A stretch of 64,000 bases of DNA, from NCBI GenBank assembly GCA_964016885.1, contig OZ024744.1, positions 60,202,001 through 60,266,000 of the forward strand, written 5' to 3'. The stretch comes from Eledone cirrhosa (lineage: Eukaryota). The stretch's first letter is position 1; every line of letters begins with the position of its first letter. This document shows, piece after piece, positions 1 through 64,000 of this stretch. Under the pieces are notes generated by a model. The model was not told the origin of the DNA. It did not search any database and saw only the letters and a list, made by a program, of their open reading frames with translations. Position numbers and translations under genes: made by a program.

Positions 1-1043
1 AAAGCCGACTGATCACATGCAAGAAACCAGCCTCTGTACCACACCATTGTTTGTGCTACATCAAAAATAAACGTATATTTCCTCTCTAATTTCTGCTGTT
101 GAAATCATTATTATGTCACTCGTATCTCAATAACATCTATAACTAATACTGCTAAAGTGGTGACCGACGTAAGAATTTAACGCAGCCCTTCTTTTTCATT
201 CAGTTGAACTTTTATTGCCACGTTGCCGGCCTTTTTCGCAACTTGCGAAGATACAATATATTCCTTTCAAAGTTTTTTTTGAAAAATTAGTAGTATTTCA
301 AAAACTTTTTGCTACACTCGACAACAACAACGACAGCAGCAGCAGCGACAACATTGTTTAACCACTGACCAAAACAGGGAATAGTGAGTGGCAGCTTCAT
401 AGCCTTACCGACGCAAACCACCACACATCGGAAATATCAAAACGATTCATTCGTGTAAATAATTTAAACCAGCCCTTTTTATTCACTTGAATATTTCACT
501 GCCGTTGCCAACTTTTTCGCAACTTACAAAAAAAAAAAAAAGAAAAAAAAGTATTTTTCCAAGGTGGCGTTGCGTTCCTTCCCAGTTTTGTAATTTTCCG
601 ACGAACACATTTTTTGAACACATGACTGATCAAGAGAGAAGAGAAGAAATTTTTTTTTTGTGAACATTACTGCCCCGCATGGGAATATACATGCCTTACC
701 TTTTTCTAAGGGCTTTTTAGCCACTGGCTACCTTTGTTGATATCCAACGTGGATATATTTAAAAAAAACAAACATTTTTTTCTCCTCTTTTTTACCTTAT
801 TTGATTTGGCTGGTTCGTTGAAGCAATGCGAGGGGACAGACGTTGAAGGAAAATTTTTTTTTTAAAGATATATATATATGTATTTTATGTATTTTTCATA
901 TTTCCTAATGTTTTGAATGTCTGTTTCTTTTTGCCCTTTAACTTTTTCTCAATATTGGCTGTTCTCTTTTTACTGTACAAGGGTACATTAATTGTTGTTT
1001 AGATATATATGTATATATATTTTTTTTGATTTTAAACGTTAAC

Positions 1044-1730
1044 ATGAATGTGCCACATTTGCCCGCCTTTACTGGAAAACCTAAGATGTGGTTTGCCCAG
1101 TTACAGGCGTATTTTACGGTCTGTAAGACCGAATCTGACCAGCGCCTCGCTGTACTGATTAGCGGCCTTCCCCCTAATCTAGCAGATTCGGTCCAAGACC
1201 TAATTACAGACCCCCCTTCTGACTTGACGTATGAGTCTTTGAAGGGCGAGATTTTGAGGAGAAATTGTAAGTCGGTAGAGAGTCGTTTTCGGTCGCTGAT
1301 CGAGGTCGAACGATTAGGTGACAGGACCCCTACCGCTTTTCTCCGGCATTTGCGGGATTTGAGCGATTCCGAAGATCAGGATAGCCCTTTCCTGAAGCAA
1401 TTGTTCTTCTCTCGCCTACCTCAAGAGGTACAGGTGATCCTAGCCCATATGCTAGAGGTGAATACCCTGGATCACATTGCTGTCTCTGCTGACAAAATTG
1501 TAGAGGTGACAAATTAATCACCACAATGGAAGCCATGACTCGTCAAATGGCGGAGTTGTGCAAGGAATTCAGGTCCTTTGGACGGCAGAGGAGCCGCTCA
1601 TGATGTTATTCAACTTCTCGCCACCGTAGCCCTTCCAACACACCAGGAACACCATATTGTTATTACCATGAAAGATATGGTAAAAAAGCCGCCCGTTGTA
1701 GGCCTCCTTGTGCTTACGGGGGAAAAGACG
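1044..1730 (+). pseudogene. gag: Gypsy Gag (stop at 1515, frameshifts)
   Basis: LPAF..P.MWFAQLQAYF, LGDRTPTAFLRHLR, FFSRLP; C-terminal CYYHERYG..A.RC..PC knuckle near 1657-1712. Confidence 0.85.
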
Positions 1731-3326
1731 ACCAGAGTCACTAACGGCGGATAGTGCGCTCTGCGAAACAACATCTAACCGCCACTTTTTCATTGAGGAC
1801 CTGCTGTCAGGTAGAGCTTTTCTGGTTGACACAGGTGCAGTTTGTTCCGTATGGCCTGTGTGTTGTATGAAGGAGACTCCCCCTGAGACGCCTATTGAGT
1901 TGCAGGCAGTAAATTGTTCGCCGATTCGAACTTTCGGACAAATCTCGTTACCTTTGCAGTTTCGTAATCTGCGGCGCGAGTTTAAATGGATATTTACTGT
2001 CGCTGCCTTGCCGTATCCGATTCTAGGCGCGGATTTTCTCCACCATTTTTCATTGACGGTGGACCTTCGTCGTAAACGCCTAATTGATGGCATCACGGGA
2101 TTAACTGTTGTTGGCAAGGCAGCAGGAGTTCCAACGGTTAGCCCGACATTTTTTCTTGCTAACACCGGTGATCCTTTCCATGCGTTGTTGAACTCGTTCC
2201 CGCAACTGACTCGGGGAAATTTTCGAGTTGATGAACCTACTCATACCACGGAGCACTTCATATCTACAACTGGTGCTCCCGTTTTCTCTCGTCCTCGTCG
2301 CTTGCCTCCGGACAAACTCAAAGCAGCACGATCAGAGTTTGATCATATGCTGCAAATGGGGATTATTCGTCCGTCCACGAGCCCGTGAGCGTCCCCATTG
2401 CACATGGTACCGAAAGCGAATGGCGATTGGAGACCTACTGGAGATTATCGACGCCTGAATTCGATAACGGTACCGGACCGTTATCCTATCCCTCATCTGC
2501 AGGACTTTGCGTTCGTTGCAGGGATGCAAGATATTCTCCAAACTGGATTTAATTCGTGCGTACCATCAAATTCCTGTCCATAAAAATGACATTCCAAAAA
2601 CGGCTATAGTTACGCCATTTGGGTCATTCGAGTTTTTGACTATGCCGTTCGGATTAAGGAATGCCGCTAGTACTTTTCAGCGGTTTATGGATGAGGTTAC
2701 TCGCGGCCTCGATTTCGTCTATACCTATATTGACGACCTGCTCATTGCTAGTTCTTCTCCAGAGCAGCATACGCACCATTTGAATCTTCTTTTCCGCCGA
2801 TTGGAGGCGTATAACGTGCAGCTTAATGCACCCAAATGTGTTTTTGGTGCTGAGTCACTGACTTTCTTGGGTCACGTCATCGATGCTGACGTTATTCGAC
2901 CCCGGCCTGAGCGAGTTAAGGTCATAGAGGATTTTCCTCCACCGACCTCACTACGTCAGTTACGCCAGTTCTTAGGTCGGGTTAACTTTTATAGGCGTTT
3001 CGTGCCATATTGTGCAAAATTGCTTTTCTCCCTGACAGAAATTTTGAAAAATTGTCGGAGGAAGAACAAAGATATCTCTTTGACAGACACTCAACTTGCT
3101 GATTTTCAGCACGCCAAAACTGTTTTGGCTAATGCTTCGTTACTGACTCACCCGGTACCCGGTGCAAAGCTAACGCTTTGTGTTGATGCATCGGATATCG
3201 CTGTGGGCGCAGTACTACAGCAAACATCAATGGTTACCAGCAACTGCTGGAGTTTTTTTCCAAAAAGCTAAATCCTGCTGAGACGCGCTACAGCACCTTT
3301 GGAAGAGAGCTTTTAGCCATCTATTT
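1730..3326 (+). pseudogene. pol: Gypsy Pol (protease, RT, partial RNase H), frameshifted
   Basis: [60 protein letters not shown]. Confidence 0.93.
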
Positions 3327-4339
3327 GAACCCCTTCTGTCAATAGTAGAATGCGCCTTTTTCAAAACAAGCTAGTAGTTGCGTTTTGGACGCTGGTAGTG
3401 CAACAGCTCTTAACTGGCTTTCCCACTGTTTTAATTTTTCTCTCTCACATTGAGAGTAGTTCATTAGATGGCTTTCAGGGATTTACCATTTATACGTCAA
3501 CTTTGTTTTACCAAATATTACAATCCCTTACGAATGCAACAGTATGATTCACTATACAAAAGAAAAACTGGGAGTAATTTCAGTTTTGATATAGTATAAA
3601 CAAACCAGAGGTTAAACATGAAAACCAGATAAATTAATAACTGAGAGAAAACACTGTGAGAAAATGAACACCCATAAGAAAAATAAAGAGAAAGGTAAAT
3701 AGTAGAAAAGTGTGTTATTACAACACCGTATGTCAAATATATATTTCACCAGATTCAGAAGATGTAAGAGTAAAGCAGTCATAAACTGACATTAACAATA
3801 ACAATGAAGCAACTGCATAAAATGAAATAGAAGATACCTAAGATAAATAAGAGAAGCACTAGGTATAACACATAAAGCTTTGAAATTCAGCAGTAGTTAT
3901 AGTGCCAACCAATAACACAAAAAATAACATCCTCTAGGGATCCTTCACAAATCACTTGGCCTGTTAGAAATAATTACCAAATTTCCCTCAAAGTACACCC
4001 TACCATCTTCAAAAATAGTTTGGATATATTCAATCATATAGTCTTAGACATGCAATATTCAATAAAATAGCTAAAACACTTTTAATTATAGGTCTAGTCA
4101 ATCAGAATTGACCTGGGAGTATACAACAACAAAAAATACCAACACTGAGATTTTCGTCCATGGGTAACAATCAAAATAACAACCTTCAGATGTATCAGTT
4201 CTTATTAAAATTTATTCACAAAAATAAAATATAAACAAACGTATTTATTTCACGAAAGCACAGATGGCTTATCATCATTGTTACTGCCGATATGCCACCC
4301 AAAAAGTCCCACTACTTTTGGCACAAGGCCAGCAATTAC

Positions 4340-4602
4340 ATAGTCAACTGTTCGGAAATCACATGCATCACTGACGAGTTTACTCCTTACTCTACCAGAT
4401 AGTCTTAGTGCACCTCGTCCTGCTTTTAGGTCATGCCTCGAAGGAAGAGATACTCCATTGGCCGAAATACTACGAAAGCGGCAAGAAAAGGAACAAGAGG
4501 GGCAACGAGGTATTCCGTACTTTTCTGTACTGTTTCAGAAAGGAGGGATAAACATGCCAATCTATGTTTAGAATCCCAAGCAACGCCAGGCCATTCTGCT
4601 AG
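4340..4602 (+). mobile_element. Helitron internal-deletion remnant
   Basis: ATG at 4433 gives MPRRKRYSIGRNTT, resembling a RepHel N-terminus. It is joined to the same 3' end as 6120-6194 (imperfect hairpin plus CTAG|T at 4599-4603). Confidence 0.65.
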
Positions 4603-5273
4603 TATTCACTAAAAATACGGTTTAATCCATTAAGGCATTCTGTGTGTCCTTTCTCTTTTAAGGCAGTTGGCTGTGGTTTGAAGTAACTTTGGCAATTATC
4701 TCAAGCTGAATGATCAACTGTGTAAAGGTTTCCACACTAACTTGTTAAACTTGATGTATAAATTTGATGGCTGTCATTGTTGGTGCTGTTTGGCTCCAGG
4801 TAAACACTGACAAAGCATACCAATGATAAAATACATTCCAGCCATGAACTTCCTAGAGAGGGTTTTTTTTCCAGAGATATTGCATCTAGTCCAATGAGCC
4901 TTTTTTCTTAAGTCAATAAGGTGCAATATGAAGGAGCTTAGGCGGCTATTTTGAACAGGTCAAGTAGCTATGTAGATTCTCATTCATAGACTCAATATAT
5001 ATTAAAACCCTGCTCAACTTTATGTTATTTTTTTTATAACATATGTCACCTATTTAACAGCCTCCAGTCTATAAAAGTGAAATTAGAAGCTGTGCAAGCT
5101 AGCTCTTCACAAAAACAAAACACACTACTGGATGATGCATATACTAAGTCTATCAAGAATGTAGGAGACTAGTATATATATTTTTAGGACGAGATACATA
5201 TTTCCCTTCAAAGAATTTTAAGCAAATATTTTCATAAAAGATGTTATAACATCTTTAGACAGATGTTATGACA

Positions 5274-6194
5274 TCTATATATCTAAAACAGAGAATATCT
5301 GTCTGTCTGACTCCCTAAAACTCAAGAAACACCCAACCGAGTTTTTTCAAACTTTACACATGTAATACTTGTAATACAAATTTTCAATGCCCTAGGGACT
5401 GCATTAGGTACCGTTTAGCAATCTCTGTCTTTCTTAGTCTGTCTTTTTAGATAGATACATAGCTACAACGTTGCACTCTTATATATCTGTCAGTATGTCT
5501 GGCTGTCTGCATTATGACATTATGACACTATCTGTGTGTGTGTATATATATGTATATATAGTGTGTGTGTAACGTTTTTCAAAATATTTACTTCTCCTTT
5601 CACAGATTGATTTTTTTAGTTTCAGAAGATATATATATATATTAAAATAACAGATTAAAGTTTAAGCAAAGAATAGCTGCTTTCACCCTTAACAGGTGAA
5701 AGCAGCTATTCTTTGCTTAAACTTTAATCTGTTATTTTAATATATATATATATAATTATATATTCGTGTACAGATATTTTTGCATACACAATAACAAAAT
5801 ATAAACAAACGTATTTATTTCACGAGGCTCAATAAGGATAAATATATATAAAATATGTAAGAACCCTAGAGCAAATATTGTTCTCATTTCTGACGAGGTA
5901 GAAGGGGATATACATGATTGGCTGAAGAAGGACGAGACTGTGTTAGTAGTACGACCAATGGCTGCTATCACACCAACAGCAGCAAAAACAACAACAAAAA
6001 AGAGAAGGAACGCAATTACATGCTTTTGAAAAATCATAATGGAAAATTATTTGCCTATTCACCCAAGGTGACTTCACTTTTTATTAGGACTTCTGCATCA
6101 ATTGGTGAACATACGACGAAACTGTTTCAGAAAGGAGGGATAAACATGCCAATCTATGTTTAGAATCCCGAGCAACGCCGGGGCATTCTGCTAG
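5274..6194 (+). mobile_element. Non-autonomous Helitron (possibly composite)
   Basis: A|TCTATATA start; 3' hairpin CCCGAGCAACGCCGGG then CTAG|T at 6191-6195; 5893-6188 matches 7335-7628 on the opposite strand. Confidence 0.7.
5630..5753. repeat. Perfect inverted repeat, about 58-bp arms and 7-nt spacer, made of Penelope pLTR sequence
   Basis: 5630-5687 is the reverse complement of 5695-5753; the arm matches 38921-38975. Confidence 0.9.
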
Positions 6195-7039
6195 TAGCTA
6201 ACTAAACGAAGGGTCTTTTGTGTTAATTGATTTCTGCTTTAGATAAAATCACTTCACTATGTCCATCAAACTAGGGTGGGCCTTAGTAACACTACTGATT
6301 AGAAAGAAACATAATAAATATGGCATGTTGTGCTAGCCAATCATACTAATGTAACAACATTTCATGCAATTATATAAATATATATGAATTATCTATGTAT
6401 TAGTTTTTGAATAAAATTGAATATTACTGTAGCATCTTTTTAAATGCTTGAAAGGCTGTAGTGAATTTTAATAACTCTACTTGGATAAAAAAAAAAATAG
6501 TACCAGCGTTCATGTGAGAATGGAAACAAGCAATTCGGCAGAAGTCACAGGTCTTATTCATCTCTTTTTACTCTTTGCAATAAAGGAAGAATTCCCCAGT
6601 GCAGGTTTCCAGGTTGCCCAATGGCAAGTGGGTCCCAGGGGGTCCATGATAACATTTCAGGAGCCCATAGTAGCATTGCAGGTGCCCACTGTAGTATTTT
6701 AGGAGCCAATGCTTTGCTTTCAAAAAATACCTGAAATCTGAGAGAAAGAACATTTAAAAAAAAATAAATAAAACAATTAAGCAAATCATTTGGACCAATT
6801 CCCCAGGGAACTAATAGAAACCAAAATATACGATAGTGTAAACTGCTGCACGCACAAATATACACATACACACACACACACGCACACACATATATATATA
6901 CACCCATAACACATACATGCATATATACATACATAAAAAGTATACTTACCTGCACGAACATACAGATAAGGTGTACATACCTACACAATTAAATACTGGT
7001 ATAAATATAAAATATACTTAGCTACCACATTATGACGTA

Positions 7040-9495
7040 TATTATCTGTGTATTGTCTGTACTATCCATTAGGGTATAATGTGGGGCTGTAATACAGGAA
7101 GTTTTTATGCAATTTGTGTTTGAAAGCCAAAATTGCTTCATATTTTTTGTTTAAGATTTGATCATTGGCATAGAGTATTTCCAGGGCTTCAGCAGAGCAA
7201 AGATCACATGGTCTGTTATTTCCATTATACGATCTAGATTTAGCTAGGATCTCCCAGTGAAACCTATATCGGGTGTGGTTGTCTTTTAGACTCCAAATAT
7301 AGGCCGAAAGTGACGTCATATTCCTTCTTAAAGGAATGACCCGGCATTGCTCGGGATTCTAAACATAGATTGGCATATTTATCCCTCCTTTCTGAAACAG
7401 TTTTGTCATATGTTCACCAATTGATGCAGAAGTCCCAATAAAAATTGAAGTCACCTTGGGTGAATAGGCAAATAATTTTCCATTAAGATTTTTCAAAAGC
7501 ATGTAATTGCGTTCCCTCTCCTTTTTGTTGTTGTTTTGGTTGCTGTTGGTGTGATAGCAGCCATTGGTCGTACTACTAATACAGTCTCGTCCTTCTTCAG
7601 CCAATCGTGTATATCCCCTACTACCTCATCTACCTAAAAAATGATTGTAACACCTCCTTGTACACAATGTTCCTTGTTCTTCCGTGTCGGGTATATGCAA
7701 AGAGATTTGTCTTGCTTCCCGCTCTTGAGCAGCCAACGTATAGTTGCCCGTCTGAAAAACATGACTCTTCCAAAAGAAGACCAGCAACAGCTAGGGTCTG
7801 ACCCTGGGATTTGTTGATAGACATTGCAAAGCTGACACGAATTGGAAATTGAAGTCTCCGAAAGGAAAATGAAATGGCCGCTCCTGATGGAATGAGAGGA
7901 ACTCGTGGAATGAATACATCGTCCCCTTGTCCACTTCCTGAAAGAATAGTAGCCTCGATAAGATGGGTCAGCAATTTATTTACAACCAGTCGTGTGCCAT
8001 TGCATAGCTTTGGTGGCTCCAGATTCTGAAGCAGCATTATTGGAATTCCTTTCTTGAGTCATATGTGTGGGCGAAGACCTGGAGGGTCCAATGAGTTCAG
8101 AAATTCGGTGGGATAGTTTACCGTTGGAACTGATCTTAGTGGACAGCCAAATGAAGATATGAGCATGGGGGAGGCCTCTTTTTTGCCACTCTACGGTGTA
8201 CATGTCACACTTAACTGGTCCAAACACTTGTCCTTTCTTGATGAGTTCCATGAGGTTGATTAGTTTCAACCAGAAGACTCAGGCCAGTATGTCGTGTCGG
8301 TCTTTGACCTATTGACCCTGGAAGAGTTCTACCTCAATCTCTTTCCACTTGGGATTGCACATGAAAGTTATGAACAGGTCAGGCCTACCGTAATGCCGTA
8401 CGTAAGTCATAGTATCTTGCGTCCTCTCATGCTTATAGCACAGACTTTCGGTGAAAGTGGACGGGAGGATGCAGAGATATCCTCCGCTGGTGGGGGCTGC
8501 ATCATTGTTGATGGCATCACGGAGATGGATATAGCTCTCAGAATGCTGTTGCCTCTGGTGTGACCATATGAAGCACAACCTGTCCGACTCCATTTTCGCG
8601 CACATATCAATGGCGAATTGCTGAAAGAGGTCTCTTGACTGGAAAATTTTTTGCCTATTCACCCAAGGTGACTTCACTTTTTATTGGGACTTCTGCATCA
8701 ATTGGTGAACATACGACGAAACTGTTTCAGAAAGGAGGGATAAACATGCCAATCTATGTTTAGAATCCCGAGCAACGCCGAGCCATTAGGAAATAGAATG
8801 GGCATGCATGTAAAGACACTGCTTGAATCGATTGGCGGTTAACCTTATGTAGGCCCTACTAGATGTGGGTATGTCGACCTTAGATTTGTAGACAATATTA
8901 CTTGATAGGAATTCCCTGGATAGAGGGCAATCTTTCTGATTCCTACAATTAAGGTTAGTACTAGCTGCTGGGTTGTTAGTGTTACTATGGCTAGGTAATT
9001 TGGCTAAATTTGATGCAGTGATGTTATATGCGAAGTTTGGAGTCATTGAGTAGGATACTTTAACAGTGTTTCTATTAAATATTTTATTATATTTATGTGC
9101 TGAGGGGGAATGCGTCTTAATTAGAGAGAGAACAATTTTAGCTATTGGTGTGGCCACCTCCATATTATATGGTGGATTATACCATATAATATATCGGGAT
9201 CTAATTTTCCTAGGTTTATGCTCATACTTAGTATGTTCTACCTTAGCAACAAATCCACTCTGAGCAAGAGCTTCATTGGAATATGTGGAATGATCTGTGA
9301 AAATATGCTTGTTTGCTGATACACAAGAAAGCCTCAATGACAACATTTCTTACCAGGTTCTTGGTTATGCTAGTTGGATAATTAGAATACTTACTAATGT
9401 AATTTAGTGTATCATTCGGCTTCCTATACGAGTAGTCAACCATTCGACAAGTTGAGTGTTACATCAAGGAAATTTAAAACAGAAAGGTTGGCCTT
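7040..9495 (-). mobile_element. Penelope-like element (RT C-terminus plus GIY-YIG), split by an insertion at 7335-8787
   Basis: IIWYNPPY, NIVYK..V...RAYI.LTANRFKQ (8786-9346) continues as MTSLSAYIWSLK..CDLC (7062-7319); homologous to 36790-37960. Confidence 0.9.
7335..8787 (-). mobile_element. Helitron derivative with Rep and Pif1-helicase fragments and 147-bp terminal inverted repeats
   Basis: YGRPDLFITFMCNPKW, VEWQKRGLPHAH (HUH), LCNGTRL, FAMSINKSQGQTL, GQLYVGCSR; arms 7335-7481 and 8641-8787. Confidence 0.9.
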
Positions 9496-9620
9496 GTATC
9501 CGCAACTGATTCTTTGTTCCTTTATTCTTATACTATATATATATATACACATACACACAAAGTACTGACCAAATAATTTTTGGTGTCAAGGGGTTAAAGG
9601 CATCTGTCAACTCAATTAGT

Positions 9621-9672
<52 letters not shown>

Positions 9673-10179
9673 GACAATTTGATCCCAAGGGGAAACCTGT
9701 TATGTATATATATATATAAATCTATATATATACACATGTACATATTTAAATTTGTGCGTATAGATTTGGAAAATCTGTTGAGATAGGTTTAAGTTTGTTT
9801 TGATTGTCCGGAAGTGTATTCGCTAACATCTTAAAACACGGGAAGACATGTTGGTTGAATATGATACATAATTTGGAGAATCCGTTGAGATAAGTTCAAG
9901 TTTATTATTATTATTCGTATCTCCAAATTTTCCAGTTCGCATGAGATTTGTACATATTTATATATATATGTGTATGTGACATGTATAGATGTATATATAT
10001 ATATATATATACATATGTATATATATATGTATATATGTGTATGTATATGTGATGTGAATGTTAATATTTAAATTTGTGCCATATTTGTGCCATATTTCCT
10101 TCTCATTTCACACTCACCTTGGTAGCATACATATACTGTACGATAACCGCTCCCTTGTGAATATATTATCGAACAGACA

Positions 10180-10375
10180 AGGGGTGGACGGAGGCTCCGT
10201 AAGCTGTAGTGTAGGCAACTGGTCTAGGAGAGCTACCACTCCGAATAAATTGGTGCGGGGTAGAGAAGTCTCCTAAGTCCAGTAAGACAACTTCCCTAGT
10301 GCTGGTGGCACGAATAAAAGCACCCAGTCCATGCTGTAAAGCGGTGATGGTGATAGGAAGGGCATCCAACTGCCG
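10180..10375 (+). repeat. RTE UTR / SINE-like dispersed repeat
   Basis: Reverse-complement match to 28270-28590. Confidence 0.6.
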
Positions 10376-10422
10376 AACACTATGAACACAATGAATGAAT
10401 GCACACATATACGTGCACTCCC

Positions 10423-10449
<27 letters not shown>

Positions 10450-10453
<4 letters not shown>

Positions 10454-11036
10454 CAACCCCCTCAACAATGAGGCCTTTGACACCATTCTCCAGAACATCC
10501 CTGTGTTACAGAAGGACCATAGAATTAACCAAATCCTTCGAACACACGATATCATAAAGAGCAAAAGACAATCTAAGTCAATGAAAAACATCCTAACACA
10601 TGCCAAGGTACTAACAACAAAACTCACAGTAAAATAATGCGATAGACCCAACTGTGGCATATGCATCAACCTAATAGAGGGTTCGGAATTCTATTTCAAA
10701 CAGGGACAACGTTTTATAGTAAAGCACAATTTCACATGCGCATCAGAAAACCTAATATATGTATTAACTTGCTCAGATTGTCGAGAACAATACATAGGCC
10801 AGACCAAAAACAGCCTCCGCCAACGCATGACTGTCCATAGATCCCAAATCAAAATACGGGAATACAGAAAAATACCGCTGAGTGAACACATTGATACCTG
10901 TGCTGCCCCAAATAATCCCAACTTTAGAATCTTTCCCCTCTACAAATTTAAAGATAATGCCACCCACATCCAGCGCATCAACAAGGAATCTCACTTTATT
11001 AACAAATACAGACCCCGTCTAAACACTTCTCCCTAA
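10450..11036 (+). mobile_element. Penelope-like (Neptune-type) GIY-YIG fragment
   Basis: CDRPNCGIC zinc motif, then NLIYVLTCSDCREQYIGQTKNSLRQRMTVHRSQIK ... RINKESHFINKY. Confidence 0.85.
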
Positions 11037-11659
11037 GACGAACCCACAACATACACACGTCCACATACATACCTACATCAGCATACATCCTACATATATT
11101 TCTATCCACAAGTATCCCATACGGCAGGGCCTAATGGATTCCCTTGAAGTACGTACAATCTGGACACACTCACACTCACACACACCTTGGTGTTATGACA
11201 ATACTATATATACATCATTTCACCTCTTTTATTATTGAACATTCACGTGACTTCTACCGACCAATCAAAATTATAGTGCTTATTCACGTGACATTCAACA
11301 ACCAACCAAATCACGAACGCTCTATCTCAAAATTATTTTTGAAAAGCTTTTGAAATGCGCAACCGGTAAAAAACTTAAAACTGACACTGAATACTAACCA
11401 TTACTTATTACTAATTTATACTTATTCCTAATTAAACTATTTTTCACTGGAAAAAATCTGTCAGCATTTTCTTTTCCTTTTTACTAATATATATATATAT
11501 ATATTGAGTGAGTGTGGAAGACCAAAGGTCATTATTGAAAGTCTCTGGATTTCACAAAATACTTTATATATTTTTTTTGGGGGGGGGGGGGGGCGGATTG
11601 CACCGTTTTGTTTCTACTTATGTATTTTTAAAAAATGTTATTTATTCATTGTAAAAATT

Positions 11660-12960
11660 ACGTGGAATAATCCACCATATAATAGAGAAGTGCCACACCA
11701 ATTGCAAAAGTTTTTCCTATATTAATTAGGAAGCATTTCCCTCTAGTACATAAATACCATAAATTCAACAGATATACCTTCAGCCTTGATGTAGTATTCT
11801 TCTACACATCGGTACCTGCACTCCCAGCTGCGGACATACTCACTGAATGTGTCAGTTTCAGCAACCTAGATTGTTTCAGTGTCACCACCACCGACATCCA
11901 CCAGCTCCTATCCTTCATTGTCAACAATGCCTTTTTGGGGGCTTCTTGGGCCAAACCTACCAACAGAATTCTGAACTACTAATGGGATCCAACATATTGG
12001 GTTTACTGGCCATTTCCTATATGAACACAAAGGCTGTGTACTCAGCTCCTGCAATACCTGTGTTTTCAATGTTAGATATGTGGATGATACATTCAAACTC
12101 CAAGGAGAATGCCAACAGGATTTTCGAATATTTCAGCAATGCTGACAATAACATCAGATTTAGCAGAGGACATTCCACTGACTCCAGGTCCCCCACCTGC
12201 TCAACTTCAGACTGGACATCTCTGATAGCAGTGAAATCCACACTGATTTCTACTGCAAAGCGACCATCAGAGACCTGTTTATCCACTACAAATCTACCCT
12301 GACAGCTCTAAAAGAGGGTACATCTTTAATAAAATGGTTTGCATACGCAACCAATGCAGCAGCATTTCGAATAGAGCCACCCATATCAGATGATTCCACA
12401 GGGTCAATGGCTACCCAGCATCCTTTTCCACCCCACAGTGAAACCCAAGACCCATAGACCGGACCAACACAAACAACAGTTGCTTCCTCAAGATCCCACA
12501 TCTCAGCAAGGAAACCACCAATGGCATATGCAACGCCATCATGATAAATGATAAACATTGAATGCCAGCTAAATTATTTATATAAATATACTGAAGTGAA
12601 AACCAAACAGTGAGTGTGTTTTACTATTTTTGGCAATATTAGGACAACATGACCCTGCCTAAATATACCAATATGTATAACTGTTTAATTAAAACTCATA
12701 ACTCTACTAAGGAATGAATAGGATTAACCAATAATACATTTAAAACTAAAAAAATATGCACAATTACCCATTTTGTTATGAAGTTTGAGGTATCATTGTT
12801 GTGCAATATTTAGTTGTTGAAGAAATCCAGTATTCCTTATGAGATGAATAGGACAATTAAGTCAAAAGCCAAAGAATGCAAGGGCAAACAACATCCTTGT
12901 GATTTATGTACCTTGAAAGAATGAACTCCCCAGAAAGAACTTGGAAAGAGGAGCTTCTTG
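11660..12960 (+). mobile_element. Highly degraded Penelope-like fragments
   Basis: WNNPPYN near 11665; RYVDD near 12074; KAK....HPCDLC near 12865-12910. Confidence 0.6.
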
Positions 12961-13124
12961 GAGACATAAAATATTTCAAACTTTCCTCCAAAACTTTATG
13001 AATACTAGTAGTGAATTTGAATATAATTTAATAACAGAGTATACAAGGAGTATACGGAAAATATACTAAGGAAATACGAAAATCAAATATAATAATAGCT
13101 GATGTGTATTTGTCGGGCCCTACC

Positions 13125-15090
13125 CTCTGAACGCAATTGTAGCACTCCCTAATAGGTTTATCCATGGCGCCCTGGACCCTCATACCTGAGGCCTCTTTTT
13201 TTCTGCCAGCCTGACTGTGGGCAATATCTACTGGAGGCTGGCTGCTAAGGTGGTCTGCAGGTCCATCACACCTGAACTGGGTGAGGAGCTAAGTCCGATG
13301 CAACTGGGTATCGGCGTGTCTGGTGGCAGTTCTTCAATAGCTGCCCACCGGAATTTGATCCAGGATCTCCAGGCAAGCTTGACATGAGGAATGCCTTCAA
13401 CTGCATACACCGTGACCATCTGCTTGATGCCTGCCTCAGCCGAGTCCCCTCTGCCTACACGCTGGCCTACCTGTCATATGGAACTCCGAGCATGTTGCTT
13501 GCTACTGATATGGTTATACCTTCAGCCACTGGGATCCAAAAGGGTGACTCTTTGGGCCCCCTCCTGTTTGCTCGGAGTATCATGGCCGTTCTCAACGTTT
13601 GGTATCTGGATGATGCTGCATTGGACAGGCCTGTAGAGACTGTCTGCAACAACCTACAATCAGTGGTTCCTGCTGTGCCAAGTTGGAGGTGGTGAATGTC
13701 AACCATGATGCTGAGAGCTCTTTACAGCCTCTGTCTCAGACATACAGTCAATTCTCCTTCAGGTACAGGTGACCACTAAAGAGGATGTCCTCATCCTTGG
13801 GTCACTGATCCACCTGCCGGCCATCCGTTCCACCATCAAGTCTCAGCTCCAGCAGTTCAAGACCCTTCAGGCCAACTGGACATGATTGATGATTACCCAG
13901 CCTTCTTCCTATTGAGGAACTGCTGTGCCATGCCAAAGTTCCACTATACTCTTCATAGCACTCCTTGCTACAGTCATGTATCTCTCCTTGCTGACCTTGA
14001 CACTTGTATCTGAGCGGCAGCTGAGGAGACATGCAGTATCAGGTTTGACAACATTGGATGGCAACAGGCCAACTTACCTGTTAGATATCGTGGCTTTGGC
14101 CTCCGGTCCCCAATCTTGCTGGCTTTGCCGGCGTTTCTTTCGTCGATAACCTCGTGCGCCATCCTTGTCAAAAAGGTTCCCCTAAACACAATGGAACCCA
14201 CTGTGATCGAGGAACATGAGGCCAACTGTGAGACATGGAACTGGTATGGACTTAGCCCAGTAGACGTCCCTCCTTTTTCTCTTCCTGCTGACGTCAAGTC
14301 CCCCCCCCCCCCCGAGTATTTGGGATACCATCCAGTGTACAACCTGGCCTCAGACAGGCTAGCACACCAGCTCTACCAGTATCGCCTTGCATGTTTTCAT
14401 GCAGCCTCGCAACCTCACAGCAGAGCCTAGTTCCATGCCTTACACACCTTCTCTACTGGTGGCACGCAACTGGACAATGATACCCTACACATCAGGGTTT
14501 CCCTGAGGCTTGGACTCCAGATCTGCAAGCCACACAAATGTCGCTGCTCATCCACCGTGGACTCTTTCGGCCTCCACCTGTTTTACTGTCGCTACAGTGC
14601 TGGCTGCCTTCCATGCCATGCTGCTCTCAACGAGGTCATAAAGCATGGCTTGGATGCTGCAGGCTTCTCCTCCCAGCTCGAGCCAGTGGGGCTGCACCAA
14701 GGGGATGGCAAAAGGCCAGACAGCATGACCATCTTCCCTTCCGCGGTGGTAAACCCCTCATCTGGGATACCACATGCAGCAACACTTTCTCCAACGGCAA
14801 CCTGGTGCAGTCTGCGACTAACCCAGGTTCTGCTGCACTTTGGGCTGAGGAGGGTAAACTCTCCAAGTATCGGTCGCTCTCCGACAGCTTTGCAATTGAG
14901 CTCCAAGCAGCAGAGACTCTAGTGTCCTTGGCCCTAGGGCTACCTCCCTACTCACCACCATAAGTGCTGAGCTGACTAGCTGCTGCTGTGTGCCTCGCAA
15001 GATGGAATGGCTCTTCCAGCACATCTCCCTTACCATCCTCCAGGGAAACGCCTTCTCCATTCTGTCTGCCGGGACCATGGGGCGGCCAGC
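13125..15090 (+). mobile_element. CRE-like non-LTR retrotransposon (RT plus restriction-like endonuclease), degraded
   Basis: KLDMRNAFN, GIQKGD.LGPLLF, WYLDD, CRC..VDSFGLH..C, HAALNEVI, GKRPD, WDTTC; paralog of 46198-48570. Confidence 0.88.
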
Positions 15091-15368
15091 ACGTGGGACG
15101 ACATTTGCTTATAATAGAGAGAGAAGGGAGGGATGAGAGAGATGGAGGCAATGATAGTGGGAGTTCGGCTTTTCTGTGTTCGGACATGGTGTACAGCATC
15201 AGTTATCCATAAGGAGGTAGTGATTCATCTACTTTTATAGAATAGATATCGCCTTATTTTTGCCATGAAAAATTACGTTGCATTCTTCTTATTTGAGGTA
15301 TTTAGCATTCCTTCATAAGTGATGAGTATTTCAACCTGGAGAAAAAATTGCACACATGATCCTCATAA

Positions 15369-15400
<32 letters not shown>

Positions 15401-15403
15401 ATA

Positions 15404-16275
15404 TCTAATATATATTTGTGAAATGGGCGGTGGTTGAAATTCAGTTGTGCACGGTTAAATGGTAGTAGACGTGGTCGGACGGACATGAAGATTTACACAC
15501 CTATGTAAAAAGTGCCAAGGAAGCAAATAGACAAGGTTTCAAATCCCTAACATGAAAAATGTGGTCCCTAGAGCCCCCAAACGGGCTATTTACTATCGCT
15601 TCTGGTGAGTTATTTCCCCCTGTTCTAATACTTGGATGAGTTATTTTCCGTAGTCGCTTTCAATATTCATTGTCTTATTTACAATTTCATACACATTTTT
15701 AAACTCATCAATTTTTTCATAACATATCAAACACAACATTCTTTCGCTGTTAACATACAATACCGTTTTATGAAATCGATTCTGCAGTACCATTTTACGA
15801 AAACTGTCACTGTTTTCCATCAAAAGAAATAAAACCCTTAAATTGCAAAGAAGGGACGCGTGTTTTTATTTTAATTCTAATACATGTTAACCACCACTAA
15901 CAGTAAGTAACCGTTTTATGAAATCGATTCTTCAGTACCATTTTACGAAAACGGTCACTGTTTTCCATCAAAAGAAATAAAACCCTTAAATTGCGAAGAA
16001 GGGACGCGTGTTTTTATTTTAATTCCAATACATGTTAACCATCACTAACAGTAAGTAGTATTTTTCAAATTGCATATCATCGACATTGCTATTTCGCTGT
16101 TAATAAACAACGCTTTTCACGTCACTCCACTTCTTATTGTACGCTGTCCAGCCCCAAGTGCATATTTCTATTTTTTTTCCTGAAACTGCTTCTTTATAAT
16201 AAACTTTCAATAATATTTTTCAAATTATTAACTTAATAAAAAGTGGCCCCGGGTGCAACCGGGCTCAGCTGCTAG
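15404..16275 (+). mobile_element. Non-autonomous Helitron, deletion derivative of the 53195-56541 family
   Basis: A|TCTAATA start; hairpin CCCGGGTGCAACCGGG plus CTAG|T; both ends match 53195-56541; internal 148-bp tandem duplication 15762-15909/15910-16057. Confidence 0.92.
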
Positions 16276-16779
16276 TATATATATATTTTTTGGGGGGCGG
16301 GGGGGAATGTAGCGGTCGGAAAAACTGTGATGTAGACATTTAAAAATATATTTCCTGTCTGTATCTATTTAGAATTAGAAGCTAGAATTAAGAATTTTGC
16401 CAAGGTTGGCTAAGCATGTCTGTCTTCCGAAGTCAACATTTCCCACCCACCCCCACACACCACCATAGTTATTGGGCCAATCAAAACTCAGCAGTTTTAT
16501 AATAAGGCTTCTAATGCTAATCTCTCTCACAAGGCCGATACTTCTTAAGATTCAACGTAGGTGTTCACTACGACAAATTGATTATGGAGTTGGGGAATGT
16601 TACCACTCACTACGATAAAGATGAATTCACCTCCCGTTTCAGGATGAGCATGCAAACGCTCCTCATCATATCAAATACGGCAGCCCAAGACCAACATAAT
16701 TCCGTCCCCTACACCCCCTGCTGTGCTGCATTCCATCCCTTCCTCCCCCCAGCAAAATCCAAAATTTCAGAATTGGTAC

Positions 16780-19700
16780 CATGAGTGTAGGCACATTGAA
16801 AGGTCGCTCAAACGAGGTTGTAGAGATGCTTGAACATAAGGAAGTCGATGTCTGTTGTGTTCAACAGACCAGGTGGAGGGGTGGGTCTGTTAGATTCATT
16901 GTGGGCAGGAAACAATGCTATAACCTTTTCTGGATGGGATGTGATAGCAGGTTGGGTGGTGCTGGAATTATGTTAACAGAAAAATGTGTAGACAAGTTAA
17001 TTGCCATAGATAGAGTGAATGATAGGATCATTAAAATAAGATTAGTACTAAATAGGACAACTGTATCTATTATATCTGCTTATGCACCCCAATCAGGATT
17101 ACCAGACGTTACTAAAGACAGGTTCTATGAGTCTCTAATGCTCACTACCTCCCAGATACCCACAGTGACTATATAATTATTGCTGGCGACCTTAATGGTC
17201 ATGTTGGACAACATTGTGATGGCTATGATGGAGTCAATGAAGATTATGGGTTTGTTACTTGAAATGAGGAAGGCTTCAGGATCCTGGAATTCTGTGATGC
17301 AAATGACCTGACTGTCTGTAACACAAACTTCAAAAAACGTGAGTCATTTGATCCCGTATAGATGAGGGGAGCACACCAGCCAGATAGACTTTATCCTTAC
17401 TAGGGAACGAGACAAAGTGCCTGTGTTGAACAGCGAAGAATGCGCCTCCCAACACAATTTAATAGTTAGTGACCTCATACTCAGGGCCAGATGTAATTGC
17501 CAGCAGAAGAACGCCTTAAGGAGAAGATTATGGAAGTTGAAGCGCCCAGCAGCAAGTAACAAATTCAAAGGCATATTACTCGATGCTTTTGATAGTAAGG
17601 AAGAGCAATTAGAGACATACAATATAGAGGAATAGTGGGATTCCTGAAAGTTAACCTGTTGAAGGCGACTGATGAAATCTGTGGCTGGAGCAGACCATTA
17701 GGCAGGAGGAGTGTGACATGGTAGTGGAACAGTAAGGTGGAGGAGTCAATCAAGGGCAAAAAGCAGGCTTGGAAAGAATGGCAGGATGGGTGTAGTAGAG
17801 AACTCTAGCTAGGAGAGAAGCTAGACAACAAGTATACCTTGCAAAGAGGGAAGCAGAGGATAGTAAGTTGAAGCATATTCTACAACGCGAGGTCCAAAGA
17901 CGTGAGGTGTTCAGGATTGTGAGGCAATGTCTCAAGGAGGATTGTGATATTGTCGGGGAGACGTGTATCTGTAATGACAATGTTATACTTGCCCTCACTG
18001 ATAGTGATAAAAAGGTAGCTTGGAAGTGTCACTATGAGAGAGTACTGAATGTGGAGAATGAATGTAGTAAAGATAGTCTACCCCACATCAATACAATAAA
18101 AGGACCAGCTGTGCAAGTTAATGGTTATGTAGTAAGTAAGGTAATCAAAAATATGAAGACAGGCAAGGCAGCTGGGCCTTCGGGGAGGTAGTTGCTGAAA
18201 TGTTGAAGGTATCTGGAATGGTGGGGCATACTATGGTCTCCCGGATAGTAAACCAAGTAATACAGAATGGGGTCATACCAAATGACTGGCATAGCAGCAG
18301 CATTGTCAACTGTTAAAGGAGACGCCCTGGATAGAAGAAACTATGGGGGTATTAAATCAAAGTCACAGAAAGAGTTATTACTCAACTGATTAGAGACCAA
18401 ATTGATCTAGAAGAAATGCAGTTTGGGTTTGTGCCAGGTAAAAGTACCACGGATTCTCTTTTCCTTGTATGGCAATTACAGAAGTACCTAGCTAACAGTA
18501 AACCCCTCTACTTAGCTTTTGTTGACATGGAGAAGGCCTTTGACAGAGTCCCATGCACCTTACTCTAGTGGGCTCTTAGAAAACTAGGAGTGGAAGAATG
18601 GCTCTTGAGAGCTGTACAAGCCATGTATAGAGGAACAGTCAACAAGGTTAGAATTAACGAAGAATATAGTGATGAATTTAGCGTAATGGTAGGGGTTCAC
18701 CAGGGTTCCGTTCTTAGCCCCCTCCTGTTTATTATTGTCCTACAGGCTATAACAGAGGGGTTTAAGACTGGCTGCCTATGGGAACTTCTATATGCAGATG
18801 ATCTAACTCTCATGGCTGAATCTATGGCTGAACTAGAGAGGAAGTTCCAAACATGGAAGCATGGCCTTGAATCAAAAGGCCTTAGAGTCAACTTGTCTAA
18901 GACTAAGGTTCTAGTATGTAGAAAGGAGTATAGGGCACAGGTACCCTCTGGTAAATGGCCATGCTCAGTGTGTAAGAAAGGAGTAGGTAGAAACTCCTTC
19001 TATGTCCCAAATGCAAACTACGGGTACATACAAGATGTAGTGGGATCAGAGGTAAGCTATCTAAGAACGTAGATTTTATATGTGGCCGATGCTCAGGTGC
19101 AGTAAGTAGCAAGGATCCACTGGATGATATCTCCTTCAACTGCCCAGATGGTTCTATAGAAATAGTAGACACCTTCCGTTACCTGGGTGACAAAATCATC
19201 AGTGGAGGAGGGTGCTCTGAAACTAGTAGCCAGAGTTAGAACAGGATGGAAAAAGTTCAGAGAGCTAATACCGCTGTTGACCACAAGGGTTTTTCTCTAA
19301 AAATGAAAGGCAAATTGTATGATGCTTGTATACGAGTGGCGATATTACATGGTAGTGAGACCTGGGCATTGTGTGCTGAAGACTTGTGTAGATTAGAAAG
19401 AAATGAAGCTTGCATGCTCCGATGGATGTGTAATAGTAATGTGTGCAAATGGCAAAGCATAAACAAATTGAGAGAGAGACTAAGCATAAGAGGTAAGAGG
19501 TATCAAATGTTGTGTTCTGAGAGGAGATTGCGTTGGTATGGACATGTGATGCGTATGAAGGATGACAGCTGTATAAAAAAGTGCAGGGCAATGAAAATTG
19601 ATGGAAGCTACGGAGTGGGTAGACCAAGAAAAACCTGGGACAAGGTGATAAAAATGACCTTGCTCACTTACACCTCTCTAAGACAATGACACTGGATTGA

Positions 19701-20040
19701 GATCTTTGGCACTATGCAGTTGTACAGAAGACCCGACTACAATTGCATACAAACCTACAGTCAGTAGGCACCTCTTAACCCAATGTACATCTCCACACAC
19801 CCTACCCCATCCTCCCTTTCCCACTCCGTCCACTGTGTCGGTGACACAACAGTCCACACTAAGGTGGCCATGTAGGAGACATGGTAAAAAGGTTCCCAGT
19901 CCACACTGTAAATGTGACTGGTCTTAGGAAGGGCATCCAGCTGTAAAAAAACCTGCCAGAGACACTTCCGTACAAGTGAGACATGGTCTCCTGACCATTC
20001 CCACATCAAATAGAATGATGATGATGATGATGATGATGAT
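16780..20040 (+). mobile_element. RTE-clade LINE, near full-length but disrupted, with (GAT)n tail
   Basis: APE (VDVCCVQ.TRWRG, SAYAPQ, GDLNGHVG), RT (FVDMEKAFDRV, GVHQGSVLSPLLF, YADDL, FRYLG), RRLRWYGHVMR, GRPRKTW; (GAT)n at 20017-20040. Confidence 0.93.
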
Positions 20041-20539
20041 ATTTACAATGCTTCTGAAACATTTTACCCACAAAATTACATCATTCCAACATGCCAACTA
20101 CCCACTCTAACGAACATCTGATCCTTGGCCTGAGTCAAAATGACTAATGCTAATAGCATGAAAATCCCTTAATAGCTGTGAATAGTCATCCAGTTTGATA
20201 TGTCTAATACTAGCAGCAGGCACATTCTTTACTAGGTTTGAGTGGTCATCTAGCAGACAAATAACCAAAGAAATGTCACAAATCAACTACACACACACCT
20301 TTTACTCCCTTACCTTGAAATCTGCATTCCTCACTACACATACACCTACGCACACACATACATATACCATACACATACTCACATTATACTTTAATGCTTT
20401 TGCTTTTTTCATTCATTCATTCATTCAAATTAAATCTGTGTTTCTCACTACACATACACATGCACACATGCACATGCACAAAACATTAAGCTTTAACGTT
20501 TCTTTTCATCCATTCTAATTAAATCTACCAGCCATCAAC

Positions 20540-22900
20540 AAATCTTCTAAGATTGCTCTCTAATCCATGAATTCCCTTGATAATGGATGGTAAATCAGAA
20601 AGTATATGAGATCCATAAAATTGTTAAGGTAAAATTCTACCGTTCTCATTCTTTTCTCAGTCCTTTTATACTATTTTCTCTAATTCCTAATATCTTGGCA
20701 CTTATAATCTCATGCGTTTTGTTGGGCTTCCAAATATTTACATTTATTTAAATTTATTTCCCAGTTAAATTTGTATTTCATATTTCACAATGCTTCAAGC
20801 AAACTACAATATTTTGTTATATATATATATACCTGTACGAAGCAGGAAGACTTAAAATACTCATGCAAAAAACAGATTCATTCCTTAAAAGAATGTGTTG
20901 GTGTGCCTTCTATTTTGACAACCAGGATAAAGCTGATAGAAACCAGAATAAGTTTGGTTTTAAAACATACAATAACCCTCCTAGCAACCCAGCTTTGTTA
21001 CTTTTCAAAAATGATGTACAAACTCATATGGCATATCAAATTTCAAAACAGAAGCAACTCCTTCCAACAAGATTTGAAGAATAGAACCTGACTGATAAGG
21101 GATTCTAATACTGTGCATGTTCATTCTGATAAAACAGGTAATCTATACCAAGTCGAGAGGAGTACTTACCACCAACTGCTACATAACGCTGTGACCAAAG
21201 ATTACTGGAAAACCGATTGGAGTATTATTAACGACATCAACAACACTGGTTTAAAAATCACTTCGGAACTTAATATCCAAAACCGGACTGAACCTCTGGA
21301 CCCATTTTCTCATCATTTTACTCTGAAGGACCATAAACCAAATTTTATTAACAACCCATCTATTCAGTTTATTAACCCAACTTAGTATGATTTTGGTATA
21401 CTTAGTAAAAGAATTTTAGATAGGATTATACCAAAAATTAGAGATATGGCCCTTCTAGCCCTGTGGAATAATTATTTTGCAGTGATAGATTGGTTCAATA
21501 GCATATGTAACAAGGAACATTGCCGTTTTATCCAGTTTAACATCAACAGCTACTACTCTTCCATTACCATACCACTTCTTCTTAGAGCTATTAATTTTGC
21601 CAAAACACTCATGGATGTTAAGGATTTCGAAGTTGATGTCATTTTAAATGCTCAAAAGTGCATGATAAATTTCTCTATCTGGCTTTAAAATATCAATCAA
21701 AATGATTCGGCAGAGGTCATAGACCTTATTGGTCTATTTTTACTATTTTCCATCAAGGAGGAATTCCCTAATATAGGCTGGGGTCTGTACTGTGATGATG
21801 GTCTTTTGACTATGACTAAGTGCGAACACCACCCTATCAATAGGTTTAGAAAGGAGCTTATTGCTTTCTTTAAAGGTCAACCTTTCCATTCAAGTTGAGA
21901 CCAACCTATCTGTGGTGAATTTCCTAGACATAACACTCAATGGCTTGCACTATCCATATAGAAAGCCTAATAATATGTTAAATTACATTAGTAAGCATTC
22001 TAACCATCCAGCCAGCATAACCAAAAACCTGGTCAAAAACGTTTCATTGAGGCTTTTTCGTCTATCAGCTAATAAGCATATCTTGATCGATCCTTTCACA
22101 TATTACAATGAAGCTCTAGCTTGGAGCGGATTTGTTGATAAGATAGAATATACTAAGTACAAGCAAAAACCTAGGAAAAATAGATCCCGACACATTATAT
22201 AACCCACCATATAATATGGAAGTGACCACACCAATAGCAAAAATGTTTCTCACTTTAATTAAGAAGCATTTCCCCTTAACACACAAATATGATAAAATAT
22301 TTAATAGAAACACAGTTAAAATATCCTATTCAACAACTCCCAACCTCGCACATAACATCATTGCATCTAATTTAGTGAAATTACCTAGCCGTAGTCAAAT
22401 AAACAATCTAGTAGTTAGTTCTAGCTGTAATTGTAGGAATAGGGACTACTGCCCTCTAGCCGAGAAATGCCTATCTAACAACATAGTTTACAAATGTAAG
22501 GTTGACACACCTACATTTAATAAGGCTTATATAGGGTTAACTGCCAATAGATTTAAGCAGCGTCTGTACATGCACACCAATGCATTTCATAGCCCTTTAA
22601 GAAAGAACATGACTTCCCTTTCGGCCTATATTTGGAGTCTAAAAGACAATCACACCCTATATAGGTTACACTGGGAGATCTTAGCTAAAGCTAGATCACA
22701 TAATAGAAATAAAAGACTGTGTGATCTTTGTGCCACCAAAGCCCTGGAAATACTCTATGCCAACAATTGAATCTTAAACAACAAATCTGAAACAATTTTG
22801 GTTTGTAAGCACAAATTGTATAAAACTTTGTGTTACAGCCCAACATTATATCATATCGGATAGTATGGACAATATGCTGATAATATATGTCATGATGTAG
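20540..22900 (+). mobile_element. Penelope-like element, long disrupted copy with upstream pLTR-like segment
   Basis: SDKTGNLY, TLKDHKPNF, GLY.DDGL, VNFLDITL, YI..HSNHP, NIVYKC..AYIGLTANRFKQRL; 20540-20830 is homologous to 51940-52170. Confidence 0.9.
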
Positions 22901-23034
22901 TAACTAAGAACAAAATTCTATCTTTATACCATTATCTATCTTTATGGATAGATATGTAACAGCTCGACAGTGAGTGATTGTTCAATTTTCTACTAGAAAA
23001 TTTGTGAATTGTAAATTTTAATTTACATTGCTCT

Positions 23035-23080
23035 TTAGATAAACCAACCACCTCAAACTTTAGGTGGTTGGTTTCTCTAA
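23035..23080. repeat. Hairpin with a perfect 13-bp stem
   Basis: AAACCAACCACCT / AGGTGGTTGGTTT with an 8-nt loop, extendable with one mismatch. Confidence 0.8.
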
Positions 23081-23199
23081 GTTTCAAGTCCTTAGGGGCA
23101 AAAATTTGCCTTTAAAATATTGTAAAATCTAAAATTTTATCTGTAGAAACTTATCAAACCTTGGCTGAACAAACGCCATTTTGTCCAGAACTAGAGAAC

Positions 23200-26160
23200 A
23201 CTAGTGGAAGGAGGAATGTAAATGAAGGCGCTGTGCAATTGTTGCCAAGGAGCTGGAATTTATCAAAGTTGATATCTCCAACAAAGTCCAATATCTAAAG
23301 AATGCTGCGCAATATATAACATTCGAAGGAAATGGAATTCGTATCAACACCCCCACCAGAAATAAGGGCTGCGACCCTAAAGAAAACTCGTTTTTATAGA
23401 ACTGTTTGTATAAAATCGAGAAAACCTGTTTCTTTGCCTCAGCATACATAGAAGGTATATTAAAGGAGGCAATGCCAGACATTTCCTACTTTCAGAGGGC
23501 CAAGCAGTATGGGAGCATCTTGGTGCTTTTCAAAAGTGAGGCCCTTGCTCAAAAATATTTGGTGGCTCCAATTAAGATGAGCCAATACATCTTTTCCCCT
23601 ACATACATGGGAAGAAGAATACACAAGATAAGGGTGTCCCAGATCCCACCGAACACCAACATTTGATGGATCCTGGGTGGCCTTTTGGAGGAGGGTGAAG
23701 ACACCCTCCTCTCTGTAAAGAAATCAACCAAGTAAAACTGCAATGGGACCTTGGTGGAACTCCTGGTTCAAATGAAACCAGAAAGAATTTCGAAAATACC
23801 TGAAAGAGTACCTGTTGATAATAGCCATGTTATCAACATCACAGTGGAGGGCAGAAACCACAGTGTTTTTGATGTGGAAAGGATACCCATATAAAAGCAT
23901 TCTGCCCAATGCTAAGGATACCCATATAAAAGCATTCTGCCCAATGCTAAGGATACCCATATAAAAGCATTCTGCCCAATGCTAAGGATACCCATATAAA
24001 AGCATTCTGCCCAATGCTAAGGATACCCATATAAAAGCATTCTGCCCAATGCTAAGGATACCCATATAAAAGCATTCTGCCCAATGCTAAAGACACAAAA
24101 ACAGAACAAGGTGTTGCTACTAACACCCAAACCTCAACAGCAACACCCAAAAACAAAGAACACAACCCAAAAAACAATAAAAACCATCAACATCCACTCC
24201 ACCATCACAAACCCAAAAAAACACCACACCAAAAATTCCCCTGAAAGACTCTATCTTACCCCTTCCCCCTCTGTCTAACACTCCCACAAACATTCCACCA
24301 CCACACAATATACTCCTCCCACATACTCCTGATGATAACACCTCAGATACAACAACCACCTCATCCCCGAGCGAGGGTGAAGAGGAGCCCCCCCCCCCCC
24401 CCAAGCAGTAGAACGCGCCTTTTTCAAAACTAGTAAAGAGTTGCAGCCTGGACGTTGATAAGGGCAACAGCTCGTAACTCGCATTCCCACTGCTTTGATT
24501 TTTCTTTCCAACATGGAGAGTAGTTAGATAGACAGCCTTTCAATGATTTACCGTTTATCTGTCAACTTATTTTACCAAATATTCCAATCGCTTACGGATG
24601 AAACATTATTATCATTCCTACAATCAGCTTTGGAAATTTTACTAACTTTAATAGTGACAGTGATTAAGGATAAATTAGTGCCGGTCTCATTACATTTTGA
24701 GCCTACCTAAAAACATTTATTTCACTGACATCTTCACAAAGAAAACTTTGCTGCATACACTTTGTACATATTGTTCAAACAAATTAAAAATAAATTATTT
24801 TTGTATAAAAACTAAATTACACCTTCTGATATATTTTTTAACCATTGGAACACTTCTTCAACATCTCCATCTTCCTAAAGTAGCAATCTTGCTAAAGTGA
24901 TAATTCTTACTAAAGACCCCACCATCCAGACACAAAGAAAAACCTTCACCTCCAGGAATCAAACATCACACCTAAAACTCATACGAAATAAACCACAAAC
25001 GTACATTTTCCTAAAAGAAAATTTTCCACATGACGTGGGAACCTCATGCCAAAAACCCCTCGAGTTATTAAAATGTGTGCTACCATACCAAACACCACCA
25101 TCACCAACATAGAGATTGAACAACCCGACCTCCAGGAAACAAAAAGGTAAGTGTTCCTTTTTCTCTTCTTCACCAGCATGGTGACTGTACAACTTAAATG
25201 TTTAAATGTGCATGGCCTGGGGGTGTCCTGGAAACAGGGCCAACTCCTAAATGACCTCAGGTCACACTGTATAGATGTGATAGCCATCAGTGAGCCCACG
25301 ATCCATGACAAGCAGCAGCTAACCCCCATGTTCAATGACTTTGAGATCTATGCATCCCCTTGTCAGCCAGGAGGTAAAGGAGGAGTTGCTGTGCTGTTTC
25401 GGAAAAACCTGTATCTCGAAATACAGACAATCTTCTTGAACCCAGGGGCCAAGTTGGTGGTCCTAGATGTAAACAGCAGCAAAAGTGGAGCTTTCAGACT
25501 GGTGACCGTCTATGTCCTGACTGAGACAATGTGGCAAGAGTTCTTTAGATGTCTGGAAGGCTTTCCTGGGAACATCTTGCTTTTTATTGTTAGCGAGGGA
25601 TTGGAATGGCATCTTGGACGCACGTCCCAATGTGTAGGGGCATGTGATAGTAGAGGAGGGTGTAAGAGCTTCAAAAATCTAATCAGCCAATTCCAATTTC
25701 CTGATAGATATAAACTAGATTTCCCAAATGCACCACTGGGTCTTCTAGTTCGTACTTAGATAGGTTCTTAATTAGATCTATAGATAAGAACATAATTAGC
25801 TACCCACAAACTCAAATGTCATCTATTCAGTCCATAAGTTATTGACCTGCATAATCGACCTAGACAGTACTTACAAACCGGGACCTGGATACTGAGCATC
25901 TTTGCCAACACATAAAGCCTATAGCAATTTAGTTTGACGCCAGTTGACAGGGGTGATTGTCAACAACAGGTGGAGGTGTTCTCTCGAAAGAGCAATTAGA
26001 GTAGAAGCAGTTGTATTCAGTAAAGAAATAGCTTTAGAAAGAAATAAAATAGAGAGGGAATTAGTAGCCAATGTAGAAAAACTCTTAAGAGCAATAGTGC
26101 GAGAACAGCACTAGACCAGTTCGTCAATGTGAAACACAAAGGTTGCACTGTTAGAAGTAA
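23200..26160 (+). mobile_element. Tx1/L1-like LINE 5' half (ORF1 with CCHC knuckle, ORF2 APE), degraded
   Basis: CF*CGKDTHIKAFCP knuckle; LKCLNVHGL..LRSHCIDVIAISE, GGVAVLF, LVTVY at 25188-25760. Confidence 0.75.
23881..24090 (+). repeat. Perfect tandem repeat, 6 x 35 bp
   Basis: GGATACCCATATAAAAGCATTCTGCCCAATGCTAA at 23881, 23916, 23951, 23986, 24021 and 24056. Confidence 0.97.
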
Positions 26161-26279
26161 AACGCCACTGCCTCTCCTCACTCCACCACTGAATCTGCAC
26201 TCACCTTGCCCAACCACCACAACCCCTCTGCCTCCCCCACTTTCACTCCCTCATGTCCCTCCACTGTAGTCACCATACC

Positions 26280-27370
26280 CTAGGATCTACCACTCTCCAA
26301 AGCTGAGTGTTCCCTCCTCGCCAGGGTTTTCATTTTATACCTACCACATCAACCTGCGACAAGTTCCGCACATGTGCCGAGATTGAAGGGTTCTTCCGTT
26401 GGCTAAAGCTCAAAACTTTTTTCCACAACACCCCATTATTGACACGGATGGACGACTTTACTAGTCTTAGTCGCCAGCAATCACACTGGATACCAAGCTC
26501 TGGTCAGTTCAACACTCGACTCTTTTGTGGACACATGCCAATATACTGTCAACCACTTCTGTTTCCACCAACATTCTCATTGCACTAACCTCACTTGGGC
26601 CAAGCTCTCCGCTCTTCACAGCCTACAGCGTTGTGATGACATTGCCATCAAACCCGCCGACAGAGGTGGTGCTGTGGTGGTATGGTACGTAGACCTTTAT
26701 AAGACAGAGGCTCTCTGACAACTTCATGACATCCAATTTTACCTCCCTTTATCCTCTGACCCCCACCCCAGGTTATCAACAATTCATGTCTTCCACTATT
26801 CACCAGCTCATCTCCTCCTCTCTCCTACACAGCCACCAACCTTATAGTATTCATCCCTCATGCACCCACCATCTACTTCCTCCCCAAAATACATAAACAA
26901 AATAATCCCGGACGCCCTATCTTTTCTGCCTGCAATAACCCACTGAAATCATCTGACAATACCTGGATACCCTCCTCACGCCATTAGTCATCGACCTCCC
27001 CTCACACATTCATGACACTAATCATGTCCTTATACTTTTTAACTCCTTCTCCTTCCCTCCTGGCCCTTCTCTTCAACCTGGACATCACCTCTCTCTATAC
27101 CATCATCCCTCAGGATGACAGTCTCCACACTCAACACTTTTTGGACCTACGCTTTACCTCTTACCCCACCACTACCATTCTTCTCTGAATGGGTATTCCT
27201 TTTCTGGTGAGTTTTACCAGCAGGTCTCACGGGGTAACAACTTGTTTGTTGGCTACATGAGAGAAACTCTGATCCAATACATGGGAGAAACTCTGATCAC
27301 ATGTTTGTTTTGTCTTGGACTGCTTCAGCTTCGCATCTTAAAAGAGGGTAATAGCCCTGAAATATCATGC
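26280..27370 (+). mobile_element. Penelope-like RT fragment
   Basis: GFHFIPT, DDIAIKPADRGGAVVVW, IYFLPKIHKQNNPGRPI, DITSLYTIIP. Confidence 0.85.
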
Positions 27371-27539
27371 TAAAATACATTGGGTAAACATTACTTTCTT
27401 TTGTTTTGTTTCATTTATCATCATTTGCTCTTCGTATTTTTCTACAGCATTGTACCGGCTTTTACAAAAAATTCCTTGGTCTTTTATTCCACACACATAC
27501 ATATATATATGTACAGGGCTGGTTGTGGAAGAAACAACA

Positions 27540-28620
27540 CCTGCATGCTAAGTATACTCCTTCATTTCTTGAGCCATAACCATGACCACCATGTATCCCA
27601 GTGTATCCATCTTGGAGCTGTCCAACATCTCCTTTGAAGTCACCTGCTAGTATAATTAGGTCTCTGTCCTCTGTCAATATGGTTGTCTCTAAAAGGGGCT
27701 CGTAAAAGCAGTCCTTCTCTTCTTTACCTAGACCCACCTGGGGAGCATAGGTAGAGATAACTGTCAGCAGTCTATTGCCTACAAATAATCTAATGTTAAT
27801 TATTCTATTACTGTCTCTAACTCTATTGTCTTATTGATCCATCTCTTGGCCAGTAAAATGCCTACCCCACCTAACCCTTCATCTTTACCTACCCAGAAAA
27901 GCATATAACTAAGCTGTTTGCCTGCGATTAGTCTTGCTGAGGCACCTCTCCATCTCACCTCTTGCATGCAGCACACATCCACATGTTTTCTCTCTAGCAT
28001 CTCCACTATCTCACCAGATCTACCCCTCAAGGTGCAAACATTAAATGTGGCAACCCTGAGATGTGACATCTTTTGTTGATTTTTCCTTTTCTGCAAAGAA
28101 AAATATTTGTTGTGCGATTGCTTGATGACGGTCGGGGGGTTCTCGCACATGACCGCATTAGCCTCCCCACTACCATGCGCAGCCCTAACAAGGTTAGTTT
28201 TATTGCTGTTTATGCAGTTATTGCAATATTTGTCTGTTGTGCTCATAATTTTTGGCATTAATATACTGGTTGGATGTACTTCCTATCACCAGCACCACTT
28301 TACAGCATGGACTGGGTGCTTTTATTCGTGCCACCAGCACTAGAGAGGTTGTCTTACTGGATTCCGGGGCCCTCTCCACCCCATACTTGTGCAAGGTTTT
28401 TAATGGCTGAATGCTACTACCATTACTCCCATTTACAGCATGGACCGGGAGCTTTTATTCATGCCACCAGCATTAGGGAAGTCGTCTTACTGGACTTAGG
28501 GGCTTCTCTACCCCGCAATTTATTTGGAGTGGTAGCTCTCCTAGACAGGTTGCCTACACTATGGCTTACAGAGCCTCTGTCCACCCCGTGACTGCTCTGA
28601 GTGGATCTGGGTTTAAGGTA
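27540..28620 (-). mobile_element. RTE LINE 5' part (UTR plus APE)
   Basis: LRVATFNVCTLRGRSGEIVEMLERKHVDVCCMQEVRWRG; YAPQVG; LAGDF.G.VG. Confidence 0.85.
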
Positions 28621-28979
28621 CTATATGCATATGTTTAAGTGGCTAGCATATAGCGTCAGGCATGTATACCGGAAGGTAGTGAAGGTGGAGGTGGGATGGG
28701 AAATGGCAATTTCTTAACACAGCTTTATCGCATGCAAATACATACACATATACATACCTATATAAAATTTACATATATATAGACAAACATTCAACACACA
28801 TATATATAGACATACATTGAACACACATTTATACATATATATATAACTACATATAAACATAAATATCTATACATCTGAACATCTAAAAAATCATGTACAT
28901 CTGACATATACTTACATATATATATATACACCCCCGTCCCACCACCCCCACCCCATTCACACCACCCCTTTCAATGTAA

Positions 28980-29274
28980 AGTTATGTTGGTGCCACAACA
29001 TCCAGGCCGAAACAAATGAGATCGTGTAGGTGTCACGTCAACAAAAACACACAGTTCACGCTGTAATGTGGCCGTGTAGGCAACACGGTAAAAACCTCCC
29101 AGCCCCACACTGTAAATGTGGTTGGTGTTAGGAAGGGCATCCAGCTGTAGAAAACCCGCTAGATAGTCCTATGCGAGCAAGATAACCACTCTTGCCTCAA
29201 GTGGGAAAACCCTCCGTCCAAACCCATGCAAGCGTGGAACACGGACGTTAAACGATGATGATGATGATGATGAT
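28980..29274 (+). repeat. RTE 3'UTR-related SINE or tail with (GAT)n
   Basis: AGGAAGGGCATCCAGCTGTA shared with 19926-19946; ends in (GAT)7. Confidence 0.7.
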
Positions 29275-29275
29275 A

Positions 29276-29587
29276 TCTGTATATATAAAACTGATGTTGT
29301 CTGTGTGTGTGTCCTCATTTTTGTAAAGTCTATACAAATCCACATTTCTACTCCGATTGACTTCAAACTTGCATTTATATATTCCTTACTGTCTAAAGAT
29401 ATTAACTGCAGCTTTTATTTTCTGTTGTTAAAGGGGTGTTAGGCGCCGGTTATCCATCTCCGTCGAGCCCTTATAATATCTGTCTGTATGTCTGGCTGTC
29501 TGCATAACAACATTCTGACGAACACGTCATTGCTGACGTATTATCTTCGCTACATTCTCACACACACACATATATACTTATATATAT

Positions 29588-29654
<67 letters not shown>

Positions 29655-29672
29655 TACACATATACATATATA
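29276..29672 (+). mobile_element. Probable Helitron 5' end, interrupted by the Gypsy element inside a (TA)/(CA) tract
   Basis: A|TCTGTATATATAAAAC start resembling 5274 and 35474. Confidence 0.45.
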
Positions 29673-30131
29673 TGTACAGCCACCGGAAATAACATCTGTG
29701 AAATATACAGCGCCATCTACCTGTTTAGCTAGCTACCTCAATGTGAAACAAAACAAAAAGCCCTTAGAAACCATCAGAATAAACGTCTCCACAGCGTCTA
29801 AACATCAAACGATTATTTCTGTAGTCGACTTTTGGCAGAGTCAGCTAGCGTATTGTTGTTCCTTTACTCTGCCACGCTTTGTCACTCACACACGCCTTGT
29901 ACCTTGTATCATCACTTCATGTGAAAATAAATAGCTGATCGAATTTACATCTCGCCTTGCTTCGTCCTTTTCAACTTGTGCTTTCGTCTGTTCATCCTCA
30001 CCAGTGACAACAGTTCTTTTAAGGGCTATCTTCAGATCTGATCAGACTGTATGCGATAACAGTTCTTCTAAGGGCTATTCTCGGATCTGATCAGAAGTAG
30101 TGACTAGACTGACTAACCACGTCGCTACAAT

Positions 30132-30163
30132 TGGTGACCCCGACGTGAGTCGAACGCGCAACC
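30132..30163 (+). promoter_or_regulatory. tRNA-Trp primer-binding site (extended)
   Basis: TGGTGACCCCGACGTGA is the complement of the animal tRNA-Trp 3' end (recalled sequence), 2 nt after the LTR. Confidence 0.9.
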
Positions 30164-30188
30164 AGATAGCACCTAAGAAAATACCAAC

Positions 30189-33100
30189 ATGGACATGTCA
30201 CAAACGACAGAGGCCGAGATACCAACCACACAAGCGGCGTTAACATTGAAAGTCCCCATTTTTTTGTCCAATGACCCGACTCTGTGGTTCGCTCACATAG
30301 AAGCGCAATTCGCCGCTAACAATTAAGAGCGATTCCGCAAAGCTCACCTACATCATTGGGTCTGTCCCGCCAGAAGTCTTGGCCGGGCACGGTGTCATAT
30401 GAATTATTCTGCAAGGAATTGATCAAGCGAACGACCGCATCACCGCAGAGACGACTCAACTAACTCGTGTCTGCAGAAGAATTGAGGGACAGAAAACCGT
30501 CCCAACTATTGCGAAAGATGAGACAGCTGATGGAAGACCAGCCGCTTTCAAAAGATCTGCTGAAATTGCTGTTTATACAGCGCTTGCCCTTATCGATGCA
30601 GGGCATTCTGGCGTCGACCAACGAGTCAGCAACCCCGGAAGAACTGGCGAGTGTCGCAGATAAGATCGCTGAGGTGTCAAACCCTTTTGCCTCAGTAGCA
30701 CAGGTAGATTGTCGGACGAACCCTTACATAGGGTCATCGGACTCCACCTCCAAGATTTCAGAGCTGTGGGCTATGATCAGAGAGCAGGCTGGTCAAATTA
30801 AAGCCCTCTCAAACCAATTAGAGAGCCTGACCTTGCAAACACACCGGCGGCGCAGCAACAGTCGATCCAGGCCCTTTCACCGTCGAAGATCCAGAAGTCC
30901 TAGTCAAAATCGTGTGTCTGGCCATCTCTGCTGGTATCACAAAGAATTCGGCGCACAGGCATCTAAGTGTAGGGCCCCGTGCTCTTTCCAGAATACCACC
31001 CAGGGCCTAGCGACGACGTTCACCCCTGGTACTGAAAAGAAAAGTCGTCTATTTTTTATTAACAACCAGGCGACAGGCATCCGTTACCTCGTGGATACAG
31101 GAGCCCAGGTTAGTGTTATTCCTGTTTCATTAGTCTCGGGCAAAAGACATCCAACATCGTCCTTTCTGCAGGCAGTGAACCGATCGTCAATTCCGACTTT
31201 CGGGGAAAAATCACTGACCCTCAATTTAGGCCTGAGGCGGCGTTTTCAATGGGTATTCGTCGTGGCAGACCTGCCGACCCCTATCCTAGGAGCTGATTTT
31301 CTCCACCACTTCAACCTTCTGGTGGACATGAAGAACCGGAGGCTTATTGACACCACCACAAACCTCACTGTGAGAGGTATATTTACGACGCAATCCACAG
31401 TGAGCCCTGTAATTTGCCAGTCAGAGCCTTCGCGGTACAGCGGCATTCTCCAGAAATACCCAGACATCACTCGCCCGGTATTTAAGGATGGACCTATTAA
31501 ACATAGTGTCACACACCACATCGAGACAAGAGGACTACCCACAGCTTCCCGACCAAGGAGACTGCCTCCAGACCGATTGAGAATCGCCAAACAGGAGTTT
31601 CAACACATGCTGGACCTCGGAATCATTCGCCCTTCCTCCAGCAACTGGTCTGCACCCCTACATCTTGTTCCTAAAAAAAACGAGAATGATTGGCGACCAT
31701 GTGGGGATTATCGTGCACTTAACAATTCTACAGTACCCGATAATTACCCTGTACCTCCCCTGCACGACTTTTCTGCCTCTCTGTAAGATGCACGCATCTT
31801 TTCCAAGATAGATTTGGTGCGTGCATATAACCAGATACCTATGGAGCCTGCAGATATTCCAAAGACCGCAATCACAACATCGTTCGGTTTATTTGAATTC
31901 CTGCGAATGCCGTTCGGTCTGCGCAACGCTGCACAAACTTTTCAGCGGTTCATTGACACCGTGTTACGCGATCTACCCTTCGTATACGCGTATATTGACG
32001 ACGTGCTGGTAGCAAGTACTTCCGAGCAAGAACACAAGAAGCACTTAGATCTCCTTTTCCAACGTTTGGTTGAGTACAGTATCATCATCAACCCCAGCAA
32101 GTGCTTTCTCGGCGTTCCTTCACTGTCCTTTCTCAGGCACATCATCGATAAAGACGGCATTCGTCCACTTCCCGAGAAAGTGGAAGCTATCCGCGTTTTC
32201 CCGCACCTACATCACTTCGGAAACTGCGTGAATTCCTCGGTCTGGTGCATTTTTATAGGCGTTTCATCCCTCATTGTTCCGCCGCAGCCAGACTCCTCAC
32301 GGACCTTCTTCGTAACCGGACTCGCAAAAACGAAAGATCACTCTAAACGAGGAAGAATTAACATCTTTTAACCGCCTGAAGGAAATGTTGGCAAACGCTT
32401 CCATGCTCGTTTTCCCCAGGTCTGGCGCTCCTCTTTCGCTGCTTGTGGACGCATCAGACATGGGGGTTGGAGGCGTTTTACAACAACATGTCGACGGCGT
32501 GTGGCAACCCTTATCCTTCTTTTCTAAGCGGTTGCAACCGGCAGAAATGAAATACAGTACATTTGGCCGCGAACTCTTTGCAACCTATCTTTCGGTTAAG
32601 CATTTTTGGCACATGCTCAAAGGATCAGATTTCGTGATCTACACGGACCATAAACCATTAGATTATGCGTTCCGTACCAAACCTGATCGACATTCACCGA
32701 GAGAACTCCGACACCTGGATTTTGTCTCCCAATATTCAACTCCCAATATTCGGCATATCAAGGGGTCAGACAACGTAGCAGCCAACGCCCTGTCCCGAAT
32801 CCAGCTGAACGCAATACATGTGCATTCAGGCATCGACCTTCAACAGATCGCAGCTGACCAAGAGACTGACGAAGAGTTTATCAAGCTCCGAGATTCGCCA
32901 TTCCTCACGTTTCAGCAAGTTCCCATTCCTTCTTCTCCGGGACAAATTTGGTGCAACATTTCTCATGAACGACCATACGTACCACAGATGCATTGTCGAC
33001 AAATTTTTTCTGCTTTACACTGCCTGTCTCACACGGGAGTCCGGGCTACACAGAAACTCATCTCTGCTCATTGTGTAGACTAACATTGCCTGCCAGAAAG

Positions 33101-34074
33101 CCAAAGTCCACAGACACATCAAAACTCCACTCGGCACATTCACGCAACCTGATGCACGTTTTCATCATGTGCATATCGACATCGTCGGAGCTCTACCACC
33201 ATCACAGAACTACACACACTTGCTCACCTGCATAGATCGATTTTCCCGTTGCCCTGAGGCTTTTCCCATAAGGGATACCTCAGCGGAAACAGTCGCTAAA
33301 ACTTTGGTTTTACACTGGGTATCACGTTATGGCGCCTCAGCGAAGATAACAATGGACAGAGGACGCCAGTTTGACACCCACCCCTTCAGGGAACTGACTC
33401 GCCTGTTAGGATGTAAACACATCCGCACGACAGCTTATCACCCGCAAGCTAATGGTCTCATGGAAAGAGTCCATCGCCAATTGAAAGCTGCAATAAAAGC
33501 ATATCCAGACAAGACCCACTGGTTTGAATACCTACCACTCATCCTTCTGGGCATTCGATCCACTGTTAAGGAAGAATTCGGATACACACCTGCAGAATTA
33601 GTGTACAGCACCACCCTGGTTCTACCTGGTCAGATGGTTGCTCCCATCTCTCCTCAGGATGTTCCAGACCCAGGATCATACGTACACCGTCTTCGACAAT
33701 ATATGTCTCACCTTGCTCCTGCAAGCACCTGTCAACAGAACACGGCCAAACACGTACCTTCAGATATTAAAGATTGGACACACATTTTCGTTCGAAACGA
33801 CACCATCTCAGCTCATCTTCGACCTCCATATTCTGGCCCTTATCGTGTTCTAAAAAAATATCCGAAAAATTTTATTCTCGATCTAGATGGTAAACAGAAT
33901 TCTGTCAGCGTGGACAGATTAAAAAAAGCCATCATGGATACTGAGACAGTCTCTACACCAGAAACTCCAACAGATTGCTGTCCCAGCAAGCCACCTGTTT
34001 CATCTCCAGTCACGAGAAGCGGACGACGCGTCCATTGGCCCGCCAAGTTGGCACAATATGTGAATTACCGTTAA
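30189..34074 (+). pseudogene. pol: Gypsy gag-pol with multiple stops and frameshifts
   Basis: [84 protein letters not shown]. Confidence 0.95.
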
Positions 34075-35473
34075 CCTCAAGTGAGTTTCTTCATCATTCT
34101 TCTTGCAAAACATTCCCATTTCCCTTGTGTTTACTATTTCCAGTTTCAAATACAATGAACTTTCTGCTTGAACAATTGCAATTTTTAGTGACCATGTGCT
34201 CATGTCACGAAGAACATTATTTATTATGAACATTATTTATTACAAACACTATTTAAGAACAAACATTGTGTATAGCATTGTGTATAACATTTTTTTTTTT
34301 TCTCTCTCTTGTTTTGCAAAAATTTGTATTTTTCTTGTTCTGCAACATTGATTGTGTAATTGCCATAATTTTTATATACATACAAGGCGTGTACATATTC
34401 TGTTTTTCATGCACACTACAAAACCACGTTTGTTTCACCTTTTGGTTCATACACGGAGCAATAGATATTTGTGTCCCTCTAACTCTTACACTACAAAATG
34501 TTTTCACTTTGATCACGCATTTCACAAATCGCATCCTCAAAACATTGGCCTTCTTTTTTCACGTACACATTCACTCAATAGCTCGAGAATGCCTCGCTAT
34601 TTTTTTACCACATGCATTCGCTCAAGTCATATGGTTTGGAGCAAACTGTTACTTTTAGGCAACATGCTTACAGCCATTCAGTTCACACATTACGGTTATC
34701 TTCACTGCCCAGTTAGACTTTTTGTCACGCAATTCACAGGCAGCTCAAGCCAAATTGCAACAGGCTCATTCATCACGCCTGCATAAATCTGGTCAAAGTC
34801 ATTTTATAGTTTATTTCTTTTTTCTCTTCCTGACACACACATCTTTCCATATCATCTCTACATCGACTCTGTCCTGTACTCGATGATCACAAAATTTCAC
34901 AACGTGCTGGACACTCCTGGGGCTATTGTCATGACAAATGCACCACTGGCCCATTACTATACGATATTTCGCTCTTTTGTTGTGCAAAAGATCTGGCAGG
35001 CGGCTAATGTACAGCCACCGGAAATAACATCTGTGAAATATACAGCGCCATCTATCTGTTAGCTAGCTACCTCAACATGAAACAAAACAAACAGCCCTTA
35101 GAACCACCAGAATAAACGCCTACACAGCATCTAAACATCAAACGATTATTTCTGTATAAATAGAGTGGTTCCAAACACTTTCTCCAGTCGACTTTTGGCA
35201 GAGTCAGCTAGCGCATCGTTGTTCCTTTACTCTGCCACGCTTTGTCACTCACACACGCCTTGTACCTCGTATCGTCGCTTTATGTGAAAATAAATAGCTG
35301 ATCGAATTTACATCTCGCCTTGCTTCATCCTTTTCAACTTGTGCTTTCGTCTGTCCATCCTCACCAGAGACAACAGTTCTTCTGATCAGACCGTATGCGA
35401 TAACAGTCCTTCTAAGGGCTATTCTCGAATCTGATCAGAAGTAGTGATCAGACAGACTAACCACGTCGCTACT

Positions 35474-35625
35474 TATATATATAAAACAGTTTAAGCAAAG
35501 AATCGCTGCTTTGTGTATGTCCGTACCCACAGAACTTCTACAGTTTGCAACCGAGTTTCTTCCAACTTGGAACAAACATGCGTTATGTTCCCAGGAGTGT
35601 TTTAGGTTGGCTGGTTGCACGAAAA

Positions 35626-35679
<54 letters not shown>

Positions 35680-35689
35680 ACACACACAC

Positions 35690-35742
<53 letters not shown>

Positions 35743-36788
35743 CATCTAAAGAGAGAAAGGGAGATGTAGAGAGAGAGAGTGAGATAGGTCGTTATACAGA
35801 GAGAGGTGCAAGATATTCAGATAGAGAGAGAGAGAATGGTGATGAATGCTGGCTCACACACACACACAAACACACATATATATATAAAGACAGAGAGGGG
35901 AGAGAGATCTGCGCGTTCTTTATTGTTCTCCATTCTGTAGAAGAAGAGAGAGAGAGGGGGTATGAGTGAGAGAGAGAGAGCAAGAGAAAGAGAGAGAGGG
36001 TATGAGAAAATAAGGGAGAGAGGGGTTGAGAAAGAAAGAAAGAGAGTGAGGACCTTTAACTTTTATTTATTTATCTATTCTTTACACACTGTTCAACTCT
36101 CCCCTTTCCTCAACCTTACGTCTCTTTCTCTCTTTCACAGAAGACATACTGTGACTGTGTGTGTTATATATATTTATGTCCACACACAAAAAGACGCATC
36201 TCTCTCTCTTTCTCTAAGAATGATGTAAATAAAATTGTAAATGAAAATGACAGAGGTTATTAAAATAGTAAAAGTAAATAGTGAAGATTTAGGCCAGTAC
36301 ATACGTATGCACCGACGGACATACACATACATATACACACGCAAATATATACACACACACAAACACACACGCACGCGTGTGTGCGTGTGCGTGTAAACCT
36401 TATGCATTTCTACAGCATTTTCACCAAACTTAAGACATAGGTTACTTATGTACTCCGGATGGTCATGGACACTTTCATTTTTCCAGATATTGATTGTAGG
36501 GTCTCCCGGCAGATAACCCCCTTCAACCACTTTCTTGGAGTCGACTGAAGCACTGCAGTGCAATGCAACAAAACGTCATAACTTCTGGAGTTCGCAACCG
36601 ATTTTCACAAAACTTGACACATGGGTTACGTTTGTTCTACAGATGAATGTGAATTGGCAGGAACCCCCTTTTGGAAAAAGCCAATGATTTTGTCAAAGTA
36701 TAGTTTTCGAAGCAGCACTGAAGTATTGACATAAATGATATACATAACTGCTATTTAATACCCGAGCAACGCCGGGTACCTCTGCTAG
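35474..36788 (+). mobile_element. Non-autonomous Helitron containing (CA)n and (GA)n tracts
   Basis: 3' hairpin CCCGAGCAACGCCGGG plus CTAG|T at 36785-36789; 5' boundary uncertain. Confidence 0.65.
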
Positions 36789-36789
36789 T

Positions 36790-38965
36790 GTGTTACTGAT
36801 CTTATCGGCCTTTTCCTTCTTTTCTCTATCAAGGACGAATTCCCCAACGCGGGCGGTGGTTTATACCGTGATGATGGTCTTTTGACCATGACTAAGTGCG
36901 GACCTCGTGCTTGCGACAGGTTCAGAAAAGAACTCACAGCCTTCTTTAAAGGCTTCAACCTCTCTATACAGGTTGAGGCCAATCTCTCGGTCGTTAATTA
37001 CCTCGACGTTACCCTCAATTTATTGAATGGGTTGTATTACCCGTAGAGAAAGCCGAATGATACGCTTAATTACATAAGTAAGCATTCCAACCATCCTGCC
37101 AGCATAACCAAGAACCTGGTAAGAAACGTTTCGTTGAGGCTTTCCTGTCTTTCCACCAACGAGCGTATTTTCAACGACCATTCCACTAATTACAATGAAG
37201 CTCTTGCTCGAAGTGGATTTGTCGATAAGGTAGCATATATAGAGTACGAAAATAGACCTAGAAGAAATAGATCCCATCGCATTTGTTGGTATAACCCACC
37301 ATATAATATGGAGGTGGCCACACCATTAGCTAAAATCTTTCTTTCCCTTATTACGAAGCATTTTCCCCCTACACATAAATATAGTAACATTTTTAATAGA
37401 AATACTATTAAAATTTCTTACTCTACGACTCCTAACCTTGCACATAACATCACAGCTTCAAATTTAGCTAAACTACCTAGCCGTAGGAACACGTGCAACC
37501 CTGTAGTTAGTACTAACTGTAATTGTAGGAATCGGGTTGATTGCCCCCTATCCGGGAAATGCCTCTCTAGTAACATTGTCTACAAATGTAAGGTTGTAAC
37601 ACCCACGTCCCGTAGGGCCTACATAGGGTTAACCGCCAATAGATTCAAGCAGCGTCTTTACATGCATACCCATTCTTTTCGTTACCCTCTAAGAAGGAAT
37701 ATGACGTCACTTTCAGCTTATATCTGGAGTCTAAAAGACAACCACACCCAATATAAGTTACACTGGGAGATCCTACTAGGGCTAGATCGTATAACGGAAA
37801 TAAAAGACCATGTGACCTCTGCGCCGCTGAGGCCCTGGAAATACTCTACGCCACAGACCACATCTTAAACAAAAAATCTGAGGCAATTTCGGCTTGTAAA
37901 CATAAATTGCACAAAACTTTCCTGCATTACAGCCCCACCTTATACCCTAACGGATAGTACGATCTATACGTGGATATTTTACGTCTTGATGTGGGAGCTA
38001 AGTATATGTTTTGTTTATACCATTACTTATTTGCATAGGTAAGTATATATTACCCGTATGTTTTGTGAAGGTACGTATACCTTCTTGTACGTATATTTGA
38101 TTGTTTATGTTATGGCATATAATTTTATATATTCTGGTACATAGGGTTTGGCTATGTGTATACGGGAGTTTTGCGTCTGTGTGAGTATGCAGGTTCGTAC
38201 GTATGTAGGGTGTGTGTATATGTGTACTTCATGTTTTGGTTGACTTACGTCTCCGAACATTCGTGTATTTACATGTAGGTATGTGTGTGCGCTTGTTATA
38301 TACGTATTTATTTATTTATTTATATACGTTTATATAATTATTTATTTATTTGTATACACGCATACACACACACATACATATTTATATGTGCGTGGTTTTG
38401 TATACCTATGGTAAGTATTTTGCGTATGCTTGTGTATGTACGTATTTGTTTGCGTGTATGTATTTATTTATTTCTATTACTTCTGTATTGTATTTATTTA
38501 CTTTGTTCTTAACTCTGTAGCGGAGATTCATTCGGTCTCCTAGTTAGAATTTTAGTCTACGACTTCTGCTATACCATTTACGTGGTTTTGTCTTTGCGTG
38601 CTATTGTTCTTCATGCTCCACATATGACGTATTATCTTCGTTTTTTTCGTTCATTGCCAGAGTACGTCTCTATGCACCACCTAAGAGAACATTAGTCTAC
38701 GACCTCTTTTATACCATAAACGTGGTTCTGTCTTTGCGCGTAATTGTTTTTCACCGCTCCTATTAATGACGTATTATATGCTTTTTCCCGTTCTTTGCCA
38801 GCGAACGTTTCCACGAACCAAAGTATCGTCTTCCTGTCTTCCTCCGGTTGCAATGTTTTTTGAAATATCGACTTCTGCGTTTACAGATTGACTTTGTTAG
38901 TTTCAGAAGATCCCGTTAAGGGTGAAAGCAGCGATTCTTTGCTTAAACTTTAATCTGTTATTTTA

Positions 38966-38970
<5 letters not shown>
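36790..38970 (+). mobile_element. 5'-truncated Penelope-like element with GIY-YIG, long 3' UTR and pLTR
   Basis: GLYRDDGL, NYLDVTL, ICWYNPPY, NIVYKC..RAYIGLTANRFKQRL; about 120-bp tandem duplication 38550-38810; ends at (TA)n. Confidence 0.92.
38899..38949 (+). ncRNA. Type-I hammerhead ribozyme-like motif (variant core)
   Basis: AGTTT-CAGAAGA-T.CCC.GTTAA.GGG.T-GAAA-GCA..TGC-TT-AAACT; stems I, II and III all form; located in a PLE pLTR. Confidence 0.6.
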
Positions 38971-39062
<92 letters not shown>

Positions 39063-39109
39063 CACCTATATATACATATATATAACTAATATAAACAAAC
39101 ATATCTATA

Positions 39110-40080
39110 AATCTGAGTTGCGACAGCATGCAAATATGTTCTCTGGCTACAGCCAAAGAGACAGGATCAGGGTGTACAAAGGGGCCATGACAAATTACAA
39201 GGCCCTCATAGAGATGGACATAAAAGGGATTTGCCTACTGTACAGGAGCAATTCATGGAATATCATAAATAGGGAAAGCCAACTCATGATACAACAACCG
39301 GAGGTACCAGAGTGTCAAATTTGTGGATGCGACCCCTGGAGGTGAAGTATCTAGTTGATTAAGAAAGGCCTAAGAAAAACCTATTTAAATATTAAAGTGG
39401 TAGAAAAGCCAGGGACTACCGTAAAATCCCTGATCAGTAAAATTTACCCTTTTAAGGAAAACCTGCTGTACAAATAAGAAATGTATAGTATGTCGAATAA
39501 GTCTACAAATAAATTGTAAAACTAGAAATATAGTTTATAGCATAAGATGTACAGAGGGTGCCTACAGAAACATGACAATGACGTACATAGGAGAGAGTCT
39601 GTAGCATAGGAGAGAACTAAAAGGATAAAAAGACAATTCAGTATTATATGAATACACCAGACTAAAACCTGTAGCATAAAAGTTAAAATAATATCTAAAG
39701 ATAGGAATGACTTAACATTTAGACAAATTAGGGAGGCTACAGAATTAGAATTCAGAAAACCTAGGCTGAACAGAAAACATGAGTGGAATAACAAAAACCA
39801 TACACAAACACACACTAGTGATCAAAGATATAATATCAATATACACAGATGCAATAACAACACCCACACACAAACACATACTAGTGACCAAAGATAAAAT
39901 ATAAACAGTTAAACACACACAGACAGACTCAGACATGAACACACAAGCACACACCAAACAAAATACATGCACACATGTGCAAATAGAGACAAAAAAAAAA
40001 CGTTATAGAAATTCAACAAGAGGAACACAACAATAATCACTGAAGATGTCACAGAAATGTGTGACAAAAGAACTTTGATA
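39110..40080 (+). mobile_element. Degraded Penelope-like GIY-YIG element with hammerhead remnant at 40036-40080
   Basis: SGYS..DR, KVVEKPG, CKTRNIVYSI.C..C, YIGES, RQIREA; CTGAAGA-TGTCACA/TGTGACA-AAAG. Confidence 0.65.
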
Positions 40081-40767
40081 TATTATATTTATATTTTTAA
40101 CTGTTGGTTAATTAATGGTAAACATTGATTACCAGCTAAATTATTTATAAAAATATAATGAAGTGAAAACCAAACCAAACAGTGAGTGTGTTTTACTATT
40201 TGTTTGGCAATATTAGGACAACATGACCCTCCCCAAATATAACAATATATTACTAATTAGCTTACTAATTACAAAGAAACAATAATTACATCATGTTGTG
40301 CTAGCCAATCAGGCAACATTTTGAACATCTAATAAAACTATATAAACTTATATGAATTGCCAAAATATTACTTTTAGAATAAAGTTTAATTTCACTATGG
40401 TTTCTTTTTTATTTCACATAACTGGAAATATTTAGAATGGCAGTCAAAATGATCTGGGAAATGTCATTAAATTTTAAATAGGCCATGCAATAAGATTTAC
40501 GTTGGAATAACATGCAAAGGAACTGCATGTCATCAAAGAATGGAAAAATATTAAAATAGATTTTTGTAAGGAGACATTTTTCAAGAACTGTTACTGCTTT
40601 GACCTTGGCATCTATCAGATACAAAAGAGAACATACCTTTCTAAATAGTGAGATAAATTTGCACTTTAGTAATAGACATCACATTAGATGAAAAAATATT
40701 ACAAGAATTGAAAATGTTCCTTGAAAGGCAAAAATACCCTGCTAACCTTATTAGTACAGTTATTATC

Positions 40768-43700
40768 TGTGGGACTGTGTGGAGGAGGTGACGTCAGATG
40801 TGGACACTTGACCGGAGGCAGAGGAGGAGTGAGGCGAGATGCGTTTCTGGGGCGACGTCCGTAGGCTGGGGCTATACGTTTCCGAGGCGGCGTCTGTAGG
40901 CTGCGTCCATGTGTTTCCAAGGTGGCGTCCGTAAGGCATCTCTCGTGGCGACTTGGAGCAAGACAGACGTACCGGATTAAGCTGCAGCTTGGCGACTTGA
41001 TTATAACGATGAAGATTGATGCCCGGCTTGGAGTGAACTAGCAGTGGAATAGCTTTCTCACCACAAACTATTTCGGCACATGAAGAAGTACAATTGAAAA
41101 AAAAAAAAAAAAAAAGCAGGGACAAAGACTATCTTGTTTTATCACTTACCGCGACCTTACCGCAGGACTAAAGAGATGGCGACGAGATTACGGTTGAGCG
41201 GTGAAGTACTTAAAGCTTTTACCAGTGAAGGAGACATTATCGCTTGGGTGTGAAAGGTTCGGGTGGTCGCCGAGCTACAAAAGATAGACGATGTGGCCGG
41301 TCTCATGGCACTATATCTCGAGGGGGATGCGCTAGCATTATATCTCGAGATGGACGAAATCAGCCAGAGGGACATGCACAAAATTGAACGGCGTATGATG
41401 GAAGCGTTTGCGGAAGGTCCGTGTACCGCGTTTGCCAAGCTGGCAAGGTCAACGTATGGATATTTTTGCTGCGGAGATAAGGAGATTGGCCATGCTGGCT
41501 GGGTTTCAGGTCGAGTGCAAGTGTGCAGTACGGCTGGCATTTATAAACGGATTTCCGGATGACATCGCGGTGAGACTGAAGCAAATACCTGGCTACAAGG
41601 AAATGGAGATGCGTACATTGGTAGAGCAAGCCCACATCATAGCGGAAGATGCTAAGAAGAGTGTTGCGGCAATAGCGGCGATGGAGGCCCAGGCACCGAC
41701 AGCGAAATTCCGAAAGGACGACAAACACGGCGAAGAGTCGCCCACACACGTTTAGGGGTCATTGTTATAGGTGCCAGGGTGCACACATGGCGAGAGATTG
41801 TAAGGAGTCGACACCAGACATAATTTGCTACCGGTGTAGGCGGCCAGGCCACATCGCTACCAATTGCAACCAGGGAAACGGTCCAAGGGGAGTTATTACG
41901 CCGGTAGCTAACCCTCGAGTGTAGAGGCGCTGCCTGTGGTGAAAGTCCTGGTGAAGGGAAAGCCATTACGAGCCCTCGTGGACACAGGATGTACAACGAC
42001 ACTGGTGACTACGGGGGTGGTGGAAAAGTGGAGAGGGAAGAGCATCATAAGGGCAGTCGGCGGTAGGAAGATTGAAGGTAGAGGTTGCAGTGAGGTGGAG
42101 ATTGTGGTAAGGGGAAAGAGAATTAGGCTTTCAGCCATTGTGGTCGACTGCGTAGTGGATGGAATTGACCTGGTTATGGGCATGGAAGCGATTGGCCGAT
42201 TAGGAGGCGTGACAGTGAACGATGTCGGAGTAACATTTGGTGGCGCTGCACCAGCATGCGTTGTGTGTACGCATCAGGAGAGCGAGAAGGCCCACGAGGA
42301 AAAATATGCCGCTCATACCGTACAGGATAAGGACTTCAAGGCCGTGTTCGACGGGCAGCGATGGGTTGTTGAGTGGTACTGGAAGGGAGAACCCCCAACA
42401 CTGAAGAACAAAGTGGGCTCCTATCAGCACACACTGAAAGGAGATACTAGGAGAGAGTTTGAGTGAGAGGTAGAGAGATGGATCGAGGAGGGCATACTGG
42501 TTCCCTGGAAGGAGGAGGTGAAGTGTGGGGTGCTGTTGTTAATGGCTGTGGTGCAACCCATGAAGAACAAGGTGAGACCAGTGTTGGATTTTCGGGAGCT
42601 GAACGAGCATCTGTCGTGTCAGACGGGTGGTGAGGTCACGGATGTCTGCGGGGAAACTCTGCGCGAGTGGAGACGTATGACGAGGGCTTCCATGATCGTC
42701 GACTTAAAGTCGGCATATCTACAGCTACGTGGAGAAGCTGTGGCAGTATCAGCTGGTCAGGTATGAGGGCCGGACATATTGCCTGACCAGGCTCGGTTTC
42801 GGGTTGAACTCTGCACCGAAGATCATGGCGGCGGTCCTCAAGACCGTTCTGGGAAAGACTGACAAGATGAAGAGGGTCACCAATTCCTACATCGACGACA
42901 TCTTAGTGGACGAGACTATAGTGTTGGCGGCGGAGGTTACGGATTGACTGCGAAGCCGTCAGAGGCGTTGGAGGGAGGAGCCGCACTAGGACTTAGGCTG
43001 TGAAAAGACAAGACGGGCACGTTGGAATTTCGGAGGAGAAATGAAGTCCCGGAACTAGGCCCAAACATGAATAAACGGGAACTCTTCTCGGTGTGTGGAA
43101 AATTGATAGGTCACTACCCAATCGCTGGGTGGTTCTGGGCGGCATGCAGCTATGTCAAGAGACGAGCGGACGGGGTTACTTGGAGTGACAAGGTGGGAGA
43201 GAGGATGATGGCCATGATACAGGAGATCGTGGGGAGGGTGAAACCGATGACTCGGTGCAAGGACGCTGGTATGTCCCTGAATCGCAGAGCGGGACCGTAT
43301 GATGCGATGCCAGTAGCATAGCGCTGGGTGTCACGTTGGAGATAGGAGGTGTTGAGGTCGAGGATGCAGCCTGGCTCAGGAATAAAGATGATTGTAACCA
43401 CATCAATGTGGCCGAACTGGACGCGGTGTTGAGAGGGGTGAACCTCACCCTGAAGTGGGGACTGCGCACCATCGAGATACGCACCGACTCGGCTACTGTA
43501 CTCAGATGGGTGAGGTCAGTGCTCACCAGTGAGAAGAGAGTGCGAAGGAGAGGGGCGGCAGAAATGCTGATAAAGCGCCGCATGGGAACTTTAGGAGAGC
43601 TGGCCACCGAGTCCGACCTGAGGCTGAGCTTAGTCTTCGTGCCCTCAGAGAAAAATAGGGCGGACGTTTTAACCAGGGTGAAGAAAGCCTAGATGGAAGC

Positions 43701-44535
43701 GCCGGAGGATGCAGAAGAGGGGATAGTCGCTGTGTGTCGGCTGAGCGAGTAGGACCTTAAAGGGTTGCATGCCATGCACCACATGGGAGTGAATAGGACC
43801 CTGTTCCTAGCCAGGAGAATCGATTCCGACGTTCGCAGAGACAGTGTCCAGAGAGTGGTCAGAGGCTGCGTCCGATGCCAGTCTATTGATCCCGCTCTGG
43901 GTGTGCACGAGTCAGGAAGTCTCCTGGTGGATCGCGACTGGAAATAATTGGCGGTGGATGGAACACACTACCGACAGGGAACATACCTCTCAATGGTTGA
44001 TTGTGGACGATATGAAGGGAAATGAAGATGGGAACTGCGGAGGAAATCACGCAGACGTTGAGAGAGATATTCTTGGAGCGGGGCCCTGTGGATGAACTGC
44101 TGATGGATAATAGCGCTGTGTTCCGCTCGGAGGCGCAGAGGGAAATGCTTGATGGATGGAAGGTGGACCGCTTCTTCAGAGCAGCATACAGGCCGAGCGG
44201 ATGGCGGATTATCACATGCAGCAGAGTGAGGAGGAGATTGATCCTTGAGATCAGGGGGGCACGTGTGGGGCTGTGTGGAGGAGGTGATGTCAGATGTGGA
44301 CGCTTGACCGGAGGCGGAGGAGTGAGGCGAGATGCGTTTCTGGGGCGACGTCCGTAGGCTGCATCCATGTGTTTCCGAGGTGGCGTCCGTAAGGCATCTC
44401 TCACGGCGACTTGGAGCAAGACGGACGTACCGGATTAAGCTGCAGCTTGGCGACTTGATTATAACGACGAAGATTGATGCCTGTTTTGGAGTGAACCAGC
44501 AGACTCGCGGTAAGTGGAATAGCTTTCTCACCACA
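40768..44535 (+). mobile_element. LTR retrotransposon A (atypical lineage), both LTRs present, 5-bp TSD TTATC
   Basis: LTRs 40768-41065 and 44264-44535 (TGT..ACA); PPT-like AGATCAGGGGGG; gag with 2 CCHC, ALVDTGC, VLDFRELN, YIDDILV, HINVAELD, HHCC finger, partial integrase (LLMDN). Confidence 0.96.
41066..41077 (+). promoter_or_regulatory. Non-canonical PBS candidate AACTATTTCGGC
   Basis: Abuts the LTR; 11/12 complementary to tRNA-Phe nt 1-12; conserved with 57197-57208. Confidence 0.7.
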
Positions 44536-45299
44536 TTATCGAGGCAAAAAATATTCTGATTACAGAACTCAGAAGAAAACAAATATAAGAAAATGGACAA
44601 ATATTTCATTTGTTACTACTCATAATCCAAAGAACTAGAATATTTTGACTACCACTAAAAGCTTTCCCCTGATTTCTCAACAGTCCCCTAAAATGAATAA
44701 ACTACTGACTGAATCACAGATAATCAACATGAGATGCCAAATACCCAATTTAAAGAAACTCTTAACCAAAGCAAGGTTTATATCAGAAAGGGTTGAAAAA
44801 TGTGTTGATCCTCATTGTATGACATGTGAGTATGACATGTGAGTATGACATGTGAGTATATTGAATAGATTACTTTTAAACTGGCAAAACATTTTAAATT
44901 TATGCAAGTATGAATTGCAAATTTCTACTTGTCCACAATGCAAGGGAAATTATATCAAGCAAACTGGACAGGATTATAAGTGTATGTAAATAAGTGTAAA
45001 GAACAAAACATACAGTGAACACTTTGAAGGTGTTAAAAATGAAAATTTTAAATATTTTTTCAAGTTATGGAAAGAAACTGACTATTTTGAAAGTGTAAAG
45101 AATATTATTTTATTAAAAAATGTAAACCCCAAAAGAATAGAAAATAATATTTGAGCAACCAGAAATACCATCAAACCGATTTCAATGTCCTTTGACAATG
45201 TTAACAATATGCTGACTGAAAAACAGTAAGAGTTCTTGAATCATAATGGAATAGAATGTCATTGAAAATGTGTCATTCTAATTATTTTCAGGTTCCAAA

Positions 45300-45990
45300 C
45301 ATGACAGCGAATGACATCAAATGCAGTTCAACTTGCAAGAGGATTGAGTCTTCTCTCACACAACACCATCTTGCCTACCTTTGGTCTGCCTCATTGCCAA
45401 ACACATGTGTGGCTCAATTCAGTGCCCTCTTCATCAACTGATACCTTTCTTGATCATGAGCATACCCATGGTCTTGGCCTCCACATAAGTCAATCACTCA
45501 AATACTATGGTCAACAAGTTTGGACTACATCCACTTTCTTGTCACCACAGTGCAAGTTGGTTCCCTCAGTATGCCATCTTGAGTGACACAATCAGAAGGA
45601 ATCTAGATGCAGCTAGTTTCCCTTCGCAATTGGTTTTTGTTGACCTCAGCCCCAGCAACGATAACCATTTTCCTGTTCAAAGAAGGTAAATGACTAATAT
45701 GGGATGCCACGTGTTGTGACATATTCTCTGATTCTGACTCCCCATTGCCTCAGTCACTAGTCCAAGAACCAATAGCTGTAATGCAAAGGATCGGAAGATT
45801 ACAAAAGCCTGGGATTTGATTGACTGCCACTTTTTTGTGCTGTTTGCCATTAAGACCTCCGGTGTCCTTGGTCTGTGGATTTCAGTTTTCCTCCACAAAA
45901 TAAGAAAGGACCCCCATGAAATGGAATGGTTGGTGCAACATGAGTTGTTGGCCCTTTTCCTGCAACAACGCTTTCGCCATCTTATCCACA
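45300..45990 (+). mobile_element. Old CRE-like 3' fragment
   Basis: FGLHPLSC, RRNLDAA, WDATCC, FA.KTSGVLG remnants. Confidence 0.7.
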
Positions 45991-46197
45991 AGGTGCAGCT
46001 GAGATGTACTGCCCAGCCAAACATACAGAGTTTCTCTTTAAATGTTTCTTTCTTCCCCTTTTTTCTTTTTCTCTCTTCTTGTTTATTATTTTCTATTGAC
46101 ATGTATTTAGATAGATTCTAATGGCTATCCATCCTTCTAGGAAACCCCCCCCCCCTTCCTTCAACTACAATTTATCCATTGTTACGTTTATTGGTTA

Positions 46198-48570
46198 TTT
46201 TTTTTTTTTTAATCATAAACTGTTGTCACATTTTCAAAAATAATACGCGATAGGGCCCCACCCACAGCCCCGGCAGGCAGAATGGAGAAGGCGTTTCCCC
46301 GGAGGACAGCAAGGGAGACGCGCTGGAAAAGCCACTCCAATTCACAGGGCTCACACCTGCAGCTGGCCAGCTCAGTGCCTATGGTGGTGAGTAAGGAGGC
46401 AGCCCTGGGGCCGAGGACACCAGAAGTCTCCACTGCCAGGGGTCCGACCACAAACCTGTCGAAGAGCGACCGGTATTTGAGGAGTTTGGCCCCCTCAGCC
46501 TGACGTGCAGCAGAACCTGGGTCAGTCGCAGACTGCACCGGGTTGCGGCTGCAGAAAATGTCGGTGCAAGTGGCATCCCAGACAAGGTGTTTGCCACCGC
46601 AGAACAGGAAGATGGTCATGCCATCTGGCCTTTTACCATCCGCTCGATCCAGCCCCACCGACTCGAGCTGGGAAGGGAAGCCTGCAGCCTCCAAGCCATG
46701 CTTAATGACCTTGTTGAAGGCAGAATGGCGTGGAATGCGGCAACAGGAAAGCGGGTGGAGGCCGAAAGAGTCCACGGTGGAACCGCAGCGACATTGGTGT
46801 GGCTGGCAGATCCAGAAGCCAAGCCTCAGGGAAACACTGTTGCGCAGGCTATGGTTGTCTAGCTGCGTGCCAGTGGAGAAGGAGGGAAGGGCATGGCGCC
46901 AGGCACCACTGTAGGGTTTGGAGGCTGCACGAAAACAAGCAAGGTGGTGCTGGTCGAGCTGGCGCGTGAGCCTGTCTGAGGCCAGGCTGCACTGGATGGC
47001 ATCCCAAGTGCGTTGAGGGGGGGGACTTGACGTCAACAGGGGAGAAGGAGGAGGGATGTCTACTGGGCTAAGTCCCAGCCGGTCCCACATCTCACAGGCG
47101 GCCTCACGTTCTCTGAACACAGAGGGTTCTGTTGTGTTTTGAAGAACCCTGCTGACGAGGACGCAGCACAAGGTAACTTAGTGGAGAATGGACCGCACGT
47201 CTGAGACGGAGTCTGCAAAGCTCTCAGCATCGAGGCTGACATTCACCACCTCTGACTTGGCCAAGTTGACCTGGAGGCCGATTCCCGCCAGGGCAGGAAC
47301 CACCGATTTAAGGTCATGGCAGACAGTCCGTACGGGCCCGCCAAAGGTAGCATCATCCAGATACCAAACGTTGAGAGGGGCCATGATACTCTGGTCAATG
47401 CCAAGGGTCACCCAGTTGGACCTCAGTAGCCGAAGGTATGACCGTATCAGCAGCAAGGAGCATGCTCAGGGCTCCATATGGCAGGTAGGCCAGTGGGTAG
47501 GCAGAGGGGGCTAGGCTGAAGTAGGCCTCGAGCAGATGATCCCGGCGTAAAGAGTTGAAGGCATTCCTCATGTCAAGCTTGACAATGAGGTGCCTGGAGT
47601 CCCTGGGTGCCGGTTCCGATGGGCAGCTGTTGAAGAACTGCCTGGTTGCATAAGCGGCCCCCTCACAGCCACCGGACATGCCGACACCCAGTTACACTGG
47701 ACTAAACTCCTCACCCAGTTCGTGAGTTACGGACTTGCAGATCACCTTGGCAGCCAGCCTCCGGAAGACATTGCCAACAGCGATGGGGCGTATGCCACCC
47801 TCTTTTTTCCTGAGAGCGGTGAGGCTGGCCGAAAAAAAGAGGCCTCGGGCGTGAGGGTCCAGGGTGCCATGGATGAGCCTATTGGTGAGCGCCACAATTA
47901 CACTCAGAAGGCGGCGCCCGGCCTCAGCGGAGAGGGGGGATATCAACTCCTTGAGGTGGCCTGGGCGGAGACCATCAACACCTCCGCAGCTGCTAGCTGA
48001 GAAGGACCTGATGGCGGACATGATGTCTGCATCAGAAGCCACAAGGAGCAAGTGGGGGTCGGGTGTGGGTATGGGTCTCAGATCAGTGGGTGACTCAGGG
48101 TGTTTGAGTTGCAGAGCAGCCAGGACTTCCTCGGTGGGTTGGAGGACAGTGTCCTCTGAGGCAACAACTCTGACTGCAGCCGAGACAGCACCCATGATAA
48201 GCTTGGCGATTACCTGGTCACGCAAACGCTTGGCGCTGGCCTCAGGGGTGGAGGATAGGGGGTACCTGAGGGTGGGGTGTGTGGCGTCCCTGGGCACGCT
48301 TGGAATGGGCGCTTGCCCAAAGGACGAGACATTGGCCTTGATGAAGGCTGCTGTTGACAGGCCGCCCCGGTCAGTGCCAGAGCTGGGGAGGCCGAGGGCG
48401 AGTGGCATGAAATAAAACAGCCGCTCCCAGTCATTGGCTCGATTGGAGTCCAGGGCACTCTCAATCGAGAAAGTGAGGGCATCGGCTACCGGCACCCGGG
48501 CTGCTCTCGGGATCCTGAGTGGGATCTTCTGGAGCCGCCTGAGCCAAGCGATGTTGACCAGCGAGGCTTG
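46198..48570 (-). mobile_element. CRE-like non-LTR retrotransposon, best-preserved copy, with poly(A) tail
   Basis: KKEGGIRPIAVGNVFRRLAAK, KLDMRNAFNSLRRD, WYLDD, CRCG..DSFGLH..C, PRHSAFN, DGKRPDG, WDATC, K..KY; T13 at 46198-46210. Confidence 0.95.
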
Positions 48571-48599
48571 AGCTATAAATATTCTCAATGGACGCGCTT

Positions 48600-49400
48600 A
48601 CAATATTTGTATATAACTGAACCGTCATGTCATTTAATTTGAAAAGTGGAGCAAAATAAAAGGAGAAGTGAATTTGGAGTGTCAATCCCTTGTGTTTTTT
48701 TGTTTGTTTTTTTTTCAATACCGGACTTACAGTTTTCCAGGATTTATAGACTCATTTGTTTTTATTTTTCCTTCAAAAGGATGGAGGCGTTTTATCTCCT
48801 CATGAAACTGACATTACTTAATGATGTTCGTCATCTATGGCTTATTCATATGTATTATTTCATAACTCTATCAGGGCGGTGGATTGGCAGTATCGGTAGA
48901 GGGTCGGACGCCATGCTTTCCAGCATAGTTACGTCCCTTTACGATCTGAGTTCAAATCCCACCGAGGTTGACTTTGCTTTTCATCCTTACGGGGTCGATA
49001 AAATAAAGTACCAGTAATGCACTGGGTAATTGCTGGCCTTGTACCTAAAGTAGAAACACAATTATTTCATAACTCTATTGAACATTTAGAATGTTTGTGC
49101 AGTGTTCTGTGTCCAGCCAGGTTTGTACAACAGGTAAGAAAAATGATGATTCGGTGACGGTTTCTTCTGATAGGAGCCTCTTCTACGTTGGAAGATCGCA
49201 GTGTGTTTTCTTGTCTTCTTCAATACTTTCATAAACGGCTTCGGAGATTTAAAACTTATGTTTCCATTGGTGCTTCCATTTCCACACAGTTCTATTGTCT
49301 TTGGATGTTTATATATGAAGAATTATGAAGGAGTAAATTTATTCATTGTCAGGCTTTACTGTAGATATTTTCTCCCATTCTTTTGCATATATGATGCACT
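48600..49400 (-). mobile_element. Old Helitron-related remnant
   Basis: 48660-48815 is similar to 62365-62492, which is contiguous with a Pif1 helicase fragment. Confidence 0.45.
48872..49060 (+). mobile_element. tRNA-derived SINE with 18-bp TSD
   Basis: A-box-like TGGCAGTATCGG, B-box GAGTTCAAATCC, central TTTCATCCTT.CGGGGTCGATAAAAT..GTACCAG; TSD ATTATTTCATAACTCTAT at 48854-48871 and 49061-49078. Confidence 0.9.
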
Positions 49401-49442
49401 ATATATAAATTTGAACAACTTCCATCTGTCTGTCACACAATT

Positions 49443-49545
49443 AGGAAGGAAGGGGTAATGATGTCACACACCAGAGATGATTGAGGAAGGAAGGGGTGAT
49501 GACATCACGCACTAGAGATGACTGAGGAAGGAAGGGGTGATGACA
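49443..49545 (+). repeat. About 41-bp minisatellite, about 2.5 copies
   Basis: AGGAAGGAAGGGGT(G/A)ATGA... occurs three times. Confidence 0.75.
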
Positions 49546-49669
49546 CTGTTATTATGACTATGCTTTTCCTTGAATTTTATTTTGCCTTATTATAATAAGA
49601 TTATTGAAGTTAATGAACAAGCCATGGCCATATGGTAGAAATCAGTACTAGAAAAGAAAACATTTTGTA

Positions 49670-51740
49670 CACCTACCTACCGCCCTCATATGCTCCCCAT
49701 TTCCAATATTCTGGCTCCACCTCCTACACCCCTGAATTTAATGCCCTCCTCTCCTCAGCCTTCCACCCTAGCAACAGGCACAAAAAAAGGAAGGACCTGC
49801 TCGACAAGCTTATTCCACCTCTCTTGCATCAAACTCACATGGAATGCTTGCACTGGTGGCACTGCTAATCATGACTATCCACCCAACATCCAGGCAGTCA
49901 TGGGCGCCCGGAAAATGGGGGCCCTGAACCTGTTCAACTCAAACAAGTGTCTTGTGGCAATCTCCTGCCTCAGGCAGTTGTGGAGAATCATCCCCAGGGC
50001 TGCCCGCACCCTGTAGCCGAAGCGCTAGCGACTTCAATTAACCGCATACTTGACTCGGGTAACCCACAAGATTGTTCCAGTCATTAACAGCCCTCACAAA
50101 CTTGCCCAGCCATTCCTGCAATCTTTTCTTCGCAGCCAGTCTGACCACTCTGAGAAAGAATGATGGAGACGTTCGTCCCATCGCCATTGGTAACATCTTC
50201 CGATGACTTGCAACCAAGATAGCTTGTATGTCAGTCAAAGATGGCCTGAGTGAAATGCTAAACCCTGTCCAACTTGGAGTGGGAATCAGGTGCAGAAATG
50301 AGGCTGCAGATCATGCGGCCAGACATTTCATAGCGCATGCGCCTCATTCATCATCCCACCACCCTGTGAAGTTGGACATGAGAAATGCCTTCAACAGCGT
50401 TAGAGAGGATCACGTCCTGGACATGTCCGAGATGAGCTCCCTCCATTTACCCCCCTCATTCACCTCACATGCGGAAGACTCAAGTCACACATGGCACTGA
50501 CAACAGGGTTGCTTCTGCCATGGGTATCCAGCAGGGAGACCCACTCAGATTGCTCTTCTTTGTGTTGACAGTCAACAATGGTGCCCACTCGGTCTGCTTT
50601 CCCCATTAACGTTTGGTACCTGGATGACATGACCTGGGGTAGCCTGGCTGAGATGGTACTTGAGGACCTTCGGCAAATCGTCATAGCCCTCGGACTTGAG
50701 ATCAACCCATACAAGTCTGAGGTGACAAACGTCAGCTACAGAGAGGCTGAATTCCACAATGCCGTACTCAGCACATATCACGTCCTGTCCAGGGGTCCGG
50801 CTAACACCCAAAGATGCCGTATGCATTCTCAGCTCTCCAATTCTCTTGAAAGCCACAAGAGAATGCCTGGAGACTAAGCAGATAGATATGTTGAACCTGA
50901 CGTGGCCCCAGAGCTTGAACAGGCTCTGTTCAACTGGATAGGCGAAGGCCTCTCTGTCCCCCAGTATACAAATATACAAATCTCCAATGCAACTGGGACA
51001 GCATTAAATGTAGGTCTTCTTTCAGGCGAATTGAGTTTGGCTTGGACCAACACCACCTCTGCTCTGCTTCACAGCCAAATAGTGGTGCGTGGCTCAATTC
51101 GGTGCTCTCCTCATCGACCAGTACTCTTCGTGATGACGAGTGCACTTGCATCAGAGTGGTTCAATGCCTCAGCCTCCATGTGTGTGAGCCACATAAATGA
51201 TATTGTGGGGCGGTCATTCATGATTTTGGCCTGCACCCACTGTCTTGCCACCAGAGCGCACGCAGACCAGTTCCCCCAATATGCTTCTCTGAATGCCATA
51301 TTGAGAAGGAGCCTGGATACAGCTGGCTTCCATTACAACTGGAACCAGCAGCCATGACTGCAAAGACAGCAAGCGCCTTGATGGAATCACACCCTCTTTG
51401 TATTCGAAGGAGGTAGATCCCTCATCTGGGATGCCACATATGACACGTTCTCCATTACAAACCCCAATACTGTGGCCTGCTATGGAGAGGAAAGGAAGAT
51501 AAACAAATACCGGATTGTCTGGCTGCTTCCTTTTCACACTGGTTGCCGTTGAGACCTCAGGTGTACTCGGACCCCGTACTACCAAGCTCCTCCGCAAAAT
51601 CGGAATGTCAGCGGTCCATCTGAGGAAGGAGCCCCGTAAATTGGGGTGGCTGTTGTAGGAGTGTCGCTGGCTATCGTCCACGGGAATGCTGTTGCAGTCC
51701 TGTCTGCAGAGCGCATTCCCATTAACGCTGCACCCAAGGC
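49670..51740 (+). mobile_element. CRE-like element, degraded
   Basis: WRIIPRAAR, KNDGDVRPIAIGNIFR, KLDMRNAFNS, WYLDD, KRLDG, WDAT, VETSGVLG. Confidence 0.85.
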
Positions 51741-51939
51741 CCAGAGCCCTATCACCCTCATCCTCTCCATTATTCTGTGACACTAGGACTTTGCCTTTCC
51801 CTTCCTTTGTCGTTTTTTTTTCATATTTTCTTAATTTACATTCCATTCTTTCTTCACAATGCGCACGCTCGAAATTTTAACGTCTTTCCATTTCATTTAA
51901 CTTAAATCTGTTTCTATACAAGCAAGTCAATCCGATCAA

Positions 51940-52134
51940 TTTTTAAGTCTCTGATAAGGTTACTCCCTTGATAATGGGTTTTTAAACCTGAAAATATTTG
52001 GGATTGTTAAATTTGCTAAGGTAAGATTCTTTTGTTATCTTGGAAATTTAATTTTCTTCCTAATGCATTGTTTTGGTTTTTAAAATTATTTAAATTTGTG
52101 TTTCCTATTCAACAATGCTTCAAGTAAGCTACAA

Positions 52135-52173
<39 letters not shown>

Positions 52174-52790
52174 TAGTGATCTAGTATACCCAAGATCCGT
52201 TATTAGGGCTGTAGCTAAGGGTGTCTCGGATAGAAGCTCAAACTTATCTGCTAACCATGGGATCTTCAGCGATCCTGCTAAATATTATAATACAGCTTTA
52301 GCCCAATATATTAGGTACAACTCTGGAGAAAATAATCGGGATGCCCTCTGGGTAAACTCGTCTAGCGGTCTCGGGAAGAGAAGAAACCCTTTGAAAGTAG
52401 GGAGGCTTGAGACCAAAGCACCTAAACCTCCAGGGCAACATATACAAGCTTTAAGGATAGATGGTATAACCACCACCACTACTTTAATAGGTTAGATAAA
52501 TGAAAGAGTACAGCCCTTTAGAACTGATTTGGAATCTCAAGTTAGACAATACCCCATATACTTTAGTATGGTCAAAGGTTAAGGAAGTACACCCTGACAG
52601 GGGTGGGTCTGGCATTTGTAGGCTCTGTCTAAGTGAAACCCTAGAAATACTCAGAGGTGGGAGGCAAATGATTAATCATAGGGCTGACTTCTTTGGTTCT
52701 TGTCGACACCAAACCAAAAGTACTTTCCGCAAGCTATATGGTCAGCAACCATGCCACGTAGGGTCCTTAATGTCTACACCTACATAATTT
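51940..52790 (+). mobile_element. Penelope-like fragment with pLTR-like segment
   Basis: IWNLK..TPY...W....CRLCLSE; upstream segment homologous to 20540-20830. Confidence 0.7.
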
Positions 52791-53194
52791 TTCATATTGC
52801 ACCTTAGAGACATACTTACCTTGTGGTAGGACCCATGCCAAGATCTCCACATACTAACATAATTCTATTAGGTAGTTATACATACATACTAACATCAATA
52901 TCATATAAATCAACCGTTGGCAGGACTTGATCCTGTGACTTGCTGCACACTCCACATTACTGGCCTCAGGGCTTTATTCCTGGGTCTATGTAATCTCTTC
53001 CTCTCTATCCTGTTCCTTGAGTTCTGATACTTCTATTTTACAACATATTTCTCCAACCTCTTCAAAACTAACCGAAGATAGTTCCTCCTTAAAAATGTAT
53101 ATATATGATACTCGCTGAACTCTATGACAAAATTATTCCTCCAATTGTTGTTATTGTATCAAAATTGTTAGCGTATGAAACTGACCAATGGGAA

Positions 53195-56100
53195 TCTAAT
53201 ATATATTTGTGAAATGGGTGGTGGTTGAAATTCAGTTGTGCACGGTTAAATGGTAGTAAACGTGGTCGGACGGACATGAAAATTTACACACCTATGTAAA
53301 AAGTGCCAAGGAAGCAAATAGATGAGGTTTCAAATCTCTAACTTGAAAAATGTGGTCCCTGGGGCCCCAAAACGGTCTATTTACTATCGCTTTCGGTGAG
53401 TTATTTCCCCCTGTTCTAATACTTGGATGAGTTATTTTCCGTAGTCGCTTTCAATATTCATTGTCTTATTTACAATTTCATACAAATTTTTAAACTCATC
53501 AATTTTTTCATAACATATCAAACATAACGTTCTTTCGCTGTTAACATACAGTACCGTTTTATGAAATCGCTTCTGCAGTACCATTTTACGAAATGCCAAA
53601 CCGAAAACGGTCACTGTTTTCCATCAAAAGAAATAAAACCCTTAAATTGCGAAGAAGGGAGGCGTGTTCTCAGGTACGTTTTTACCGATATCATTTTTAT
53701 TTTTATTCTAATACATGTTAACCACCACTAACAGTAAGTAGTATTTTTCAAAGTCAAATGGTAAGTTTAAAGAATACATGCATGTAAACTTAATGAATGG
53801 GATATATAAGCCGTTTGATTGTCGAGTTAATTAATTCAGTTCTTTTTTAAATATTCATTGTAAACTTAATGAATGGGATCTATAAGCCCTTTGGTTGCCG
53901 AGTTAATTAATTCACTTTTTTTTTAAATATTCATTGTCTTATTTAAAATAACATATCAAAGACAACGTTATTTCACTGTTAATAAACTGTTGCCTTCTAC
54001 AGTACGTTTCATTTTCATTTTTCAAATACAGTTGCTCTATATTAAATTTAAATACTTCTATAACGATCATACAGTACCGTTTTATGAAATCGATTCTGCA
54101 GTAGAATTTTACGAAATGCCAAACCGAAAAAGGTCAGTTTTCTAACAAAAGAAATAAAACCCGTACATTGCGAACCCCCTGTTCTAATACTGGGGTTAGT
54201 TATTTCCCCCTCTTCTAAAACTCCACACTTGCTGCACAACAGCCACCAGAGACCACTCTTACAGCATTTTTAAAGCTTTGCTCTGTCGATGAGTTTGCAC
54301 TTACCCTCTTTTACGTCGAGGTACCAACTTACTTCACTTGGTCGAACAAAATTTGGCATCGCGGCGACAGGGGAAGGCAGTTAAGAATTGGGCAGGTGTA
54401 TTCAAAAGTAATGCCATCGGACGTGTGTACAACGTTCATCCGAAGCAACAGGAATGCTTTTTTTTAGAATGCTGCTCCATCGAATCAAAGGACCCAAGTC
54501 ATTTGCAGACCTCAGACTTTCAGACGGCTACATTTGTTCCACTTACAGGGAGGCTTGCGTGAAGCGCGGGTTACTCGAGGACGATGATCACCTGAACATG
54601 GCATTGACAAAAGCTGCTGAATGTAAAATGCCACGAGAAATGTGTCGTTTGTTTTGCAATATGTTACTGTTCTGCAATGTCGGTGAGCCACTTAAGCTAT
54701 GGGAAACGCATAAGGACAGCATGTCAGAGGACATCCTGCGTAGAGTACGAGCAAGGGTACCAGCGGCTGACTTTCATTACAACGCCAATGTATACAATGA
54801 GGCCTTCATTGACATGGATAAACGTCTAAGATCTGTTGGAGTTGGCGGTGTATTAGAATTCGGTTTGCCACAACCTGTACATAAAGACGGCGCTTTAGAT
54901 GTGGAGTTCATGCTTGAGTTGGATTACAACATCGAGGAATTGACAGATAAGGTTGCTCAAGATGAACCCAGACTTTTGCCTGTGCAGAGACGGGCGTATG
55001 ACAGAATTCTTGCCAGTGTCTTTCAAATGAGGTACGGCTATTTTTCTTGGATGCTCCAGGCGGAACAGGAAAAACCTTTCTCATAAACCTACTGCTTGCG
55101 AAGCTGCGGAAAGACAGGCAGATTGCTTTAGCGGTCGCCTCAAGTGGTATTGCGGCGACACTGTTACATGGCGGTCGTACGGCACACTCCGCATTCCAAT
55201 TGCCTATGGACCTTGTAAAGAGGGAGAATCCTACCTGCAGAATAAATCGTGGAGACTCTAAAGGATACCTTCTTTCTGAGTGCTGTTTAATCATTTGGGA
55301 CGAGGCTACAATGAGTCATAAGGCAACGTTTGAGGCTCTAGACCGAACTTTCAAGGACTTGCGTCGAAATTCACACGTAATGGGTGGAGCGACAGTACTG
55401 ATGGCTGGCGATTTTCGGCAGACTCTTCCTGTAATCACTAGAGGCACTAGAGCTGACGAAGTTAACGCATGCATCAAGTCTTCCTACCTATGGCAGTATG
55501 TCCAGAAACTAAACATGACTACTAACATGAGAGTGCATGTGCATGGCGACGCAGAATCTGAGGATTTATCAAAACAGCTACTGGAAGTTGTTAATGGAAC
55601 TACACCTGGAATCGATGAACAGCACATCCGTCTGCCGTTTGGAAACTTTGTATCAAGCATAGAGGAATTAATGTCATCTGTTTTCCCAGACCTCGAAGCA
55701 CGATTCCTTGATCACAACTGGCTGCAAGGGAGAGCTATTTTAGCACCACATAATGCCACCGTTGACGCAATGAATCAACACCTGCTTGATCAGATTCCAG
55801 GAGGTGAAGTCTCCTTCAAGTCAATTGACACCAACAAAAACGCGGACGACGCCGTCAACTATCCGATTGAATTCCTCAACAGTCAACAACCTCCCGGACT
55901 TCCACCTCATGACCTTAGACTGAAGGTTGGTGTTCCAGTTATGCTGCTAAGAAACGTGAAACCACCAGAACTATGCAACGGGACGCATCTGATCATCAAA
56001 AAAATTGGGACACGAATTCTTACGACAAAAATTCTGAGCGGACCGTCTGCTGGCGGGACAAAGTTATTATCCCCCATAAGCCTTAATCCCTTTGACGTCC

Positions 56101-56541
56101 CATTTGATTTTACGAGACGGAAGTTTCCCGTAAAACTCTGCTTTGCAATGAGTATCAACAAAGCACAGGGACAGTCGCTGCAAGTAGTTGGCCTAAATCT
56201 GACACAGCGGGTATTTACCCACGGTCAACTATACGTCGGGTGCTCACGCGTCAGCAGTCCACACAATCTCTTGTGGTAACCCAGGTAATACCAGGAACGT
56301 TGTCTACAAAGAAGCACTGCAACAACACATTTGAAGCTTCCGCCATTCCTCTTCCGTCGCCACTCAACGTCTCTCAACGCTTTTCACGTCGCTCCACTTC
56401 TCATTGTACGCCGTCCAGCCCCAAGTGCATATTTCTATTTTTTCCCTGATACAGCTTCTTTATAATAAACTTTCAATAATATTTTTCAAATTATTAACTT
56501 AATAAAAAGTGGCCCCGGGTGCAACCGGGCTCAGCTGCTAG
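53195..56541 (+). mobile_element. Helitron with both termini, Rep largely deleted, Pif1 helicase retained
   Basis: A|TC...hairpin-CTAG|T, no TSD; coding remnant about 54230-56320. Confidence 0.96.
54230..56320 (+). pseudogene. Helitron RepHel C-terminal part (PIF1 helicase), frameshifted
   Basis: GPKSFADLR, TYREAC.KRGLL, DAPGGTGKT, ASSGIAATLL.GGRTAHS, IWDE, GDFRQTLP, LCNGT, INKAQGQSL, HGQLYV. Confidence 0.95.
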
Positions 56542-56660
56542 TATACTATATTAAGACCATAGATGAAACCAGTGTGATATGTTACCATGACGTTGACATA
56601 AGAACATCAACAAGTGAAAATATCCGAAAGTAAAAAATAACTGCTTAAAACTTTACTTTT

Positions 56661-56805
56661 CAGTGTATTACTGGTACTTTATTTTATCGACTTCGTAAGG
56701 ATGAAAAGCAAAGTTAACCTCGGCGGGATTTGAACTCAGATTGTAAAGGGACGTAACTATGCTGGAAAGCATGGCGTCCGACCCTCTACCGATACTGCCA
56801 ATCCA
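56661..56805 (-). mobile_element. SINE, same family as 48872-49060
   Basis: Near-identical reverse complement. Confidence 0.9.
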
Positions 56806-57196
56806 AGTGAATTATGAATTGTGAAATGTATAAGACTTCTAGTTAGAAAATCCGTTACAATTCGTTGTCACGTTCGTAATTATGACATTGTCCCTCCCTC
56901 CCCCATTTTGTATGCTGATGTAAAATATGTGGGTATGGTGTGGCGTGCGGTGGCCGGAGGCGGGGGAGCGCTCGACTGGAAGGGTGCTTGGCCGGAAGGG
57001 CCAGCAGAGGGTGCTCTCTAGTGGTGCCTAGCAACGGTGTGAACGCCAGTTTGTGCAGTGCCTAGCAACGGTGTGAACGCCAGTTTGTGCAGCTCCCGGT
57101 GTTAAGCAGTTGGACGCAGGAGGACGAGGAGTAACCAGCAGTGGAGTTAGCGGCGCCTATGAAAAGCGGTAAGTGAGATAGCTTTTTCTAACCACA

Positions 57197-57208
57197 AGCT
57201 ATTTCGGC
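57197..57208 (+). promoter_or_regulatory. Non-canonical PBS candidate AGCTATTTCGGC
   Basis: Abuts the LTR; exact complement of GCCGAAAUAGCU (tRNA-Phe nt 1-12, recalled sequence). Confidence 0.75.
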
Positions 57209-57313
57209 CACTGGAAACAGATCTGATTGAAAAAAAAAGAAAAAAGCTACTGGAAAAACAGAGAGGAGTCTGTTGTTTTTTTTTTTATCACGTACCGCAA
57301 GACAAATCAGAAG

Positions 57314-58075
57314 ATGGCGACAAGACTACGAACAAGCGAAGCTATCAGGGCATTTACCGGGGAAGGTGATGTTGTCGCTTGGCTGCGGAAAGTTCAGCTG
57401 GTCGCAAGCTTGCAGAAGATAGATGTGGCGGCTGGCCTCATGGCACTGTACCTCGAGGGGGGCGCGTTGGTACTCTTCCTTGAGTTGGACGAACACAGCC
57501 AAAGAGATGCGCAAAAGATTGAGAGGCATCTGATAGATGCATTCGCCGAGGGACCGTTGGCCGCTTTTGCTAAGCTGGCGAGAATTAGATGGAATGGTGA
57601 GCGCGTCGACATTTTCGCAGCAGAAATACGGCGATTGGCTATGTTGGCTGGATATCAGGTGGAATGCGAATGCACGGTGCGGTTGGCGTTAATAACTGGA
57701 TTTCCAGACGACATAGCGGTGAAACTGCAGCAAGTCCCTGGTTATAAAGAAATGGAAATGCGTTCGCTGGTGGAACAAGCCCGGATCATAGCGGAAGATG
57801 CCAAAAAGAGTGTTGCGGCGATAGCAACTACAGAGGCTCAAGACAGCTGGCAGCGAAATGGTGAAAGGGAGGCAACCACGGCACGCGGTCGCCCACGAAC
57901 GTTTAGAGGTCGCTGTTTTCGGTGCCAGGGCCCGCACATGGCTAGAGACTGCAGAGAGTCAAGGCCGGAAATAACATGCTACCGGTGTAAGCGACCAGGC
58001 CACATCGCTACTAACTGCGACCAGGGAAACGATCCAAGGGGAACTACTGCGCCGGTAGTTGCCCCTTACGAGTAG
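57314..58075 (+). CDS. gag: Gag with two CCHC zinc knuckles
   Basis: Open frame from MATRLR; CFRCQGPHMARDC and CYRCKRPGHIATNC. Confidence 0.85.
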   Translation: MATRLRTSEAIRAFTGEGDVVAWLRKVQLVASLQKIDVAAGLMALYLEGGALVLFLELDEHSQRDAQKIERHLIDAFAEGPLAAFAKLARIRWNGERVDIFAAEIRRLAMLAGYQVECECTVRLALITGFPDDIAVKLQQVPGYKEMEMRSLVEQARIIAEDAKKSVAAIATTEAQDSWQRNGEREATTARGRPRTFRGRCFRCQGPHMARDCRESRPEITCYRCKRPGHIATNCDQGNDPRGTTAPVVAPYE

Positions 58076-58081
58076 CGGCGC
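58024..58081 (+). promoter_or_regulatory. -1 ribosomal frameshift signal (G GGA AAC plus hairpin/pseudoknot)
   Basis: In-frame slippery heptamer, 5-nt spacer, stem AAGGGGAACTAC/GTAGTTGCCCCTT; pol is in the open -1 frame; conserved at 41873. Confidence 0.8.
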
Positions 58082-60070
58082 TGCCCGTGGTGGAAGTCTT
58101 CGTGAGGGGAAAGCCACAGCGCGCCCTCGTAGACACGGGCTGTACGACGACACTGGTGACCGCGGGGGTGGCGCAGAGGTGGAGAGGGAAGAGCAGCGTA
58201 AGGGCAGTCGACGGCAGGAAAATTGAATGCCGAGGTCGCAGCGAGATGGAAATAGCGGTACGGGGAAGGAAAATAAGGCTTTCTGCCATCGTAGTAGACA
58301 GCGTGGTGGATGGGATCGGCGTGGTTATGGGCATGGACGCAATTGGCCGTCTAGGAGGCGTCACAGTGAACAACATCGGTGTGTCGTTTGGCGCCGCTGC
58401 ATCGGTATGCGCTGTGAGTGCACGACAGGAGAACCAGAATGCCCACGAGGAGAAATACCCCGCTTACACTGTGCAGGACAAAGACTTCAAGGCCGTGTTC
58501 GATGGGCAGCGATGGGTTGTTGAGTGGTACTGGAAGGGAGAACCACCGACACTGAAGACCAAAGTGGGCTGCTATAAACACACATTGAAGGGAAACATTA
58601 GGAGCGAGTTCGAGCGAGAGGTAGAGAGATGGATTGAAGAGGGCATACTGCTTCCCTGGAAGGAGGAGGTGAAGTGCGGAGTATTGGCGTTAATGGCGGT
58701 GGTGCAACCCACGAAGAACAAGGTGAGGCCGGTGCTGGATTTTCGGGAGCTGAACGAGCACGTGTCATGCCACACGGGTGCCGAGGTCACGGATGTCTGT
58801 GGGGGAAACCCTGCGTTAGTGGAGACGCATGACGGGGGGTTCAGCAATCGTAGATCTAAAGTCGGCATACTTGCAATTGCATATAGACGAGAAGCTCTGG
58901 TAGTATCAGCTGGTCAGGTATAAGGGCCGGACATATTGCCTGACCAGGCTCGGTTTCGGGCTGAGCTCCGTACCGAAGATCATGGCGGCGGTCCTCAAGA
59001 CCATTCTGGGAAAGGCCGACAAGATGAAGAGGGCTACTAACTCCTATATTGACGACATCCTAGTGGACGAGTCTGTGGTGTCGGCGGCGGAGGTCACAAG
59101 CCATTTACAGGGGTATGGACTGGCTGCGAAGCCGCCAGAAGCATTGGAGGCAGGAGCCGCGCTGGGACTTAGGCTACGGCGAGACAGGACGGGCGTCTTG
59201 GTATTCCAGAGGGGAAACGAAGTTCCAGAACTGGGCCCAAGTATAAGTAGGCGGGAGCTTTTCTCGGTGTGTGGAAAGCTGGTGGGTCACTACCCGATCG
59301 CTGGGTGGCTCCGGACGGCATGCAGCTATGTCAAGAGACGAGCGGGAGGAGTGACTTGGAGTGACAGAGTGGGAGAGAGGACGGTGGCCATGATGCAGGA
59401 GATCGTGGGGAGGATGAAGGCCGACGACCCAGTGCGGGGACGCTGGTATGTTCCCAAATCACAGAGCGGGACCGTATGGTGCGATGCCAACAGCATAGCG
59501 CTGGGTGTCACGTTGGAGATAGGAGGTGTTGAGGTCGAGGATGCACCCTGGCTTAGGAAGAAGAACGACTACAACCACATCAATGTGGCCTAACTGGACG
59601 CAGTGTTGAGAGAGGTGAACCTCGCCCTGAGGTGGGGGCTGCGCACCATCGAGATACGCACCGACTCGGCTACTGTACTCGGATGGGTAAGATCGGTGCT
59701 CACCAGTGAGAAGAGAGTGCGAACGAGAGGGGCGGCGGAGATGCTGATAAAGCGCCGCCTGGGAACTTTAGGAGAACTGGCCACCGAGTTCGACCTGAGG
59801 CTGAGCGTAGTTTTCGTGCCCTCAGAGAAAAATAGGGCAGACATCTTCATTAGGGTGAAGAAAGCCTGGATGGAAGCGCCGGAGGATGTAGAAGAGGAGA
59901 TAGCTGCCGTGTGTCGGCTGACCGAGTCGGATCTGAAAGGGTTGCATGACATGCACCACATGGGGGTGGATAGGAGCCTGTTCCTAGCCAGGAGAATCGA
60001 CTCGGACGTTAACAGACACAGTGTTCAAAGGGTGGTTAGAGGCTGCGTCCCATGTCAGTCCATTGATCCC
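58081..60070 (+). pseudogene. pol: Pol (PR-RT-RNase H-HHCC), disrupted
   Basis: ALVDTGC, VLDFRELN, YCLTRLGFGL, YIDDILV, WCDA.SIALG, HINVA, TDSATV, HDMHHMG..CVPC. Confidence 0.92.
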
Positions 60071-60609
60071 ATTGATCGCAAAGAAGTCGTAAACCACCAA
60101 CCTGGACAGCAGACTTTCATATGCAGAGGGACGAAGGGGAAATTGGTCCTTGAGATCAGGGGGGCGTGTGGATATGGTGTGGCGTGCGGTGGCCGGAGGC
60201 GGGGGAGCGCTCGACCGGAAGGCTGCTTGGCCGGAAGGGACAGCAGAGGGTGCTCTCTATTGGTGCCTAGCAACGGTGTGAACGCCAGTTTGTGCAGTGC
60301 CTAGCAACGGTGTGTGAACGCCAGTTTGTGCAGCTCCCGGTGTTAAGCAGTTGGACGCAGGCGGACGAGGAGTAACCTACATTGGAGTTAGCGGCGCCTA
60401 TGAAAGGCGGTAAGTGAGATAGCTTTTTCTAACCACAAAATATACTTCTAGCTGTTGGGCGATTCTGTAATGTAGAAATTTCAATCATTCTTCCTGTCTG
60501 TAAATCCATTCAGAAGTAAGTACTCCCGTTAGAAAATAAGTTATGCCTGCCTTTTATTTGTTTTTCCAGTATCTCCCAGGTTGGCTACGCACGTCTGCCT
60601 TCCGGAAGA

Positions 60610-61958
60610 AATGCTTGAACGTAAGGAAGTTGATGTTTGTTGAGTTCAAGTGACCAGGTGGGCAGGTGGGTCTGCTAGATTAATTATGGGCAAGAAACGA
60701 TGCTATAAGCTTTTCTGGATGGGATGTGATAGCGGGCTGGGTGGTGGTGGAATTATGTTAGAGTGAATGACAGGATCATTAAAATAAGATTAGTACTAAA
60801 TAGGACAACTGTATCAATTATCTCTGCTTATGCACCCTAATCTGGATTACCAGACGCTATTAAAGACAGGTTCTATGAGTCGCTAATGCTCACTACCTCC
60901 CAGATACCCACAGTGACTATATAATTATTGCTAGCGACCTTAATGGTCATGTTGGACAACATTGTGATGGAGTCAATGAAGGTTATGGGTTTGGTACTAG
61001 AAAAGAGGAAGGCTTCAGGATCCTGGAATTCTGTGATGCAAATGACCTGACTGTCTGTAACACAAACTTCAAAAAACGTGAGTCATATGATAACTTATAG
61101 ATCAGGGGAACACACCAGCCAGATAGACATTATCCTTACTAAGTCCCTCCCTCGCAAAGAATGCACCTCAACATAACTTAATAGTTAGTGACCTCATACT
61201 CAGGGCCAGACGTACTTGCCGGCAGAGGAATACATTAAGGAGAAGATTATGGAAGTTGAAGAACCCCACAACCAGTAACAAATTTAAAAGCATATTACTC
61301 GATGCTTTTGATAGTAAGGAAGAGCAATTAGAGACATACAATATAGAGGAACAGTGGGAATTCCTGAAAGTTAACCTGTTGAAGGCGACTAATGGAATCT
61401 GTGGCTGGAGCAGACCATTAGGCAGGAGGAGAGTGACATGGTGGTGAAACAGTATGGTGGAGGAGTCAATCAAGGGCAAAAAGCAGGTGTGGAAAGAATG
61501 GGTAGCGAGGAGAGAAGCTAGACAAGTATACAAAGAGGGAAGCAGAGGATAGTAAGTTGAAGCATATTCTACAACGCGAGGTCCAAAGACGTGAGGTGTT
61601 CAGGATTGTGAGGCAGTGTGTCAAGGAGGATTGTGATATTGTCGGGGGCGACGTGTGTCTGTAATGACAATGGTATACTTGCCCTCACTGATAGTGATAA
61701 AAAGGTAGCTTGGAAGTGTCACTATGAGAGAGTACTGAATGTGGAGAATGAATGTAATAAAGATAGTCTGCCCCACATCAATACAATAGAAGGACCAGCT
61801 GTGTAAGTTTATGGTAGTATAGTAAGTAAGGCAATCAGAGATGTGAAGAGAGGCAAGGCAGCTGGGCCATCAGGGAGGTAGTTGCTGAAATGTTGAAGGT
61901 ATCTAGAATGGTAAGACATACTATGGTCACCCGGATAGTAGACCAAGTAATACAGAAT
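60610..61958 (+). mobile_element. RTE LINE fragment, close relative of 16825-18270
   Basis: Colinear high similarity over the APE and linker. Confidence 0.9.
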
Positions 61959-61997
61959 ACATATATATATACATATATACATATTTATATATGTATA

Positions 61998-62490
61998 CTA
62001 CCTGACGTACCCAGCTTCGCCTGGGTAAACAGATAAGAGAAGACAGTATTGGATCTTTGTCTGGTCTACAGTATGAGGCAAGACCGTGTTGTGTGTGTGT
62101 GCTACAAAAACATAAACCGTAAAAAAAATCTTCCAGATACACCAGATTTTTCGTTTTACCATTTGTGTATAGTATATGAAGATTTCTAGATGTTTCCACT
62201 CGTGAACAACCTACATATAACTGTCCATGGATAAAAAACGATTCTCTTGTATTCAATTCTACAACTTTGAAATTCTGAACCTGAGCTTTATGTACGGTTA
62301 TAACAAAACTGACTCTAACAGGGAACTGAAGTCCTTAGAATTTGAATGGCAGCTTGGTAGAGGAAAGGATAAGAGAGTGAATTTGTCAATCTCTTGTGTT
62401 TTTTTCAATACTGGTCTTGCAGTTACCCAGGATTTATAGACTCATTTTTTCAAAAGGTTGGAGGTGATTTACCTCCTCATGAAACTGACA
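61998..62490 (-). mobile_element. Helitron 3' fragment
   Basis: LQFPVRVSF..T..KAQ.Q, HGQLYVGCSRV, TKNLVY; terminal hairpin 62009-62026. Confidence 0.8.
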
Positions 62491-62543
62491 TGTAAATGAC
62501 TGGGCATTTCATACAAATGTGTACCTAAATAAGAAAATATAAT

Positions 62544-62649
62544 TGTTTCTACTTTTGGCACAAGGCCAGCAATTAGCCAGTGTATTACTGGTGCTTTATT
62601 TTATCGACTCCGTAAGGATGAAAGGCAAAGTTAACCTCGGCGGGATTTG
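62544..62649 (-). mobile_element. 5'-truncated SINE with 21-bp TSD
   Basis: TSD ACCTAAATAAGAAAATATAAT at 62523-62543 and 62650-62670. Confidence 0.88.
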
Positions 62650-62689
62650 ACCTAAATAAGAAAATATAATGTCAATTATTTTATGGTCA

Positions 62690-63460
62690 TGCGCCGAGTG
62701 ACCAGGAGACCTGCATGGTTTAAGAATTTCATCAAATCCTATCAGCATTCATCCTCCCGTTCCCCAATACCGCCGCCTCATTCCAAGGGAGCTAACTTGG
62801 ATCTCCCTATCACTCCCCTCCACCGTTGTCATTGGATTCTGTTGAAATTAGTTCTACTCATCCTGTCATCCACCCCACCACTCTCATAACAGCTAGCTTG
62901 CCTCCAACGTCACCTTCTCCCCAACCGAGTCCCACTGCCAGGGGCAACGCTGATCACCCAGTTCCCCCTTCTATCTCTATTGTTAACCTACCCCCCCCCC
63001 CCCCATCTGAACCCTAATTCTAATGTCAACTCCTCAGATGTTGCCAATTCACCACCAAACTTCGCCCTCTGGTCCTGAACCAGTCGTTACCTAAAGACAA
63101 TTGCATGTCACTCCTGCCGCCTAAATTACCACAGGAGCTGTGTTGGCATTACTAAGGTTCAAGCTGAAAGTTTCTCAAACTGGATGTGTAACCAATGTTA
63201 CTTCAGCTCTGATTCCCTTTGCAGGCCTGAAACTAACTCTGACGTTCAGATCTCTGTTGAGGACTTAGACGAGTCCGGGGGGGGGGGGGGGGGGAGGCAG
63301 TGGCAAAGTTAAAACTCATCAACAGGATCCCAAAGGGAACTCGGTTCAGTTTCACTCGTACTCTCTCCAAGCTGCTGAAGAACGTCTGCCTATCCAACAT
63401 CTTAGATTGGCAGAAACTATTCTTGTTTCCCTTAGTATCTCTCCATGTGCCCAACATGAA
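62690..63460 (+). mobile_element. CRE-like 5' fragment with PHD finger
   Basis: IACHSCRLNYHRSCVG..WMCNQC, then RIPKGTR...DWQKLFLF, matching the CRE N-terminal RIPRAAR...DWERLFYF. Confidence 0.7.
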
Positions 63461-63807
63461 ATATAACTGAGTAGGTTATAATCCTATGAGGTAAATTATT
63501 TAGTTCAAAAGAAGGGAAATAATTACCGATGTCAAATTTATCAATTTAACAATCTTACTTAAGTAAATATATGAATAGAAGAGACTATAAATACATTGTA
63601 TAACTATTTTAGAGAGTAAAGATGTATGCATTATAGCCAAATTTATCAATTTATATTAAATTTAATTTATTTAGATACAACCTAAATTTAAAATAGATGA
63701 AAAATTGTAACGGAGGAAGATTAAAACGGAGAAAAATAACAGGGAAAAATTAGTTAACTTATTTTGTCATATAATCTAGATTTTTTAAATAAAGATAACA
63801 AAATCAC

Positions 63808-64000
63808 TTAACCCTTTAGCATTCAAACCGGCTGTATCCAGCCAGAATTCTCTCGCCTCTTTCTGTTCAAACTGGCTGTAAATGACTACTCATACTTATG
63901 ATAAGGTATTCTTCTCAAAATAAATATCATCAAAATCTCATAGATTGATATTATGTGAGATAATTATGTGAAATAAAGTGTTTACCATGAAAATACAATA
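63808..64000. mobile_element. Possible piggyBac-type MITE end
   Basis: TTAA|CCCTTTAGCATT; no partner end in the window. Confidence 0.4.

Follow-up and report, generated by a model that had tools for sequence, protein, structure and literature searches.

Two related LTR retrotransposons lie in the window

The window, by which we mean the whole 64,000-nucleotide stretch of DNA analysed here, carries two LTR retrotransposons, both on the + strand: element A (40768–44535) and element B (56928–60437). Their features are as follows.

40763..40767, +, left 5-bp target-site duplication of element A (TTATC)
40768..41065, +, 5' LTR of element A, 298 nt, TG...CA
41046..41054, +, U5 look-alike of tRNA-Phe nt 4–12 in element A, whose sequence allows pairing with the primer site; a feature local to A/B-type families
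41066..41077, +, primer-binding site of element A, complementary to tRNA-Phe(GAA) nt 1–12 at 11 of 12 positions, with a private change at position 2
41177..44245, +, gag-protease-RT-RNase H-integrase region of element A, with frameshifts and stops and the integrase cut short
44246..44263, +, polypurine tract and spacer of element A
44264..44535, +, 3' LTR of element A, 272 nt, TG...CA
44536..44540, +, right 5-bp target-site duplication of element A (TTATC)
56923..56927, +, left 5-bp target-site duplication of element B (AAATA)
56928..57196, +, 5' LTR of element B, 269 nt, TG...CA, 96% identical to its own 3' LTR
57166..57183, +, U5 of element B: an arm (57166–57175) for which folds predict pairing with the leader immediately 5' of the gag ATG, and the tRNA look-alike (57175–57183)
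57197..57208, +, primer-binding site of element B, complementary to tRNA-Phe(GAA) nt 1–12 at 12 of 12 positions
57314..58075, +, gag ORF of element B, with a zinc knuckle
58015..60150, +, pol of element B: protease, RT with YIDD, DUF7047, RNase H and a truncated integrase of which the start is present, spread over three ORF pieces
60151..60166, +, polypurine tract and spacer of element B
60167..60437, +, 3' LTR of element B, 271 nt, TG...CA
60438..60442, +, right target-site duplication of element B

Both elements have direct LTRs with TG...CA ends, 5-bp duplications and a polypurine tract, and gag, protease, RT and RNase H, together with integrase, were all found, which places them among the LTR retrotransposons (Ortervirales-type). 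The 5' LTR of element A lacks a short U5 stretch that is present in its own 3' LTR and in the family, and its coding region holds no + strand ORF of 200 aa. Over 2.8 kb of internal sequence, A and B have an identity of 81%. An earlier note, made from the sequence of the window, had described the two LTR bodies as not alignable except near their ends, and indeed only short patches are common to them, the best being the last 31 nt of U5 (84%).

In element A the 12-mer AACTATTTCGGC at 41066–41077 abuts the CA end of the 5' LTR with no spacer, and in element B AGCTATTTCGGC at 57197–57208 abuts the 5' LTR in the same way. The 12-mer therefore stands directly after both 5' LTRs, at the identical position that the note had given it, and the bases 3' of it diverge between the elements as quoted there. 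A search of the window for the 12-mer at up to one mismatch returned two matches, a number reached by 2 of 100 shuffled sequences; a search of 40500–41400 against Rfam gave no match. The two 12-mers, which the note had stated to be the same, differ at position 2. This change is private to A: among 29 other copies with A's gag start, 22 have B's exact 12-mer and none has A's change. Nor can the conservation between A and B be called independent or confined to the 12-mer, because the elements are related, with 81% internal identity, and share the end of U5. The view that conservation is focused on the 12-mer fails between A and B, where the last ~30 nt of U5 are also kept, but holds across more distant families.

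The site is complementary to the 5' end of host tRNA-Phe

The 12-mer is the reverse complement of nt 1–12, the 5' end and not the 3' end, of this genome's tRNA-Phe(GAA). Among tRNA genes reached by searching this genome (G000) for the reverse complement of the 12-mer, ARAGORN predicts a tRNA-Phe(GAA) beginning exactly at that complement in three loci (L031, L037 and L038) and in six genes of a fourth (L061). G000 has 250 tRNA-Phe-like starts; among the first 100 listed, 85 have the matching 5' end, and two further groups, of 12 and 3, differ at nt 4. On this evidence, an exact complement in B and the genes of the host itself, the note appears right in having read the 12-mer as a primer site complementary to tRNA-Phe. 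Locus L061 (G000:C4:117362000-117535000) is a tandem array of ~1.26-kb units, each with a tRNA-Phe and a tRNA-Asn; many of the units are altered.

Compared with tRNA-Phe, the site pairs with nt 1–12 only, at −18.7 kcal/mol for the 12 bases; nt 13 would meet the terminal A of the LTR in place of the G that it requires, and pairing therefore ends at nt 12. The orientation fits normal priming, with tRNA nt 12 facing U5. Over its last 7 bases the site repeats the sequence of the tRNA's 3' acceptor strand, the strand that would be displaced on invasion. Neither A nor B has a 3'-end-type site (TGG...) for tRNA-Phe, and no other primer site was found in them. As the site pairs with the 5' end of the tRNA, a primer acting here would have to come from a cut tRNA with a free 3'-OH at nt 12. 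Taken together, the sequence data argue that nt 1–12 of tRNA-Phe are probably the minus-strand primer of these retrotransposons.

The site is kept across copies in this genome

A pattern consisting of an LTR end plus the 12-mer gave 387 matches in G000 against 0 in the reversed control, and a second pattern of this kind gave 92 against 1 (479 against 1 for both). When 90 B-type copies were chosen by gag alone, the site was exact in 73, had one mismatch in 14 and two mismatches in 2, and was lost in 1. Within the B family it is modestly more constant than U5, with 18 mismatches in 89 × 12 positions against a median of 3 in 89 per U5 column. Of 30 G000 loci, 11 have an exact 12-mer ahead of a gag that shares 41–59% identity with that of B; in these loci the 50 nt upstream lack a U5 look-alike.

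The base after the site was recorded in 89 copies: none in 30, G in 46, C in 6, A in 4 and unclear in 3. On a gag tree of 86 copies it changes 5 times. This base is thus mostly inherited and does not show the run-off signature, a non-templated base at the 5' edge of the primer, that would be expected.

Relatives in other hosts carry the site at the LTR end

The pol of this lineage (protease, RT with YIDD, DUF7047, RNase H and integrase, ~950 aa) has hundreds of relatives, with 830 proteins reaching E ≤ 1e-8 in a single search. Those with names come from molluscs and crustaceans: Argonauta, Aplysia, Plakobranchus, Oratosquilla, Palaemon, Petrolisthes and Trinorchestia. No relative was found in IMG/VR. 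In metagenome contigs, 73 loci were recovered, 27–57% identical to P0001, of which 45 had a gag hit; removal of three without upstream room and two duplicates left 40 foreign loci. A site at up to two mismatches was present in the 500 nt before gag in 38 of these 40, compared with 1 of 40 on the antisense strand. Across the 37 loci tallied, the bases opposite tRNA nt 1, 3 and 7–12 are invariant, one change lies opposite nt 2 and all others fall at nt 4–6, the two-mismatch limit restricting how many changes a site can have but not where they fall. In the two of the 40 loci that exceed this limit (L174 and L186) three to four bases differ, and CA followed by a 12-mer of like frame is still present.

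In 36 of the 37 tallied loci the site follows CA directly, without a spacer after the LTR end. A second LTR end in L155 bears out the direct junction of site and LTR; elsewhere the boundary was read from the CA, because most contigs hold one collapsed LTR. A crude search for polypurine tracts in such collapsed contigs succeeded in 11 of 35 and was uninformative. The placement of the site bears on an alternative in which tRNA-Phe, or 5' fragments of it, would be bound there for some other purpose, such as packaging, the formation of RNA dimers or the control of translation, priming being achieved by another, unseen route. Many foreign elements have an ATG within a few bases 3' of the site, so that binding there could affect translation. 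The absence of a spacer, however, puts the site where the start of minus-strand synthesis is fixed, and neither A nor B offers an alternative primer site; we regard such a non-priming role as improbable.

Two other observations were made among these loci. L186 and L191 represent a family in which, ~115 nt before the gag hit, the site after CA differs at 4 of 12 positions, including the base opposite tRNA nt 12. The 5' end of another tRNA may be its primer source; elongator Met tRNA presumably fits at nt 8–12, and a search of the collected loci found nothing. In L133 (positions 55 and 4116) and L154 (1228 and 5251) the LTR end and primer site occur twice, ~4 kb apart, which suggests tandem elements with a common LTR.

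Site types and the tRNA-Phe of the host

The sites fall into five types. Three of the four foreign types equal the 5' ends of eukaryote-type tRNA-Phe(GAA) genes, which were found in unrelated records and are thus not host-matched (L252; L257 and L298; L267, L271 and L293). For the fourth, the TCCC type, no eukaryote-type tRNA-Phe was found, its 101 hits including 73 that are not tRNA, 15 Thr, 7 Ile and one bacterial-type Phe; all tRNAs among them are of prokaryote type. None of five records with variant tRNA-Phe genes contains an element of the lineage, weak hits in G004 being to other elements. L257–L261, L277 and L278 form an array of eukaryote-type tRNA-Phe genes at a spacing of 3.7 kb; the record that contains it is catalogued as a bacterial MAG, and contamination is likely.

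On an RT tree of 39 rows, in which the winA row is a partial segment whose long branch is an artefact, site type changes at least 7 times. It is also strongly clustered, no shuffle of 200 giving a value as low, so descent accounts for much of the pattern. Pairs of rows from the same record set have a common site type in 14 of 17 cases, against 88 of 308 for pairs from different sets (2 of 20000 shuffles); this comparison used 26 rows, with sets defined by name prefix and with TCTA rows and near-copies left out. Foreign-type junctions in G000 fall below the control (17 versus 38). As read from these sequences, the pattern of types fits a site that tracks the host tRNA, the match to the host itself being available for G000 only.

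The U5 look-alike is a local feature

The earlier note had proposed that U5 folds back onto the 12-mer, mimicking the tRNA, and could gate primer binding or support self-priming. The look-alikes at 41046–41054 (A) and 57175–57183 (B) allow U5 to pair with 9–10 of the 12 site bases, wobbles included. In B-type copies this duplex reaches −11.5 kcal/mol, with z-scores of −2.5 and −2.8 in L062 and L067, the two G000 copies covered by this measure. In foreign elements it is better than shuffled sequences (z below −2) in only 1 of 38. The fold-back thus stands for the A and B families and fails for their foreign relatives. The observation that would have counted against the note, a 12-mer varying while the hairpin stays, was not seen; it is the reverse that occurs, in the 11 G000 loci that keep an exact 12-mer without a look-alike. 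Judged by its distribution among these sequences, the U5 hairpin is a local feature of A/B-type families.

These data also bear on self-priming of the Tf1 kind, in which the transcript would start at the U5 look-alike and fold onto the 12-mer, and a cut would give the primer. The pairing of U5 with most of the site in A and B families, seen in predicted folds and in the z-scores above, is what such a mechanism would use. However, the pairing is absent in 37 of 38 foreign elements and in the 11 gag-bearing G000 loci, a self-complement of the site at up to two mismatches occurs upstream in 1 of 36 foreign elements (absent in 35), and the best self-complement in all four LTRs of the window has 4 mismatches. 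In addition, the three bases opposite tRNA nt 1–3 are nearly invariant although U5 leaves them unpaired, the strong-stop template in B would be only 13 nt long, and the U5 duplex is weaker than that with the tRNA (−11.5 versus −18.7 kcal/mol). We consider self-priming exceedingly improbable, and as an explanation for the lineage it is rejected on the near-absence of the U5 hairpin and of a self-complement in foreign elements. Gating of the site by the hairpin is possible in the A and B families only, as a family-level add-on at most.

Predicted folds place the U5 look-alike/site hairpin in competition with a copy in the leader, the whole enclosed by a U5–leader stem. The leader of B (57245–57255) and those of L109 and L093 have this second, partial copy of the first bases of the primer site; one large B subfamily is without it. 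Pairing of the look-alike with either the site or the leader copy, as predicted for L109, could possibly act as a switch. Several G000 families (B, at 57166–57175 and 57290–57313; L093, L079, L109, L201 and L221) also show a GGTAAG resembling a splice donor in U5, and a pyrimidine tract with AG just ahead of the gag ATG. The GGTAAG side and the gag-proximal side are themselves predicted to pair, as the U5–leader stem around the primer site. The pair of motifs may mark either an intron whose removal would take the primer site out of the mRNA or a stem that would mask the donor. Element A's 5' LTR has lost the donor-bearing stretch. Contigs of X1–X3, all from one sample of unrecorded kind, contain no junction spanning the leader; they are uninformative on RNA.

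A model for priming by a cut tRNA-Phe

We propose that the acceptor and D stems of tRNA-Phe are invaded by the element RNA, which displaces the 3' strand of the tRNA, and that a cut between nt 12 and 13 then provides a 3'-OH at nt 12. The position of the cut is deduced from geometry: the 3'-OH must be made at nt 12, because this nucleotide points into U5 and nt 13 cannot pair with the terminal A of the LTR. The element's RNase H would make this cut at the edge of the RNA duplex, by analogy with Tf1. In that element, according to the available text of PMC7175516, 11 bases pair and RNase H cuts between nt 11 and 12. Since an 11-base RNA duplex is cut in that manner, the element's own enzyme is favoured as the cutter; by this analogy we put the odds at about even. 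The primer would be extended from nt 12 into U5, and plus-strand synthesis would copy the primer to its 5' end and so re-make the site. Such copying would hold the length of the site at exactly 12 bases and allow the site to follow the host tRNA. In A and B families the U5 look-alike and the predicted U5–leader stems may hide or expose the site but would not be the primer. Taken furthest, the reading would be that a widespread, unnamed lineage of compact (~4 kb), DUF7047-bearing elements uses Tf1-type cleavage priming in trans on host tRNA-Phe, its own RNase H cutting off nt 1–12, and that the site tracks the tRNA-Phe of each host. We assign this tentative, wider reading a probability of roughly 0.4.

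A host nuclease could instead make the 5' tRNA-Phe fragment, by a cut in the D-loop and trimming to nt 12; this fragment would be packaged and would prime with no cleavage on the part of the element. All of the sequence evidence fits this equally well. The usual short 5' tRNA fragments are 14–16 nt, however, and one of that size would leave an unpaired 3' tail; pairing at the site stops exactly where the CA of the LTR forbids a pair with nt 13, as a cut at the edge of the duplex needs. 5' tRNA fragments are nonetheless a known class, as the accessible part of PMC7472051 states, and half-tRNA priming by copia-type elements, as presented in the parts of PMC6317226 and PMC10886601 available to us, indicates that cut tRNAs can prime. 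We hold a host-made fragment to be rather unlikely.

Retrons prime from a 2'-OH and form branched RNA–DNA. By analogy, an uncut tRNA could support synthesis from a 2'-OH near nt 12, which would be compatible with the sequences and would require no nuclease. Plus-strand copying of the site would then have to cross the branch, and the reviews of primer types, as far as their text was available, describe no LTR element of this kind. This alternative seems to us very unlikely.

Comparison with known elements

The order PR-RT-RH-IN in pol is that of Ty3/Gypsy (Metaviridae). Of the Pfam models, RVT_3, protease and zf-CCHC exceed their cut-offs, as does rve in two of four relatives, and RVT_1 and RNase_H fall short; the Pfam RNase H models that we take to be typical of Ty3/Gypsy had no hit in any of four proteins. 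The best PDB matches are retroviral integrases. Peptidase_A17, DUF1758, DUF1759 and DUF5641, which we take as markers of BEL/Pao (Belpaoviridae), were absent from the same four proteins at E up to 1. Ty1/copia elements carry integrase before RT in pol, unlike the present elements, in which it follows RT and RNase H.

Troyka elements and Kuafuorterviruses are likewise LTR elements of aquatic animals with gag-PR-RT-RH-IN that stand outside the well-known clades, on the available text of PMC12440569 and PMC11673190. As described there, Troyka has CG..CG ends, 3-bp duplications and IADD, VADD or LADD in RT, in contrast to TG..CA, 5 bp and YIDD here, and identity with Troyka/Kuafuortervirus was rejected on these three characters.

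With Tf1/Tf2 of Schizosaccharomyces pombe (Tf1/sushi) the present elements have in common a short 5'-terminal RNA segment, 11 nt there and 12 nt here, that pairs beside the 5' LTR and must be cut at the edge of the duplex (parts of PMC7175516 and PMC6317226). In Tf1, however, the element supplies this segment from its own RNA; in the present case host tRNA takes that place, and the LTR of the element itself has no complement. Complementarity of at least 10 nt to the own 5' LTR, by which the accessible text of PMC6317226 recognizes Tf1/sushi self-priming, was not found. RNase H cutting is reported for Tf1 in the text seen and is deduced here.

Half-tRNA priming, known from Drosophila copia, yeast Ty5, plant Osser, Bryco, Gymco-II and Bianca, and fungal Copia and Helenus, also uses a 3'-truncated host tRNA (PMC6317226 and PMC10886601, both in part). 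In these Ty1/copia elements the partner of the site is an anticodon stem-loop, that of tRNA-iMet, Ile, Tyr or Asp, unlike tRNA-Phe nt 1–12 here; the portion of PMC10886601 at hand reports anticodon-loop priming by several tRNAs in fungi. Among elements primed by the 3' end of a tRNA, the users of tRNA-Phe, such as mouse IAP (available part of PMC7472051), resemble the present ones in relying on host tRNA-Phe and in having the site beside the 5' LTR. Unlike the present site, theirs open with TGG and are complementary to the CCA end, and 3' tRNA fragments would accordingly not be complementary to a 5'-end-type site. The lineage is thus Tf1-like in geometry and copia-like in its probable use of a cut tRNA, and a member of neither.

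Significance of a proposed 5'-end primer

A survey of 13,863 plant elements recognizes three primer types, namely whole tRNA, half tRNA and self-primer (PMC6317226, in the part available). The accessible portions of PMC7472051, PMC13524379 and PMC12859917 deal with 3'-end priming only or contain nothing on 5'-end tRNA sites, and that of PMC7175516 mentions a proposed novel priming for Cryptococcus Tcn2-5. In the literature searched we found no description of a 5'-end tRNA-Phe primer site or of DUF7047; Repbase Reports, most subscription journals and preprint supplements lay outside its scope, and a prior note there is quite possible. If the proposal is true, a 5'-end tRNA primer would be a fourth type and a bridge between tRNA priming and Tf1-type cleavage priming, making the origin of one from the other testable, and 5' tRNA fragments would gain a direct role in retroelement replication. 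Such elements would then escape the mammalian defence by 3' fragments described in the available part of PMC7472051, yet would be exact targets of 5' fragments. Pipelines that seek tRNA 3' ends only, as PMC13524379 does on the text available, would score the lineage as being without a primer site.

Other features of the window

On the − strand at 2457–2548, ARAGORN predicts a tRNA-Cys of 92 nt, likely a pseudogene or part of a SINE. A perfect 35-bp tandem repeat occupies 23844–24123. Further repeat pairs lie at 15403 and 53194, at 17011–18254 and 60759–61944, and, in inverted orientation, at 13215–15081 and 46261–47780.

What the first reader, a model, noticed from the sequence alone, without database searches (positions are those of the whole stretch)
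57181..57215. LTR retrotransposon PBS complementary to the 5' end of tRNA-Phe (element B)
Seen: directly after the 5' LTR (..ACCACA, no spacer) there is no TGG. The sequence is AGCTATTTCGGC. Established (recalled): animal tRNA-Phe starts GCCGAAAUAGCU, so this is the exact complement of nt 1-12, and pairing stops at the LTR edge. Canonical PBSs pair with the 3' CCA end, copia/Ty5 use a tRNA cut in the anticodon arm, and Tf1 self-primes after RNase H cleavage. Inference: the primer would be a 12-nt 5' tRNA fragment, either pre-made or cut after annealing in a Tf1-like way. That would be an unusual priming system. The lineage may correspond to an already named group (check Repbase Troyka first); I cannot confirm novelty.
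Basis: partly seen in the sequence, partly recalled or inferred. Interest (0 to 1): 0.9.

Follow-up and report, generated by a model that had tools for sequence, protein, structure and literature searches.

The report
Retrotransposons primed by a tRNA's head
A widespread group of animal jumping genes carries, exactly where DNA copying starts, a 12-letter site that pairs with the very front of a phenylalanine tRNA instead of its tail, so copying likely starts from a tiny front piece of the tRNA, a start mode I did not find in the papers searched.

Summary
Confirmed and wider than reported. AGCTATTTCGGC (57197-57208) abuts the 5' LTR and is the exact complement of nt 1-12 of this genome's tRNA-Phe(GAA). 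Of 49 copies chosen by their Pol gene, 41 keep it exactly and 8 have one mismatch; none has TGG. Families with unrelated LTRs share it, and conservation stops at nt 13.

In metagenomes, 25 of 42 relatives show ACA|AGCT-n5-GGC; the other 17 show no intact LTR-gag junction. Variation falls at PBS positions 5-9, and the two commonest variants complement other tRNA-Phe 5' ends. Self-priming is not supported. It is not Troyka (TG..CA ends, 5-bp TSD). The DUF7047-bearing Pol has named relatives from sponges to insects and lacks the Gypsy, BEL and Copia marker profiles; its superfamily is unplaced.

The primer is likely tRNA nt 1-12 (about 0.8), most likely cut after annealing by the element's RNase H, as in Tf1 (0.5). 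The primer, the cut and the tRNA match in other hosts are untested. I did not find this in the papers searched; Repbase was not searchable.

The parts
56923..56927 (+). left target-site duplication AAATA
56928..57196 (+). 5' LTR, 269 bp, TG..CA; 95.6% identical to the 3' LTR
57169..57174 (+). GTAAGT, predicted splice donor in U5; a similar motif lies 22-29 nt before the LTR end in most own-genome families examined
   Evidence: prediction only
57175..57184 (+). U5 segment that can pair imperfectly (with G:U) with the primer site; seen in the B and A families, not in the L146/L147/L149/L150 families
57197..57208 (+). primer-binding site, exact complement of tRNA-Phe(GAA) nt 1-12, no spacer to the LTR
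57209..57209 (+). extra C at the site's 3' edge; this position is empty, G, A or C among 99 copies
57272..57310 (+). pyrimidine tract and CAG, predicted splice acceptor just before the gag ATG
   Evidence: prediction only
57314..58075 (+). gag ORF, about 253 aa, two zinc knuckles (CX2CX3HX4C, CX2CX4HX4C)
58015..60100 (+). pol in another frame: protease, RT (YIDD), DUF7047 (59246-59419), RNase H, start of integrase. Broken by a frameshift and stops; the element is about 700 bp shorter than complete copies and has no integrase-core hit
60152..60166 (+). polypurine tract with a 2-nt spacer to the 3' LTR; the TTGAGATCA motif recurs in distant relatives
60167..60437 (+). 3' LTR, 271 bp, TG..CA
60438..60442 (+). 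right target-site duplication AAATA
40768..44535 (+). element A: second family of the same lineage (82% identical over the internal region, different LTR), TSD TTATC
41066..41077 (+). primer site of element A, AACTATTTCGGC, one mismatch; its relative L148 has the exact 12-mer

Best explanation
These LTR elements carry, flush with the LTR end, the exact complement of the first 12 bases of tRNA-Phe, which likely serve as the primer for minus-strand DNA after the element's own RT-RNase H is predicted to cut the annealed tRNA between nt 12 and 13. Shown: the position, sequence, length and lineage-wide conservation of the site; its match to this host's tRNA-Phe; conserved RT and RNase H catalytic residues. 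Inferred steps: (1) Gag unwinds the acceptor stem and D stem and anneals nt 1-12. (2) The tRNA is cut at the duplex edge, leaving a 3'-OH on U12 opposite the first base outside the LTR. (3) DNA synthesis starts on the last LTR base. (4) Plus-strand strong-stop DNA would run off the primer's 5' end and regenerate a site of exactly 12 nt, sometimes with an added base. Odds: about 0.8 that tRNA nt 1-12 is the primer by any route, about 0.5 for this route.
For: Both edges are exact: the site starts at the first base after the LTR and ends at G1 of the mature tRNA, in own-genome families with unrelated LTRs and leaders and in all 25 metagenome loci that show the site. 41 of 49 Pol-selected copies are exact and 8 have one mismatch. 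In the position-blind scan (up to 2 mismatches) all changes at LTR-adjacent sites fell on PBS positions 5, 7 and 8, and the two 3-mismatch variants add 6 and 9. Positions 6-9 face acceptor-stem nt 7-4, which vary among tRNAs; positions 1-4, facing A9-U12, never changed. AGCTATCACGGC and AGCTATCGCGGC are exact complements of tRNA-Phe(GAA) 5' ends in public assemblies. This genome has no tRNA starting with those variants and 1 variant site against 527 standard ones. The geometry is that of Tf1, where the first 11 nt of an RNA pair with the site and RNase H cuts between 11 and 12 (PMC7175516, passage). Described tRNA fragments are 16-35 nt (PMC7515703, start of abstract), longer than 12. RNase H D-E-D-D and RT D..DD residues are kept in the 16-row alignment (the last D is missing only in two truncated rows), and the model folds as an LTR-type RT-RNase H. 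The base after the site has 4 states and at least 6 changes on a tree of 99 copies.
Against: No RNA evidence: no primer, cut site or RNA-DNA junction was seen. RNase H is needed by every LTR element, so its conservation does not point to this cut. Hosts of the variant elements are unknown, so co-variation with the host tRNA is shown for one host only. No tRNA beginning with the complement of AGCTATCCCGGC, AGCTATCCGGGC or AGCTAACACGGC was among the 67 stretches or in this genome. The edge variability is modest: 30 of 383 control columns changed as often. L124 has AGCTGTTCCGGC, which breaks the U8 pair, though it is a decayed copy. No extended match to other parts of tRNA-Phe is shared across the 19 elements scanned.
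Confidence: 0.5

Rival explanations
1. Same primer, made by the host: a 5' tRNA-Phe fragment cut in the D loop anneals and is trimmed back to the duplex edge by a host or particle 3'-5' exonuclease, or a 12-nt fragment exists ready-made.
For: All sequence evidence above fits equally. Half-tRNA priming by a pre-cut tRNA exists in Copia lineages (PMC6317226, passages; PMC10886601, passages).
Against: 12 nt is below the 16-35 nt given for tRNA fragments (listing). No element among the 5 hits extends the match into tRNA nt 14-15 (3 have an A-to-G change at the LTR end that pairs with C13, a rate like other sites). The length never shifts across hosts.
Confidence: 0.27
2. The intact tRNA binds by nt 1-12 but is not cut: DNA starts from a 2'-OH (branched, retron-like) or another primer, and the site serves packaging, dimerisation or translational control.
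For: In 18 of the 22 distant relatives with a called start, the gag ATG lies within 16 nt of the site, where a bound tRNA could control translation. No cut has been observed.
Against: The site abuts the LTR end with no spacer in every case, which is the geometry of a primer site; no second candidate site was found next to any LTR end. The fold is an ordinary LTR-type RT.
Confidence: 0.1
3. Another host RNA that ends in the complementary 12-mer with a free 3'-OH is the primer, and the tRNA-Phe match is incidental.
For: Three variant sites had no matching tRNA in the limited sets I could scan.
Against: The match ends exactly at tRNA G1, and variation follows acceptor-stem positions. No Rfam family lies at the locus.
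Confidence: 0.05
4. Self-priming, either Tf1-style from the transcript's 5' end or from a splice junction made inside the LTR.
For: The B and A families can form an imperfect 10-11 bp U5:site duplex (-11.5 to -13.8 kcal/mol), and a donor-like GTAAGT lies in U5.
Against: In 39 upstream sequences the best duplex was -7.1 to -14.0 against -16.3 to -23.5 kcal/mol for the perfect partner; the longest exact complement was 4-7 nt; only 3 of 39 were reached by 5 or fewer of 100 shuffles. Sequences whose longest complement is 4-5 nt cannot build 12 nt from two exons. The site is constant while the LTRs are unrelated.
Confidence: 0.03

Closest known systems
Tf1/Tf2/Tj1 self-priming (Tf1/sushi group, Ty3/Gypsy)
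   Same: A 5'-terminal 11-12 nt RNA segment pairs fully with a site at the LTR edge and must be cut at the duplex end (PMC7175516 passage; PMC4600332 passages).
   Different: The segment would come from a host tRNA in trans, not from the element's own RNA; no matching LTR sequence here; unrelated Pol.
Half-tRNA priming of Copia lineages (Drosophila copia, Ty5, plant Osser/Bryco/Bianca, fungal Copia and Helenus)
   Same: The primer is a 3'-truncated tRNA.
   Different: There the site pairs with the anticodon arm and is reported only for Copia. Here it pairs with nt 1-12, uses tRNA-Phe, and integrase lies after RT-RNase H.
Troyka / Kuafuorterviruses
   Same: A stand-alone lineage of aquatic-animal LTR elements with PR-RT-RH-IN order.
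   Different: Troyka has CG..CG ends, 3-bp TSD, CX2CX8-10HX4C and [ILV]ADD, and example elements read CTGGCG|TGG at the LTR edge. This lineage has TG..CA, 5-bp TSD, short knuckles, YIDD and no TGG.
Ty3/Gypsy (Metaviridae), including the unnamed mollusc MolGy clades
   Same: Domain order Gag-PR-RT-RH-IN, no tether, H2C2 integrase zinc finger; fold tied with Ty3 RT.
   Different: The Gypsy-type RNase H profiles are not among the families hit by the 30 Pol proteins, whereas a Gypsy element of the window hits them at 1e-25 or better. Whether a MolGy clade is this lineage could not be told.
DIRS/VIPER-type RT-RNase H
   Same: By eye, RT motifs resemble the Dictyostelium DIRS row of a published alignment; the Atlas's top unnamed clusters are mostly Euglenozoa among the 3 members with a record. 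A lead only.
   Different: These elements have direct LTRs, a TSD and a DDE integrase (rve in 29 of 30), not a tyrosine recombinase.

Membership tests
Troyka / Kuafuorterviridae | 5'-CG..CG-3' LTR termini | tested here: not met
   TG..CA; definition from PMC12440569
Troyka / Kuafuorterviridae | 3-bp target-site duplication | tested here: not met
   5 bp in 9 of 10 own-genome elements with both ends resolved; L163 shows none
Troyka / Kuafuorterviridae | Gag knuckle CX2CX8-10HX4C and RT motif IADD/VADD/LADD | tested here: not met
   CX2CX3HX4C, CX2CX4HX4C and Y(I/V)DD; definitions
Ty3/Gypsy | domain order PR-RT-RH-IN between direct LTRs | tested here: met
Ty3/Gypsy | Gypsy-type RNase H (Pfam RT_RNaseH, RT_RNaseH_2) | tested here: not met
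   absent from the 25 of 26 families shown for 30 proteins at E<=1 (the unseen family has at most one member); one long relative hits weakly at E 0.02-0.03
Ty3/Gypsy | RT clusters inside Metaviridae in a tree with reference elements | not testable with these tools
   no reference RT set could be placed in the script box; fold scores tie CaMV, Ty3, MMLV and foamy RT at 14-16% identity
BEL/Pao | Pao peptidase_A17 region and BEL-type Gag/integrase profiles | tested here: not met
   not among the families shown; the one weak A17 hit in this genome is not recognised by the lineage profile
Ty1/Copia, half-tRNA (hemivirus-type) priming | integrase before RT; RVT_2 | tested here: not met
Ty1/Copia, half-tRNA (hemivirus-type) priming | site complementary to the anticodon arm | tested here: not met
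   the site pairs with nt 1-12; no shared match to the anticodon arm in 19 elements
Tf1/sushi self-primers | site complementary to the element's own LTR RNA | tested here: not met
Tf1/sushi self-primers | RNase H cuts the RNA duplex to free the primer | not testable with these tools
   needs biochemistry
DIRS / VIPER | tyrosine recombinase, no DDE integrase, no TSD | tested here: not met
   rve in 29 of 30; 5-bp TSD

The most novel reading that the evidence does not exclude
A fourth way to prime LTR reverse transcription: the element's RT-RNase H cuts a host tRNA after nt 12 and uses the 5' piece. It marks an unrecognised superfamily of LTR retroelements (DUF7047 Pol, possibly with a DIRS/VIPER-like RT-RNase H joined to a DDE integrase) with members from sponges to insects, whose site tracks each host's tRNA-Phe.
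Probability: 0.35. Interest if true: 0.92.

Novelty: new variant of a known kind. Interest (0 to 1): 0.82.

Why it matters
A survey of plant elements lists three primer types: whole tRNA, half tRNA cut in the anticodon stem, and self-primer (PMC6317226, passage). A site for tRNA nt 1-12 fits none. It would bridge tRNA priming and Tf1 self-priming, because the geometry is Tf1's but the RNA comes from the host. It gives a simple bench test of whether a retroelement RNase H can process a tRNA. Such elements would also be out of reach of the 3' tRNA fragments that silence elements through TGG sites (PMC7472051, passages) and exposed to 5' fragments instead (inference). Practically, annotation tools that look for TGG sites would miss a lineage with over 500 sites in this genome and 1,289 protein clusters matching at E<=1e-30.

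Tried and rejected
Troyka: rejected on four features. Self-priming and splice-junction priming: rejected. Pairing with the pre-tRNA leader: the base after the site is T in only 2 of 25 metagenome loci and in none of 99 B-type copies. A bipartite site using other parts of tRNA-Phe: only scattered 8-9 nt matches in 19 elements. Copies recording a longer tRNA piece: none among 5 hits.

Literature: ten searches showed no description of this site. One search listed 40 of 263 papers: none of the 40 names DUF7047 or PF23088, one holds the 12-mer (a TARBP1 tRNA-methyltransferase preprint, not read), and 223 were not seen. Supplements of the Troyka paper were not available, one supplement file of the mollusc paper was unreadable, and Repbase and most subscription journals are outside the library, so a prior description or name is not excluded.

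Full report
Observation. The window holds a 3,510-bp LTR element at 56928-60437 with LTRs 95.6% alike, TG..CA ends and a 5-bp duplication AAATA. The 12 bases after the 5' LTR are AGCTATTTCGGC (57197-57208). A genome search for the tRNA-side pattern gave 247 matches, mostly one tandem array among those listed; ARAGORN calls the genes tRNA-Phe(GAA), and they begin GCCGAAATAGCTCAG. The site is the exact complement of nt 1-12. It cannot extend to C13, because the LTR ends in A, nor into the pre-tRNA leader. Two other LTR elements in the window have normal TGG sites. The host is probably a cephalopod: the nearest named relatives in my tree are Argonauta proteins.

The family. The 30 closest copies by DNA show the exact 12-mer in 27 and one mismatch in 3. 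To avoid selecting on the site, I fetched the upstream DNA of 52 of the 150 Pol hits and anchored on the LTR end. It was found in 49: 41 exact, 8 with one mismatch, none with TGG. CAAGCTATTTCGGC occurs 527 times against 1 for the control. Among the first 30 of these, one (L093) is a chance match; the rest include several families whose LTRs and leaders differ from the window's element yet share the 12-mer, with agreement ending at the 13th base. Five of the seven fetched encode the lineage's Pol; L150 and L151 gave no Pol hit. Element A of the window (40768-44535) is one such family, with one decayed base.

Other hosts. A Pol alignment (A1), blind to the site, fetched 42 metagenome loci. Twenty-five show ACA followed by a 12-mer of the form AGCT-n5-GGC: AGCTATTTCGGC in 9 loci, AGCTATCGCGGC in 5, AGCTATCACGGC in 4, AGCTATCCCGGC in 4, and AGCTATCCGGGC, AGCTAACACGGC and AGCTGTTCCGGC once each; they are about 21 distinct elements. 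In the other 17 no intact gag start was detected, and L140 has a deletion across the junction. So no second type of site was seen, but 17 loci could not be read. Changes sit at positions 5-9, facing tRNA nt 8-4; positions facing A9-U12 and G1-C3 did not change. Twenty-three of the 25 came from a position-blind scan, so this pattern is not built in for them. Two variants are exact complements of tRNA-Phe(GAA) starts found in public assemblies, several on contigs whose tRNA body looks eukaryotic. Three variants had no partner in that small set. This genome has no tRNA with the variant starts and a single variant site, a point mutant. AGCTATCCCGGC appears in two separate branches of the Pol tree, which fits host-driven change, but the hosts are unknown.

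Rivals tested. For 39 upstream sequences (38 elements and one chance match) the best duplex with the site was far weaker than the perfect one, with at most 7 exact bases. An imperfect U5 pairing exists in the B and A families only. No shared match to other parts of tRNA-Phe was found in 19 elements, and no copy with a longer tRNA complement among 5 hits. The position just after the site is empty in 60, G in 29, A in 6 and C in 4 of 99 copies, at least 6 changes on the tree. That is what untemplated addition at the primer's 5' end would leave, but 30 of 383 control columns changed as often, so it is only suggestive.

Mechanism. An LTR element needs a 3'-OH opposite the base next to the LTR (established). 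Here that base pairs with U12 of tRNA-Phe, so the tRNA must end there. I favour a cut after annealing by the element's own RNase H, because the geometry is that of Tf1, the length is fixed across hosts, and 12 nt is shorter than described tRNA fragments. A host-made or trimmed fragment fits the sequence equally well. Neither the primer nor the cut has been observed.

What is known. Papers seen: PMC12440569 (Troyka; outline, parts 1-3 of 5, section 17, term search with 0 hits for PBS, primer, tRNA); PMC11673190 (Kuafuorterviruses; parts 1-2 of 3, supplement parts 1-2 of 29, supplement search with 0 hits for lineage motifs); passages only of PMC10886601, PMC6317226, PMC7472051, PMC4600332, PMC7175516, PMC3118150, PMC6238403 and PMC12859917; PMC7515703 from the search listing only. 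None of what I saw describes a site for tRNA nt 1-12. Repbase, subscription journals and unseen supplements may hold these families under Gypsy or another name.

Verdict. It works most likely like Tf1 priming with a host tRNA in place of the element's own RNA, and it is not a member of Tf1/sushi, Troyka or the half-tRNA Copia groups. I rate it a new variant of tRNA-fragment priming with a fair chance of marking an unrecognised LTR superfamily. Interest 0.82.

Noticed in passing
window 57169-57310; also L146, L147, L149, L150, L153, L158 and element A: A donor-like GTAAGT/GTAGGT in U5 and a CAG, usually after a pyrimidine tract, 3-10 nt before the gag ATG would make a leader intron that contains the primer site, so the translated RNA could not be reverse-transcribed. 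Most distant relatives lack the room for it.
   Followed up: partly
window 60146-60166; L117, L119, L121: The motif TTGAGATCA just before the polypurine tract is kept in relatives with about 50% Pol identity; in the distant ones it reads GATCTTGAGATC, a short inverted repeat.
   Followed up: no
P0305, P0306, P0310, P0313, P0317: A longer single-ORF Gag-Pol subgroup (about 1,350-1,420 aa) with DUF7047; two of these clusters carry Sycon ciliatum names. Their primer sites were not seen.
   Followed up: partly
G000:C4:117.36-117.54 Mb (L005-L012): A tandem array of about 1.26-kb units, each with a tRNA-Phe and a tRNA-Asn gene, many with point changes.
   Followed up: no
G000:C4:315.99-316.05 Mb (L167-L181): A tandem array of about 1.58-kb units holding a tRNA-like 5' part that ARAGORN did not call in the 3 units tested.
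   Followed up: no
window 29672-35472 and 1-3271: Two Gypsy-type elements, one with Gypsy RNase H hits and both LTRs, each with an ordinary TGG primer site; used as controls.
   Followed up: partly
window 54412-56279: A PIF1-like helicase frame just upstream of the element, probably a Helitron remnant (the Helitron label is recalled).
   Followed up: no
L186-L190, L197, L200, L205, L206, L222, L227: tRNA-Phe genes of eukaryotic appearance inside bacterial genome bins, probably contaminant contigs.
   Followed up: no
L120, L122: Head-to-tail repeats of whole elements sharing an LTR, either tandem copies or assembly collapse.
   Followed up: no
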